Positions 1 through 64,000 of a stretch of DNA of 64,000 bases are shown in pieces. Numbering within the stretch: position 1 is the stretch's first letter; each line of letters begins with the position of its first letter. Origin of the DNA: Alphaproteobacteria bacterium (GTDB taxonomy: Bacteria; Pseudomonadota; Alphaproteobacteria; MPNO01; UBA830). The notes below the pieces were generated by a model. It was not told where the DNA came from. It was given only the letters and a program-made list of their open reading frames with translations, and did no database searches. A program made the position numbers and the translations under genes. Location of the stretch: NCBI GenBank assembly GCA_964291215.2, contig OZ219791.1, positions 1,856,001 to 1,920,000 of the forward strand, given 5' to 3'.

Positions 1-30
1 CGTCCGGACTGCGATATGCGGCGCCCGCCG

Positions 31-924
31 TCATTTCCTGCCGGAGTCCGGCTCTTGCCGACGGCCTTCGCGCCTGCCGACGACATAGGTGCTCGCGCAG
101 ATGACGGCGGCTCCGGCCCAGGTCCAGAAATCGGTCGACTGGTGAAAGGCAAGCCATCCGATCAGTGCGGTCATCGGCAGCTGCACGTAGTTCACGATGA
201 CGACGAGGCCTGCCGGCGCCACGCGGAACGCCCTGGTCTGGCATTGCTGAGCGCCGACGGTGCACAGGCCGAGCGCCACCAAAAGAGGGATGTCCTTCAA
301 CCCGGGCTCGGCCCAGCCCCACAGCGCGCCGATGGCGGCGGGAGGAATCATCATGGCGTAGAGATAGAACACCATTGCGTTCGGGTGCTCGGTGAAGGCC
401 AGCTTCTTGGTTCCGATCAGCGCTGCCGCAAAGCCCGCCGCGGCCAGCAGTGTTGCGATCGCCGGCGCCGAGATCTCGATCAATCCGGGCCGCAGGATGA
501 TCAGGACGCCGATAAAACCGGTGGCCGTCGCCAACCATTGATGCAGGCTCGCCCGTTCGGCCAGCCAGACCGCCGCCATGATCACCGTGAACAGCGGCAT
601 CGTGAACAGGAGCGCGCTTGCGTTGGCGAGCGGCAAGCCGGCGATTCCGTACATCCAGCCGAGCGCGCCGAGATAGCTCAGCAGCATGCGCCAGATATAG
701 AGCCCGAGGCGACGGGTCCGCAGGATTCCGATCCCCGTGGCCAGCACCCACGGCAGCATGAACACGGCACCGAGCACGGCCCGGAACAGAACGATCTGCT
801 GAGCCGGAAAGGTATCCGACAACCCCCGGACGACGCCGTAGATGAGCGCGTAGAACAAGCTCGAAGGCAGCATCCAGAGGATGCCGCGCAGCGGCCCGGG
901 AAGTTCTGCCAGTTGTCGTCTCAT
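31..924 (-). CDS. DMT/EamA family transporter
   Basis: C-terminal part of the 31..2493 ORF from ATG 924 (MRRQLAELPGP); about 10 hydrophobic helices, LLFTMPLF and GFIGVLIILRPG motifs. Confidence 0.85.
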   Translation of the reverse strand: MRRQLAELPGPLRGILWMLPSSLFYALIYGVVRGLSDTFPAQQIVLFRAVLGAVFMLPWVLATGIGILRTRRLGLYIWRMLLSYLGALGWMYGIAGLPLANASALLFTMPLFTVIMAAVWLAERASLHQWLATATGFIGVLIILRPGLIEISAPAIATLLAAAGFAAALIGTKKLAFTEHPNAMVFYLYAMMIPPAAIGALWGWAEPGLKDIPLLVALGLCTVGAQQCQTRAFRVAPAGLVVIVNYVQLPMTALIGWLAFHQSTDFWTWAGAAVICASTYVVGRREGRRQEPDSGRK

Positions 925-1020
925 GCGAATTCGGGAATAGTGCTTCCCCCTTTGTCCGCGGCTTGGCTCGCCGCCTCGTCGTCGCCCGCTGAAGCGGGGC
1001 GGCGAATTTCTTCCGGAGAC

Positions 1021-2364
1021 ATGTCCATGCAAGCCCCCCGACCGCAACCCTACATACCGGAAACCCCGCGCTTCGCCGAGGACGCGGACACGCCGCGCGA
1101 CTTTCTCGAACGCTGCATCGAGAACATTGCGTCGCTGGAACCGCAGATCGGCGCCTTCGTGGCAACCGACTTCGAGGCGGCGCGGAGCGAGGCCGACGCC
1201 TCGACCGAACGCTGGAAGTCGGGGCGGCAGCTGTCGCCGATCGACGGCATGCCGGTGGGGATCAAGGACGTCATGGAAACGGCCCGCATGGCCACGGAAC
1301 AGGGGTCGCCGCTCTTCGAGGGATGGGTCGGCGGGCGCGACTGCGCCGCGGTAGTGGCGTTGCGCGAAGCCGGCGCGGTAATCATCGGAAAGACCGTGAC
1401 CACGGAATTTGCGGCGACGCAGCCGCGCGGCACGCGCAACCCGTGGGATCTCGAACGGACGCCGGGCGGCTCCTCCAGCGGTTCGGCCGCAGCGGTCGCA
1501 GCCGGCATGGCGCCGGCTGCGCTCGGCTCGCAGGTCATCGGATCCACTATCCGTCCGGCGAGCTACTGCGGCGTCCACGGGTACAAGCCGAGCGTCGGAG
1601 GGATCAACCGCGGCGGCAGCTTCGACGGTTTCAGCCAGAGCTGCACCGGCATTATCGCTGCCAGCCTCGAGGATACCTGGGTGACAGCGCGCGAGATCGC
1701 GGCGCGCGCTGGCGGCGATGCCGGCTATGTCGGCATCGCCGGCCCGATGTCCCTGCCGCCCGCAGCGGCGCCGCAGGTGGTCGCAATCCTCGAGACCGCC
1801 GGCTGGAGCAAGGCGACGGACGACGCGAAGGCAGCCCTGGACGATGCCCGCCGCCGTCTCGAAGAACACGGGATTCGCGTGGTTGACCGCAACGGCTCCG
1901 CGTCGGTTGCCGCCGTCGAGGACGCGATCGCCAACGCCATGGATATATCGATGAGCATCAATGCCTGGGAGGGGCGTTGGCCGCTCAACACCTACAGCCG
2001 CGACATGGATGCCGACAAGCTCAGCCAGGCGGCGCGCGATCGTCTGGTCGAAGCCGAGGCGCTCAGCCAGGAGGAATTCCGTGATCTCCTCGCCGAGCGC
2101 GCGCGCGTGCGCGGCGTCTATGCGGCGCTTGCCGGAGAGGTCGATGCCTGCGTGACGCTCGCCGCGCCCGCCGCTGCGCCCGTGGGTCTCGACTGGACCG
2201 GCGATCCGTCGTTCACAGTCCACACGTCCCTGATCGGCATGCCGGCTGTGACCCTGCCGGTGCTTGCCGATGACGGTCTTCCGCTCGGGCTGCAGATCAT
2301 CGGGTTCACTGATGCCGACGCTTCGCTGATGGCGATCGCCGGCGGCGTTGCCACGCTTTACTAA
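1021..2364 (+). CDS. Amidase-signature family amidase
   Basis: GGAG upstream of ATG 1021; GMPVGIKD, GKTVTTEFA, TPGGSSSGSAAAVA, IRPASYCG motifs. Confidence 0.9.
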   Translation: MSMQAPRPQPYIPETPRFAEDADTPRDFLERCIENIASLEPQIGAFVATDFEAARSEADASTERWKSGRQLSPIDGMPVGIKDVMETARMATEQGSPLFEGWVGGRDCAAVVALREAGAVIIGKTVTTEFAATQPRGTRNPWDLERTPGGSSSGSAAAVAAGMAPAALGSQVIGSTIRPASYCGVHGYKPSVGGINRGGSFDGFSQSCTGIIAASLEDTWVTAREIAARAGGDAGYVGIAGPMSLPPAAAPQVVAILETAGWSKATDDAKAALDDARRRLEEHGIRVVDRNGSASVAAVEDAIANAMDISMSINAWEGRWPLNTYSRDMDADKLSQAARDRLVEAEALSQEEFRDLLAERARVRGVYAALAGEVDACVTLAAPAAAPVGLDWTGDPSFTVHTSLIGMPAVTLPVLADDGLPLGLQIIGFTDADASLMAIAGGVATLY

Positions 2365-2392
2365 TGGCCGCGGGTCGAGGAGGGCAAGGCAG

Positions 2393-3376
2393 ATGATCCG
2401 GGCCGGAATCGTGGGAATGGGGCGCTGGGGGCAGAACCTTGCGAGCTCCGTTGCCGGCGGGAGCGAGGCTATCCGGATCACGGCCGGTTTCACGCGGACG
2501 CCGTCGAAGGTTGCGGACTTCGCTGCTACTAGCGGTATCCAGCTGCATGACAGCTACGAGTCGCTGCTCGCCGACGAGGAGATCGACGCCGTCGTGCTCG
2601 CGTCGCCGCACAGTGTGCACTTCGCGCAGATCATGGCGGCGGCGGAAGCGGGCAAGCATGTGTTCTGCGAGAAACCGTTCTGCCTCAGCGGTGCCGAGGC
2701 GCGCCGGGCGCTCGACGCCCTGGCTGCCCGGGGGCTGCGCGCTGGGATCGGGCACAACCGCCGCTTTTCGCCCAATGCCGTCGCTCTCGGGGAACTAATT
2801 GCAGGCGGCGATCTCGGCGACATGATCCAGATCGAGGGCAATTTCTCGGCCAACATGGCCGGCTATGCCAACGAATGGCGGGACAGTAGCATCGAGAGTC
2901 CAGCCGGGGGCATGACGTCTCTCGGGATTCATGTGGTCGACATGTTCATCAACCTCTTCGGCCGCGTTGAATCGGTGCAGGCGGCGGGTGCCCGCGTGGC
3001 GATTCCGCTCGACCTGGAAGATGCCATGACGGTGCTGCTGCGGTTCGAGGGCGGTCAGCTCGGTTATCTCGGCACGGTGGCGGCGACCGGCATGCTGTGG
3101 CAGGTCCGCGCTTTCGGAACGAAGGGTTGGGCGGAGATTTCCGGTCTCGACAGGCTCGCCGTTCAGATGGCGGACGGCACCGGCGACACGAAATCCTGGG
3201 ACGGATACGGATATCCCGGACTGCCGACGATCGCAGCCGGGCTCGAGGCCTTCGCGAGAGACTGCGAAGGCGGTGATCCGTTCCCGGTCACTCCCGACCA
3301 GATTTACCACGGGACATCGGTTCTCGAAGCGACAATCCGGTCCACCGAGACCAGCGAGCGTGTGACTGTGAGGTGA
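2393..3376 (+). CDS. Gfo/Idh/MocA family oxidoreductase
   Basis: GIVGMGRWG Rossmann motif, GKHVFCEKP, GHNRRF. Confidence 0.9.
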   Translation: MIRAGIVGMGRWGQNLASSVAGGSEAIRITAGFTRTPSKVADFAATSGIQLHDSYESLLADEEIDAVVLASPHSVHFAQIMAAAEAGKHVFCEKPFCLSGAEARRALDALAARGLRAGIGHNRRFSPNAVALGELIAGGDLGDMIQIEGNFSANMAGYANEWRDSSIESPAGGMTSLGIHVVDMFINLFGRVESVQAAGARVAIPLDLEDAMTVLLRFEGGQLGYLGTVAATGMLWQVRAFGTKGWAEISGLDRLAVQMADGTGDTKSWDGYGYPGLPTIAAGLEAFARDCEGGDPFPVTPDQIYHGTSVLEATIRSTETSERVTVR

Positions 3377-3452
3377 CTGCGGACGCCGGCTCGTCGAGAT
3401 CGTTGCGGGACATGGTAATGTCGATATCCTCGGCGAACCGGCGGATCAGGCC
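3375..3452 (-). pseudogene. Short fragment of AbiEii/AbiGii-like nucleotidyltransferase toxin
   Basis: GLIRRFAEDIDITMSRNDL resembles the RFSEDID motif; no surrounding gene. Confidence 0.45.
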
Positions 3453-3655
3453 GACGACGGGCAAGCCACGCATCGGGGTGTCGTCCGTTGCCTGAACCGA
3501 ATCTGCTGGAACAGCAATGGCAATGTTGCACACCGAATTTGATCGGCTCCCGGGGCAAGTTCACTCGGGTTCGCCCGCCGTGCGTCGTTGACCTTCTTGC
3601 TGTTTTCACTGAAAAGCTCCAGCCGATCTGAACCGCACATATCGGAAAGGCCGTC

Positions 3656-4648
3656 ATGCCCAAGTCCGAAAGACTCCCGACCGCGATCACCCGCCTGTTG
3701 GAGATCGACCACCCGGTGCTGCTCGCTCCCATGGGCGGAGTGGCGGGCGGCGCACTGGCCGGTGCGGTCTCTTCCGCCGGCGGGCTGGGGCTGATTGGCG
3801 CCGGTTATGCCGACCCCGCGCTCGGCTTTGGCTCGGATGGCTGGATCCGCGACGAGTTCGCCAAGGCAGGCAACCACTCTGTCGGCATCGGCTTTATCAC
3901 CTGGGCGCTCGACCGGCGTCCGGGCGCACTCGATGTCGCATTGGAATCCGAGCCGCACGCCGTCATGCTGTCCTTCGGCGACATAGCTCCGTACGCTGCG
4001 AAGATACGGGACGCTGGCGCCACCCTGATCTGTCAGGTCCAGACGCCGAGGGATGCACGGGAAGCGGCGGAGAAGGGTGCCGAGATCGTGGTTGCCCAGG
4101 GGACCGAGGCCGGCGGACACGGAGCTGACCGCGCAACGCTGCCGCTGGTGCCCGCAGTCGCAGATGTGGTGGCGCCGGTTCCGGTTGCCGCCGCCGGCGG
4201 TATCGCCGACGGGCGAGGTCTGGCCGCCGCGTTGATGCTGGGCGCGGAGGGCGCGATGATCGGGACCCGGTTCTGGGCGACCCCTGAGGCGCTGGGACAT
4301 GCGAACCAGAAGGCCCTGATCGAGCGGTCCGGTGGCGACGACACGCTGCGCACCAGGGTTTTCGATACGGCACGCGGCATAGTCTGGCCGGAATCCTGGA
4401 CCGGACGCGCCATCCGCAATGCCTTCGCCGAGACTTGGGACGGACGCGACGACGAATTGCGCGCTGAAGGTCCGGCGATGCGCGAACGCTTTTTCGCCGC
4501 ACAGCGCGAGGGCGTCATCGACATGGCCGTCACCTTTGCCGGTGAAGGGCTGGATCTGATCGCCGATCGGCCGGGCGCCGGCGCGCTGGTGGAGCGGATT
4601 GTGGCCGAAGCGGTCGTGGCGCTGGCCACGGCACCGAGGCCGGGATAA
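3656..4648 (+). CDS. Nitronate monooxygenase family flavoprotein
   Basis: HPVLLAPMGG, VAQGTEAGGHG, AAGGIADGRGLAAAL, GTRF motifs. Confidence 0.9.
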   Translation: MPKSERLPTAITRLLEIDHPVLLAPMGGVAGGALAGAVSSAGGLGLIGAGYADPALGFGSDGWIRDEFAKAGNHSVGIGFITWALDRRPGALDVALESEPHAVMLSFGDIAPYAAKIRDAGATLICQVQTPRDAREAAEKGAEIVVAQGTEAGGHGADRATLPLVPAVADVVAPVPVAAAGGIADGRGLAAALMLGAEGAMIGTRFWATPEALGHANQKALIERSGGDDTLRTRVFDTARGIVWPESWTGRAIRNAFAETWDGRDDELRAEGPAMRERFFAAQREGVIDMAVTFAGEGLDLIADRPGAGALVERIVAEAVVALATAPRPG

Positions 4649-4649
4649 A

Positions 4650-4763
4650 CGGTCCAGGCCGCGAGACGGTCTCGACTTCCTTTTTTCCAACGCTGGGCAT
4701 TTCTTCGACCACCTGTTGATGCTGATCTTTGCGGCGATGGCTGCGTTGCGGCTGACTGGCGGC
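4650..4763 (+). pseudogene. N-terminal fragment of an MFS transporter
   Basis: RDGLDFLFSNAGHFFDHLLMLIFAAMAALRL resembles TM1 (GHxxDH) of an alphaproteobacterial MFS family; truncated. Confidence 0.45.
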
Positions 4764-4859
4764 ACTGTACCGACGGGCCCATCTCGCATCGGCGGCGACA
4801 TCACGAGCCTGAAAAGGTGATGCGGCGCCGCTCGCCCGATTTCGCCCACGCATCGTGGG

Positions 4860-4975
4860 CCCGCTACGGCGGAATTTTCCTGCACAGGATCAATGCACCC
4901 GTCACTCCGCTCGACGCCGTGCTCCAGTACAGGGAGCTGCTCATGGCGAAGTCGTTGTTCCGGGCAGCCAAGAGC
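4860..4975 (+). pseudogene. IS1634-like transposase fragment
   Basis: RYGGIFLHRINAPVTPLDAVLQYRELLMAKSLFRAAK resembles the IS1634 DG.F.LRTN...Y..L..VE..FR segment. Confidence 0.45.
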
Positions 4976-4994
4976 CCGGCATTGGCCTTGGGGG

Positions 4995-5276
4995 TCAGGC
5001 GGTGGCGAACCTGCGGACCTTGACCGGCGTCCGGTTGTGCTGCGTGCGCCAGAGATCATATTGCATCTGCTGCACCAGCCAGCTCTCGGGGTTGCCGCCG
5101 AAGGCCTCGGACAGTCGGATCCCCATCTCCGGCGATATGCCGATTCGGCCGTTGAGCAGCATCGACAGCGTATTGCGTGATATTGAAAGACCCTTCGCGG
5201 CCTCGCTCACCGTCAGTCTGAGGGGTTCGAGGCACTGGCGCCGGATGAGCGTGACGGGGTGGGGCGGGTCGTGCAT
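4995..5276 (-). CDS. higA: HigA family antitoxin (HTH)
   Basis: MHDPPHP...[31 protein letters not shown]...W..Q..YDL. Confidence 0.9.
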
Positions 5277-5291
5277 GGGCGTTGGCTCCTG

Positions 5292-5573
5292 GTGGTAGTC
5301 CGGGCAGTCGACGCCAGCGGCGTGGCCGTTCTCGAAGCGGAAGACCACCCGCCAGTTGGCGCACACCGTGACCGCTCAGAACCCGGCATACTCGCCCCGG
5401 AGCGGGTGCAGCCGGAAACCGGGCAGGTCCATGTCGTCCGGCGCAGCCGATGCGTTGAGCCGCACGAGGATGTCGCGCACGGTCCCGCTGTGCTCGGGAC
5501 GGATGCGGCGCTCGTCACCGCGTTGCATGAGCCGCCTGAGCGCCCGGCTCCTGAAGCTCCGTATGATAGCCAA
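5292..5573 (-). pseudogene. higB: HigB (RelE-like) toxin with in-frame TGA
   Basis: [45 protein letters not shown]; TGA at 5376-5378 replaces the conserved Trp. Confidence 0.8.
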
Positions 5574-5931
5574 CCGAAATACGCATTATGGCATATGTCA
5601 AGATGGAGCGCGTCCATTGGCCGCGGTCTGGCAGGCGTTTCTCATGCTGTGTTTAATTTCAGACGTCCTGACCTCGGCTTTGATTTCTTCCAATCAGAGT
5701 GATGCTTCTGGGCCGAGTTTGCGTGCGTTGTCTGGCAGTTCGTAGATCATGCGGAGACCGGTTCCGGAGCTTCTTCACCGCCCGCTGCACGGTCGCGCGG
5801 CTCACGCCGCCTGCAGGTCTCTTTGAGGTTCCGATCTGGACGGCTTCAGGAGGGTGCATCGCGAGCGTGTTCATGGCCGGGGCCATCCAATTCCAAGCAT
5901 CATGGTATATCGTACCATCACGCGGCTACGT

Positions 5932-6056
5932 GTAAGCGTTCGGTCACGCGGTGACGACTGATTCTGGTCGATTCCGAGCCTTCTGACAATCTGCCGACAA
6001 AACGCATCCTTAACCGGTGACGATCGCCAACAATCACCCCGTGACCGAACGCTTAC
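5932..6056. mobile_element. 125-bp IS66-type MITE
   Basis: Terminal IR GTAAGCGTTCGGTCACG(C/G)GGTGA at both ends; 8-bp flanks GGCTACGT/GGGTACGT (7/8); the same end occurs at 61284. Confidence 0.8.
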
Positions 6057-6139
6057 GGGTACGTTGTCAAGAAAAAACCGGGAAAATCGTTGATTGTGCT
6101 GGAAGAAAGCGGAGCCGGACCGATCAAGTCAACTCACGA

Positions 6140-7620
6140 GGTCAGGACATCTGAATTTTGCTGTCTTCTGCTGTCCGGAGGTTTCACAGGTCCGACCCTG
6201 CCAGGTTTTCCGGCTTCGGGGCCGTCCGCGGTCGTCGCCGGCGGCGTTATCGGCGCGTGGGCGGGTTGTTTTCGGGATGTGGGCAGGATGTGGGCGGCGT
6301 CCGGGAATCGGCCGGACGTTATTGGCGCTCAGGGCTGCGACGGTTTCCCGGCGGTCGAGCCGCCACCGTGTTTCGGCGAGGCTCTCGCGTCGGTTGGCGA
6401 AGATCACCGCGAGCGCGATGTTGTCGAGTCTGGCGCGGTTTGCCGGTCAGGCAGGCGTCCTCGCCGAAGACGCAGTCTCGGTGGTTCATGTTTTCCGCGG
6501 CCCGGTGCCCGCGGCCGCAGCAGTCCCTCTGGCGACGCGTATTGCGCATCGAGCGAGGTGATGATGTACCGGTGCAGTCGTTGCCGCTCGCTGCGCCGCT
6601 GGCGCTCTTTCCCGGCGGCTTGCGGTAGCATGCGGGCGATCTGCCGGGGTAGTTGATCAGGTCCTCGAGCGGCACGTATCGAGCGCTGCTCGAGGCGGGC
6701 CTTGCCTCCCTGAAGCGGCCATCCGTCTCCCGGTCGATGCCGTCGAAGGTTTCGGGCGCCCTTGACCGGGAAGACGTGGTCTGCGCCGCAGCGCCGGGTT
6801 ATCAGCGTCGCCGGCGTCGTGCGGGTGATCACCTTGCCGCGGACATCGGTGCGCTTGAGGAGGTGGCCGCCAGCTCGCCGTCGTCGAAGTTCAACAGCGC
6901 GAAGGGTGCGCCGGAGGCGTGAGGGCCACGGTCTCATGGTCGCCGTTGCGGTTAGCGCCCGGGCGAGCCGGCGGCCGAGCACATCCTCGAGCGCCTCGGG
7001 ATCGATCGACTGCCCGGTGGAGGGTCGCCCTGGAGGGCGGCTCGCGCAGCTCCGTCCTCGGGTTCCGCCGATGGCCTCGAGCTCGTCCCGGGACAGCGAC
7101 CGCGCAAACCGCGCAGCTGCCTTTCATGTTCGCAAGCTCGGCGAGAACGTGAGCACACCGTGTGCTCCCTGCGCGGCGGAAGTCCTCGATCGCCGCCAGC
7201 TCGTCGTGCAGCGAACGCATCACTTCGGAACCCCGGGGAGCGAAGAGGCAGGCGGCGCCACCGCAGCGCCTGCGACAGCAGCCGTCGCGCCGCAGCGGCA
7301 CGATGAAAATCTCTTTGCCATGGGAGGTCGGTGCAGCGCCCGTTGGCGCGGGCAAACCCCCTGGCACGCCAGCCCGCCGCCTTGTGCCCGCAAAACGCTC
7401 CGGATCGCAGAACGTCTCCGCCACCTGGTGGCCGCAGGCCCGGTCGTCGGCCAGCCGCCGCGTCGCAAGAAAGAAGGAGGCAAGGTTCGGAAACGTTCCC
7501 GGCGCCGCACGCAGTCGCGTGTTGTCAGATCAAGCCACTGCTGCTCCGGCTTCCAGCCACCGGTCGCGCCACTTGAAGGCCCCGTCACGCCGCCAGACCA
7601 CTGCCCCCTGAAGGACGCAA
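6140..7620 (-). mobile_element. Degraded ISAs1-family element (probable DUF4338 plus transposase remnants)
   Basis: RYIITSL..ASPEGLL..RGHRAAENMNHRDCVFGED resembles ISAs1 RGHW.IEN..H..RD..F.ED; many frameshifts; boundaries approximate. Confidence 0.6.
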
Positions 7621-7818
7621 TATGGCGCAGCCTCGCCAGACAGCGAAACCCGAGATAGTCGTCCATCAACGCAGCGGACGCTCCTCGGGCTTCGCAAACC
7701 TCGGACAGACCCTTCCGGAGCTGCGACGTGAATCGGACAGGACGCGATGTACTTGTGAACCGACATTCCCGCACCATGACAACTCCAGTGCAGGAAAGCC
7801 AGCGAAAACTGCCCCCCG

Positions 7819-8997
7819 TTCCATAGTGAAGTGCAACACATGATGGGCTGTGACCATGTGTTTTTAGACGCATGATGTTGCGGAGCGGTAGCGGCGAGAG
7901 TTCCTGTACAAGATGAAGGGAGCTTGTTCATGTCCAAAGGCTACCGTCACCTACGAAGAGCGATGCCAGATTGAGGCAGAAAAGCGGTCTTTCACAAGGT
8001 GCGATTGCTCGGCGGCTGGGCCGATCAACAATTTTCCGGGAGATCAAGCGCAACACCGGGGGACGGGGTTACCGTCACAAGCAGGCGCAAAGGATGGCAG
8101 AAACGCAGGGCCGCCTTGTCTGTTTCTTGGCGGTTGACGCCTCGGGCTGAAGCTCAGAAAAAGCTGCGGGAGGGCCCCGAGCAGCGGCCGTTTTCGACTG
8201 GAGGGCCGTGGGTTGGCAACGGATCCATGATCGCCGAAGATCGGAGAGCCGGGGCGTCTTGTGGAAGAAGCTTCGGCGGCGCGGCAAGAAGCCGAACTGG
8301 AAGGGCGGATGCCATTCCGGCCGGGTGGACATTTCCGAGCGCCCTGCGGAGGCAAAGGAACGGATCGGCGACTGGGAGCCATCATCGGCAAAGCTCACAG
8401 TGGAGCTGTCGTGTCGCTCGTGCCACGAAATACGCCTTGCTGGGTGGACAGAAAGACACGGTCAGTTCGGTCATGATCCGCCTGCTCGGCTCTGGTGCGC
8501 TATTGGTCCACACAATCACGTCAGACAACGGCAAGGAGTTCGCAGACCACAGGCGTGTCGCACTTGACGCAGATTTCTTCTTCGCCTTTCCATTCTTGGG
8601 AGCGCGGCTTGAATGAGCACACCAACGGCCTGGTGCGGGAGTACTTCCCGAAGGGCACGGACTTTCGCGCGACATGCAACGAAGATGTTCAGAAGGTGCG
8701 GCTCAACACTCGGAAAGTCCTGGGATCGCCGACGGAGGTAATCTTGAAGTGAAACCGCCCTGACCATCTGCGTTCCGCAGCCGCAACGTGCAGCAGGGTC
8801 CATGCCGCGCGACGGCGGAATAGTGGCTTGAAGCCGACAAAGGCGTTGCATAAGCTCGATGTTGAAGGAACTGAAGCTGTTCCCAGGCGGAATCGAGAGG
8901 GGCAGAGGGGGAAAATTTGTGCAACATCCGGCGCCCATCTCCGTTCGGGCTACGCCCTCACTGCGATGGGGGCCGGATGTTGCACTTCAGACTGGAA
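7819..8997 (+). mobile_element. IS30-family element with pseudogenised transposase
   Basis: IR TTCCATAGTGAAGTGCAACA / TGTTGCACTTCAGACTGGAA; TYEERCQI, TITSDNGKEFADH, SWERGLNEHTNGLVREYFPKGTDF split across frames. Confidence 0.85.
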
Positions 8998-9065
8998 GTG
9001 GGGTGAAAAAAATCTCTCGCACCAACCCGCGCCCCCGCAAAACCCAGGTGCTGCCTTGAAAAATC

Positions 9066-10500
9066 GTATCTACTCACCCCTAGTTGGGTTCTGATTGGTC
9101 GTAGTGCTCGTTGATGATGCCTGCGGCTTTTCCGTCGAGGGCGATCTGGGTGGCGACGTGATGATTGTAGCCGAGTGCGGCCATGGAGGTGAGGTAGCTT
9201 GAGCCCCGGCACCATGCTTTTGCGTGGAGCGGAAGCATCCGGACACCTTGACCTTTGCCATCCTGATCTTCTGTTCTCCGGCATTGTTGGTGAAGCTGAC
9301 GTCGGGGTCGTCTGTGAAGCGCAGGTTTTCGTGTTTCACGAGACGTTCGTGCAGGTTGTGCGCGTTTGCGATGTGTTTTCCTTTCGGCGGGATGTCGGGC
9401 AGTTCCTTGGCGCCCTGATGGTGCGGTAGCGCACGGCCTCGTTCAGGGTCCTGGATGTGCTCTTGTTGATCTTGTGGCAGACCTCGCGGAGCAGGCTCTT
9501 CATCAGTCGCGCGGTAGCCTCGACGACGAAGGTAAGTTCGCGCAGCAGGTGGCTGCCGCTGGTGGCTACACTGCCATGTACGAGGCCCAGGACGCCCTTG
9601 TAGCACGGGCCGATCTCTTGCTTGCGGTGCGGGAACTTGCACGTCCCGACGACATGGAGCCACTTGCCGTTGATCCGAAATCATCGACATCGGGCGTTGC
9701 AGGAGGTGCGCCATGGCGGCCTCCTCCCATGACGCATCGTGAAAGCATGGCCGAGGCCTCGGAGAGCTTGATGCCGGAGATCGCCTGCACGAGCGCGACG
9801 GCGCAGGGACAGCATCTGGGCGACCAGCAGGTTGATGACGAGGGCTTGGATGCCGTACTGCACGGGATGTTGTCGGGGAACCGGCCCTTGCACTTCGGGC
9901 ATTCCTCGGCGTCGACGCGGCGCGACCTCGAACACGATGTCGTGCGGCGCTCGACGGGGTCGACGCCGTCGGCGCCGCAGGCGTCGCAAGCATCGACCGC
10001 GACCGTCTCCTCGACGATGGCAGGTTGTCGCCCATCTGCTGGTTCGGCTTCGGGCCGTTGCTCCCGGCACGCTCTTGTCCGTCTGTGACGGCGGCAGACC
10101 GGAGTTCCGGCTCGTGCGTGGTCTTCTCCAGAAGGACGACGATGAGGATGCCGAGCAGGAGGACGCGGATCACGGCCTCTTCCGCCACCTTGCCGGCAGC
10201 GTCGCGGTCTTGGCCGCTTCGAACTCCTCGCGCGCCGCCCGTCGCCATCACCCGGCCTTGCGCTTCATCAGCGCGCCGCTTCCGAGATGCGTTTCCACAT
10301 ACAGATCATGCGGGGGCTGGAGCCCCGGAAGCAGCTGGCACAGCCCGCTCGTCGCCTTCGATCCAAAGTAGCCCACTGGCGGTCCCCGTCGTTCTCGATT
10401 ACCACCACTAAACGAATCGGCCTGCAGTGTCAAATCTCCACGAAAACCCGTTCGTTACTCTACCCCGACATCAAGCCGGAACCAGGGGGTGAGCAGTTAC
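9066..10500 (-). mobile_element. IS66-family element copy 1 (degraded) with methyltransferase passenger remnant
   Basis: Ends GTATCTACTCACCCC / GGGGTGAGCAGTTAC; perfect 8-bp TSD GAAAAATC; FTNNAGEQKIRMAKVKVSGCFR. Confidence 0.9.
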
Positions 10501-10956
10501 GAAAAATCAAACAGAATTTAGCGTGAGTTTCCCCTGACGGTCTGGATCTCCGTGCGCTCCGCCGCCTTGGCGGCATAATATCTTTGCGGCGCGCAATATG
10601 GTCCGGAGAGCCTCCGCTAGGCGATCCGCGGCTTCCGCGACTGCTTCGGTGGATGCGTCGCCATCTGTGAACGCCTCTTCGACGTCTGGGAAGGTGGCCG
10701 AAAGGCTGCCTCATAGTACGCAGGCCGAACCTCTCCGATTGTGCCATGCAGTTGCAAGACACGAAACGGTTTACGACAACCTCTTCGGGTTCCTGTCCAT
10801 TGCTTGAACCCTTGCGGCTCGACCCGGCGACAACATTTGGCCCGTATTCGAGAATCCGGGTAGCATGGCGTATGCCGCTGCCATGGCGTTGAACCAGCGC
10901 CGGGCGGATTGATGGCTGCACGGCAGCGCCGGCGAGCGGGAACACGGGAGATGCGC

Positions 10957-12120
10957 ATGCAGAACACGGACAGAATCAGGACGACCCATGTTGGCAGCCT
11001 GGTCCGGCCGCCCCCATTCGTGGCGCTGCTGCGTCGGCAGAGCGAAGGCGAGCCCGTCGACGAGGCTGAGTTTGCGGACGCGCTGAACCGGGCGGTTGTT
11101 GATGTGGTTCGCCGACAGGCGGAGACCGGGCTGGACTTCATCAGCGATGGCGAATTCGGAAAATCGATCAGCTGGTCGCGATACGTGCTTGAGCGGATGA
11201 ACGGCTTCGAGCGGGCGGAGACCGACGACGCGCCGAACATGATGCCGGCAGCGGTGTTCGGCAAGGACCGCGAAGAGTTCGCCGAATTCTACGCCGAGTA
11301 CGACCAGACCCAGAATTTTGCCGGCATGCGCGGCTGGGTGGTGACCGGTCCGGTGACATATGGCGGGCACGACAGGATCCGACGCGACATCGACAATTTC
11401 AGGCAGGGAATGGACGGCCTCGACGGTATCTCCGGCTTCATGCCGGCCGTGTCGCCATCGAGCGTGGCTCCGGACCGTGACGACCGCTATTACGACCGGC
11501 CGGAGGATTGTCTTGCGGCGATCGCCGATGCGCTTCGCGACGAATATCGCGAAATCATCGACGGCGGATTTCTCCTGCAGGTCGACGACGCTTATTTCGC
11601 CAGCCTGTACGACATGATGCCCGGCCTGTCGGAATATCGGGACTGGGCCGCCAGCGCCGTCGAGGTCATCAATCACGCGCTTCGCGACATTCCTCCCGAG
11701 AAGACCCGGTTCCATGTCTGCTGGGGAAGCTGGAACGGCCCTCATGTCAGCGATGTAGAACTGAAGGACATGGTCGACCTCATGCTCCGCGTCAGGGTCG
11801 GCGGATACGCGATAGAAATGGCGAATCCCCGCCACGAACACGAGTGGGCCGTGTGGCGCGACATCGAGCTTCCGGATGACAGGGTCCTCATTCCCGGCGT
11901 CATCAGCCATGCCACCAACGTTGTCGAACACCCCGATCTGGTCGCTGAGCGAATCGTTCGGCTCGCCAATCTGGTGGGCCGGGAAAACGTGATTGCCGGC
12001 ACCGACTGCGGTTTTGCGCAGGGCCCGTTCACCAACCGGGTCCACCCCTCGATCCAGTGGGCAAAACTCCGGTCGCTCGTGGAAGGGGCCGATCGGGCGA
12101 CCAAGGTTCTCTGGGGCTGA
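10957..12120 (+). CDS. Cobalamin-independent methionine synthase II-like (MetE C-terminal type) protein
   Basis: IRTTHVGSL, SDGEFGK, LQVDD, HVCWG, EMANPRHEHEW, IPGVI, GTDCGF; GGGAG SD. Confidence 0.88.
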   Translation: MQNTDRIRTTHVGSLVRPPPFVALLRRQSEGEPVDEAEFADALNRAVVDVVRRQAETGLDFISDGEFGKSISWSRYVLERMNGFERAETDDAPNMMPAAVFGKDREEFAEFYAEYDQTQNFAGMRGWVVTGPVTYGGHDRIRRDIDNFRQGMDGLDGISGFMPAVSPSSVAPDRDDRYYDRPEDCLAAIADALRDEYREIIDGGFLLQVDDAYFASLYDMMPGLSEYRDWAASAVEVINHALRDIPPEKTRFHVCWGSWNGPHVSDVELKDMVDLMLRVRVGGYAIEMANPRHEHEWAVWRDIELPDDRVLIPGVISHATNVVEHPDLVAERIVRLANLVGRENVIAGTDCGFAQGPFTNRVHPSIQWAKLRSLVEGADRATKVLWG

Positions 12121-12154
12121 CCCAGCGATTCCGCGACACAAGGGGTACGAAACG

Positions 12155-13282
12155 ATGCGCGATACGTTGTTGCTGGTGGGGAGCGTCCCGCTCGACACTC
12201 CGGAGCAGGTCTTTCGAAGATTCGGGCCCGAGATTGGCGAATGGCTGTCCTATCTTCCCGATGGCGAGGTGGGGGAGCGCCGGTACTGGGTCGACGGAAT
12301 CGCTTACCGGGTCTTCAACGGCCACCCGGAGATCGAGACCATCCGGCGGCCTGCCCCGACCGCCGACGGCGTCGAGGAATGGCGGCCCCGGGGGGTGCAT
12401 GACACGTTCCAGTTCCGCGTGCGGCCGGGAACAGGGAGGGTTCGCTTCGGCGATCCGGGCTGGCGCCTCGGATATACCCGGGACGCGATCAACTCCTACT
12501 TCGTCTTCCGGCAGTTGCAAAAGGACGGGGTGGTGCCGGAGCACGTGCGGTTCCAGGTCTGCCTGCCCCTGACCTACAGCGCGGTCGGCAACTATTTTCC
12601 GGAAACCGGGGATCTGGAAAAGGTCGTTCCGGGGATGACGTCCGCCCTCTCCGCGGAAGTCTCCGAAATGCTCCACCACATCCCGGCGGGCAAGCTCGCC
12701 ATCCAGTGGGACCTTGCGATCGAGAACCGGTTCGTCGAAGAGCATCTGGCACGCGGCGACATCGAGGCGGCAAAGGCAGAGGTGCAGCGGCTCGCTCGGC
12801 CCGCGGCTGAGGTCTGTGCCGTGATCCCCGACGAAGCCCACGTGGGCTACCATTCCTGTTTCGGCACGCTGAACGGGTGGCCCACCCGGCAGCCGAAGGA
12901 CATGACAGGCACCGTGCTGCTGCTCAATGCGATGATGGAGGCGACCGCCAGATCCGTGGAGTTCCTTCACTTTCCGACCGCAGGACCAACGGATGACGGG
13001 TATTTTTCGCCGCTTCGCGACCTCGACGCTGGAGATGCCAGGATCTATGTCGGCGCCATCCATCACCTGCACGGTTCCGGAGGCATGCGCGCCCAGCTCG
13101 ATGTCATCAGATTCATGCTGCCCGAGTTCGGGCTGGCGGCGCCGTGCGGCTTTGGACGGACGCCCGAGCGGCCGGGCCGCTTGCTGACCGAAGAAGGCGA
13201 CGAGCCGCCGCCTGACATCTTGGGAACGATCATCGAGGATCACCGGGCCGCCGTTGCTCTGCACCGGCAGTTCCTGCAGTAG
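12155..13282 (+). CDS. MetE-like TIM-barrel protein of unknown function
   Basis: LLVGSVPL, LPDGEVGER, RFQVCLP, AIQWD, HSCFG, APCGFGR (putative Zn ligands). Confidence 0.75.
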   Translation: MRDTLLLVGSVPLDTPEQVFRRFGPEIGEWLSYLPDGEVGERRYWVDGIAYRVFNGHPEIETIRRPAPTADGVEEWRPRGVHDTFQFRVRPGTGRVRFGDPGWRLGYTRDAINSYFVFRQLQKDGVVPEHVRFQVCLPLTYSAVGNYFPETGDLEKVVPGMTSALSAEVSEMLHHIPAGKLAIQWDLAIENRFVEEHLARGDIEAAKAEVQRLARPAAEVCAVIPDEAHVGYHSCFGTLNGWPTRQPKDMTGTVLLLNAMMEATARSVEFLHFPTAGPTDDGYFSPLRDLDAGDARIYVGAIHHLHGSGGMRAQLDVIRFMLPEFGLAAPCGFGRTPERPGRLLTEEGDEPPPDILGTIIEDHRAAVALHRQFLQ

Positions 13283-13437
13283 GCGCCGATACCCGCGGCC
13301 GGGCGGTCCGGCGGGATCCGCGCCAAGCGAAGGCTGCGTTCCGGCCGCGTTGTTCCGCGCCGAGATGTGTTATCGTTGCACCGGTTCCCGGTATCCGGAC
13401 ATGTTCGCGGCCGCGGGACGCAAAGGGTGGCTGATGG

Positions 13438-15312
13438 ATGCCGGATCTCCTGACTGTCAGTGACCTCGAGGTCGAGTTTCATGTGAACGAAGGCGTGGTG
13501 CGCGCCGTCGATGGCGTCGGCTTCCGTATTTCGGCGGGCCGGACGGTCGCGCTTGTCGGTGAGTCGGGATCGGGCAAGTCGGTCGTCTCTCAGGCCATCA
13601 TGGGCATTCTGCCGCGGACGGCGCGGGTGACGGCGGGAAGTATCGTGTTTCGCGATCCCCGCGATGATTCGACAACCGACCTGCATGCGCTTGATCCGGG
13701 CGGCGCGGCCATGCGTGCCATTCGCGGCGGCAGGATCTCGATCATTTTCCAGGAGCCGATGACCTCGCTCTCGCCGCTTCACACCATCGGCGATCAGGTG
13801 TCGGAAGCGCTGTTCATCCACGACCGGATCGGGCGCCGCGAGGGTCTTCAACGGACTGCGGACATGCTGCGGCTGGTCGGCTTTCCCGAACCCCGGGAGG
13901 CGCTCGACCGTTATCCGTTCGAGCTTTCCGGCGGGCTTCGCCAGCGCACGATGATTGCCATGGCGCTGGTGTGCCGGCCGGCGCTGCTCATCGCCGACGA
14001 ACCGACGACCGCCCTCGACGTGACGATACAGGCGCAGATCCTCAAGCTGATCGGCGATCTCCAGAAACAGCTGCACATGGCGGTGCTCATGATCACGCAT
14101 GATCTCGGCGTTGTCGCCAATGTCGCAGACGAGATCGTGGTGATGTATCACGGCCGCGTGCTCGAACGCGGTACGCTCGAGGACATATTCGAAAATCCCG
14201 GACACGACTATCTCAGGGCGCTGCTGCGGGCGGTGCCGCGTTTCCACATGGCGGCGGGTGAACGCCTGATTCCGCTTCGCGAAATCTCTCACCATACCGA
14301 GCATCTGCTCGCGCGCGGCGAAGAAGAGGCTGCCGACGCCGGCGGGCCGCTGCTTGAGGTGAGTGGGCTGACAAAGCGCTTCCACCCGCGCCGCGGCGGC
14401 CTCTTCGCCGCCGCCGGGGCGCGCCCCGTGCTTGCCGTCGACGACGTCAGCTTCTCCATCGACTGCGGCGAATGCCTGGGGCTGGTCGGAGAGTCGGGGT
14501 GCGGCAAGACCACCCTCGCGAAGATGATCATGGGTGCGCTGCGCCCCGATGCCGGCGAGGTCATCTTCGGCGAGGGTTCCGAGAGGACGGACCTCACGAG
14601 GCTCACCGAACGCGAACTCTTCCCCTACCGCCGCAGGGTCCAGTTCGTGTTCCAGGATCCGTTCTCGTCTCTCAATCCGCGCATGACCGTGTTCGAGATC
14701 ATCTCGGAACCGCTGGTGATCCACGATGTCGGCAACCGCGAGTACCGGTCGGAGATGGTTCAGGAACTCATGGCGCTGGTCGGCCTCGATCCGCGCTTTT
14801 TCAACCGCTATCCGCACTCCTTTTCCGGCGGCCAGCGCCAGCGGATCGGCATCGCCCGTGCGCTCGCGCTCAAGCCGCAGATGCTGCTCTGCGACGAGCC
14901 GGTGTCGGCCCTCGACGTGTCGGTTCAGGCGCAGATACTGAACCTTCTCAAGGACCTGCAACAGGAGCTAGGCCTGACTTACCTGTTCGTTTCGCACAAC
15001 CTGGCGGTGGTCGACTATGTCTCGGACCGCATCGCCGTCATGTGCGCCGGCCGGCTCGTGGAGACGGCGCCGCGCGAGCTTCTCTTCAGATCGCCGGTCC
15101 ATCCCTATACCAGAGCGCTGCTGTCGGCGGTGCCCGCGCCCGATCCGGGCCGGCGGCTGGATCTCACGGCGCTGATGGAGGGCAAGGCCTCCATTCCGTC
15201 GGAGTGGCCGGAACCCTTCGGCGTAACGGGCGCGATGTCGCTTCTCGATCTCGGCGACGGACACCTTGTCCGCGCCAGCGCGCATGCCGACGCCGGCGAA
15301 CTGAGGGCGTGA
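13438..15312 (+). CDS. Peptide/nickel ABC transporter ATP-binding protein with two NBDs
   Basis: Walker A GESGSGKS and GESGCGKT; LSGG and FSGGQRQR; HPYTRALL. Confidence 0.93.
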   Translation: MPDLLTVSDLEVEFHVNEGVVRAVDGVGFRISAGRTVALVGESGSGKSVVSQAIMGILPRTARVTAGSIVFRDPRDDSTTDLHALDPGGAAMRAIRGGRISIIFQEPMTSLSPLHTIGDQVSEALFIHDRIGRREGLQRTADMLRLVGFPEPREALDRYPFELSGGLRQRTMIAMALVCRPALLIADEPTTALDVTIQAQILKLIGDLQKQLHMAVLMITHDLGVVANVADEIVVMYHGRVLERGTLEDIFENPGHDYLRALLRAVPRFHMAAGERLIPLREISHHTEHLLARGEEEAADAGGPLLEVSGLTKRFHPRRGGLFAAAGARPVLAVDDVSFSIDCGECLGLVGESGCGKTTLAKMIMGALRPDAGEVIFGEGSERTDLTRLTERELFPYRRRVQFVFQDPFSSLNPRMTVFEIISEPLVIHDVGNREYRSEMVQELMALVGLDPRFFNRYPHSFSGGQRQRIGIARALALKPQMLLCDEPVSALDVSVQAQILNLLKDLQQELGLTYLFVSHNLAVVDYVSDRIAVMCAGRLVETAPRELLFRSPVHPYTRALLSAVPAPDPGRRLDLTALMEGKASIPSEWPEPFGVTGAMSLLDLGDGHLVRASAHADAGELRA

Positions 15313-17237
15313 TGCGCATGCGCGCACTAGCAGCGGCGACCGTTGCCGCGGCCGCGCTCGCCGGGCCGGCGGCAGCAGAGCTGCCGGCCGGGATGCGGCT
15401 GGTCGAGCCGCCGGTGCTGAAGGCCCGGGTGGCGGCCGGCCGGCTGCCGCCCGTCCGCGAACGCCTCCCGGAAACGCCCCGCATGGTTGAGGTCGAGTCT
15501 CCCGGACGTCATGGCGGCCGGTTGCGGATGATCTTCGGGCGCTCGAAGGATACGCGCCTCCTCGTCGTTTACGGCTATGCGCGGCTCGTGACCTACGACG
15601 CGCAATTCCGGATCCGGCCGGACATCCTTGCCGCCGTCGATGTCGAGGAGGGGCGCCGCTTCACCCTGCATTTGCGGAGCGGGCATCGCTGGTCCGACGG
15701 GCACCCGTTCACGGTCGAGGATTTCCGTTACTGGTGGGACGATGTCGCCAACAACCCGAAACTGTCGCCGCTCGGCCTGCCGCAGGTCATGAAGGTCGAC
15801 GGTCACGGCCCGACCTTCGAGGTCGTCGATGGCCAAACGGTGCGCTACACGTGGCACGCGCCCAACCCGTACTTCCTTCCCGCGCTCGCCGCCGCGACGC
15901 CGCTCTACATCTATCGTCCGGCGCATTATCTGCGCCGCTTCCACAACCGCTATGCCGATCCTGGCCGCTTGGCCCGCATGGTCGGAAAGTCGGGCCGCCG
16001 CAACTGGGCTGCGCTCCACAACCGCAGGGACAACCAGTATAAGAACGACAATCCCCAGCTCCCGACGCTGCAGCCGTGGGTTCTCCGCACGCAGCCGCCG
16101 GCGCAGCTGTTCGTGTTCCGGCGCAACCCCTATTTTCACCGGATCGACCAGAATGGACGCCAGCTGCCCTATGCCGACAGGATTGCGATGAAGGTCGCGG
16201 CTGGCGGGGTGATACCGCTCAAGACCGGCGCCGGCGAATCCGATCTCCAGGCGCGCGGACTCGCCTTCAGCGACTACACTTTCCTCAAGGAGGCCGAGAA
16301 ACGGGAGAATTTCCAGGTGCGCCTGTGGCAAACCGCGAAGGGCTCCCATGTCGCGCTGTATCCGAATCTCAACGCCCGCGACCCCGTATGGCGCAAGCTG
16401 ATGCGCACGGCGGATTTCCGGCGCGCATTGTCGCTGGCGATCAACCGCCATGAAATCAACCAGGTCATCTATTACGGACTTGCCGTCGAGGGCCAGAACA
16501 CGGCGCTGCCGGCGAGTCCGCTGCATCGTCCTGAATATGCGGGCGCCTGGGCAGGGTTCGATCTCGATCGCGCCAACGCGCTGCTCGACGGCCTCGGCCT
16601 GGCGCGGGATGGTCCGCGCGGGCTGCGCCAGCTGCCCGACGGGCGCCCCATGGAAATCATCGTCGAGACGGCCGGCGAGGATTCCGAGCAGGCCGATGTC
16701 CTCGAACTGGTTCACGATTCCTGGCTGCAGGCGGGCATCAAGCTGTTTACCCGCCCGTCGCAGCGCGAGGTGTTCCGCAACCGAATCTTTGCCGGCGAGA
16801 CGCTGATGTCGGTATGGTTCGGTCTTGAGAACGGCGTTCCCAATGCCGAGACCAGCCCGGACGAGTTGGCGCCGACAAGCCAGCTGCAACTGCAGTGGCC
16901 CAAATGGGGCCAGTATCACCAGACCGGGGGGCGGGCCGGAGAGCGGCCGGACAATCCCCATGCGCTCACGCTCCTGGAACTGAATCGGAAATGGATTCGG
17001 GCTGCGTCGCAGGCGGAACGCGCTCGCATATGGCACCAGATGCTCGCCATTCACGCCGACCGGGTCTATTCCATCGGGCTTGTCGCCGCGGTACCGCAGC
17101 CCGTCATCGTCAACCGCCATCTCCGCAACGTCCCGGAACGCGCCATCTTCAACTGGAACCCGGGCGCCCAGTTCGGCGCCTACATGCCCGACACGTTCTG
17201 GTTCGCCGATTCCCGGCGCCGCCAGATGCGCCGCTAG
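15312..17237 (+). CDS. Peptide ABC transporter substrate-binding protein (family 5)
   Basis: Signal peptide; GRLPPVRERLP, WSDGHPFT.ED, RNPYFHRID..GRQLPY; ATG overlaps upstream TGA. Confidence 0.9.
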   Translation: MRMRALAAATVAAAALAGPAAAELPAGMRLVEPPVLKARVAAGRLPPVRERLPETPRMVEVESPGRHGGRLRMIFGRSKDTRLLVVYGYARLVTYDAQFRIRPDILAAVDVEEGRRFTLHLRSGHRWSDGHPFTVEDFRYWWDDVANNPKLSPLGLPQVMKVDGHGPTFEVVDGQTVRYTWHAPNPYFLPALAAATPLYIYRPAHYLRRFHNRYADPGRLARMVGKSGRRNWAALHNRRDNQYKNDNPQLPTLQPWVLRTQPPAQLFVFRRNPYFHRIDQNGRQLPYADRIAMKVAAGGVIPLKTGAGESDLQARGLAFSDYTFLKEAEKRENFQVRLWQTAKGSHVALYPNLNARDPVWRKLMRTADFRRALSLAINRHEINQVIYYGLAVEGQNTALPASPLHRPEYAGAWAGFDLDRANALLDGLGLARDGPRGLRQLPDGRPMEIIVETAGEDSEQADVLELVHDSWLQAGIKLFTRPSQREVFRNRIFAGETLMSVWFGLENGVPNAETSPDELAPTSQLQLQWPKWGQYHQTGGRAGERPDNPHALTLLELNRKWIRAASQAERARIWHQMLAIHADRVYSIGLVAAVPQPVIVNRHLRNVPERAIFNWNPGAQFGAYMPDTFWFADSRRRQMRR

Positions 17238-17249
17238 AGAGGTGGCTGG

Positions 17250-18248
17250 ATGCTGAGATACCTCGTCCACCGCCTACTGGTCATGATTCCCACCCTGCTG
17301 GCGATCAGCTTCATCGTCTTTGTCATCATCCAACTGCCGCCCGGCGACTATCTCACAAGCTACATCAACGAACTGCAGAGCCAGGGCGAGGCGGTTGACG
17401 AGGCCAAGATCGCGTTCCTGCGCGAACAGTACGGCCTCGACCAGCCGTGGTGGCGGCAATATCTCCTGTGGCTCGGCGGCATGCTCCAGGGCGATTTCGG
17501 CTTCTCGTTAGAACACGACCGGCCGGTGGCCGAAGTTGTCGGGGACCGGCTCTGGCTGAGCTTTCTCGTGTCGTTCACCACGATCCTGTTTACTTGGGCG
17601 GTGGCGTTTCCGATCGGCGTATATTCGGCGACGCATCAGTACAGCTGGGGCGATTATGGGCTGTCGTTTGTCGGGTTCCTCGGCCTTGCGACGCCCAACT
17701 TCCTGCTCGCGCTGGTGTTGCTCTATGCCGCCAATCGCTGGTTCGGCACTTCGGTTGGCGGGCTGATGGACGACCGGTTCATTGGCCAGCCCATGAGCTG
17801 GGCCAAGCTCGGATCCGTGCTTGAACATCTCTGGGTTCCGGTCGTCGTCATCGGCACGTCGGGGACGGCCGGCATGATCCGCCGCCTGCGCGCGAATCTC
17901 CTCGACGAGTTGCAGCGCCAGTACGTGACGACGGGGCGCGCCAAGGGGCTGCAACCGGGCCGGCTTCTGGTCAAGTATCCGCTGCGCATGGCGCTCAATC
18001 CGTTCATCGCCGACATCGGAAACCTCCTGCCCCAGATCATTTCCGGGGCGGTCATCGTCTCCGTGGTCCTGTCTCTGCCCACCACCGGGCCGATGCTCCT
18101 GCGTGCGCTGCAGAGCCAGGACATGTATCTGGCTGGCTCCTTCCTCATGTTCCTGTCGCTGCTGACCGTCATCGGCGTGTTCGTTTCCGACATCCTCCTC
18201 GCCCTTCTTGATCCGCGCATCCGGCTCGGCGGCGGGACGACGCGATGA
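17250..18248 (+). CDS. Peptide ABC transporter permease (DppB-like)
   Basis: IIQLPPGD, YGLDQP, GDFGFS, YVTTGRAKGL. Confidence 0.92.
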   Translation: MLRYLVHRLLVMIPTLLAISFIVFVIIQLPPGDYLTSYINELQSQGEAVDEAKIAFLREQYGLDQPWWRQYLLWLGGMLQGDFGFSLEHDRPVAEVVGDRLWLSFLVSFTTILFTWAVAFPIGVYSATHQYSWGDYGLSFVGFLGLATPNFLLALVLLYAANRWFGTSVGGLMDDRFIGQPMSWAKLGSVLEHLWVPVVVIGTSGTAGMIRRLRANLLDELQRQYVTTGRAKGLQPGRLLVKYPLRMALNPFIADIGNLLPQIISGAVIVSVVLSLPTTGPMLLRALQSQDMYLAGSFLMFLSLLTVIGVFVSDILLALLDPRIRLGGGTTR

Positions 18249-19417
18249 GTCCTGCCCCGACCTCCGGCGAGCGCATGGAACACTGGGTCTCGGACGTGCC
18301 TTTCGATCCGCATGTCGCGGAGATGCTGACCCCGGAACAGGAGCGCATCTACATGGCGTCGCAGTGGCGCATGATGTGGATCCGGTTCCGGCGGCACAGG
18401 CTTGCGGTTTGGTCGGGGATGCTGCTGGCCGTCGTCTACCTGTCGATCTTGGCGAGCGAGTTCATCGCCCCCTACAACATGCACACTCGCCACATGGATC
18501 ACATATTCGCGCCGCCACAGACGGTGCGCCTGTTCCATGACGGCGAGCTTGAGGGGCCGTTCACCTACCGGTTCGACTACCGGCTTAACATGGAGAATCT
18601 CAAGCGCGAATACGAGGAAAACCGGTCCGAGCCCCGCCGGCTTCACTTTTTCTGCCTGGGCGACGCCTATTCTTTCTGGGGCCTGGTCGAAATGCGCTTT
18701 CATTTCGTCTGCCCACCGGAAGGCGGAACGTTCTTTCTGCTCGGAACCGACCGCCTCGGCCGCGACATCTTTTCCCGCATCGTGATGGGAACTCGGATAT
18801 CGCTCACCGTGGGTCTCATGGGGATCACCATCAGCTTCGTGCTCGGCATGCTGATCGGCGGGCTGGCGGGCTATTACGGAGGCTGGGTCGACAACGCGAC
18901 CCAGCGGGTGATCGAGGTGATCCGCTCCTTTCCCGAACTGCCGCTGTGGATGGCGTTGTCGGCGGCATTGCCGGTGACATGGAGCCCGATTCTCATTTAT
19001 TTCGGTATCACCATCATCCTCGGCCTTCTCGACTGGACCGGCCTCGCTCGTGCTGTGCGATCCCGGCTTCTTGCGATCCGTGAGGAGGATTTCGTCTCCG
19101 CCGCCCGCCTCATGGGAGCGCGTCCGCGCCGGATCATCTGGCGCCACATGATGCCGGGTTTCATGAGCCACCTGATTGCGTCGGCGACTTTGTCGGTTCC
19201 GGCAATGATCCTTGGCGAAACGGCGCTGTCATTTCTGGGGCTCGGGCTGCGTCCTCCGATCACGAGCTGGGGTGTCCTCTTGGCCGAGGCGCAGAACATC
19301 AACGTGGTCGCGCTCTATCCGTGGCTCATGCTGCCGGTGGTGCCGGTCATCATCGTCATTCTCGCCTTCAATTTTCTTGGCGATGGCTTGCGCGACGCCG
19401 CGGACCCCTACGCGTAG
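18245..19417 (+). CDS. Peptide ABC transporter permease (DppC-like)
   Basis: LLGTDRLGRD, ETALSFLGLG, NFLGDGLRDAADP. Confidence 0.92.
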   Translation: MSPAPTSGERMEHWVSDVPFDPHVAEMLTPEQERIYMASQWRMMWIRFRRHRLAVWSGMLLAVVYLSILASEFIAPYNMHTRHMDHIFAPPQTVRLFHDGELEGPFTYRFDYRLNMENLKREYEENRSEPRRLHFFCLGDAYSFWGLVEMRFHFVCPPEGGTFFLLGTDRLGRDIFSRIVMGTRISLTVGLMGITISFVLGMLIGGLAGYYGGWVDNATQRVIEVIRSFPELPLWMALSAALPVTWSPILIYFGITIILGLLDWTGLARAVRSRLLAIREEDFVSAARLMGARPRRIIWRHMMPGFMSHLIASATLSVPAMILGETALSFLGLGLRPPITSWGVLLAEAQNINVVALYPWLMLPVVPVIIVILAFNFLGDGLRDAADPYA

Positions 19418-19809
19418 CCTGGCCACTTGTTTGCGGTGGTTGGACGGGCCAGGTGTTTGCGGGTCGGTAACTGCCCAGGTCTGATTTCAGCGAGCGCTCA
19501 CAGGCGGTGGATTGATGTTTCCGGTGTGGTGGCGCCGAGTGTTGTCGGTTGGATAAAACGGCGGGATTTCGGCGATTCGCTGCGCTTTTCAGGATCGTGT
19601 TTCTTTGCTGTTGTCAGGTCCTGTTGCCGCGGTTTCAGTGTTTGTCTCTTTGAACGCCGCCCGTTTTCTTCCCTGTTGTCGTTTCGGTCCAGTTTCGGTT
19701 TTTCTGCCGGCATGTGATCCGGGCTCCTGAGGATTGTCGGGAGGGTTCTGGTGTTTCGCGGGATCGTCTGCTTCCCTGTCGCCCGGGTCCTGTTGTCCGG
19801 GTCCGGGGC

Positions 19810-20010
19810 GCCCTCGCGACGCCAGCACCAACAGATCAGCCTCGCCGCAAGGAGCCTTCCCAACGTCAGGACCATCGTCCTCGCGCAGGACCACGACGAG
19901 GCCGGAGAACGTCAGGCCGAAACCCTGCGCACAAGGCTGAAGGTCCCCCCTCACGCCATGCTCCACAGACGCAGACCGCCAGAAAACGCCGACTGGAACG
20001 ACATCATCAA
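19810..20010 (+). pseudogene. Toprim-domain C-terminal fragment (plasmid/ICE type)
   Basis: IVLAQDHDEAGERQA...RRRPPENADWND. Confidence 0.55.
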
Positions 20011-20161
20011 CACCAGGACCCGACAACAGGCGGAAAACGAAGCCCGCGCGGCCTCTCGTCAACGCCGCATATCCTCGTATCCGTGTTCGCCCAATCCACA
20101 CACAGCCAACCGCTCAAAAGCGCGGTTCTCCGCCGAAACCCGACGTTCTGAATCGCCGCCG

Positions 20162-20443
20162 ACACCCGAGGCCTGCGACGACCTGAAGGATCTGTATTGG
20201 TTCATCTCCAGACGTGTGGGCGCGGCCTAGGCGATGGCCTAAGTGGATCGCATAGAGGCCTACTGCCGGGATTTTACGGAATTTCCGGAGCGCGGCGTGC
20301 AACGGGATGACCTGTTTCCCGGCTTGCGCGTCGTCGGTTTCGAGCGGCGTGTAACCATCGATTTCCGTGTGCGCGGGGATACCGTGACATTTCTCAGGGG
20401 TCTTTGCAGGGGACGGGATGTCGAACGGCTTGCAATAGTGTGA
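20162..20443 (+). pseudogene. ParE/RelE family toxin with two in-frame stops
   Basis: TPEACDDLKDLYWFI..*AMA*VDRIEAYC..FPERG..RDDLFPGLRVVGFERRVTI; TAG 20228-20230 and TAA 20240-20242. Confidence 0.75.
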
Positions 20444-20512
20444 CGCGGGTCCCAAGAAATGCCGAAGATCTCCGGCCAATCAGACCATGTTCAGGCCGTC
20501 GCCGACCGTTTA

Positions 20513-21690
20513 GGTCCCGTGCCAAAATAGATTGTTTTTTGGTGTGGATCTGCCATCGATGATGTCATGGAAGCGATGGTCGATACGCTGCGATCCAAGT
20601 TTGTGGTGTTGCGTCCGGTTCTGAACGAACGTGCGCGGCGCCTGTGGGCGGCGACGGAGGCCCGTGCCATCGGGCGAGTGGCCGAGGCGACGGGGATGGG
20701 CACCGTTCGCGCCGGAGGAGCTTGATTCGGAGTCTTCGAGTGAGGTTCCTTCAGGACGTTTGCGTCGCCCCGGCGGCGGGCGCAAGCGGGTGACGGATCC
20801 GGGTTTGGTGGCGGCGCTGGGACGCGAGCTTGAACCGATGACGCGCGGCGATCCGGAGAGTTCGCTGCGGTGTCACAGTGCCGCTGGCGGACCGTCTTGC
20901 GGTCGAGGGCCACCGCGTCAGCGAGCGCACGGTGAACCGGCTGCTCCACGATCTGGGGTACAGCCTCCAGGCCAATCGCAAGCAGCATCCGGACCGGGAT
21001 GCGCAGTTCCGACGCGCCGGGTGCGCGCGTTCCGGAGTCTGGGCCAGCCTGTGGTGACACGAAGAAGAAGGAAATCCAGTACCGCAATGGCGGCCGGGAA
21101 TGGCGGCCCGAGGGCGACCCTGAAGCCGTCAACGTGCATGACTTCCCCGATCCGGAGCTCGGCAAGGCGATCCCCTGCGGGGTCTACGATCTCACCGCCA
21201 ACGCCGGCCGGGTCAGCATCGGACACGACACGGCGGCATTCGCGGTCGAGACCCTGCGCCGCTGGTGGCGGCAGATGAGCCGGCTGCTCTATGCCAGGCG
21301 CCTGCTGATCACCGCCGACGGCTCCAACAGCAGCCGCAACCGGCTGTGGAAGCTGCAGCACCTCGCCGACGAACTCGGGTTGAAGGTGTCGGTGGCCCAC
21401 TTCCCGCCCGGAAAGTGGAACAAGATCGAGCACCGGATGTTCTGCCACATCACCCAGAACTGGCGTGGCCGGCCCCTCGTCAGCTATCAGGTGATCGTCA
21501 AGCTGATCGCCGCGACCACCACCGGCCTCACCATACGCTCGCACCTCGACGAGAACAGCTATCCGCTCGGGGTCAAGGTCAGCAACGATGAGATGGACGG
21601 CCTCGCCATCCGCAGAGACTCGTTCCACGGCGAGTGGAACTACACCCTCACGCCACGGACATAACGATCAATTGATTTTGGCGAGAGCCC
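20513..21690 (+). mobile_element. ISAzo13-family element with frameshifted transposase
   Basis: KWNKIEHRMFCHITQNWRGRPL...FHGEWNY; IR GGTCCCGTGCCAAAAT / ATTTTGGCGAGAGCCC; TTA duplicated at both ends. Confidence 0.88.
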
Positions 21691-21778
21691 TTACCGGAAC
21701 GGAACAACCTGCGCAACGACGGCAACACCGCAGGTGCGCCGGCATCGCACACCTCGGGCGACATGACGTATTGCCGCC

Positions 21779-22055
21779 TCAGCCAATGAAGTCGAAATCG
21801 GCCTCGGTGATCTGCGACGCCTGGATCCCCTCCAATGTGATTGACCCGCCATCGTAGGTGATGACCGTGTCGTCACCCGATTGGACAATGGTGAGATCGT
21901 CGAAGCTCCCGCTTCCGACATTTTCTCCGACCCAGGTGAGGCCACCGTCATACGAAATACGGGTCTGCACCTGCACATCCCTGATGTTGATGACGTCCCG
22001 GCCGTCCTGAAAATCGATGATCGTGTCGCTACCGTCGTCCCGGTAATCAAAAAAG
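21779..22055 (-). pseudogene. C-terminus of an RTX/T1SS-secreted protein truncated by IS66
   Basis: DGSDTIIDFQDGRDVINI...FDDLTIVQSGDDTVITYDGGSITLEGIQASQITEADFDF. Confidence 0.75.
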
Positions 22056-23685
22056 GTATCTACTCACCCCTAGTTGGATTCTGATTGGCCATAGTGCTCG
22101 TTGATGATGTCTGCGGCTTTTCCGTCGAGGGCGATCTGGGTGGCGACGAGTGGGTTGTAGCCGAGTGCGGCCATGGAGGTGAGGTAGCTCGAGCCCCGGC
22201 ACCATGCTTTTGCGTGGAGCATGGTGCGGAAGCACCCGGACACCTTGAGCTTTGCCATCCTGATTTTCTGTTCTCCGGCATTGTTGGTGAAGCTGACGTT
22301 GGGGTCGTCTGTGAAGCGCAGGTTTTCGTGTTTCACGAGACGTTCGTGCAGGTTGTGCGCGTCGGACTTGCGTCCACGTTTTCCTTTCGGCGGGATGTCG
22401 GGCAGTTCCCTGGCGCCCTGATGGTGCGGTAGCGCTTGCGCCCGGCGTCGTTCAGGGTTTTGGATGCGCTCTTGTTGACCTTGTGGCAGACCTCGCGGAG
22501 CAGGCTCTTCATCAGTCGCGCGGTAGCCTCGACGACAAAGGTCAGTTCGCGCAGCAGGTGGCTACCGCACAGCTGGTGGCTACACTGGCCCATGTACGAG
22601 GCCCAGCAGTCGTGGACCAGGACGCCCTTGTAGCACGGGATGATGCCGATCTCTTGCCCGCGCTTGCGGTGCGGGAACTTGCACGTCAGGGTCCCACGAC
22701 ATGAAGCCACTTGCTGTTGATCCGAAATCATCGACATCGGGCGTTGCAGGAGGTGCGCCACGGCGGCCTCCTCCCATGACACGAGCGCATCGTGAAAGCA
22801 TAGCCGAGGCAGGTTGCCTCGGAGAGCTTGATGCCGGAGATCGCCTGCACGAACGCGACGGCACGGCGCAGGGATAGCATCTGGGCGACCAGTAGGTTGA
22901 TGACGAGGGCTTGGATGCCGATGCCTTACTGCACGGGATGTTGTCGGGGAACCGGCCCCGGGCCTTGCACTTCGGGCATTCCTTGATCTCGGCGCGGCGC
23001 TCGACGACCTCGAACACGATGTCATAGAGGACGCGGCGCTCCCGATCGACGGGGCCGTCGATGTCAGCGCCGCAGGCGTCGCAGGCCGCAACCGTTTCCT
23101 CGACGATGGTCTTGCGCAGGTTGTCGCCCATCTGCCGGTTCGGCTTCGGGCCCTTGCCGTTGCTTCCGGCACGCTCTCGTCCTTGTCCGTCTGTGACGGC
23201 GGCAGACCGGAGTTCCGGCTCGTTTTGCGCGTAGTCTTCTCCAGAAGGACGACGATGATGATGTTGAGCAGGATGACGAGGACGCGGATCATGGCCTCTT
23301 CCGCCACCTTGCCGGCAGCGCCGCGATCCTGGCCGCTTCGAACTCCTCGCGCGCCGCCCGTCGCCATCACCCGGCCTCGACGGTCATGATCGCCGCGAGC
23401 ATTGCCTGGCGCTCGCCCGGCGGCATCTTCCGGTACTCCGCCTTGCGCTTCATCAGCACGCCGCCTCCGAGATGCGTTTCCACATACAGATCATGCGGGG
23501 GCTGGAGCCCCGGAAGCAGCTGGCACAGCCCGCTCGTCGCCTTCGATCCAAAGTAGCCCACTGGCGGTCCCCGTCGTTCTCGATGACCACCACTAAGCGA
23601 ATCGGCCTGCAGTGTCAAATCTCCACGAAAACCCGTTCGTTACTCTACCCCGACATCAAGCCGGAACCAGGGGGTGAGCAGTTAC
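22056..23685 (-). mobile_element. IS66-family element copy 2 (degraded) with methyltransferase passenger remnant
   Basis: Same ends as 9066..10500; YKGVLVHDCWASY, HQLCGSHLLREL; flanks differ, so no TSD. Confidence 0.9.
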
Positions 23686-23714
23686 AAAAAAACAATCTAT
23701 TTTGGCACGTGACC
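23686..23714 (-). mobile_element. Orphan ISAzo13 left end
   Basis: Reverse complement GGTCACGTGCCAAAATAGATTGTTTTTT matches 20513 onward; abuts TTA. Confidence 0.75.
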
Positions 23715-24509
23715 TTAGCGTACCTGAAACCGTCGCGACAGCGGATCTATCACGAGCTTCTCGCCGGCAACGAAGATCAGCACGATCGCAAAACAGGCGG
23801 CAAAGAGCGTCACCGCATCGGCAGCGGTAAGCGCGCGGAGCATCTGGTAGCCGATACCGCTTTCGGCGCCGAACAGTTCCGAGACCAGCGCGATTTTCCA
23901 GCCGACGCCGTAGGCGATCCGGAGCGCCGCCACGACATACGGCATGAGTAGCGGAATCGTGATACGAACGAATACCTTGAGGCGGTTGCGTGTGAAACTT
24001 CGGCCCATCTCCAGAAGCTCGACATCGAGCTCCTTCAGCCCTTCGGAAATGTTGACCAAGCAGAACGGTGTGAGGATTGCGACCTGGACGAAGATCACCG
24101 AGAAATCCGAGGTGCCGAACCATATCACCGCCAGGATCGCCCAGCCGATCGAGGGAAAGGAGTTCAGGAACGGCTTGATCCGTTCATGAACTATGGCCTC
24201 CGCCCATGGCCACCGCCACGGCACCAGTGCCAGCACTCCGCCGAGGGTGACCGCGATAACGACGGATGCCGCCACCCGGACGGTACTGATCAGCGAATCG
24301 TCGACTATCCCCGAAAGTATGAAGAAATCCAGCACCCGTTCGGCCACCGCAAGAGGTCCGGGCAGGATGAAGTCCGGCATCTGACGGGCGGCAAGCCACC
24401 ATCCGAGAATCGCGACGATCACCAGGCCCTCGGCCGGGAGGTGCTGGAAGAGCCGCTGCCTCAGGGGGCTGCGGATGCTTTGGGGCCGCCTGTCAGTTCG
24501 GGGCGGCAT
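23715..24509 (-). CDS. NitT/TauT ABC transporter permease
   Basis: FILPGP, NSFPSIGW, EMGRSF, WKIALVSELFG; start approximate. Confidence 0.88.
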   Translation of the reverse strand: MPPRTDRRPQSIRSPLRQRLFQHLPAEGLVIVAILGWWLAARQMPDFILPGPLAVAERVLDFFILSGIVDDSLISTVRVAASVVIAVTLGGVLALVPWRWPWAEAIVHERIKPFLNSFPSIGWAILAVIWFGTSDFSVIFVQVAILTPFCLVNISEGLKELDVELLEMGRSFTRNRLKVFVRITIPLLMPYVVAALRIAYGVGWKIALVSELFGAESGIGYQMLRALTAADAVTLFAACFAIVLIFVAGEKLVIDPLSRRFQVR

Positions 24510-25275
24510 GATGGCGGGCCAGCCGCGACTGCATGGGCGCAAACAGCCAGCGGTCGGAACTGTAGACGAAGATGATGATCACGATGATCACGACGATGAT
24601 CAGCGGCGTGTCGAAGTCCTGCCGTGCAAGGTTGAGCAGGTAGCCGAGGCCGCGGTCGCCGCCGAACAGTTCTGCCGTCAGTGCCACCTTCCAGGCCACG
24701 CCGAAACAGATGCGCAGCGTCGCAAAGATGAACGGATACAAGGCCGGCAGCACCAGGAGGCGGAACTCCCGCCATGTGCTGCGGCCGAAACTTCGGCCCA
24801 TCTCGATCATCTCGTGGTTGATTGAATCCAACCCCTCACGCATGTTGATGATGGCAAACGGGATCAGCACCATGCTGATCGCATACATCACGGTGAAGTC
24901 GTTGATCCCGAACCAGATGATGGCAAGCAGCGTCCATCCGATTCCGGAAAAAGAGTTGAGGAACGGGCTCAACCGGGCGTGAACCATCAGGCGGAACAGC
25001 GGCAGGTAGAATGCGAGAAATGCGAGCGCGGAGCCGATGACGAACGACGCGATGATCGCGCCGCCGATATGGGCAAACGACCAGAACATGTGCTTGAGGA
25101 GGTGAACGTCGATGAAGAACTCGTAGAGCCGAATCGCGACGACTTCGGGCCCCGGCATGATATAGGCCTCGACGATCTGGCCATAGATCGCCCACAGGCT
25201 GAGGAACCCGAGAGTGAACAGATGGGCCGCGCGCCGGTTGCGCCGACGCGTGGCCCCGATGTCAGGCGCGTTCAA
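24493..25275 (-). CDS. NitT/TauT ABC transporter permease
   Basis: YIMPGP, EMGRSFG, AWKVALTAELFGG..GLG. Confidence 0.9.
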   Translation of the reverse strand: MNAPDIGATRRRNRRAAHLFTLGFLSLWAIYGQIVEAYIMPGPEVVAIRLYEFFIDVHLLKHMFWSFAHIGGAIIASFVIGSALAFLAFYLPLFRLMVHARLSPFLNSFSGIGWTLLAIIWFGINDFTVMYAISMVLIPFAIINMREGLDSINHEMIEMGRSFGRSTWREFRLLVLPALYPFIFATLRICFGVAWKVALTAELFGGDRGLGYLLNLARQDFDTPLIIVVIIVIIIFVYSSDRWLFAPMQSRLARHHAAPN

Positions 25276-25294
25276 GGCGCCGCCCGCCCCCTGC

Positions 25295-26275
25295 TCACTC
25301 GCGGATCGCGTGTTCCCAGATCACCGTCTCCGCCTTGCCGTGTTTCTTGAGGATGCCGAGCTCCTTGGCGCCCACCCAGACGGTGTCTATGGCCCTGACG
25401 TCAGCCGCCGTCACCGTGGCCGGGAAAAACGAGAAACGTGTGAGCCAGGCTTCGAAGAAATCGGCCGAAATGTTGTTCTCCTTGCTGATCGCTTCGCCGA
25501 TCTTGCGCCGGTTGGCGACCGCGTAGTCGACGGAGGCCTTGAGCATCCTGTTGAATTCCTTGAAGGCCGCGGGCCGCGCCTTCAGCTTGTCGGGATAGCT
25601 GACATTGACGGCCGGGACCACTTCCACGCCGTAGAGTTCATGTATGTCGCGATTGGTGTAGGCGATGGCGCGGTACTGGCCCGACTTGTCGGCCTTGTAG
25701 GCTTGCGAATGGATCAGCGACGCGGCATCGACCCGCCCGGCCTCGAGAGCGCCGAGCAACGCCGGCGCCGGCATCTGCACCCATCGGTAGTCGCCACCCT
25801 TGTAGGACACATTGATTCCGTACTTCTTCCATAACGCAAGGCGCTGCCAAGTGGTACCGGTCGACTGCAGGGCGACATTTCCGATAGTCTTGCCCTTCAG
25901 ATCAGCCGGGCTCTTGTAGGGGCTGTCCGCCTTGACCCAAAGCGCACCGCCTTCGCGGCCCGGCGGCGCGCGCAATGCTGTGGACAGGACCACGAGGTCG
26001 AGGCCGCGCGCCTTGGCCCGCGGTATGGCCATTACGGCGTTCATGATCACGTCGTAGCGCTTGGTGGGTGTCGACTGGATCAGGGCCGGAATCGCAAGCG
26101 AGGACGCTTCGATCTCGATGAGGTCGGATTTTATGATGCCCTTCTTAATTCCGTAGAGCATGCCTTCCATCGCCGGTTCGATCAGGTAGGCATAGGTGAT
26201 CTTTTCCTTTGCCGTCGCCGGGCCGGCGGCCGCAAGGAAGGTTGCCGCCAACGCGGCGGTCAGGATTTTTTTCAT
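25295..26275 (-). CDS. NitT/TauT ABC substrate-binding protein
   Basis: Signal peptide MKKILTAALAA; DSPYKSPADLKGKTIG, ALEAGRVDAA. Confidence 0.88.
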   Translation of the reverse strand: MKKILTAALAATFLAAAGPATAKEKITYAYLIEPAMEGMLYGIKKGIIKSDLIEIEASSLAIPALIQSTPTKRYDVIMNAVMAIPRAKARGLDLVVLSTALRAPPGREGGALWVKADSPYKSPADLKGKTIGNVALQSTGTTWQRLALWKKYGINVSYKGGDYRWVQMPAPALLGALEAGRVDAASLIHSQAYKADKSGQYRAIAYTNRDIHELYGVEVVPAVNVSYPDKLKARPAAFKEFNRMLKASVDYAVANRRKIGEAISKENNISADFFEAWLTRFSFFPATVTAADVRAIDTVWVGAKELGILKKHGKAETVIWEHAIRE

Positions 26276-27069
26276 GCGTGTGCCTCCTTGGTGGTCAGGT
26301 TGCCTTCGACCGCTCCGGGCTCGAGAGTGCGGAAGAGTTGGTGCAGATGGGCCCGGTGGGCTTTCAGGGTTGCAGCGGTATCGATGTTGCGGGGACGAGT
26401 TTCTCGGATCTCGATGGTCTCGAGAATCCGGGTCGGTTTGTTGGATAGCAGCACGATGCGATCCGCGAGCACGAGTGCCTCGTCAATGTCATGGGTGACG
26501 AACACGATCGTCTTGCCGGTGGCCTCCCAGATCGAGATGATCTCGGCGCGTAGGCGCCGCCGGGTGTTGAGGTCGAGCGCCGAGAACGGTTCGTCCATGA
26601 GGATGATCTTGGGTTCGACCGACAGCGCCCGCGCAATGGCGACGCGCTGGCGTTCTCCGCCCGACAGCATTGTCGGAAACTTCTCCATGTCGGCGGCCAG
26701 CCCTACCAGCGCCAACAGTTGACGCGCCCGCGCCCGCATCTCGCTCTTTGCCATGCGCTCGAAGCGGAGTTCCATTCCGAGGATCACGTTTCCGATCGCG
26801 TCGCGCCATGGCACCAGGCGCGGCGACTGGAAGATGTAGGCGAGGTCCCGCCAAGCCTCGCCGGGCGGGCGGCCATCGACCGCGACCTCGCCCGAGGTCG
26901 CGCTGAGCAGGTCGCCCATGATGCGGAGCGACGTTGACTTGCCGCATCCGGACGGTCCGAGAATGCAAAGAAACTCTCCTTCCCGGACATCGAACGTCAG
27001 GTCGCCATAGATAGTTTCCGACGCAAAGCTGACGCCGACGTCACGAAAGGTGATGGCGCTTGCAGTCAC
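26272..27069 (-). CDS. NitT/TauT ABC ATP-binding protein
   Basis: GPSGCGKST, LSGGERQRVAIARAL, MDEPFSALD, FVTHD; GTG start inferred. Confidence 0.9.
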   Translation of the reverse strand: MTASAITFRDVGVSFASETIYGDLTFDVREGEFLCILGPSGCGKSTSLRIMGDLLSATSGEVAVDGRPPGEAWRDLAYIFQSPRLVPWRDAIGNVILGMELRFERMAKSEMRARARQLLALVGLAADMEKFPTMLSGGERQRVAIARALSVEPKIILMDEPFSALDLNTRRRLRAEIISIWEATGKTIVFVTHDIDEALVLADRIVLLSNKPTRILETIEIRETRPRNIDTAATLKAHRAHLHQLFRTLEPGAVEGNLTTKEAHA

Positions 27070-27164
27070 TGGCGGGTGTTCCCCTGTGCGGTGCTTCGTG
27101 TTCCACTGTTCTCTTCCGCTGTCCCGGCCCGGACAGTTTTCCTCCCGGCCGGGCCGGCACGTGC

Positions 27165-29348
27165 CTACATGCCGTCGCGATAGACAACCTTGCCGCCGAC
27201 CATTGTCAGGAGCGAGCGGGTATGCCTGATGTCGTCCGGATCCACCTCGACGATATCTTGGGACAGGATTGTCAGATCGGCGAGCTTTCCCGGCTCTATC
27301 GAGCCGCGATCTTCTTCGACCCCCATGATGCGCGCGTTGTTGATGGTGTACAACTCCAGCGCCTCCTTGGCCGAGATCGCCTGGTCGGGGCCCATGGCGT
27401 AGCCGAGCAGCGTCTGGCGGGTGACCATCCACCACATCGACAGGAAGGGGTCGACCGGGACTACCGGGCCATCGGTTCCGCCGCCGACGAGAAGGCCACC
27501 GTCGATGAGATTGCGGATCGGAATGGCCCCGTCCGCCCGTTCGTTTCCCCACCACCGGCGCTGATTGTGACCCAGCAGTACCGGGTGGTCCTGGACGGTG
27601 GCAAGCACGCCGATCCCGGCCATCGTGCGAATGGCGTCGTCGGATGGCAGGAAGGCATGCATCAGCGTCCAGCGCAGGTCGGCGATCGCCATCTTGCGGT
27701 CGGCGCGGGTATAGGCGCGGACGATGACGTCGATCGCTTCGTCTCCGACGCCGTGGGTCTGCGCCTGCAGGCCTGCTTCGGCCACCAGACCAAGGGTCTC
27801 GACGAACTCGTCTTCGCCTCCGGGCGGCATCATCAGGAGTCCCCGATATTCGGGATCCGGCTGTTCGCCGGGCACGATCCGGTACGGCCTGCGCAGCCTC
27901 GCACCCTCGACGCCGCCATCGAGCATGAACTTGATCCCTGCGAAGCGCAGCATGTCGTCGCTGGTCTCCGCCTGGATCGCGACGATGCCGCGCTCCGTAT
28001 GGGCGCGATCCGCAGCCTTGTACAGGAGATCGGTGCGCACCGTGATCGCGCCGTCGTCACGGAGGCGGCGATAGACCGCCATGCTGTCCTCGTCGACCAC
28101 CGGGTCGATGACGCTGACGATGCCGTAGCTGTTGAGTTCCTTCATCGCGGCCTTGAGCAGATCGGCCGTTTCGTCCTTGTTGGGCAGGAGCGGCGCCACC
28201 CGCCTCGCGAAATACGCCGCCGTCTCGAGTAGCACGCCGGTCGCCTCGCTAGTGTGGGGATCGCGAACGATCACGCCTCCAACGGGATCCGGCGTGTCGG
28301 GGCCTATGCCTGCCCGTTCCAGGGCGAGGGAGTTGACGGTCACGACATGCCCGCCCCGCGGGATGATCACCGGGTTGCGGGGCGCTGCCTCGTCGAGCTC
28401 CCAGCGGGTCGGCATGCGGCCTTCGGCGAGCAGGCTCTCGTGCCATCCGGATGTGCCGACGATCCAATCGCCTCCCGGCGTCGTTTCGGCGCGGTCCGCT
28501 ATCCTGGCCTGAACATCGGCGATTGATCGTGCGTCGAGAAGTTGGACGGTGGGCATGTTGAGACCGACATAGAACTGGTGGATATGGGAATCGATCAGGC
28601 CCGGTATGGCCGTCCGTCCCCCGAGGTCAAGGATCTCGGTGTCGGGTCCGACATGTCGGCCAACGTTTTCACTGTCCCCGACGGCAATGAATCGGCCGTC
28701 CCTGATCGCCACTGCTTCCGCGGTCGCGAAAGCAGCATCGACTGTACGGATTCTGCCGTTCAGTAGGATCATGTCGGCGGCGCCCGCGCCGACGGAGATC
28801 TGCGTGCGGCGTGCGCTTCTCACGTGGCGGTGGACCGGGTGCCGATGCAGCGGCTGCGCTTCGAGATAGGCGTGCAGCCAAGCTTGCGCGTCGTTGGGCG
28901 CCAAGGCCTCGGGCTGCTGCACGACGGTGTCAACGAGCACGGGGGCGACGTTCTCGCTCGATCCGGCGGCCCCCGTCGGCTCAAGCCGGATTCTGCCACT
29001 GACCGCTACGACTTCATGCATCATGGCGGGCGTCGGGGCCGGCGCCGCCGGTTCCACCAGAAGCCCGGTCTCGGCGCCATGGATGTTTCCGCAGAGCTGG
29101 CACGGAGCGAGGGATCGGGCCGTCAGGAGAAAGCGCCCGGGATCCGCGATCAGCGACGGGGCAACGAAACCCGACAGCCGTACCGCTTTGCCATCAAGTT
29201 GCCGCGCCAACGGCGTCGCGGCGGCATTCGGGCCTACGAGATCATCTATTTCGACGGTCTGTCCGTCATTGTTGTCGGGTCGAGTATCGGACCGGTCCGG
29301 ATGAGAGCATTCCGAAGTACTCGTCGAGAAAGCGGTCACTGGGTGCAT
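27165..29348 (-). CDS. Amidohydrolase-3 (YtcJ-like) with an N-terminal DUF3299-like CxxC domain
   Basis: PGLIDSHIH, IKFMLDGG, THGVGD, GGTDGP, GSIEPGKLAD; N-terminal LDGKAVRLSGF..FLLT..PCQLCG..H in the same frame; start uncertain. Confidence 0.8.
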   Translation of the reverse strand: MHPVTAFSTSTSECSHPDRSDTRPDNNDGQTVEIDDLVGPNAAATPLARQLDGKAVRLSGFVAPSLIADPGRFLLTARSLAPCQLCGNIHGAETGLLVEPAAPAPTPAMMHEVVAVSGRIRLEPTGAAGSSENVAPVLVDTVVQQPEALAPNDAQAWLHAYLEAQPLHRHPVHRHVRSARRTQISVGAGAADMILLNGRIRTVDAAFATAEAVAIRDGRFIAVGDSENVGRHVGPDTEILDLGGRTAIPGLIDSHIHQFYVGLNMPTVQLLDARSIADVQARIADRAETTPGGDWIVGTSGWHESLLAEGRMPTRWELDEAAPRNPVIIPRGGHVVTVNSLALERAGIGPDTPDPVGGVIVRDPHTSEATGVLLETAAYFARRVAPLLPNKDETADLLKAAMKELNSYGIVSVIDPVVDEDSMAVYRRLRDDGAITVRTDLLYKAADRAHTERGIVAIQAETSDDMLRFAGIKFMLDGGVEGARLRRPYRIVPGEQPDPEYRGLLMMPPGGEDEFVETLGLVAEAGLQAQTHGVGDEAIDVIVRAYTRADRKMAIADLRWTLMHAFLPSDDAIRTMAGIGVLATVQDHPVLLGHNQRRWWGNERADGAIPIRNLIDGGLLVGGGTDGPVVPVDPFLSMWWMVTRQTLLGYAMGPDQAISAKEALELYTINNARIMGVEEDRGSIEPGKLADLTILSQDIVEVDPDDIRHTRSLLTMVGGKVVYRDGM

Positions 29349-29424
29349 CGGCCTGTCTCCCGGTCCAGAGAGTGCCTCGTGTCGTTATTATTCACGGAAT
29401 GGTGTTCGCAGCAAGGCTGTTCCG

Positions 29425-29607
29425 CAGGGCTCTTCTTTTGTCCGGTTTCGTCCGACGAGGGGCGTTGTAGGCAGATCTGGAGGTCCATTCGGGAGCGGAT
29501 TTCGTTGTCGATATGCCGGTTCCGACCTTGTGACGGTGCTACCAACTTCAAGAACGGCCACTCTGACACGGTTGTCCGCCGCCGATCGCGACATCAGAAT
29601 GGTCCCG
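29425..29607. mobile_element. ISAs1-type MITE copy A (about 183 bp)
   Basis: CAGGGCTCTTC...GAATGGTCCCG; perfect 10-bp TSD GGCTGTTCCG at 29415-29424 and 29608-29617. Confidence 0.85.
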
Positions 29608-29617
29608 GGCTGTTCCG

Positions 29618-29801
29618 CAGGGCTCTTCTTTTGTCCGGTTTCGTCCGACGAGGGGGCGTTGTAGGCAGATCTGGAGGTCCATTCAGGAGCGGATTTCGTT
29701 GTCGATATGCCGGTTTCGACCTTGAGACGGTGCCACCAACTTCAAGAACGGCCACTCTGACACGGTTGTCCGTCGCCGATCGCAACAACAGAATGGTCCT
29801 G
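29618..29801. mobile_element. ISAs1-type MITE copy B, tandem to copy A
   Basis: Near-identical to copy A; ends GAATGGTCCTG; right flank lacks the TSD. Confidence 0.85.
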
Positions 29802-29905
29802 TCAACACACGGCGCGGGCCTTCCCGAGAGCGGCGCGGCCTCCCTGTCACGGCCGGGGCGGCGGCCCCTGTCCTGCGCCATCGGCAGGACACGCCGGGTG
29901 TTTTC

Positions 29906-32900
29906 CTACCAGCGGAGCGCGCCGCGCAGCATGAGGCTGTCTTCGGGGCCCGGCCGGTGCGCGCCCTCGAGGCCGAGAGACAGCCCCGCGCCGAGGCGGT
30001 AGCGCGCACCGAGCCGCAGGGTGCGTGCGCCCGCCAGGCTCAAGCCGGCCCAGGGGGTGAGCACCGCCAACGGCCCCGGACCGGGCAGGCCGAAGCCGTG
30101 GCCCACCTCCGCCTCCAGACGGCTCTCTGCCGCGCCGGATGCAGCCGCGGGCAGGTCGAACAGCTGCCCGAGGCCGCTCTCCGTGCGCCCGTGCGCGGGA
30201 CCGAAGGCGAGGAACGTCCCGCGCCCGTCGGCCCCGGGGTCGAGGCGCACAAGCGCGCTCACCCCCCACTCGTCGCGCTCCGCCTCGTGCGCCGCCAGGA
30301 GCCGCGCGCGCAGCTCCGCCGTCAGACCCGCCGCCGGGTCCCGCCAGGTCACGCCCGCCCCGGCCTCGAGGCCCGCCCCTTCGCCAACGCCGCCGTCATG
30401 GCGCACCCCCGCCTCCAGCGCCGGCGTCAGCGTCGCACCGCCCGCCAGCGCGTGCTCGTACGAGCCCTCCAGCAGCAGCCGCGTCGTCTTCGCCGTCAGC
30501 CCCTCCAGACCGTCATCGGCCTCCGTGCGCAGACGCGCCGCCGAACCCTCGCCCTTCACCGCAAGGCGCGTCATCCCGCCCTCGATCAGCTCTGCATCCT
30601 CGGCCAGGACGCTGCGCCCGCCCGCAGACACGCTCCAATGCGTCAGCCCGGCGCTGCGCGCCGCCGCGCCTTCCTCGGTAATCCGCACCTCGCCGGTCCC
30701 GTAGCCGAGGCTCGCCCACAGGGTCGAGCCGTCCGGCGCCAGCCACGCCGCATAGGGGTGCACCGACGTGATCGTGGTCTCGTGCACGCCCTTCACCCCG
30801 CCCGTCTGCGTGTCCAGCTCGCCCCGCGCATGGGAGAGCGCCGCCCCGGCCAGCAGGTCCGGGCGCACCCGCAGGTCCGCCCCCAGCTGCGCCGACCACA
30901 GGCCGCCGTCCCAGGTGACATCCTTCTCCGAACCCGACAGCGACAGCCACTCGCCCCGGCCCCACACCGCCAACGGCGGCGCGGATGCCCCGTCCTCCCC
31001 GGCGCCCGCCGCCAGCGTGAAGGACGCCCCGTCCAGCATCTCGCTCAGCGTCGGCTCCTCCGGGCGCGGCGACGCCCACTCGTCCTCCACCGGCGGCAGG
31101 GCGCCGAACCGCAGCGAGCTGCCCGGCCTGCCGGCCGCCTCGATGCGACCCGTCACCGCCCCCAGGGTCTGCGACATCGCCGCCGCCGCCACATGCGGCA
31201 GCACCGCCGCATTCACCCGGTTCGCCCGCGCCGCGGAACCCCGGTCGCGCAGCACGCCCGCAGCCGTCGCGTCGCTCCCCACCGCGTAGTCCGCACCGTC
31301 GTTCAGCGTGATGCGGTAGGCTTCCGTCCCCTCCGTATCCGCATCGGCCGCGGTCGGGATCGTCACCACCCCCGTGGTGCGCGCCGCGGCGCCGAACACC
31401 GCATCGAACGAACGCGGCCCCAGACCGCCCGGAACGTCACCGGCATCGAAGCCGCTTGCGTTGCGCGCCGACAGCGTCAGGCTGACCGTCAGGCTGCCCG
31501 TCAGCGCCCGGTCGGCGGTCACCGCGAGGCGGATGTCGTCGCCCTCGGTCACCGCCGCAGGATCCTGCGCCAGCGTCAGCACCGGCAACAGCGTCGTGTC
31601 CGTCACCGCCACCGAATCGATGGTCACCGAACCGTAGCCGCCGCCCGAGGCGCCGTGGGTCAGCGTCGCCGTGTCGTCGGTCGTGTCCTCGTCACGGGCC
31701 GCGCGCACCGTCACCGTCTGCGCCGTGTCCCAGTTGGTTGTCGTGAAGGTCAGGCTGGCCGGTTCCACCGTCACGTCGCCCGACGCGCCGCCCACCGTCA
31801 CCGTGACATCGCCCGAGGGTTCCGCGTCCAGCACCACCGTGTAGGCCGCACTGCTGCCCTCCGCCACCGTCAGCGCGGTCGGCGTCACCGTCACGCTTGC
31901 GGCGGGGGTCGTGCCGCCGCCGCCGCCGCCGCCGCCTCCGCCGGACGGCGGCGCCGCCGGCGCCACCGGCGTCGCCGTCACCGGCGCATCCGGACCCGCC
32001 CCGTTGCCGGCCCCGTTCACCGCGCGCACCTCGAACTGGTAGGCGGTGCCGTTGGTCAGACCGCTCACCTCGTGGCTGGTGGTGCCCGCACCGGAGCCGG
32101 GAATGTCCTCCCACTCGCCCCACTCGCCGCTGCCGGCCTTCCGCCGCACCTGCCACTTCGTGATGGTCGGGTTGTCCGGGTCGGTCCAGCTCAGCGTCAC
32201 CGAGCCGCTGCCCGCCGCGCCGGCAAGGCCGGCCGGCTTCAACGGCGCCGCATCCTTCTCCGCCACGCTCACCACCACATCGGCGATGCTCACCGAGCCG
32301 TAGCCGCCGCCCGAGGCACTGTGCGTCAGCGTCACGGCGGGGTCCGTGTTCGTGTCCGTGTCCGTGCCTGCGTTCACCGTCACCGTCTGCGGCTGGTTCC
32401 AGTCGGTCCGGGTGAAGGTCAGCGCGCTCTGGTTGCCGGTCATGACGGTGTCGGTGTCCACCGTCACGTCCCCCGACATGCCCGCCACCGTTATCGTCAC
32501 ATCCGATGATGGCGGCGTGTTCAGCCGCATCGTGTACGTCCTGCTGCCCCCTTCCGCCACCGTCAGCGCCGCCGTCGATACCGTCACCCCCGGCGTATCG
32601 GCCACCGTCACGTCCACCGTGCCCGCATCCGGGATCGCATCCGCCGTGGCTCCCGTCAGCCGGAAGGCGTGGTTGATCACCGCCGTGCCGTTCGCCACAC
32701 CGGTCACCGTCACCGTCCGCGCCGTGTTGTAGTTGCTGGTGGTAAATGTCAGGCTCGCCGGACTCACCCGCGCCGCCGCCGTGGCGTCGCTCGTCACCCG
32801 CAGCGTCCCCGCAAACGCCTTCGTCAGCGCCACCGTGTAGGTCGCCGTGGAACCGGGCGCCACCGTCACCGGCGTCCCGGTCAGCGTGAGCGCCGCCGTG

Positions 32901-34941
32901 GTGTCGTCCTTGAAGGTCACCGTACGAATGTTCGACCAGGGACCCTGAAGGTTGCCCGTTCCCCCGGCGACACCCGCCATGCGATAGCCCGTTGCCCGAA
33001 CCCGGACCTCGACCGATGCCCCGTCGGGATAGTCCAGCAGAAGCCGATTGCTGCGAGAGCCCGGGTTCTGTCTGGCACTCGCCTGGTTGAGACTGCGATC
33101 CGTCCAGGTGCTGGCCCCCTTCAGCCGGGTCTGCGCTCTCCACCAATGGAACTTGGCCGCGTCCTTCACATAGTCGTCCGCATCCGACAACTCGTTCGAG
33201 CCGCCGGCATGGGTCCAGGTCAGGTCGATCTGCCCGTTCGTCGTCGAGGTCGCCGCCGTCAGAACCGGGGCCGCCGGATCGGTCTTCGCCGTCACCTGGT
33301 CCGACCACACCGACTGCACCCCGGGACTGACCGCCGCAAACAGGCGGAACGTGTAGTCCGTGCCCTTCGTCAGCCCCGTCACCCGGACGCTCGTCCTGCT
33401 TCTGCCCGTGACCGTCGTGGTCGTGTTCCAGCCCCCCGTGCTCTTGTACTGGTAGCCCCAGCTCGTTATCGGAATGCCCGACAGGCCGCTCCAGCTCAGG
33501 GTGACCGAGGCATCGCCCCCGGCCGCCGTCAGGACCGGCTTGGGAACCGTATTCGTCGGCGTCGCCTTCACCTGGTCCGACCACACCGACTGCACACCGG
33601 GACCGACCGCGGCGAACAGCCGGAACGTGTATTCCGTCCCGATCGTCAGACCCGTCACCGTGGCGCTCGTCGTGCTGCCGCCGGTGACCGTCCGGGTCCT
33701 GATCCAGCTGCCGCCCGCGGGCTTGTACTGATAACCCCAGCTCGCAACCGTCACACCCGACAAGGCGCTCCAGCTCAGGGTGACCCTGGCGTAACCCGGT
33801 TCGGCGCTCAGCACCGGCTTGGGAACCGCCGCCGACGGCGTCGCCTCCACCACCGCCGACGCGGCGCCGTTGCCGCCGCTGTTCCGCGCCCGGATGCGGA
33901 AGCGGTACTCGCTGTCGTTGTCCAGACCCGTCACCGTGTGGGTCGTGGTGTCCGCGTCCGAACCGGAAATCGCGGTCCAGCTGCCCCAGGCGGCGCTGCC
34001 CTTCCTCTGCTGCACCCGATACCTCGTGATCGAATCGTCGTCCGGATCGGTCCACGTCAGCTTCACCTGACGGTTGCCCGCCTCCGCCGACAACCCCGTC
34101 GGCGCCGCGGGAACGGCAACGGTGGGCGTGCTGCTGCCCGTGGGCGTGGCATTGACCTGGTTTGAAACACCCTTGCCCGCACTGTTCACCGCTCGTATCT
34201 GGAAGGAATACTCCGAGCCCCCATCCAATCCACTCACCGTGTGGCTCTCCGTGCTGGCGCCGGAGCCTGGTATGGCGGTCCATTCGCCCCATGCAGCGAC
34301 TGTCTTGGTGTATCTCACTTCATAGCCGGTGATCGTGCCGGTCGGCTTGGTCCACGTCAGCAACACCTGCGCGGGGCCGCCGGGCGTCGCCGTCAGACCC
34401 GTCGGGGCGGCGAGCGTCGTGACCGCCGTCGGGGTCGCGGAAACTGTATTCGAATCCACCTGGCCATGACCGGACCAGTTATTGCTGAGAAAGAAGTCGT
34501 AGGACGTGCCAGGTGTCAACCCGGTCAGCGTGTAGCTGCCGGAGTTCGCGCTAGTCAGTGTCTTACTCTGGTAGGATCCACCGGCGGGTCTATGAGAGAG
34601 TCTTGTAACAAGGAATCCGGCTGGCGTCGGCGAAGAAGTGGTCCATGTGAGTGTCACCTGCCCCGGCCCCGGCGTGGCGGTGAGGGTAACGGTCACTTGC
34701 GCCTGCGCAGCCTGCGGCGCAAAGACGGTGGTCAGTGTGATGAGGAAGAGGGCAGCGAGTCCCGCCTTCAGGCGGCGGGCGGTTCTCCCGGGGGCGCCCA
34801 CCGGCTCAGCCCCGCGCCCTGACTCTTGAGGGGGGGGGGGGGGGGTACAACGAGTTCGGGTTCGCGCGCGCGTGAGGCGCTCACGCTCCGCCCGAAGAGC
34901 CGCAGGTCATGCATCCCGACATCGCCCGGCATCCGCGTCAT
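29906..34941 (-). CDS. Large FN3/Ig-like repeat autotransporter adhesin; 5' end frameshifted at a C16 tract
   Basis: 1631-aa ORF from GTG 34801 with signal peptide (..FAPQAAQA), about 7 FN3 repeats, 3 LTFT..QTVTV-type repeats and a beta-barrel ending LRGALRW; SD-preceded ATG at 34941 is out of frame. Confidence 0.85.
34830..34845. repeat. G16 homopolymer (C16 on the coding strand)
   Basis: Read directly; (CG)5 nearby at 34863-34872. Confidence 0.9.
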
Positions 34942-36574
34942 GACCCCATCCTCCCGTGTCGAATTCCAAACCTGCGCCGCAGCCGCACGGCCGCAACAAT
35001 TCCATCATAACAATCCATAACCCGTCCGCAGGCCGGTTTCAAGGCGCGCCGCGCCCGATACACGGCGATCCCACGCCAGGTTTGTTGGAAGGGTCGGTTT
35101 CGCTTGTTCAAGATGATTCGCATTTTCGCTGGCTTTTTGTGAAGCGGCGTAGTATCCGTTGTCGTGGAGGCAGCGGATTTTTTTGAGACGACTCTGGAGG
35201 GTTTTGCGCTCCGGGATGTGGTTGTGCGCCTTGCGCGGCCTGGTGCCGCTGGAATCGTGTCGTTGACCGTATCTTGGTTTCAAGCAGCTTGCCGGTCGAT
35301 GTCTGCGTGTTCACCTGGCGCGGGCGGTGGATTGGCGCTGCGGGCTGGCAGACGGGCGCCCTCGGCTGCGCACCCGTTGGATTGGCTGGCGCCGCGAGGA
35401 ACAGTTCAGGCGGTTGCCGGGAACAACACGAGGTTTGTTGTTCCTGGTGGTCGTTTCCGGGCCTTGCCTCGTTTGCGTTGTCGCGGATGGTGCGGCGGCG
35501 ACCGGGAGGCTGCCGTTGCTTGTTGCGGAGAAGTTTGTCTCGCCGACGAAGTTCAGCGGCACCATGTACAAGGCGGCGAACCGGGAGTGCGCTGGCAGGA
35601 GCCATGCGCGCGCTAGCGGGCGCCGACCGGGGAGGCGAAGGATCCTTACGTATTTCCGCTGCGTCGTGACGTCGGTTGCAGGATCGTTCGCCGCTTCCTG
35701 CGGCGTGGGAGTTGCGGGCGCCGCTGGTCGGCGCAGGAGTTGCGCTCGATTTATCAGCGGCGCTTTCCGGCGCGCGCAGGGGCATCGCCGGTGCGCAGAA
35801 TGTGCTGCGTCGTCTCAGCGCCGCTTTCCGGCGCGCGCAGGGGCATCGCCTCGGTACTGTGCGTGATGGCGCGGCTTGCGAACCGGCGCGGTTGCGGCGG
35901 CGCACTACGACGCAGAAGGAGCTGGAGCAGCGTGGAAGAACAGGGACAAGCCGACCTCCAGATCGACCGTGCACCGGGTGCTGCAGAACACCGACCCGGG
36001 ATGGATCGAGGATGCGGCGCGCAGCCGCAGGTCGGCAACGCGGTCGACGGCAAGCGCATCCGCGGCCGCACCGGCGAGGATCATTACGAGACAGTCTCGC
36101 TGGCACGGGACCGGTATGCCGGTATTCGATCCTCAACTATCACGACGGGGAGATCGCTGCCGTCCACGCCGCGACGGCCGTCTGCTCACCCTCGACGCGC
36201 TCCACACCACCCGCGAGGCTGATCATCGAGACCCATCGCGCGGACTGATGGTCAAGGGCAACGCACCTTCGAGAGAGCATCAACTGGAAGACCGCCAGCG
36301 CTACAACGAAAAGCCCGCGCATGGCCGCCAGCGCACCATCTTCACCCCGCTGGCGAAGATGATCAACTAGCAGATCTTCCGCGTCACCCGGCGCGTCGAA
36401 TTCAAGAAATCCAGAAAACCGAATACGCCATATGACCAGGTTTTGTCCCCTTGATGATGAAATCATCCACAGCAGTTGGGGGCGGGAAAATGTGGATCTG
36501 TGGGAGAGCGTCCGGTTTATGGTTGCAGAGAGATTCCGCTCCCCTGAGCGAACACGCACAAGGGATCAAACGAT

Positions 36575-36698
36575 CTCCGCGAAGGTTGCCGTTTTGACCT
36601 TGACAGAGCCGCGTCCGAGTTTGGCAACCTCCCTTGACGTCCCTCGCTGGATGCCTGGGTTTGAACCCGTATTATCACAAGGCGAGGAGCAAGGGACG
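36575..36698 (+). ncRNA. Putative IS110 bridge RNA, copy A
   Basis: Stem AGGTTGCC/GGCAACCT enclosing TTGACCT and GTCCGAG; second stem CGTCCCT/AGGGACG enclosing TGGATGC, which equals the element right end. Confidence 0.55.
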
Positions 36699-37314
36699 AT
36701 GGTCAAGGTAGTAGCAGGGGTCAGCCAGTCTGGACATCTGGCGCATTGTTTTGCGAACGACGCCACGGGCAGGTGGCTTCGCGGCCTCGGGGTGAGCCGG
36801 GTGGTGGGCGACAGGCCGCTATCACCGCAAGGTTCACCAGTGTCTTCATGACCGGGGCTTCGAGGTTATTCTCGTCAACCCGTTGCGGGCGCTTCGCCGA
36901 GGCGATGGGCCAACCGCGTCGACGCCAAGATCGGCTGGGCGATCTTGAGCCTGTGGCTCCGCCTTCCTCAAGAGCCTGGAGGATCTCTTGGTGCCGCGCT
37001 TGTCGACGCCAAGCAGGTGGCAGATGAGGTGGATGGCGAGACCGTCACAAGGGCCTCGGCGGCCGATCTCGATGATTGCATTGCCGGCGCGGCGATCAAA
37101 GCGGTGATCACCGGTGATCCCGAGCAGAGGTACGCCATCCTGACCTCGATCCGGTGACCGCCGCGGCCCTTCTGGATGCCCGAACTCGGCAGCGTCGGCA
37201 GCCTTGATCGGGGTGGCGCCAACGACCACGGTGCTCGGCACATCCGTGGCGGGCACCGAAGGCCACGTGATCTCCTGTTCATGGCCGCAACCGGCACGCT
37301 TCAACGCGGACCTA

Positions 37315-38464
37315 GTGTCTTGTCATTCGTCAAATGTCGAATAAAGGCGTTTGAGTTTCACGCGGGCATCGTCGGTGGTGAACTGCCAATCCACCTTGGC
37401 CTGAATGCGGTCGCCTGCCAGGCGGCGACTTCCCGGCGTAGCACCTCGATGCAGTCGATGCGGCGGTTCAGGCGGATCATGACGTTGAGTTCGACCACGT
37501 TCAGCCAACTGCCGTGCTTGGGGGTGTAGACGAACTCGAAGCGGTCCCACAGGGCCTTGGCCTCGTCCGGCGGGTAGGCCTCGTAGAGGGCGCCGGGGAG
37601 TGTTGAGATTGTCCATCACCAGGGTGATGGTGGTGGCATCTTGGTAGCGCCCGGCGATGTCGGCCAGGAACTGCGCCCAATCGATCTTGCGCTCGGTTAC
37701 CTTGGTCATGCGCTTGCCGGCCAGGGGTTCCGTGGCCATGAAGAAGTTGCAGGTACCGCAACGTCGATACTCGTAGTCGTTACGCCCGTCCCGGCGCCAT
37801 GGCGATCGGTTGCCGTGTCTCGCCGGTCGGGGCGTTTCGTCCATGCAGACCACGGGGAAGGCGGCGGGGCGGCGATAGACATCGAGTACCTTCTCCATCG
37901 CTGCGGCGAAGTCGGCGTTCCCTTGAGGAGGAATCACCCACCCAACCCGCTGCCATGGCTTGAGGCAGTTTTTTTTAGAACACGTCGCACCGTCTCGTGT
38001 GACACGGTGTAACCAAGCTCGACAACGCGGTCGGCCAGCAGCTGCAACGACCATTGCGCGTAACCCTCAGGCGGTTCACCACAACTCAGAGCCACCAAGC
38101 GCGCCTCGAAGACGCCGTCGGCTTTTCGCATATAGGTAGGACGGCGTCCTTGCCGGCCACCCAATGCCGCCTCCAGCCCCTCGAAACGCTTCTTTACTCG
38201 GTCTACTTTGCACATGCTGATGCGCAGAATCTCAGCAATGACCTTCCCGGTCATCTGGCATTCATTGAACGCGCTCTCGTCGCAGTTAAGCAGGATCAGG
38301 GCGTTGATTACCTTTTGCGACAGGTGCGAGCCCTTGGTCGTGATCTCCGAAAGTTCTGCCCGTTCGTCCAGGGTCACCACGTAGCGTTTCATACTCCGAC
38401 CTCCATCCCGAATGGACGGACAGTCTAGCACCAAATGTACGACATATCATTGCTGACATAACAC
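37315..38464 (-). mobile_element. IS630-family element with two ORFs, degraded
   Basis: TA duplicated at 37313-37314 and 38465-38466; IR GTGTCTTGTCA / TGACATAACAC; VCMDE, DYEYRRCGT, LVMDNLNT; A8 slippery site at 37969-37976. Confidence 0.88.
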
Positions 38465-38608
38465 TAGTGTTCGAGCGCCTCAAGACTGCCGGCAAGGCCC
38501 ACAAAGTCGCGATTGTCGCCGTGATGCGCAAGCTCTGGCGAACACCTTGCTGCGACAGCAGCGTTGCCTGAAGCACCGGCACGGTGAGTGAGCGAAGGAG
38601 ACACCCTC

Positions 38609-38800
38609 ATGGCCCTCACCCCTGCCGAGAGCGCGATCGGGACTGTCTCGACAGTCTCCCTCTACGACACGACTTGGGGAGAATGTCTGCAGATCATCGT
38701 CGAGGTCGACATCAAGGAGATCGAACCGCCTTGGGACACCTGGAACCCGGACGGTCACGTTACCATGCCCGGGGACGGCAAGGTAGCCGCGTTCACGTGA
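38609..38800 (+). pseudogene. Small passenger ORF of IS110 copy A
   Basis: GGAG SD then MALTPAE...SLYDTTWGECLQIIVEVDIKEIEPP; homologous to 57967-58224. Confidence 0.55.
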
Positions 38801-39496
38801 CCAATGGACGGCAACCCGCCGCCGGGACCACAAGCTTCATGTCGCCTCGCTCGCAGAGCAAACCCCACACCGCTTGTGGACAACCACAGAAAACATCACC
38901 ACAGACACCCGCAAAAACCTTGCCAAGAAACATGGATGCTCGGTCGAACGCGCCTCGCCGCAACAGTTGCTCGCATGGAATCGCGGACACCGGGTAGTCG
39001 AGAGCCATCATCATGTCCGCGACGCCACCTTCCGCGAAGACGACTCCATGCTCCGAACGCGCCCGCAAACAACGCGATCACCCTCGCAATCATCATCCAC
39101 AACAAGCGCAAGCTGCGCAAACCCTTCAACAGCTTCCCACCATGCCGACAAGCGCAAGCAGGTCCTGCACGCAATCACAAGACCAGGCTGACCGCGCCTC
39201 TCTGCCCGACAGAAACCGCAAGCTTTCGAGCCCGGCAACCAAACCCGGCAGGCCTCTCGCTCGCCCCGGATACGCCGACCAATCGCGCCCCGCGCCGCAA
39301 CAGCGCGTCAGCAAATCTCAAAATCGCAGTCTCGAACGCGTCGACCCGCGCCGCGATCAGGACTCCGATCACATCACATCAACAAGCATGGAATCACCTT
39401 GCCGTGGGGTGCCTGCGGCAATCTGGACATGGCAGGCCATCCCGACTAACGTTGGTGTCGGACCCGCTGCCGGGCGCCCTCCAACAGGAGATCGTC

Positions 39497-40318
39497 ATGA
39501 GCGAAATCACAAAGACCTATGTGGAAGGGACGCCTCGCCTCGCGGTGGATCATGCCGGAAGCGGTCCAATGGTCCTGTTCATGCATGGCATCGGCGGCAA
39601 CCGCTCGAACTGGTCCGATCAGATCGAGGCATGCAGTGCTTCTTTCCGTGCCGTGGCATGGGATGCTCGCGGTTACGGCGACTCTGACGATTACGAGGGC
39701 CCCCTGGACTTCGGAGACTTTGCCCGGGACGTGGTCAGGGTTCTCGATCATTTCGGATCGCAAAGGGCTCATCTCGTCGGCCTCTCGATGGGAGGCCGCA
39801 TTGCCCAGGATTTTTACGCGCGATTTCCCGACCGTGTCGCGACGCTCGTGCTGTGCGACACCATGTCCGATTTCACCTCGACGCTGAGCCCCGAAAAGCG
39901 GGCCGAATTCGTGCGCCTGAGGCAGGAGCCGCTGCTCGCCGGCAAGGAGCCCAAGGACATAGCGGACGACCTGGTCGCCAGCCTCATCGGGCCGAATGCC
40001 GGCGAAGCGGTGCGGCTGCGCCTCGGCAGGAGTATTGCCATGCTCCACAAGGAGTCCTATCTGAAGACGATAGAGGCGTCGCTCGCTTTTGACCGTTCGG
40101 CGGAAGTTGAGAAGATCGCTGTGCCGACGCTTCTGCTGTATGGAGAACATGACCGACTTACGCCTCCGGATGTTGGCCGCGCCCTTGCCGACCGGATTGC
40201 GGGATCGCGATTTGTCATGATCGAGAATGTCGGCCATCTGGCGAACATGGAACAGCCGCAGGCCTTCAACGCGGCGTTGCTCGCTTTCCTGGAGGAGCAC
40301 GGTGAACAGGCGGCCTGA
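39497..40318 (+). CDS. Alpha/beta fold hydrolase
   Basis: AGGAG SD; HGIGG, WDARGYGDS, GLSMGG nucleophile elbow, GEHD, GHLAN. Confidence 0.92.
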   Translation: MSEITKTYVEGTPRLAVDHAGSGPMVLFMHGIGGNRSNWSDQIEACSASFRAVAWDARGYGDSDDYEGPLDFGDFARDVVRVLDHFGSQRAHLVGLSMGGRIAQDFYARFPDRVATLVLCDTMSDFTSTLSPEKRAEFVRLRQEPLLAGKEPKDIADDLVASLIGPNAGEAVRLRLGRSIAMLHKESYLKTIEASLAFDRSAEVEKIAVPTLLLYGEHDRLTPPDVGRALADRIAGSRFVMIENVGHLANMEQPQAFNAALLAFLEEHGEQAA

Positions 40319-40566
40319 CTGAGCCGGCGTCAATCAAGGGGCTCGCCGCGACCCGCGCATTGTTCGCGCCCGCAGGGGCAGTTGCCCGGATCGGGTTGCG
40401 TCGTGCGCCCGGTCCTTGGCGGCAGCAGGGACGGTTCCGGCACCGGATGCGCGTTCGTCGGGCCGGTGCCCTGGCGCCGGATGGCGGAGAGATTCCGTGA
40501 AAGACATAGAGAAATTGCCAACCCATCGGAGCCTGGGCAGGCAGGTGCGGAATCGGTCCGGAAACG

Positions 40567-41703
40567 ATGGCTGAAGACTCGTCAGCGGCTCCATCGGACC
40601 GCGGTGCACGGCGCCGGGTCGGGTCGGTCGTGGTCGCGACGCTGCTTGCTGCCGGTGCTCTCGTGTGGCTTGCCTCCGGGCAGTTCGGCGACACCGGAGT
40701 CGGGACCGTCGGCATCGGGTCCCCGGCTGCCGGTCCCGCAAAAGAAAAACCGCTCGCTTCCGTGCGGGTTCGCCAGGTCTTCGCTATCCTTCACCAGCGG
40801 CAGATTCTGATCACCGGACGGACGCAGGAATCCCGGCACGTGACCATCCGGGCAGAGACCCCCGGTCCATTGGTCGAAATGCGCGTGCCACAGGGCGGCG
40901 CCGTCCGGAAGGGACAGATCATCGCGCGGCAGGATGTGCAGGACCGTCCGATGCGTTTCACAGAAGTCAGCTCGCTGGTTCGCCAGCGAGAGAGCGAATT
41001 CAAAGCGGCGCGCAGTCTCGGCGTGAAGGGTTTCCGGTCCGAGATCAAGATTGCCGAAGCGCGCGTCAAGCTTGAGACGGCCAAGGCGCAGGCGGAGGCC
41101 ATCCGCATTGATCTCGAGAGGACCGTGATCCGTGCGCCGTTTGCTGGCATTCTGGAAGAACTATGGGTTGATCTCGGGAGCTACGTCAAGGTCGGCGACA
41201 GGATCGGCTTTGTGATCGATCTCGATCCGATCCTGGCTGTCGGTTTCGTTTCGGAACGGCAGGTCTCGAAAATTCGTCCCGGCATGGCCGGAACCGTGCA
41301 CCCGGTTGGGAGCGCAGCGGCATCCGGAACGATCCGGTTCATAGGCAGCGTGGCGGATCCGGCTACCCGGTCTTTCAGGGTCGAAATGGAGGTTCCGAAT
41401 CCCGAGACAAGGGTCAAGGCGGGAGTTACTGTCGAGATGCGGCTGCCGCTGCCGCAAACGAGATCCTACATGATCTCGCCGGCAGTTCTGACCCTGGCCG
41501 ACGACGGCCGGATGGGCGTCCGCATCGTCGGAAGCGGCGACATTGTCAAGTTCGTTCCGGTCAGTATCCTCCGTGATTCGGCGGAGGGAGTCTGGGTATC
41601 CGGCCTCGCCGACGGGATGAGGCTCATTACGGTAGGCCATGAGTTCGTGAAGGCAGGTCAGAAGGTCCGTCCCGTTTCCGAGTCCGAGGAAACGGCGTCA
41701 TGA
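40567..41703 (+). CDS. RND efflux periplasmic adaptor subunit
   Basis: N-terminal TM; IRAPFAGI, ADPATRSFRVE, LITVGHEFV. Confidence 0.9.
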   Translation: MAEDSSAAPSDRGARRRVGSVVVATLLAAGALVWLASGQFGDTGVGTVGIGSPAAGPAKEKPLASVRVRQVFAILHQRQILITGRTQESRHVTIRAETPGPLVEMRVPQGGAVRKGQIIARQDVQDRPMRFTEVSSLVRQRESEFKAARSLGVKGFRSEIKIAEARVKLETAKAQAEAIRIDLERTVIRAPFAGILEELWVDLGSYVKVGDRIGFVIDLDPILAVGFVSERQVSKIRPGMAGTVHPVGSAAASGTIRFIGSVADPATRSFRVEMEVPNPETRVKAGVTVEMRLPLPQTRSYMISPAVLTLADDGRMGVRIVGSGDIVKFVPVSILRDSAEGVWVSGLADGMRLITVGHEFVKAGQKVRPVSESEETAS

Positions 41704-44700
41704 GCCTGATCGACGCCGCGTTCTCGCGTTCCCGCACCGTGCTGTCGCTGCTTGCTTTGGTGCTGATCGCGGGCTTGTTCGCCTATGTCAACATAGCGAA
41801 GGAGGCACAGCCGGACATCGCCATTCCCAATATCTACGTTTCCATGATTCTCAAGGGGATCTCTCCCGAAGACGCCGACCGCTTGCTTGTTCGACCGATG
41901 GACAGTGAATTGCGGTCCATTGAGGGCGTGAAGGAGATTAGGTCCAACGCTTTTCAGGGCGGAGCGACGATTCTCCTGGAGTTCGAGGCCGGATTCGATG
42001 CTGACAAGGCCATCGTCGACGTGCGCGAGAGGGTGGACGCCGCTCAGTCCGGCCTGCCGGACGAAGCCGACAGGCCGGAGGTGATCGAAATCAATCTGAG
42101 CCTTTTGCCGGTCGTCGTCATAACGCTGGGAGGCGAGTTTCCGGAACGGACGATGCTGAGGCTGGCGCGGAACCTGAAGGAGAGGATAGAGGACATCTCC
42201 AATGTGCTTGAGGCCAGCGTGGGCGGCGACCGGAAGGAGCGCGTGGAAATCATCATCGATCCCCTGATGCTCGAATCCTACGCCATCAATCCTGCGGAGG
42301 TCCTAAGCATCGTTCGCCGTTCCAACCGGTTCGTGGCCGCCGGCTCGCTCGAATCCGACAGTGGCAGCTTTGCGGTGAAGGTTCCCGGTCCGTTCGAATC
42401 GTTCCGCGATGTCTGGGGGATTCCGCTCAAGGCCAGCGGCGATTCGGTCGTCACGGTCGGCGACATAGCGTCTGTCAGACGTACCTTTGACGACCGCAGG
42501 ACCTATGCCCGGCTCAACGGCAGGTCCGCGATCTCTCTCGAAGTCAAGAAGCGGGCGGGAGAGAACATCATCGACACCGTAGAGGCCGTCAAGGCGGTCG
42601 TCGCCGAGGAAAGCGCGCGTTGGCCCGAGGGGGTCGAGGTCGAGTTTTCCAATGACGAATCGCACTTCATCCGCATCATGCTGACCGATCTGCAGAACAA
42701 TGTTCTGGCGGCCGTGCTGCTGGTGATGATCATCGTCGCAGGCACCCTTGGCCTGCGGACCGGTCTGCTCGTCGGCATAGCGATCCCGGGGTCGTTCCTG
42801 GCCGGCGTGCTGGTGCTGGCGGCGCTCGGCCTCACGGTCAACATGGTGGTCCTGTTTTCGCTCATTCTCTCCGTTGGCCTGCTCGTCGACGGAGCCATTG
42901 TCGTTACCGAGTATGCCGACCGCAAGATGATCGAAACCGCGTCCCAGTGCGCAGTGGGTCTCCAGGAATCCCGCAGGCTGGCCTACGCCGCCGCGGCCAG
43001 GCGCATGGCCTGGCCCATCATCGCCTCGACCGCGACGACGCTGGCGGCGTTTCTCCCGCTTCTGTTCTGGCCGGGGGTCATCGGCGAGTTCATGCGCTTC
43101 CTGCCGATCACGCTGATAGCGGTTCTTTCGGCGTCGCTCGCGATGGCGCTGATCTTCGTACCGACACTCGGCGCGCAGGTCGGCATGCCCGGCACCAGCA
43201 GCCGTCGCGCGATCAACCAGATGATCGCCATGGAAACCGGCTCCGTTCGTGACGTAAAGGGCTGGACAGGGATCTATGTCCGGCTCCTCGAACACGTTCT
43301 TCGCCATCCCGCCAAGGTGGCGCTGCTCGCCCTGTGCTGCCTGATAGCGGCCTGGACGCTTTATGCAAATTTCGGTCGCGGATTCGAGTTCTTCCCCAAG
43401 ATCGAGCCCGATCGTGCGGTGCTAAAGATATTCGCGCGCGGCAACATGTCCGTGGATGCCAAGGCCGGGCTGGTCAGAGACGTCGAACGCCAGATACTCG
43501 ATCTTCAGCGCGAGCGCGGGGAACTGAAGTCGATCTATATTCTGTCTGGACACATGTCGCGACAATCCGATACCCCCGCGGATCTGATCGGCACCGTCAA
43601 TCTCGAACTCGCGGACTGGAGGACGCGCCGCAAGGCCGACGAGATTCTCGCGGATATCGTGCAACGCTCACGACAGTTCGCGGGTATACGCGTCGAGACC
43701 GTGAAGGAAGAGGCGGGTCCGCCCGTGGGCAAGCCGATCAACATGCTCGTGAGTTCCCGCAAGCCCGAACTCCTTGCTCCCGCCGTTGCCCGGATCAGGT
43801 CCCGTCTGGAGAATATCGGCGGCCTCAAGGACATCGAAGATGACCGTCGGATCCCGGGAATAGAATGGGAGTTGAGCGTCGACCGGTCCCAGGCGTTCAA
43901 GTTCGGTGCCGATGTCGCGCTGATCGGTGAGGTCATCCGGCTTGTTACCAGCGGTTTCAAGGTGGCCGACTACCGGCCCGACGATGCCGACGACGAGGTC
44001 GAGATTGTCGTCCGCTATCCAGAAGCTCACCGTACGCTGGACCAGCTGGACAATATCCGCGTGCAGACATCGAAGGGACTGATCACGGTCAGCAATTTTC
44101 TGACCCGGGCGCCGCGTCCGAAGACCGGTGACGTGAAGCGGATCGACAGCCGGTTGTCGATGTCAGTTAAGGCGGACGTGCTTCCCGGCGTTCTTGCGGA
44201 CGACAAGGTTCGCGAGATCAGGGCGTGGATCGAGAACGAGGCATCGCTCGGCGACGAGATCGATATCACTTTCAAGGGAGAGGACAGGGAGCAAAAGGAA
44301 GCCGCCGCCTTCCTGCAGCGGGCCTTTGCGGTCGCGCTGTTTCTCATGGCGATAATCCTCGTGACCCAGTTCAACCGCTTCTATTCCGCGTTTCTCATCC
44401 TTTCCGCGGTGGTCATGTCGACCTCGGGCGTCATGCTGGGCCTGCTGATCATCGCCCAGCCGTTCAGCGTGGTGATGAGCGGAATCGGCGTCATTGCGCT
44501 TGCCGGAATCGTCGTCAACAACAACATCGTTCTGATCGACACGTTCGACCGCTTGGCAAAGACCGCATCGACGCCGACCGAGGCGATCCTGCGCACGGGT
44601 ACCCAGCGCTTGCGGCCGGTATTGCTCACTACCGCAACGACTATCCTCGGGTTGACGCCGATGGTTACGGCCGTGAACATCGATTTCATCACCCGCGAGA

Positions 44701-44876
44701 TATCGGTCGGCGCTCCGTCGACGCAGATCTGGCGACAGCTTGCGACCGCAGTCGCATTCGGTCTTGCGTTCGCCACCTTGCTGACGCTTCTCGTCACCCC
44801 GGCATTGCTGATGATCCGTGCCAATGTTGCCGCCTGGCGGGTTCGGCGTCGCCGCGTTGCCGCCGCCGCCGAGTGA
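41700..44876 (+). CDS. RND efflux permease (AcrB/AcrD/AcrF family)
   Basis: 1058 aa; GLLVDGAIVV.E, GIVVNNNIVLID, RLRPVLLT. Confidence 0.95.
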   Translation: MSLIDAAFSRSRTVLSLLALVLIAGLFAYVNIAKEAQPDIAIPNIYVSMILKGISPEDADRLLVRPMDSELRSIEGVKEIRSNAFQGGATILLEFEAGFDADKAIVDVRERVDAAQSGLPDEADRPEVIEINLSLLPVVVITLGGEFPERTMLRLARNLKERIEDISNVLEASVGGDRKERVEIIIDPLMLESYAINPAEVLSIVRRSNRFVAAGSLESDSGSFAVKVPGPFESFRDVWGIPLKASGDSVVTVGDIASVRRTFDDRRTYARLNGRSAISLEVKKRAGENIIDTVEAVKAVVAEESARWPEGVEVEFSNDESHFIRIMLTDLQNNVLAAVLLVMIIVAGTLGLRTGLLVGIAIPGSFLAGVLVLAALGLTVNMVVLFSLILSVGLLVDGAIVVTEYADRKMIETASQCAVGLQESRRLAYAAAARRMAWPIIASTATTLAAFLPLLFWPGVIGEFMRFLPITLIAVLSASLAMALIFVPTLGAQVGMPGTSSRRAINQMIAMETGSVRDVKGWTGIYVRLLEHVLRHPAKVALLALCCLIAAWTLYANFGRGFEFFPKIEPDRAVLKIFARGNMSVDAKAGLVRDVERQILDLQRERGELKSIYILSGHMSRQSDTPADLIGTVNLELADWRTRRKADEILADIVQRSRQFAGIRVETVKEEAGPPVGKPINMLVSSRKPELLAPAVARIRSRLENIGGLKDIEDDRRIPGIEWELSVDRSQAFKFGADVALIGEVIRLVTSGFKVADYRPDDADDEVEIVVRYPEAHRTLDQLDNIRVQTSKGLITVSNFLTRAPRPKTGDVKRIDSRLSMSVKADVLPGVLADDKVREIRAWIENEASLGDEIDITFKGEDREQKEAAAFLQRAFAVALFLMAIILVTQFNRFYSAFLILSAVVMSTSGVMLGLLIIAQPFSVVMSGIGVIALAGIVVNNNIVLIDTFDRLAKTASTPTEAILRTGTQRLRPVLLTTATTILGLTPMVTAVNIDFITREISVGAPSTQIWRQLATAVAFGLAFATLLTLLVTPALLMIRANVAAWRVRRRRVAAAAE

Positions 44877-45236
44877 CTGCAATCGCAAAAGATGGATGGC
44901 TCCGGGCGGGCGGGCGACACGGCGTTCCACGAGATGGCCCCGGCCAGACGGATTTCCTGGTCCCAGTCGCGGTCGGCGGTAAATGAACTGCTGCCATGTC
45001 GGGGAGTCGGATCGTTCCGGCGGAAAAGGCACACCGGTGCGGGCGGTATTTTCGGGCAGGGATCCGTGAATACTCGGGCGCGAATCCGGTCTGGCTGCGA
45101 TATCCGCCTCGCGCCCGTTTCCCGCGGGTGTCGCGCCAGGCGGGCGATCCCACGCCGGTTCCTGTGCGACGACCCGTCGTCCTCTCCCGGCTTGTCGCTG
45201 CACTCCATGGACCGCGTCGGCGCGGAAGACCGGCGG

Positions 45237-46184
45237 TTAGGCATGTTGCGCCCCATAGTACAGGGCGGAAACGTGGGTGGCTTCGGCGAAGAACAGCCAC
45301 CGTTCGACCAGCACGCCCGCCGAAGCCGACAGCGCGGCGACGAACGTCCCCGGTACGGCGATCCACGCCTCGCTCTGGGCGGTTGACGCCGTGAGGATCG
45401 CCGGGATGACGAACCATGCGACGAAGCTGATGCGGCGGAGCTTCTGCGCGTGCTTGCGCGCGATCCGGTAACCCATCTCGCGTTGCACGAAATTCTCCTG
45501 GGTGTGCGGCGGATCGAGAAGCCTCACCGTACTGTCCCGCCCGAGCCCGACCGCGCTTCCCGGTGTCCCAGGCCCCCGGGTGCCGTCGATGGATCGCCAG
45601 TAGGCGCGTTTTGTGTACCAGGCGAGAAACAGCGGGATGATCACCACGAGCGCGATTTCCGGAGAACGGATTCCGAACATCTGCCCCACCGCGTGGAACC
45701 ACAGCGCCCCGGTCAGCCAGGCGAAGACCAGATAACCGGGCACCGTCATCCTGTTGTGCCAGGCGTGAATCGTGCGCAAGGTCGCGTAGATCATGCCGGT
45801 TGCGTGAACCGTCAACACGCACAGTATCGCCAGGACGACGGCAAAGACACTGAAGCCGCCTTCGAGGCTGCCCTCCGCGATCCATCCCCAGCCCGTGAGC
45901 GCCAGCGGAACGTAGGTTGCCGTGGCGAGCACGCCTTCGCGGGACAGCCACGACGACTTCCACTGGGAAAAGGCCCGCCAGGCCCGTTCCGGGCGGCCAA
46001 GATGGAATGTCGATGCCAGCAGGCCGACGGTCACCAGCACCGTCCCGATGCCCAGCCCGGCAACGCCCAGCCATGGGTCGAGCGGCGCCTCCTGCAGCAC
46101 GCCGTAGAGCGCCGTCAGCGCGATCAGCCCGTATCCGGCTCCGGAACAGGTGGTGAAGAAGATGACGGAGTAGGCTGGATGCAT
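45237..46184 (-). CDS. soeC: DmsC-type membrane anchor of sulfite-oxidising Mo enzyme
   Basis: MHPAYSVIFFTT, HLGRPERAWRAFSQWKSSWLSRE, ERWLFFAEATH. Confidence 0.85.
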   Translation of the reverse strand: MHPAYSVIFFTTCSGAGYGLIALTALYGVLQEAPLDPWLGVAGLGIGTVLVTVGLLASTFHLGRPERAWRAFSQWKSSWLSREGVLATATYVPLALTGWGWIAEGSLEGGFSVFAVVLAILCVLTVHATGMIYATLRTIHAWHNRMTVPGYLVFAWLTGALWFHAVGQMFGIRSPEIALVVIIPLFLAWYTKRAYWRSIDGTRGPGTPGSAVGLGRDSTVRLLDPPHTQENFVQREMGYRIARKHAQKLRRISFVAWFVIPAILTASTAQSEAWIAVPGTFVAALSASAGVLVERWLFFAEATHVSALYYGAQHA

Positions 46185-46206
46185 GCGGATATCGGGATCG
46201 GGCGGA

Positions 46207-46947
46207 CTAGCGCGACAGTACGCGGTCAACCCACCTGAGGAACCGGCCCTGTTCATCGGACTGCAGAGAAATCACCGGTTCGAGCGGTTCCGGTCCGTCG
46301 GCCGACGCCGGTGGCCGCGGAGGCAGGTACCGGTTGACGGGCCGGTAGCCCAGTTCCGGCAGCAACTCGCGTCCGTCGCGCTCGGCGACCAGCTGCGACA
46401 CCTCCGAATCGGGGTCGCCGAGATCGCCAAAGTGGCGGGCATTGGCCGGACATGTCGAGACGCAGGCCGGCACCCGTTCGCTCTCCGGCAGGTTCCGGTT
46501 GTAGATCCGGTCGATGCAGAGCGTGCATTTCTTCATCACGCCGGCGTCGCTGTCATATTCGCGGGCGCCGTAGGGGCACGCCCACGAACACAGCTTGCAC
46601 CCGATGCAGGCGTCTTCGTTGACCAGAACGATGCCGTCTTCGTCGCGCTTGTAGGACGCGCCGGTCGGGCACACGGTCACGCATTCCGCGTTCTCGCAAT
46701 GGAGGCAGGAGCGCGGAAAATGGAGCGTCCGGCTTGATGACCCCTCGCCGGCCTCGAAGGTATGCACGCGGTTGAACCACACCCCGGTCGGGTCGGCGCC
46801 GTAGGGGTCGTGGTCGGGAAGCGGACCCGAATGGCCGCCGGTATTCCACTCCTTGCAGTTCACGGCGCAGGCATGGCAGCCGACGCAGGTGTCGAGATCG
46901 ATGACTAGGCCAAGCCGGACCGGCCCTTCGGGTGGGAGGCGCGTCAC
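46207..46947 (-). CDS. soeB: 4Fe-4S subunit of SoeABC
   Basis: DLDTCVGCHACAVNCKEWN, SCLHCENAECVTVCPTG, CIGCKLCSWACPYG; GTG overlaps soeA TGA. Confidence 0.88.
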   Translation of the reverse strand: MTRLPPEGPVRLGLVIDLDTCVGCHACAVNCKEWNTGGHSGPLPDHDPYGADPTGVWFNRVHTFEAGEGSSSRTLHFPRSCLHCENAECVTVCPTGASYKRDEDGIVLVNEDACIGCKLCSWACPYGAREYDSDAGVMKKCTLCIDRIYNRNLPESERVPACVSTCPANARHFGDLGDPDSEVSQLVAERDGRELLPELGYRPVNRYLPPRPPASADGPEPLEPVISLQSDEQGRFLRWVDRVLSR

Positions 46948-49856
46948 GGGCCGGGCTCCCGGCCGTTGCCGGCGCGCGATGCGCGCGGCGCGAATGCGGC
47001 GCCGTAGCGCAGTATTCCGGGCCGTCGCGCAAAACCGGGGGAGGGGGGCTGGGGCGGCAGTTCGGGCACCGCCCCGACACTCTCGCCTGGCGCCATCTTC
47101 TCGATTCGGACGCACAAATCGTACCAGGCTGCCTGGCCGGTGATCGGATCCGAATTGGCGTAGCGGTAGCCGTCCTCCCGCGGCGGCAACAGTTCCGAGA
47201 TCACATGGTTGAGGAGGAAGCCCTGCGTTGCCTCCGGCGCGTCCGGGGAGAGGTTCCAGGCGCCCGCGCGCCGCCCGAGGGCGTTCCAGGTCCACACCGT
47301 GTCGCGCTGGGTGCCTTCCATCAGGCGTATCCGCGCGCCGATGCGGCCGTGGCGGCTGATGACCCAGACCTGGTCCTCGTCTTCGAGGCCAGCGGAGGCG
47401 GCTTCATCGCGATTGACGTAGAGCCGGTTTCCGCCGTGGATCTGGCGCAGCCAGGCGTTCTGCCCGCCCCACGAGTGATACATCGCCATCGGCCTCTGGG
47501 TGATGGCATGAAACGGGTAATCTTCTGCGCCGTCGTGCTGGGATTCGAGCGATCGGTACCAGACCGGCAGCGGGTCGAAGTAGCCCTCCACCCTGACCCG
47601 GTGAACCTCCGGCGGCCTGACCGCCCCGTGGCCGCCGGCCGCGAGCCGGAATCGCTGGAGCGGCTCGGAGTAGATCTGCATGATAATCTGCTCAGAGGAT
47701 CTGATCCAGCCCATGTTCTGCGCATAGTCGAGATAGTTCTTGTTGGCGTGCTTGTAGTAACGGAGGCCGGGCGGCAGTTCCTCGCGCCAGAAGCAGCCGT
47801 TCTCGACATAGCGGTCGAGTTGTCGGGCGTTTGCGTCCCCCCTGCCGCGCTGTTCGCCGTCTTCGCCCCGCCAGCCGGCCAGCGGCCCGATTCCCGGCAG
47901 GCGCTCATGGTTGACGATGTAGTCTTCATATCCCCCGGGATAGGCCGGCGATCCGTCGTCATTGGTCATTCCGGGCAGTCCGAGCCGTGCGCCAAGATCG
48001 AGCAGAACGGACTGGAAGGGGCGGACATCGCGGTCAGGTTCCACCACCGGCTGGCGGATGGCGTCCGCGGCCCCGTCGGCGTTGCCGATGGGCCGGTCGA
48101 GCAGCGAGATGCAGTCCCAGCGTTCGAGATAGGTGGTGTCCGGGAGTATCACGTCGGAGAAGGGGACCATTTCCGACCAGAAGGCGTCGGAATAGACGAT
48201 GAAGGGAATCCGGTACTCGTCGCTGTCCGGTTTCCGGTCGGTCAGCATTTCGATCACGCGGGAGACGTTCATGGACGAGTTCCAGGCCATGTTGGCCATG
48301 TACATGAACAGTGTGTCGATCGGGTACGGGTCCTCCTTCCAGGCGTTGGTGATGACCATGTGCATCAGGCCGTGGGCGGCCAGGGGAGCCTCCCACGAAT
48401 AGGCCTTGTCGATTCGGAGCGCCTGCCCGTCCGCGTCGACCAGGAGGTCGTCCGGGCCCGTCGGAAATCCCAGCGGCGGCCCCGCCAGGGGCGTGTCCGG
48501 CGCAACCTGGCCATCCTTGCCGACCGGTTTCTGGGGCGGCGGACACGGGCGCGGGAAGGGGGGCTTGTACCGGAAGCCGCCTGGCACGTCGATTGATCCC
48601 AGCAGCATCTGCAGGAGATGGATGGCGCGGCAGGTCTGAAAGCCGTTCGAGTGCGCGGAAATGCCGCGCATGGCGTGCATCGCGACCGGGCGGCCGATCA
48701 TGCGGTCGTGGCGGCGTCCGGCCCAGTCGGTCCATTCCGCCTCGATCACGATTTCCCGATCGAATGCCGCCTCCGCTAGCTCGGACGCGATCCGGCGGAT
48801 CTTGTCGGCGGGAATGCCGCAGCGCAGCGCTGCCGAATCCGGCGCATAGGTGGTGTCGAGATAACGTTCGGCGAGGAGCTGGAATACCGGCGTAGCGCTG
48901 CGCCCGTCCTCCAGCGTGAACGAGCCCGCCATGACCGGCGAAACGGTCGGGAGCCGCGCGTCGGCGGGCTGTCCCGAATTGCGGTCGAAACACAGCGGTT
49001 CGCCGTCCGGGCCGCGCGCGAAGAGTCCGTCATCCGGTGCTCCCCGGTCCCTGATGACCAGCCACGGCGCGTTGGTGTAGCGCGCGAGAAAGTCGAGATC
49101 GACGCGGTCGGCCCGTAGCAGTTCGTGGATCAACGCAAGCACAAAGGCACCGTCGCTGCCGGGCCGGACGGCGACCCATTCGTCGGCAATCGCCGAGTAG
49201 CCCGTCTTGACCGGGTTGACCGACACGAATTTCGCGCCGCGTGCCTTGAGGGTCGCAAGTCCGCCCTTGATCGGGTTGGAATCGTGATCTTCGGCGACCC
49301 CGAACATCATGAAATACTCGGTGTGCTCCCAGTCCGGCTCGCCGAACTCCCAGAACGATCCGCCGATGGTGTAGAGCCCCGCGGCCGCCATGTTCACCGA
49401 GCAGAAACCGCCGTGGGCGGCATGGTTCGGCGTCCCGAACTGGCTTGCCCACCACGCGGTCAGCGACTGGCTCTGGTCGCGGCCGGTGAAAAAGGCGAGC
49501 TTTCTCGGATCCTCGGCCCGGACGCGCGCCAGCCGCCGGGTCACGAGTCCGAGGACTTCTTCCCAATCGGCCTCGCGGAACTCGCCCGACCCCCGCGGCC
49601 CGGTGCGCACCAGCGGTCCGGAGAGGCGCGCTGGCGAGTGATGCTGCATGATTCCGGCGGAGCCCTTGGCGCACAGGACGCCCTTGTTCACCGGATGATC
49701 GCGATTGCCTTCGATGTAGCGAATCTGCCCGTCCCTGAGGTGGACCTTGATGCCGCATCGGCACGCGCACATGTAGCAGGTTGTGGCGCGGGTCTCGTCG
49801 GCGACGGTCGGCGACAGGTCTATCTCTTCTTCGGGGGTGAACAGTTCGCCTATCAC
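46944..49856 (-). CDS. soeA: Molybdopterin catalytic subunit of cytoplasmic sulfite dehydrogenase
   Basis: TTCYMCACRCGI, FFTGRDQSQ, AAHGGFCSVNMAA, HAMRGISAHSNGF; no Tat signal. Confidence 0.88.
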   Translation of the reverse strand: MIGELFTPEEEIDLSPTVADETRATTCYMCACRCGIKVHLRDGQIRYIEGNRDHPVNKGVLCAKGSAGIMQHHSPARLSGPLVRTGPRGSGEFREADWEEVLGLVTRRLARVRAEDPRKLAFFTGRDQSQSLTAWWASQFGTPNHAAHGGFCSVNMAAAGLYTIGGSFWEFGEPDWEHTEYFMMFGVAEDHDSNPIKGGLATLKARGAKFVSVNPVKTGYSAIADEWVAVRPGSDGAFVLALIHELLRADRVDLDFLARYTNAPWLVIRDRGAPDDGLFARGPDGEPLCFDRNSGQPADARLPTVSPVMAGSFTLEDGRSATPVFQLLAERYLDTTYAPDSAALRCGIPADKIRRIASELAEAAFDREIVIEAEWTDWAGRRHDRMIGRPVAMHAMRGISAHSNGFQTCRAIHLLQMLLGSIDVPGGFRYKPPFPRPCPPPQKPVGKDGQVAPDTPLAGPPLGFPTGPDDLLVDADGQALRIDKAYSWEAPLAAHGLMHMVITNAWKEDPYPIDTLFMYMANMAWNSSMNVSRVIEMLTDRKPDSDEYRIPFIVYSDAFWSEMVPFSDVILPDTTYLERWDCISLLDRPIGNADGAADAIRQPVVEPDRDVRPFQSVLLDLGARLGLPGMTNDDGSPAYPGGYEDYIVNHERLPGIGPLAGWRGEDGEQRGRGDANARQLDRYVENGCFWREELPPGLRYYKHANKNYLDYAQNMGWIRSSEQIIMQIYSEPLQRFRLAAGGHGAVRPPEVHRVRVEGYFDPLPVWYRSLESQHDGAEDYPFHAITQRPMAMYHSWGGQNAWLRQIHGGNRLYVNRDEAASAGLEDEDQVWVISRHGRIGARIRLMEGTQRDTVWTWNALGRRAGAWNLSPDAPEATQGFLLNHVISELLPPREDGYRYANSDPITGQAAWYDLCVRIEKMAPGESVGAVPELPPQPPSPGFARRPGILRYGAAFAPRASRAGNGREPGP

Positions 49857-50032
49857 GGGTTTCTTCGCTGTTTGACAGTGCCGGCCCCGGCGGCGTTGAG
49901 GAGATTTCGGGGGCGGGTAATCAGGATCAGCCGGGAAGGCGCGCCGCGAAATGGTGCATGAATCTTGGCGCTCTCTAGCCTCGCCAACCTATGCCGGAGG
50001 CGTCGGTCGGTCAAGCGAACCGTGCTGCCTCC

Positions 50033-51693
50033 CAGGGCTATTCTGTTGCCGTCCCAGCGATCGGCGCATGCTGATTTTGGTCCGGGCATTCCGTTTTCGC
50101 CGTGGCAGTGTGCCGGCATGGCGACGCTTGCGACCCCGGATTCCCTCCTTCGCGAGGTGACGGTGCGCCCGTGGCGCACGTGAGCACCGGCTCCGGGACC
50201 ATCTGGTGAAGGAGCATCACTAGCTGCGGTTTCACGGCATCAAGGGTCTGCGCCATGTCGCCCTGCACGGCGAGACCTAGGTGGTCGGCTGGCGGCGCGT
50301 TCAAGCTTGCTGCACCGCTGGATCGCTGCGGAGCAGCAGTGCCTGCATCTGATCGCGAACAATTCCCGGTTCGTTGGGGGCATGCCGAACCTGGCGTGCC
50401 TTCGACGGCTGGACATCGAGGCCGCGCGTTCCTCGCGGAGATGTTCGTCAAGCGCTTCGCCGGAACCTGCTATCGCGCGGCGAACTGGCGCTCGCTTGAC
50501 GCTCGGTCGCGAGCGGCTCCGCGCGCTTCCGTCACCACGGCCAGGAGATCTTCATGTACGAACTGGGGCCGCCGGGACGCGATCCCGGAGAGCGCAGCAC
50601 GACAGTGCCGGGCCCCGGCTGCGCAGCCTGTGCCTGGGCGAGGTGTGCCGCAAGGGCAAGCGCTATCCGCTGAGAACCATTCTCGCGGCTCGCCGGCTAC
50701 TGCGGCGTGACCGCATTCGCCGCCCTCCAGGAACAGCTTGCGGCGGTGAACTCGTTCTTCAGCCCGAAGCGCTACACCGCACCCACACCTTCCACACCAT
50801 CCTCGCTGACCTGCCGCCCGAGACCCTGCCCTGTGGACGGCCCGGCAGCAGACACGACGGCAAGGACATCCGCAGCGCCTCCAGCCGAGAACGCCCGGCG
50901 GATGATGGGGTCGAGCACGGATGGTTCTCGGCCAGGCGAAGAGCAACGAGACCCCCCTCGCCAGCAGCATCAACGTCACCGGCCGCATCGTCACCATGGA
51001 CGCGATGCACGCTCAGCACGAGCGGCGGCTTCTCGAGCGCCGCATGTCGTCACGGTGATCAAGAATAACCAGGAGACCATGCTCGACGACCTCAAGGCCA
51101 TCGACTTCGAGGGCTCGTTCGAAACCCTCGACAAGGGCGCATCGAGCGCCGCCGTGGTCGACATCTCCGGCGCCGAGCGGAACCGCTGCGCTGCTCTCCA
51201 CGGTCGCCGCCATCCGCATCGAGCGCGAGATCTGCAAGACCAAAGAGAGCAGCGTCGAGACCACCTGGTGCCTCACCTCGCTCGGCCCCGAACGCCCCGA
51301 GATGCTTCTGGCGCGCGGGTCATCGAAAATCGACTCCGCCACGTACGCGATTTCACCTGCGACGAAGACCGCTGCAGGGTGCGCCGCGCAACCTCTTGAC
51401 AAACGCCGCCATCGTGCGCTGCGGCGGACACTTCATGCCCGAGGCCAACCGGCACTACGCCGCCCGCGCCCGGGATGCGCACCATCCTCATCCCGCAGAT
51501 AAACCTTCGCCCCTGACCCCGCGCCACAAGCCGGGAACGCGCCGACGCAACAGGACAGCTCTGCTCGAACACTCGAAAAAGCGTGCCCGGCCTGATGCAC
51601 CAGCCACTGAAACCGGCCCACAGTAAACCCGGGGTGCCATGCCAGGTCCCTGTCACATCAGCAATCCACAGGCCCGACAAAAAAATGGTCCTG
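50033..51693 (+). mobile_element. Degraded DUF4338/ISAs1 element
   Basis: Ends CAGGGCTATTCTGTTG / AAAATGGTCCTG; 10-bp TSD TGCTGCCTCC / CGCTGCCTCC; LHLIANNSRF, RFAGTCYRAANW, IENRLRHVRDFTCDEDRCR. Confidence 0.85.
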
Positions 51694-52043
51694 CGCTGCC
51701 TCCCACGATGACCCCATGCTAATTCGGAGACGCGAAATCCGAATGCGTTGGGGCTCGCGTCATCAGGGATCGCCTCCTTGACCGCAATTTTCGTGCCGAG
51801 AAGGCCTTATCGAGCCTTGGCGGCACGATTGCAGCGCGACGCAAACTGAAAAAATCTCGCCAGTTGTTTCAGGTTAGCAGCGTGGGATCACCGTGGCCAC
51901 CTTCCGGCGCGGCAAGTTCCTACTTGCCACTGACGGGGACAGGCACCATATAGCTCTTGTGGTTCGGAGGGGTTGTTCCGAGCCTTGCGGGGCCGGAAAC
52001 ACTTTCGGATCATAACCACGCCCGAAACCAGAAAGGAACCGGA

Positions 52044-52703
52044 ATGTCTCTCAAAATCGGCGACGACGCCCCGAATTTCACGGCTGACACCACGATAGGC
52101 CGGATAGATTTTCACGAATGGATCGGGGACTCGTGGTGCATCATCTTCTCGCACCCGAAGGACTTCACGCCAGTCTGCACCACCGAGCTTGGCTACATGG
52201 CCAAGCTGAAACCGGAATTCGAGGCCCGCGACGTCAAGGTCATTGGCCTCAGCATTGATTCCGCAGACAGCCATGCGGGCTGGTCGAAGGACATCGAGGA
52301 CGTGACCGGCCAGGCGCCCAACTATCCGCTGATCGCCGATACCGACCTTGCGGTCGCGAAGCTCTACGACATGCTGCCGGCCGAGGAGCCCGGTGACGCT
52401 TCCGGGCGCACCGCGGCCGACAACGCGACGGTGCGGACCGTCTTCGCAATCGGACCAGACAAGAAGATCAAGCTGATGCTGGCCTATCCGATGAGCACCG
52501 GGCGGAACTTCGACGAGATCCTGCGTGTCGTCGATTCCCTGCAGCTCACCGCCAAACACAAGGTTGCAACCCCGGTCAACTGGCAGTCCGGAGAGGATGT
52601 GATCATCCTACCGGCGATATCGGATGAAGACGCGCGGAAAAGCTATCTGGATGGTTGGACGGCTCCCAAGCCCTATCTTCGCATCGTGCCGCAGCCCGAA
52701 TAG
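52044..52703 (+). CDS. 1-Cys peroxiredoxin (Prx6 family)
   Basis: FSHPKDFTPVCTTE, YPMSTGRNFDEILR, VATPVNW. Confidence 0.95.
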   Translation: MSLKIGDDAPNFTADTTIGRIDFHEWIGDSWCIIFSHPKDFTPVCTTELGYMAKLKPEFEARDVKVIGLSIDSADSHAGWSKDIEDVTGQAPNYPLIADTDLAVAKLYDMLPAEEPGDASGRTAADNATVRTVFAIGPDKKIKLMLAYPMSTGRNFDEILRVVDSLQLTAKHKVATPVNWQSGEDVIILPAISDEDARKSYLDGWTAPKPYLRIVPQPE

Positions 52704-52753
52704 GACGCCATGCGGGAACCGCAAATCCTCCGCCCTTCGGGGCCGAAGCCGGC

Positions 52754-53023
52754 ATGAGCGTCGCAGAGACGATCGAGAGGAAGCTGCGGGATGCGTTTAC
52801 GCCGACGGCGCTCAACATCGTCGACGAGTCTCACCTTCACGCGGGCCATGTCGGCGCTCGCGCTGAAGGCGAGACCCATTTCCGGGTTGTGATCGAGGCC
52901 GAGGCCTTTCGCGGCGGATCGCGGGTCGATCGCCAGCGGCAGGTATACCGCGTGCTCCGGCAGGAGCTTGACGGTCCCGTTCACGCGCTTTCGGTATCGG
53001 CCTCGGCGCCGGCCGGCACCTGA
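52754..53023 (+). CDS. bolA: BolA family protein
   Basis: IVDESHLHAGH, GETHFRV, SRVDRQRQVY, VHALS. Confidence 0.92.
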   Translation: MSVAETIERKLRDAFTPTALNIVDESHLHAGHVGARAEGETHFRVVIEAEAFRGGSRVDRQRQVYRVLRQELDGPVHALSVSASAPAGT

Positions 53024-53174
53024 CCGGCGGTCCGGCGTGTCCCGCCGGGTCCGGGAGTGGCTTCCAGGGGCGCATGGGTCGACAACAGGCTCGCCCGGAA
53101 CTTCGAGTGCCGGGAGGACGATGCGCCGGCCCCGGGAAGGGAGCCCGAAGGCTGCGGAACTTCCCCGGGGAGGT

Positions 53175-53264
53175 TGGCGGAGAGAGTGGGATTCGAACCC
53201 ACGATACGGTTGCCCGTATACTGATTTAGCAAACCAGCGCCTTCAGCCACTCGGCCATCTCTCC
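53175..53264 (-). tRNA. tRNA-Ser(GCT)
   Basis: GGAGAGATGGCCGAGTGG...CTGGT-TTGCTAA-ATCAG, long variable arm, GGTTCGAATCC, encoded CCA; 90 nt. Confidence 0.95.
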
Positions 53265-54507
53265 AAGATGAGTGGCGAGTCTCACGCCGTATGCAAAGCC
53301 GTGTATACGGTTGGCCTTTCGCACTGTCAACATGCAAGACCTGCTCCGGTTCGGCCGGGCGGACCCCGCGGCCGATTGGAGATCTGAGGCGATACAGCGT
53401 GGCGGTCGCCATCAAAGCCTTGGCGCCGTCGTGCTGTCATGGGGTCCGTTGCGCGTCTTTCAATCTGACACCATCGAGTCCGTTGATTTCTGCATATCGT
53501 GTTCCCGCATTTTTCTGTGATGCTCGACGAAGTAGAGGAGGAGTTGGTATCCCGCCAGAGTTTCTCGGTTCCCGGCAGGGGTTGGCGTTTGCCGGGGATG
53601 AAGCCTGCCACGCGTGCGACCTCGATGGCGAAGACTTTGATGGTCGGTTCGGGGTCGGGAGGCCCACGCGGTTGGTGCTGTTTATAGATCTTGTAATTGT
53701 TCAGGGCCGTGATCTCGTCGCGGTGGACGATGCGGCTGGCCGGCGTGTCGGGCGTGCTCGACGGTCATGACGCGGCATGCGGTGATCGCGTCGAAGGCCG
53801 GACACTTCCTCAGGTCGTCGGCCTGGCCGGTCCTCGATCCGTGTGCCGACCTTCAGGGCCTTGAAGTATTCTTCAATCAGCCATCGCCTTTCGTGGAAGG
53901 AGACGGTGTCGAGGGCAGCGGTGACGTCGCCTTCGGTGGTGAGCAGCATCCAGTCGAGAGGATCTGCCGGTGGGCCGGGTTCCGTGATGTGTACGGCCAT
54001 CATGGAGAGCGGCGGCGTTCCCCGGGGCTTCCAGTCCGGTGGCGCAAGGTCGACCCTTGCCGTGCGGACTTCGAGGCCCTTGCGCTCCTTGCGGCGACGC
54101 GGCCCTCCGCAGGCTGCGATGTCGATCGGCCTGGTCGCGATGCACGGCTCATCGGCCATGTGGTCCCGAAGGTCCCGGTGCGCGCCCGTTGCGGTGATCA
54201 CGCGGCGGCATGTCGAGCGCCTGACGCGTACCAGCAGACCAGCTCCGAGCCAGCAGGTCCCGGATGTCGCCTTCACGGATCACCAGCACTTTTGTCGAGG
54301 GACAGGCCAGTTCCACGGCCCTGTCGTACCCGCCGGCTCTCCTTGTCGTCCTCCTCGTGATCCAGATCGAGACGGAAGTCTGCGTCGAGATGGAACAGGC
54401 CGAGGGCACAGCCGCCTTCGGTGAAGGCGGCCCCGGCGTGGGCCGCAATGCCAAGGGCACCCGAGCCGCCGATGTCGACAAGACCCGCCTCCAGGCTATT
54501 GTAATTC

Positions 54508-56105
54508 GTGCCCGCGCGGAAATGACCGTTTTGGCTGAGATTCCGGCGAAATTTCTGGTTTGATCGCCCTTCCGGGTCCTGCCCCGTTTTCGGGGGGATT
54601 CCTGCTGATTCGCAGTGGTATGAGGGCTCTTCCAACCGAGAAGCCGGACAAGCGGCTCCGTTCCCGCTCTCGGCGGGTGGGTGGGGTGGAGGGACGCCGC
54701 CGTCAGGCGGCGCGTTTTCGTCGTCGTCGGGCCTGTCTGTGCAACAGCAGGCGGTGGACATTGAAGGCCACCATGGACAGCGCCACCATCCGCGCAAAGC
54801 CGTCCACTCCATAGGACAGGACCCGGTCCATGCCGCGTTGCTCAAGATTGTTGATCGCCGACTCCACGTGCTGTCGGCGCATCTCCCGGAACGTCGTCTC
54901 AGCTTCCCGGTCCGCCCGACCAAGCTTTCCCTTCTTCGGCAGCGCGTCCAGCAGTTCGTCCAGTGCAATCCGATGGCTGTGGAACCCGTGATCGAAACTG
55001 CACAGGTCGGGGAAGCGAGCCTGTGCTTCCCATGGGTATGCCATGTCGCTGCCTTCCCACAGGATCCGGTGGTGCAGGAGGAAGCCGTGCTGGTCCTCCA
55101 GCACGGCCACCGGCACGCCGAGTTCCACCGGCACTTGCCTTTCACGCACCAGCGCTCCTCGAAGATCGAAAACACCTTCTCTTCCTGCGGGATCTTCTCG
55201 CCTTAGGCGGCGATCCACTTGGTCGATCTGCCGGCGGGCATGGTTGAGATACGACTGGATCTTGTGAATCCTGGAGGCCCCGACGCCCTTCTCCACAAGT
55301 GCCGAAACCGTCTCCTGCGCTCCAACTCCCGGCTGTCGTCGAGGTACCATCCTCCGAAGAGGCCCGCCGGAAACCTTCTGAAAGCGCTTCCCGCGACTCC
55401 GATGCTGCCACTGCCGCCACCCCCGCGAACACGGCCGCGCACCAGACAACGCATCGCATCCCACAGCAGGTTGACGTCCGTCGGGTAGTGCACCTCCACC
55501 ACGAACGAATCGCAGCGGCCCCGCAAAGGATCCGTCCGACTTGCTCTTGCGGACCATCGCATGGCCGCTCTCCGCCACCAGCTGCGATACCTTCTCCAGC
55601 ACTTCCGGCGTCAGATGGCTCACGTTCTCCAGCACCGTCCGATAGCTGTACCTCGTGTTGTCCCGGATATCGCCGTGGTCCAGGAACTTGCGAACCGTCT
55701 CGTTCACCAGCTCGTGCAGATGATCAAGGTCATACCCCAGGCCCTGCTTCAGGACACCAGGATCTTCCACAGCGCCGGGACGCTCTTTCCTGTGGGACAC
55801 TCTCGGAAGGATCCCCTCCTCCAGGATCTTGAACAGTCGGGTCGACGGGTCGGCATACACGTGCTGAATCCCGCGCATGTCATCCCGCGAGTCTTTGCTG
55901 AGATCGATCTTCTCGATCGCAACCTGGCCCAATTCCAGCTGCGGGCTGATGACATTTCGCCTGGCAATTCTCACGAAGTTTTCCGAAAATCCGGCGGATT
56001 TCCGGTTTGATCGGCCAATTCCCGCCCCAAAGCGAGATTCTTCGTCCCTTTTATATCAGGATTTCACCAAAAAAATCAATCGATTTTATATTTTTTCGCA
56101 GGCAC
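54508..56105 (-). mobile_element. ISNCY/IS5-like element, degraded
   Basis: IR GTGCCCGCG / CGCAGGCAC; 6-bp TSD TAATTC whose removal restores DTTFLN-YNSL; PQLELGQV..SRDD, RCDSFVVE.HYPTD, VESAINNLE. Confidence 0.82.
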
Positions 56106-56994
56106 TAATTCAGGAACGTCGTGTCCTGGATGGCAAGGATCCGGCGCTGCGGACGGCAGCGCTCCACCATCGCTTCCTGATGCCCCTCGAGGATATGGTC
56201 CATCGTCACCTCGGGGTTCGACAACAGACGGCAGGCCGCCTTCTGTTCCGCCTCGCCGGGGAAGATCATCGACAGGATCTCTCCGGGACGCTCATTCCAC
56301 GCCCATGGTGACAAGGCGGTCGCGGATGCGCACGTCACCGTGCTTGCTGCGGCTGTACTCCCTCATCGCCCGGTTGTCATCATCGACAAGGGGTGCGGCC
56401 TGGCCCATGACACGCTCCCGCCACGACATGTCTTGCCAAGCCAGGGGCTTCATCCACACCGCACGCCCTGGCCGGTGGCCCCGGGAGGTCGACCCGAGGT
56501 CATCTTCTCACAACGCTCCCGGCCTGCCGCCCTGCAGCTCGTGCCGGTGTGTTCGGGACCCGCATGGGCGCAGGCCGGAACCGGCGTCACTTCTCAGTCC
56601 GCAGCAAGCCGCCGGCAGGCCAGGACGTGGGAGGCCAGCTCCGGAACATTCACCGACGGAAGTATCAGCAAGCGAGCGTTGTTGACGACCTTGCCGAGGT
56701 GGACGTCACGCGCTCCCTGGGACCAGAAGTCGTCGCGCGCCTTCTGATGCCAATTGGCCGCACGGAACACCAAGCCGCCGAGGCGGCCGTAGCGCGACGA
56801 GGTGATCCGATAGCTCATCCGGGCGCCTCGCCCTTACATGATCAGGTTTTGTCCCCGTGATGATGCAATCACCCACAGCGGTCGGGGGCGGGAAAATGTG
56901 GACAGCCCCGACTGTGGGAGGGCGCCCGGTCCATGGTTGCAGAGAGATTCCGTTCCCCTGTGCGAACACGCACAGGGGAACGGGGATCAAACGA

Positions 56995-57136
56995 TCTCCG
57001 CGAAGGTTGCCGTTTCTGCCTTGGCCTTGCAGAGCCGTTCCCGAGCGTGGTCGACCAACCTCCCCTAGCGTCCCTTGCGTCCTGAATGGATGCCCGAGTT
57101 TGAGCCGTATCATCATGAGGCGAGGAGCAAGGGACG
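56995..57136 (+). ncRNA. Putative IS110 bridge RNA, copy B
   Basis: Two stem-loops (AGGTTG/CAACCT and CGTCCCTTGC/GCAAGGGACG) with segments matching the target and donor junctions. Confidence 0.65.
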
Positions 57137-57966
57137 ATGGTCAAGGTAGTGGCAGGGGTCAGCAAGGCCAGTCTGGACATCCGTGCGGCGGGTGCGTCGT
57201 TTTGCGAACGACGCCACGAGCTGGCGGGCACGTGGCTTCGCAGCCTCGAGGTGACCCGTGTGGTGATGGAGGCGACAGGCCGCTATCACCGCAGGGTTTA
57301 CCAGTGTCTTCATGACCGGGGCTTCGAGGTTGTCCTGCCCGCTGCGGGCCCGGCGTTTCGCCGAAGCGTTGGGCCATCTGGCCAACCGCGTTGACGCTGG
57401 CCAGGATCGGCACGGTGCGATCTCGAGCCTGTGGCCCCTCAGGAAGCCTTTCTCAACTGCCTGGGGGATCTCCTGGCATCGCGCGCCGCGCTTGTCGATG
57501 CCAGGCAGGTGGCAGATGAGGTGGATGACAAGACCGTCACAAGGGCCTCGGCGGCCGATTTCGATGATTGCCGGTGCGGCAATCAAAGCGGTGATCGCCG
57601 GTGATCCCGAGCAGAGGTACGGCATCCTGACCTCGATCCGGTGACCGCCGCCGCCCTTCTGGATGCCCGAACTCGGCAGCGTCGGCAGCCTTGATCGGGG
57701 TGGCGCCGATGGCCGACGACAGCGACCATGGTGCCCGGCACATCCGAGGCGGGCGCAGAAGGCCACGCGATCTCCTGTTCATGGCCGCAACCTCGGCGGC
57801 ACGCTTCAACGCGGACCTGGTGTTCGAACGCCTCGAGACCGCCGGCAAGCAAGGTCGCGATTGTCGCCGCGATGCGCAACGTGCTGGCGAACACCTTGCT
57901 GCGACAGCAGCGTTGCTGGTCGCCCGAAGCACCGGCACGGGTGACCTGCGAGCGAACGAAGGAGAC

Positions 57967-58224
57967 ACGGCTCTCGCCCCTGCCGAGAAGCAGCGCCGTT
58001 ATCGGGAACGCCGCAAATCCCCGTCGTCCACCACCGAAATCCCCGTCGTTCCCGTGCGCAACGCTGGCGCGATGCGGTGGCTCGGTGCGTTGCAGGAGCA
58101 CTGTCGGGACAGTTTCGACAGTCTCCCCGACTCCCCGCGCGACACGGCTTGCGGAGAACGTTTGCAGATCATCGTCGAGGCCGACATCGAGATCCTCGAA
58201 GAGATCGAACCGCCACGCGGCTAG
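57967..58224 (+). pseudogene. Small passenger ORF of IS110 copy B
   Basis: ALAPAEKQRRYRERRK...LQEHCRDSFDSLPDS.RDT..GERLQIIVEADIEILEEIEPPRG*GRD; start codon eroded. Confidence 0.6.
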
Positions 58225-58872
58225 GGACGGGACACCCGGAACTCCATTGAACGTGGTAACGTTACCATGCTCGGGGACGTTGGACGGCAAGGTGGCCGCG
58301 CTCACGTGACCAATGGACGGCAACCCGCCGCCGGGACCACAAGCTGCATGTCGCCTCGCTCGCAGGGCAAGGACAAGGCGGAACCCCGGACCGCCTGTGG
58401 ACAACCACGAAAAACATCACCGCGGACACCCGCAAAAACCTTGCCTGGAAACATGGATGCTCGGGATGCCAGGTCGCCATCATCGCCAGGCGCTTGTCCT
58501 CGCCGTCGCCGACCGGCTCCACGGTGGCCTCGCCAAGCTCCTCCAGAGAACATGCGAGTGGCTTGTCGGGATAGTCCCGTTCAAGGGTGCCGGTGTTGAG
58601 GCCATGAGGCCCTGGTGCAGGAAGGACGATGCCGAGCGCCGAGGCAAGATCAGGTAGGGCCGCACGCGGCAAGGCACAGCTCGCCCTTCGCGTTGCGCCA
58701 GTCCTCGCGCTTGCACAATCCCTGCGCCAAGGACGAGCGCGTGCCGCTCTCGGCAACCGACGCCGCCTTCAGCCAATCAACCGTCGTCGCGGACAGATTT
58801 CAAAAGCCAATTCTCATGGGCCACTATATTAAGGCCTCATGAACGAAGAGTTCATCATGGTTCGTTGAAAGG

Positions 58873-59056
58873 CAGGGCTCTTCTTTTGTCCGGTTTCGTC
58901 CGACGAGGGGGCGTTGTAGGCAGATCTGGAGGTCCATTCGGGAGCGGATTTCGTTGTCGATATGCCGGTTCCGACCTTGAGACGATGCCACCAACTTCAA
59001 GAACGGCCACTCTGACACGGTTGTCCGCCGCCGATCGCGACAACAGAATGGTCCTG
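58873..59056. mobile_element. ISAs1-type MITE copy C (184 bp)
   Basis: Near-identical to 29425 and 29618 copies; perfect 10-bp TSD CGTTGAAAGG. Confidence 0.9.
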
Positions 59057-59132
59057 CGTTGAAAGGTTGCGCGTGGCGCCGAAGCCGCTTACATACTGCA
59101 CTTCGCAACACTTGCCATTACGAGGCTGCACC

Positions 59133-60812
59133 GTGAACTCGCCGCAATATGTCTATGTCATGAAGGGCCTTACCAAGACCTTCCCCGGCGGTCGGAAGAT
59201 CGTCGAGAACGTCTGGCTCAGCTTCCTGCCGGGTGCAAAAATCGGAGTCTTGGGCCTCAACGGCGCCGGCAAATCGACCCTTCTGCGGATCATGGCCGGA
59301 GTGGACACCGAGTTCGATGGCGAAGCTTGGGCGGCGGAAGACCTGCGGGTCGGATACCTGCCGCAGGAACCGGCGCTCGACCCGGAAAAGGATGTGTTCG
59401 GGAACGTCATGGAGGGTGTTGCCGAAAAGCAGGCGCTTCTCGATCGCTTCAACTCCGTGGCCGCGCGGTTTGCGGAGGGGCTCTCTGCCGAGGAGATGGA
59501 ACGGCTGATAGACGAGCAGGCGGAACTGCAGGCCGAGATCGATGCTGCCGGAGCATGGGAAATCGATCGTGAGGTAGAGATCGCGATGAACGCCTTGCGG
59601 TGTCCCCCGGGAGATGCTGATGTCGGCACGCTCTCGGGCGGGGAGCGCCGGCGCGTGGCCCTGTGCCGCCTGCTGCTGTCGCGGCCGGACATGCTTCTGC
59701 TAGACGAGCCCACCAATCATCTGGACGCCGAGTCTGTTGCCTGGCTGGAGCGCTATCTGGACGGTTATCCCGGGACCGTCGTCGCCGTCACCCATGACCG
59801 GTATTTTCTGGACAATGTCGCCGGCTGGATTCTCGAGCTCGATCGCGGCAAGGGCCTTCCCTTCGAGGGAAATTACAGCGCTTGGCTGGAGAACCGGGAA
59901 AAGCGCCTAGTGCAGGAGGAGCGCGAGGAGAGCGCGCGCCAGCGCGCGATCCGCCAAGAACTCGAATGGGTGCGCCAGAGCCCTCGTGCGAGGCAGGCGA
60001 AGAGCAGGGCGCGGCTTTCGGCTTTCGAGAAACTGGTTGCGGAAAGCCGCGACCGTGCGCCCGACCGTCAGCAGATCATGATCCCTCCAGGCCCTAGGCT
60101 CGGCGACCTGGTGATCGAAGCCGAGGGCATATCGAAGACCCTCGGGGGGAAGCTGTTGATCGAGAATCTCAACTTCAAGATGCCACCGGGAGCGATCGTC
60201 GGGGTGATCGGGCCGAACGGCGCCGGAAAGACGACATTGTGCCGCATGATCACGTCGCAGGTACAGCCCGACTTCGGCGTCCTGCGAACGGGCGACACGG
60301 TGGGGCTCGGCCATGTCGACCAGAGCCGCGACATGCTCGATGACGGCAACACGGTCTGGGAAGAGATCTCGGGTGGGCTCGACGTGATCGATCTCGGTGG
60401 GCGAACCCTGCAGAGCCGCGCCTATGCGGCGGGATTCAATTTTCGCGGCGCCGATCAGCAGAAGAAGGTCGGCCAGCTCTCGGGCGGCGAGCGGAATCGG
60501 GTCCATCTCGCGAAGGTTCTCAAGTCGGGCGCCAACGTGCTGCTGCTCGACGAGCCGACGAACGACCTCGATGTCGACACGCTGCGCGCGCTCGAGGAGG
60601 CGCTGCTCGAGTTTCCGGGCTGCGTTGTCGTGGTCAGCCACGACCGCTGGTTTCTCGACCGGATCGCAACCCACATCCTGGCGTTCGAGGGCGACAGTCA
60701 GGCGGTGTGGTTCGAAGGCAACTACGCTGCCTATGCCGAGGATTTCACGCGCCGCAAGGGATCGTCTGCTGAACAGCCGCAGAGTATCAGGTACAAGCTG
60801 CTCGGTCGCTGA
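59133..60812 (+). CDS. ettA: Energy-dependent translational throttle ABC-F ATPase
   Basis: [66 protein letters not shown]. Confidence 0.95.
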
Positions 60813-60879
60813 CGGGCCGGCACCGGAATCCGTTGCGAAATACGAGATGGGTTTCGGGCGCCCTTCCCAATCGTCGTTC

Positions 60880-61283
60880 AGAGCAGGCATTGAACTTGGC
60901 CACTCGTCCCTCGCCACAGTTTTCCAGTTGCTGTCTTCCAACTCGCAGTCCCTGAGCGCGCGTCGACGGGAGCTCGAAGCAAGCCTCCCTCAGCCACGCC
61001 TCTCCGAGTTGGATCACTTCGCCAGTAACCGGCATGGTGATCCACCGATGGGCGCGGTTGATCATGTGAGCTAGGGCATCACGCACCAACCATTCAAACC
61101 GGAACTCATCACAGCCGCCGCAGATCAAGCGCGGCAACACTTCCACGACGAGCCCTTCGATCTGGATTGACTTGATGGGCACGTTACGGTGGCGTTACCA
61201 TTGCTTGAACTTCCGGATGAGTTTCCGCACGTTGCCGTTTAGTGTTGTGTCGGTGCCATCCAGCGCAGCAATATTGGCTTCTG
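60880..61283 (-). pseudogene. C-terminal remnant of a SMODS/CD-NTase-like nucleotidyltransferase
   Basis: NGNVRKLIRKFKQW*RHRNVPIKSIQIE.LV.E...EWLVRD..MPVTGEVIQLGEAW; cut at the IS end 61284. Confidence 0.6.
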
Positions 61284-62283
61284 GTAAGCGTTCGGTCACG
61301 AGGTGATTGCGGGCAATTTTCACCGGTTGAGGATGCGTTTCCAGTCCTCGCGCAGAGGCCTCAGCCAGATGTCCTTTTTTGGTTTGTCGAATTTCTTGTG
61401 CGTATCGTAGCGGCCTCGTCCTTTCGTGGTTCCGCGACACGGATCCATCCTGAGGCCTTGTAGACGGCGCCTGTGCAGCGCAGTGTCCGGACGAAGGTTT
61501 CGATGAGGAACGGGGTGATGTTGTAGCGTCTGGTCCCCTCATCGGGCAGTCGGCGTCGCATGATGGCGAGGATGCGGGACCCAGGGTTCGCGACGGAAAG
61601 CCAGGGCATGATGAGGAATCCCGGGTTATCGACCACCAGCGGCAGGTTCTTCTGACGCTGCTCGGGTGTCCATCCGATGAAGGTGTCGCGCGGGGCGATT
61701 TTCCAGGCGGCGGCGGAGAAGCCGAGCATGGCGACGGGCCATCCGTTGCGATCATGGATGGCGTAGCGCATCCGGGCTCCGACCAGGTTGTGTGGCCGAG
61801 GCAGTGGTAGCGGTTGACGAACTCGTTCCACAGCCTTCCTTGCCGTTTTCTGCCTGTGACGATGGAGCAAGCAAGGGGGCGGACCTCGTCGAGGGTTGTG
61901 GGAGGCGCGCCGTGTGGCGGTTCGCTGTCGGGTCCGAAGACGATGGGTCCGGGTCGCTCGTCGTTGGGGGGGCGGCAGGGTGATGAGGCCGTCGCGGTGC
62001 ATGGCCAGAAAGGTGACACTCGCCATCATGTTCTTGAGGCCCCCGTCGGGCCAGCCGGTCTCGCGGCAGAAGGCACGGGCGATGGCCGCACGGGTGGGGG
62101 TGATCAGGGAGCGCAACAGCGCCATCTCGTGCGCGGTGAAGTCACGGCCGTAGTAACGGCACTCGATCACCCCGGTTCCGTGAGGTCCCGTCGGGGGGGG
62201 GGGGGCGCTGATACTGTAACTTGATGTCTGGAAATTTGTCTGAGGTTTGCGCTTTGAGGCGTTTCACTGGGGGGCTAGCCCTG
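61284..62283 (-). mobile_element. DUF4338 ORF remnant with IS66-type right end
   Basis: RYYGRDF, LWNEFVNRYH.LG, LGFSAAAWKIAPRDTFIGW, VVDNPGFLIMPW, YKASGW; end GTAAGCGTTCGGTCACG; other boundary uncertain. Confidence 0.7.
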
Positions 62284-62289
62284 CCGTGT

Positions 62290-64000
62290 CATGACAAATC
62301 TGGTTGACAATGGTTTACGTGTTCACGCGTGTCTTTGTCCATCCCGGAACCCGATTTCCCGGCCGATTTGGTGACCCAGTGCGGCGCTGGTGTGTCTGGC
62401 CACATGATCTGGTGACCCGGGCGTGCTGCGGTAGCCGCCGAGATGGGCGACCAGGTGCACCGCATCGGCGAGACGCTCCGGTTCCTTCAGGGCGTACTTG
62501 TGTGCGTAGTCGCGCGAGTTCGCTGTCGGTGAACATCAGCTGCGGCTCGCACCTGGCGGCCGAGCAGGGTCATGATGCGCGATGACGGCGTTGATCGCCC
62601 GCTGCAGCCGGTGCGGAACAGCAGGTGTTCCACCCTGCATCCGGATTTGAGCACGTAATCCTCGATTCGCCAGCGCTGAAGGTAGAAGCCGACGATGTCG
62701 GCCGCCTCCTTCGCCAACCCGCACGGTGGTCAGCAGGCACCACGGGATCCTCACCTTCGGGCGCTCCCTGACCCCGTGCAGGGACACCGGCTTCGCGCTG
62801 GAGGCGGTGCCCGTCACGGGTGACGGACCGCAGCTTGCCAGGCGCTTCTGTCGCGCGGGCGTTCTTCCGGCTGGCTTGCTCCGTCAGTCCCTCGATCTCA
62901 ATCAGGCCTGCACCGCCGGCCATGACGGCGAACAGCCTTCCCTCCTTCAGCACCCTGTCATGCTTGGCGCGCAGATCGACGCGGGGCAAGCGCGTGTCGA
63001 ACAGCTCGAAGATGTCGGCTTCTCGACGGAGATGACGCGCGTCTTGCCGCCGGGGTGGCAGTGCCTTGAACCCCTCGAGCTGCGGCGTGTCTCCTGCGAC
63101 CGGGGCTTCACCGGACCCAGCACCCCGAGTGGCAGGCCGGTGTCAGTCACCGCCAGGGTCGCATGCAGGCTTGAGGCCCCGGTCTGGTTCTCACCTGCAG
63201 GCCGGGAGAAGTTCAGGTCCGTGCCGTCCGGCAAGAACCGTCTTCTGGCCACGGATGCGCCGGATGCTGCGCTCACGGTGCGGCGCAAGAATGTTCGCCG
63301 GCGTGATCTCCGATTCGACGGGCGACCATCCGGTAAAACGCATTGATCGCGGTGTTGTCGGCGCTGGGAGACGCATTGATCTTCTGACCGGCCGCCAGAA
63401 GGCCGGCGCTCCAGGCGCGCAGAAAGTCGCTTGTCACCCCCCTCCAAACTCGTTCTGCGCCCAGTCGTTCAGACCCTCTCCCGGCGAGGGCGCATGATCG
63501 ACCTCCCCAGCTTCCTGCGCGCTCCAGTTCGGCCACGAAGACCGTCTTCACCGTCTCCCGGTCCTGCCGGCCTTCGGTCCTGCACAGGAAGTTGGCCGCG
63601 CGCAGGCAGGGTAACCTTCATCGGCAAAACTGAGCCATGGTCGAAACGGTCCTCGAAGTCACGCGGCGCAGGATGCGTCCGAGCACATGGCTGGCTAGAT
63701 GCGGGCAGAGCACCGATGGCCTGATCAAGAAACGGCTCAGACAGACGATCAGCTGCAGGTGGCCCCGGCGCTGCCCGTCGTTCCATCCAGCGGTCCCGCG
63801 CTGCGCAGCCGCGGCAAACCCCGCCGCGCCACCCGTGCGCCGAGCCCACAAGATATTGGCAGCCGGCGAAGGTCGTCGCGGGTGTTCACGCGCAATCAGC
63901 GTGACCGCCCGGTCAATACGATCCCCGACCACGATGATCCCGAATGCGCGCGCCGGAACTTCTGCAGCGATACCAACAGGCGAGGCCGGCGGTCGATTGT
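62290..64000 (-). mobile_element. Degraded DUF4338 plus IS4-family element running off the window
   Basis: LSRFLIRPSVLCPHLASHVL, DGTDLNFS, LHATLAVTDTGLPLGVL, YLQRWRIED..LKSGCRVE. Confidence 0.75.

Follow-up and report, generated by a model that had tools for sequence, protein, structure and literature searches.

A decayed IS110-group element with a CT core and a predicted IS621-type bridge RNA in an alphaproteobacterial genome

The bridge RNA of IS621 from E. coli is 177 nt long (PMC11208160, PMC11208158), and bridge RNAs are predicted in 85.7% of the catalogued IS110-group elements (PMC11208160). Since the design is published and predicted at such a rate, a readable example in another genome was to be expected. 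Longer right target guides have been noted among IS621 orthologues. The window analysed here, the whole stretch of 64,000 nucleotides, contains two IS110 copies. It is highly probable that one of them, copy B (Table 1), is a broken member of the IS110 group with a CT core and a predicted IS621-type bridge RNA, whose insertions were likely guided when the family was active. The observation is real and the design mostly known, a modest variant; what this lineage adds to the published design is a passenger gene and DnaA-box-like motifs.

Table 1. Features of copy B and of its insertion site, in positions of the window.
Feature	Position	Strand	Remarks
Interrupted host: decayed multi-copy repeat, DruA/DUF4338-like domain	56594..56818	-	PF14236, E 1e-7
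Left CT core	56833..56834	+	from sequence; one CT at empty paralogous sites
IS110-group element, copy B, 1625 bp	56835..58459	+	ends common to genome copies and intact relatives
Predicted -10 box, circle-junction promoter	56837..56842	+	CATGAT in copy B, TATGAC or TATGAT elsewhere; putative function
DnaA-box-like motif 1	56869..56877	+	2 mismatches in copy B; several intact relatives match perfectly
DnaA-box-like motif 2, facing motif 1, 19 nt apart	56897..56905	-	2 mismatches in copy B
Target-binding and donor-binding hairpins, predicted bridge RNA	56997..57139	+	model from 17 relatives
6-nt deletion site, target-loop basal stem	57009..57010	+	common to 57/57 full copies
Left target guide, true register	57013..57021	+	2 mostly unmatched nt, then 5 variable ones and the CT core
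Right target guide, core plus 5-6 nt	57038..57045	+	covariation
Left donor guide	57086..57094	+	8/9 identical to element right end plus core
Right donor guide	57109..57119	+	putative bulged pairing to left end
Donor-loop handshake guide	57120..57121	+	
Recombinase pseudogene, PF01548 and PF02371 remnants	57137..57944	+	first catalytic Asp codon deleted, ~14 frame-breaking deletions
96-aa passenger gene remnant	57970..58233	+	start codon lost, one stop inside match
10-bp palindrome	58256..58265	.	1-4 copies in right ends of close relatives
DnaA-box-like motif 3, ~65 nt from right end	58396..58404	-	1 mismatch
Predicted -35 box, circle-junction promoter	58441..58446	+	
Right CT core	58460..58461	+	

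The ends of copy B are common to 65 left-end and 70 right-end matches in the genome, and the intact relatives, which measure 1758-1964 bp against its 1625 bp, agree with them. Among 11 matches to the left flank, four empty paralogues of the host repeat (three exact and one longer allele) run uninterrupted through a single CT. CGGGATGC comes next in four paralogues, and in the contigs of the runs X1 and X2, 56832 is followed directly by 58460, as in an empty site. Since the empty sites hold one CT, the ends are fixed, and the earlier note was right in describing a CT duplicated at both boundaries (56833-34 and 58460-61); both the paralogues and the X1 and X2 contigs place the ends at the CT and not away from it. 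This is how the IS110 family behaves, which inserts at a short core that the empty site has once. The host repeat resumes to the right of copy B. Multi-copy repeat makes up 26% of the genome (the within-genome repeat comparison covered a sample of 450 of the 2702 repeat pieces), and 11 of the 38 copies with both ends intact occupy one common site. No circle-type joint, from right end to left end, was found among the joints listed for four contig sets, a kind of data that drops rare forms, and the sequencing runs listed as carrying the sequence included no RNA run. The search for relatives in 40 other genomes gave a match in G001 only, confined to the RNA region.

When the ends are joined, the predicted -35 and -10 boxes are separated by a 17-nt spacer; the -10 box has 4-5 of the 6 consensus bases (alleles from 42 intact junctions), and CTTG is found at a constant distance from the core in eight of nine lineage representatives, and also in the ninth, where the script took a nearer copy. 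In the integrated state of the element, a promoter was searched for and none was found. On both sides of this junction there are 9-mers that we call DnaA-box-like according to what we take to be the DnaA-box consensus. With that assumed consensus, the matches exceed chance at conserved places: the nine representatives carry 10 at their right ends (0.15 in shuffles) and 11 at their left ends (0.17), and 28 of 50 homologous loci have such a box in the 340-nt stretch preceding the gene, compared with 0.008 per 340 nt farther upstream. A hairpin-borne DnaA box (primosome-type site) was considered and is not favoured in the close clade, where the pairing probability is at most 0.37. No mention of DnaA-like boxes at IS110 ends was found in the literature searched.

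The motifs likely bind host DnaA, to judge from their sequence. A somewhat unlikely alternative is that these 9-mers are subterminal repeats bound by the recombinase, or arms of RNA or DNA hairpins: the two left-end motifs are mutually inverted and pair with probabilities of 0.6-0.9 in L073, L081 and L084. However, the low pairing in the close clade speaks against it, as do the right-end motif, which lies upstream of the predicted promoter and hence outside the RNA, and the right ends of distant relatives, where 2-4 boxes in the same direction stand amid unalignable sequence. DnaA binding to a transposon end also has a precedent in Tn5, going by the accessible text of PMC3347997. Going beyond DnaA binding itself, it is possible, if unlikely, that the clade is coupled to host replication: DnaA, bound on both sides of the junction promoter, would license either bridge-RNA expression or the copying of the excised circle, with help from the 96-aa protein, which circle-forming IS21 and IS110 elements have in common. 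If true, this would be the host factor so far missing from RNA-guided copy-out transposition. Recent preprints, in the parts available, describe copy-out or single-strand excision for such elements and to that extent leave the completion and control of the circle open, for which the DnaA-like boxes and the shared passenger gene would offer a direct test.

The passenger gene is conserved in the lineage of copy B, and its homologues are also present 3' of IS21 istB and of another IS110-family gene. The protein belongs to no Pfam or NCBIfam family (the best one matches 7 of 75 members, weakly), it has no plasmid match and no solved homologue, and in the Atlas it falls solely in clusters without a name; its structural model is all-helical (pLDDT 86.5, pTM 0.59). 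In the literature searched, no mention was found of such a gene in IS110 elements of this kind. An association of the palindrome with the passenger gene was considered, and it fails outside the clade. In intact members of the close clade the left end has ~315 nt and the right end 570-700 nt, compared with a right end near 100 nt in distant relatives that lack the gene; the long right end of the close clade is therefore due to the passenger gene. A left end longer than the right one, which separates the IS110 group from IS1111, is not seen in the close clade, and this feature is described as a tendency and not an absolute rule (PMC11208160).

The predicted RNA was evaluated with a model built from 17 relatives, which scores 117.8 bits on copy B (E 1.4e-23). 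Of the 53 loci searched, some of which belong to the training set, 40 have a match upstream of the recombinase. In the two copies of the window the matches lie solely upstream of the gene, the position of the IS110 group and not the right-end position of IS1111. Rfam gave seven weak matches, none of them close to a gathering score. The compensatory changes that the earlier note proposed to look for in homologues were found: 96% of the cells are paired and 11 of the 34 pairs changed on both sides, whereas none of 500 shuffles reached these values and slid controls gave 29-53%. The left end of the family thus holds two internal-loop hairpins of the IS621 type, and the allele of copy B is damaged. 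Stem 2 of copy B folds with pair probabilities of 0.85-0.99; for stem 1 the values are 0.6-0.78 when the RNA is folded by itself and 0.01 within the whole left end, the inner target stem has 0.05 against 0.6 in the intact L041, and the free-RNA fold of copy B is without open loops.

What the earlier note saw in this region was confirmed, and its interpretation is partly supported. AGGTTG (57004-09), CAACCT (57056-61), TCCCGAG (57039-45), both arms of stem 2 (57069-78 and 57127-36), GCCTTGGCCT (57018-27, 8/10 to the left flank), ATGGATGC (57086-93) and ATCATG (57112-17) are all present. The IS110 identity and the order of target loop and then donor loop around a CT core hold as well, and in the predicted fold the transposase SD is inside stem 2. 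What does not stand is an intact RNA in copy B, where the basal stem of the target loop has lost 6 nt; in 32 copies a 5-nt deletion in the opposite arm restores a perfect, shorter stem.

The recombinase is decayed, as had been stated. The domain remnants of copy B reach E 5.7e-5 and 0.013, below the Pfam cut-offs; both PF01548 and PF02371 are present in intact homologues, which share 75% identity with a fragment of a genome copy, and D9, E51, D93, D96 and S232 are invariant in 41/41 homologues, aligned at E 2.6e-28 to IS621, whose catalytic residues were taken from PMC11208158. Remnants and homologues together present the DEDD domain and the domain with the catalytic Ser that define the IS110 family. 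An apparent loss of the fourth Asp codon in copy B was an alignment artefact, the codon being in the sequence. Within the genome, the recombinase of this family is intact in none of the 57 full copies, each of which bears at least 7 frame-breaking deletions; the two intact IS110-family genes found belong to another length class, with open frames of 429-431 aa. Substitutions common to at least five copies have a pN/pS of 0.25, which indicates purifying selection on the recombinase, and singletons (0.92) carry no such signal.

Deletions of 5-7 nt have eroded every copy, a regime that deviates from the power-law size spectrum which PMC6054270 describes for bacterial pseudogenes. An assembly artefact was rejected as their source, since deleted forms also appear in contigs of other runs; run X3, from another study, contains a 151-nt record identical to 57080-57230. 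Strict anchoring of the deletions at ATC is weak (84 of 809, 29 expected; 9 of 97 in the element of copy B) and similar for GTC (79, 28 expected). The median distance of 12 shared deletions from clade-diagnostic substitutions is 42 nt, compared with 22 for random sites, and three of the 12 lie only 4-7 nt from such a substitution; parallel deletion and gene conversion are both candidate origins.

It could be argued that the dead copies stayed mobile as non-autonomous elements, each with its own shortened bridge RNA and the recombinase of a lost helper copy. The fixed or nearly fixed deletions across different target sites (target stem 57/57, first Asp 55/57) and the perfect shorter stem regained in 32 copies would fit, and movement in trans of a transposase-less module has been proposed for ISPpu9, according to the part of PMC12288879 at hand. 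Nevertheless, we regard this as quite unlikely. The shared substitutions are mostly synonymous (33 vs 20, at the low pN/pS given above; 17 vs 15 between the two big clades), which implies that the clades diverged while the recombinase worked. In addition, the distance of the shared deletions from diagnostic substitutions fits gene conversion, and the sole two intact IS110-family genes found are of the other length class.

The target guides carry evidence for RNA guidance in the active family. At guide positions the variability (0.32 and 0.30) is about fivefold that elsewhere in the left end (0.06). With one pair for each distinct flank (65 left ends in the genome), the left guides match 3.75 of 5 positions against 2.86 when shuffled (permutation, 16 flanks, p 1e-4) and the right guides 4.69 of 6 against 3.37 (16 flanks, p 5e-5). 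In other genomes the values are 3.35 vs 2.13 for the left and 4.6 vs 2.2 for the right (20 pairs, p 5e-5 each), the left score being lowered by L044 and L048, which the script read one base out of register and which were kept. Because the copies are related, all these p-values overstate the significance. The guides thus covary with flanks on opposite strands in two independent sets, as in IS621, and beat the shuffled controls that the earlier note had called for. That the matches come from shared descent or joint duplication of guide and flank, without RNA guidance, is very improbable: flanks common to many copies (11/38 at one site) and the repeat content of 26% would favour it, but the signal survives the collapse to distinct flanks, identical elements in other genomes sit at unrelated sites, each fitting the guide, and it would be unexplained why a loop situated 190 nt into the element equals one flank and the reverse complement of the other.

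In copy B itself, the right guide matches its own flank at 5 of 6 non-core positions and the left guide at 3 of 5 variable positions, and the guide pair of two other copies fits the site of copy B 5/5; one-sided mismatches also occur in several copies, such as C2_1488754 (left 5/5, right 1/6). The idea that guides can be read off directly hence does not stand for the left guide of copy B. The register of the right guide TCCCGAG proved correct, and that of the left guide had to be moved from 57018-57027 to the position in Table 1, given by the alignments of genome copies and intact relatives. It is hardly credible that 57018-57027 is the guide after all: its 8/10 match is real, but 16% of shuffles give as much, the segment extends into the inner stem, whose positions 57022-57025 are near-invariant (UG/CG, GC and GC pairs in 16-17/17 relatives), and the covarying columns lie 5 nt farther upstream. 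When the 142-nt RNA region was shuffled 3000 times at the dinucleotide level, the chance of the other matches was 5.7% for the right-target 7-mer, 0.2% for the left-donor 8-mer and 1.5% for the right-donor 6-mer, and the four never appeared jointly (0/3000); the set is therefore above chance and the left-target match alone is not.

The donor-loop guides match the joined ends, as in IS621, and donor sequences vary little in the set. The proposed identity of ATGGATGC to the right end plus core was borne out, and this left donor guide is nearly invariant along with the right end. One right-donor position covaries with base 2 of the left end, with CAAG in 4/4 copies starting with TGT and TAAG in 30 of 32 readable copies starting with TAT. 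The donor match of ATCATG that had been claimed exists, through a base private to copy B (1 of 42 intact left junctions), whereas the register of the family is the bulged pairing. The first handshake base is complementary to position 7 of the left target guide in 15 of 17 relatives, five of them changed on both sides, and none of 500 shuffles scored as high; this too is an IS621 feature.

From these data the following course can be proposed. By analogy with IS621, the ends would join at the CT and form the promoter with its 17-nt spacer, from which the left-end transcript would be made. As covariation shows, the first loop matches the site through a left guide (~5 nt and the core) and a right guide (the core and 5-6 nt), and the second loop matches the element's own ends. 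Strand exchange at the CT would fall to a DEDD/Ser recombinase of 315 aa, which is intact in relatives, with the handshake bases assisting. The guides diversified in the genome, where 18 guide pairs stand at 18 distinct flank pairs, many within other repeats. After the probable death of the family, 5-7-nt deletions may have accrued while recombination between copies shuffled guides against flanks, and both processes may explain why the left guide of copy B fits its site poorly and why its RNA is likely non-functional. The host initiator would likely tune the promoter or the synapse through the DnaA-like boxes that flank the former. One genome thereby provides a natural reprogramming series of 18 guide pairs, and the intact relatives offer ready candidates whose natural right target guide is long.

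Compared with described systems, the lineage resembles IS621 (PMC11208160, PMC11208158; PDB 8WT6) in the DEDD plus Ser recombinase and the CT core, in a left-end RNA with the target loop before the donor loop, in a promoter (predicted here) across the joined ends, in guides that equal the top strand on the left and complement it on the right, and in the discontiguous right donor guide and handshake bases. It differs in a natural right target guide that extends to core plus 5-6 nt, where wild-type IS621 has 4 bp, in the first two left-guide positions, which do not follow the flank, in the end lengths of intact close relatives (left ~315 nt, which exceeds the IS621 RNA by ~140 nt, right ~570-700 nt) with the passenger gene, in the DnaA-like boxes and in that copy B is dead. 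ISCro4/IS622 (bioRxiv 10.1101/2025.05.14.653916; PDB 9T56) is likewise a CT-core bridge recombinase with handshake guides, the latter predicted here; it is distant in sequence (E 4e-25 with homologue P0001), and the clade of copy B is known from sequence alone. Extra coding sequence within IS110 ends is shared with cargo-bearing elements which, in the accessible part of bioRxiv 10.64898/2026.08.14.744561, exceed 2 kb and carry stress resistance and other adaptive cargo, compared with one small gene here. Finally, the outside end of Tn5/IS50 also has a DnaA-type 9-mer, which the available text of PMC3347997 places as one DnaA site inside a 19-bp end to which a DDE transposase binds; here, in contrast, the 9-mers are known as motifs and lie 30-100 nt inside both ends, around the predicted junction promoter.

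All the strings and positions that an earlier sequence-only note reported for copy B, an IS110-group element, were found in the sequence, and the element is bounded by a duplicated CT as claimed there. Both flanks derive from a multi-copy, decayed repeat that carries a DruA/DUF4338-like domain (PF14236, E 1e-7), and paralogues of this host repeat that read through the site carry a single CT. In contigs of two other sequencing runs (X1 and X2), position 56832 was joined to 58460; these joints likely represent paralogous sites rather than a demonstrated excision at the copy B locus. Copy B is a real IS110-group bridge-RNA element of the published design, and it is a dead copy. Its transposase, already described as decayed, lacks the first Asp codon and is interrupted by about 14 deletions that break the frame; every copy has at least 7 of these in its recombinase.

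Coordinates of the element copies, neighbouring features and related loci (G000, the genome of the window; C1, contig; L numbers, loci with homologues or relatives, L041 being an intact relative)
Feature	Coordinates	Description
Copy B	56835-58459	CT on either side
Copy A, second copy in the window	36429-38938	left core deleted; interrupted by an element of ~1.1 kb
Target-loop stem, 6-nt loss	57009-57010	57/57 copies
Target-loop stem, opposite 5-nt loss	near 57051-57055	32/57 copies, not copy B
10-bp palindrome	58256-58265; L041:3092-3282	1-4 repeats, ~50-80 nt apart
ISNCY-like transposase	54703-55974 (-)	decayed (NF033593, E 2e-40)
185-nt repeat	29423-29801; 58872-59056	three copies, two in tandem
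IS110-family genes	G000:C1:480856-481836; C1:883760-884740	two 429-431-aa open frames, spared from decay
Second same-family left end	L033:3656-4518; L041:4446-4496; L109:2618-2739	shortly downstream of intact copies
DnaA-like box outside the element	G000:C1:2314307	perfect, with a near-match close by
Passenger-gene relative	L037:641-931	following a transposase gene
Passenger-gene relatives (L215, L216, L218, L191, L193, L206, L208)		following transposase genes

BLAST of the 6.15-Mb genome located 65 left and 70 right ends of the family, and 57 full copies could be extracted. The aligned left ends have a scaffold that stays constant apart from two variable patches, both within the first hairpin. 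Loop segments of this region had been proposed as guides to the flanks, and they were compared in copies whose junction was intact and whose guide could be read, excluding deleted junctions and unreadable guides and keeping a single pair for each distinct flank. Between the left patch and the left flank, 3.75 of 5 positions agreed, compared with 2.86 when shuffled (16 flanks, p 1e-4). Between the right patch and the right flank, taken as its reverse complement, the agreement was 4.69 of 6, compared with 3.37 when shuffled (16 flanks, p 5e-5). The significance of these p-values is overstated because the copies are related. Both guides could be read in 62 copies, which carry 18 guide pairs, and the 38 copies with both ends intact show 18 flank pairs; some of these pairs are recombinants or post-decay mutants and not independent insertions. 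Our literature search returned nothing on point about guide diversity within one genome; the supplementary covariance-model tables for IS621, the published reference element, may include this clade.

Relatives were searched with a 168-aa fragment of another genome copy, which matched 315-aa proteins at up to 75% identity. Residues D9, E51, D93, D96 and S232 are invariant in 41 aligned homologues and align with the catalytic residues of IS621, as given in PMC11208158. The loci of the relatives share the ends and CT cores of this family and measure 1758-1964 bp. They come mostly from alphaproteobacterial records, which makes an alphaproteobacterial host likely for the window too. They provided a guide test independent of the window genome, with 3.35 matches against 2.13 on the left and 4.6 against 2.2 on the right (20 pairs and p 5e-5 in each). 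Here, the right guide tracks the core and five bases of the flank (70-95% per position) and weakly the sixth, and the initial two of the nine left-guide bases do not follow the flank. In addition, base 2 of the left end is tracked by one base of the right donor guide, and position 7 of the left guide is complemented by the donor-loop handshake base in 15 of 17 relatives. The left-end structure also showed covariation: in these 17 relatives, 96% of the cells of a two-hairpin structure are paired, with changes on both sides in 11 of 34 pairs, which exceeds every one of 500 shuffles and every slid control. Of 53 loci searched, the RNA model built from them recognized the RNA in 40, some of these being training loci, and it had no match at either of the intact IS110-family genes (429-431 aa) in this genome.

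Guides and flanks covary; by analogy with IS621, the RNA would be expressed and base-pair with target and donor DNA around the CT, directing recombination. According to PMC11208160, the joining of the IS621 ends creates a promoter. A similar junction promoter may form here, as the joined ends place predicted -35 and -10 hexamers at a 17-nt spacing, and the -35 position is constant although the right ends are otherwise unalignable. Promoter prediction on the integrated copy found none.

The guides of copy B itself had to be re-read. The four guide matches claimed for it never occurred together in 3000 shuffles of the RNA region, but the left-target match of 8/10 alone appeared in 16% of them. 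This left guide had been placed at 57018-57027, a segment that enters the inner stem; its true position is 57013-57021, and in the correct register it matches its own left flank at 3/5 variable positions. The best guide pair for the copy B site (5/5 and 5/6) is carried by two other copies, and therefore copy B is likely a mosaic. As for ATCATG, the reverse complementarity to the left end is exact but relies on a base present in 1 of 42 intact left junctions, and the same rare base weakens the predicted -10 box. Like all 57 copies, the RNA of copy B lacks 6 nt of the basal stem of the target loop, and its inner target stem is not predicted to form. Where the 6-nt and 5-nt losses occur on opposite arms, a perfect shorter stem is left, which may be coincidence or compensation.

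Several neighbouring features should be mentioned. The insert of copy A is presumably IS630-like and the remnant around it ISAs1-like; the junction deletion of this copy is common to about 10 copies. The peptide of the ISNCY-like transposase has matches in the DNA flanking two other IS110 copies, and therefore it likely holds an empty target site for one guide pair. Another copy of the element (L016) has part of the 185-nt repeat inserted in its right end.

Substitutions common to at least five copies showed a pN/pS of 0.25, indicating purifying selection, and singleton substitutions a neutral value of 0.92; therefore, the guide lineages diverged with a working recombinase and decay came later. 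When the 57 copies were compared with the intact L041, the median count was 43 for deletions and 2 for insertions, and the size distribution peaked at 5-7 nt; in this element, the deletion count is close to that of substitutions. Other repeats behave alike: in a sample of 450 of 2702 repeat pieces, the 421 non-IS110 pieces gave 2196 indels of 5-7 nt among 3801 distinct ones. Microhomology of at least 3 nt is enriched at indels (554 against 163 expected), deletion starts at ATC or GTC are enriched about 2.9 times, and the same deleted forms are present in contigs of other sequencing runs. Escape from mismatch repair by loops of at least 5 nt is a candidate explanation for these sizes. Identical deletions are common to lineages that diverged under purifying selection. 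For 3 of 12 shared deletions, the distance to a lineage-diagnostic base is 4-7 nt, which points to parallel events or to a founder that was already shortened; gene conversion is favoured by the median distance, 42 nt compared with 22 for random sites. The literature search found nothing on point for this pattern; for bacterial pseudogenes, PMC6054270 describes deletions that follow a power law and are biased towards multiples of three.

In the close clade, a 96-aa passenger gene lies 3' of the recombinase, inside the element ends (dN 0.084, dS 0.404; 45 pairs). It has 1386 database relatives, none named beyond "hypothetical" among the 120 listed, and its 55 matches in this genome all fall inside this family. 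Among 21 other loci examined, it was found 3' of the IS21 istB in 4 (Pfam run on 3), and in another genome, G314, at least 4 copies lay 3' of an IS110-family gene (Pfam run on 2). This suggests a transposase-associated accessory family. G314 has 12 matches, and the accompanying IS110-family gene is unrelated. The structure model is all-helical, and from its basic N-terminal helix we would guess at a DNA-binding accessory role; the literature search gave nothing on point for this gene. The 10-bp palindrome occupies the right end, 3' of the passenger gene, and is missing beside that gene in other elements.

Finally, putative DnaA boxes, scored against the DnaA-box consensus, were found within 340 nt of the gene start in 28 of 50 homologous loci, many of them from the same genomes, against 0.008 per 340 nt farther upstream; they are present in 28 of 33 nearer loci and in none of the 17 metagenome loci, whose identity is 36-44%. 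Nine lineage representatives yielded 10 boxes at the right end and 11 at the left, compared with 0.15 and 0.17 when shuffled, and 24 of the 29 perfect DnaA-like boxes of this genome fall within these copies. The box at G000:C1:2314307 is possibly an origin or a DnaA-regulated promoter. Only a few distant relatives favour a hairpin that would restore a box in single-stranded DNA. Our literature search found nothing on DnaA boxes with IS110 or bridge RNA. The putative DnaA boxes and the passenger gene set this lineage modestly apart from the published bridge-RNA design.
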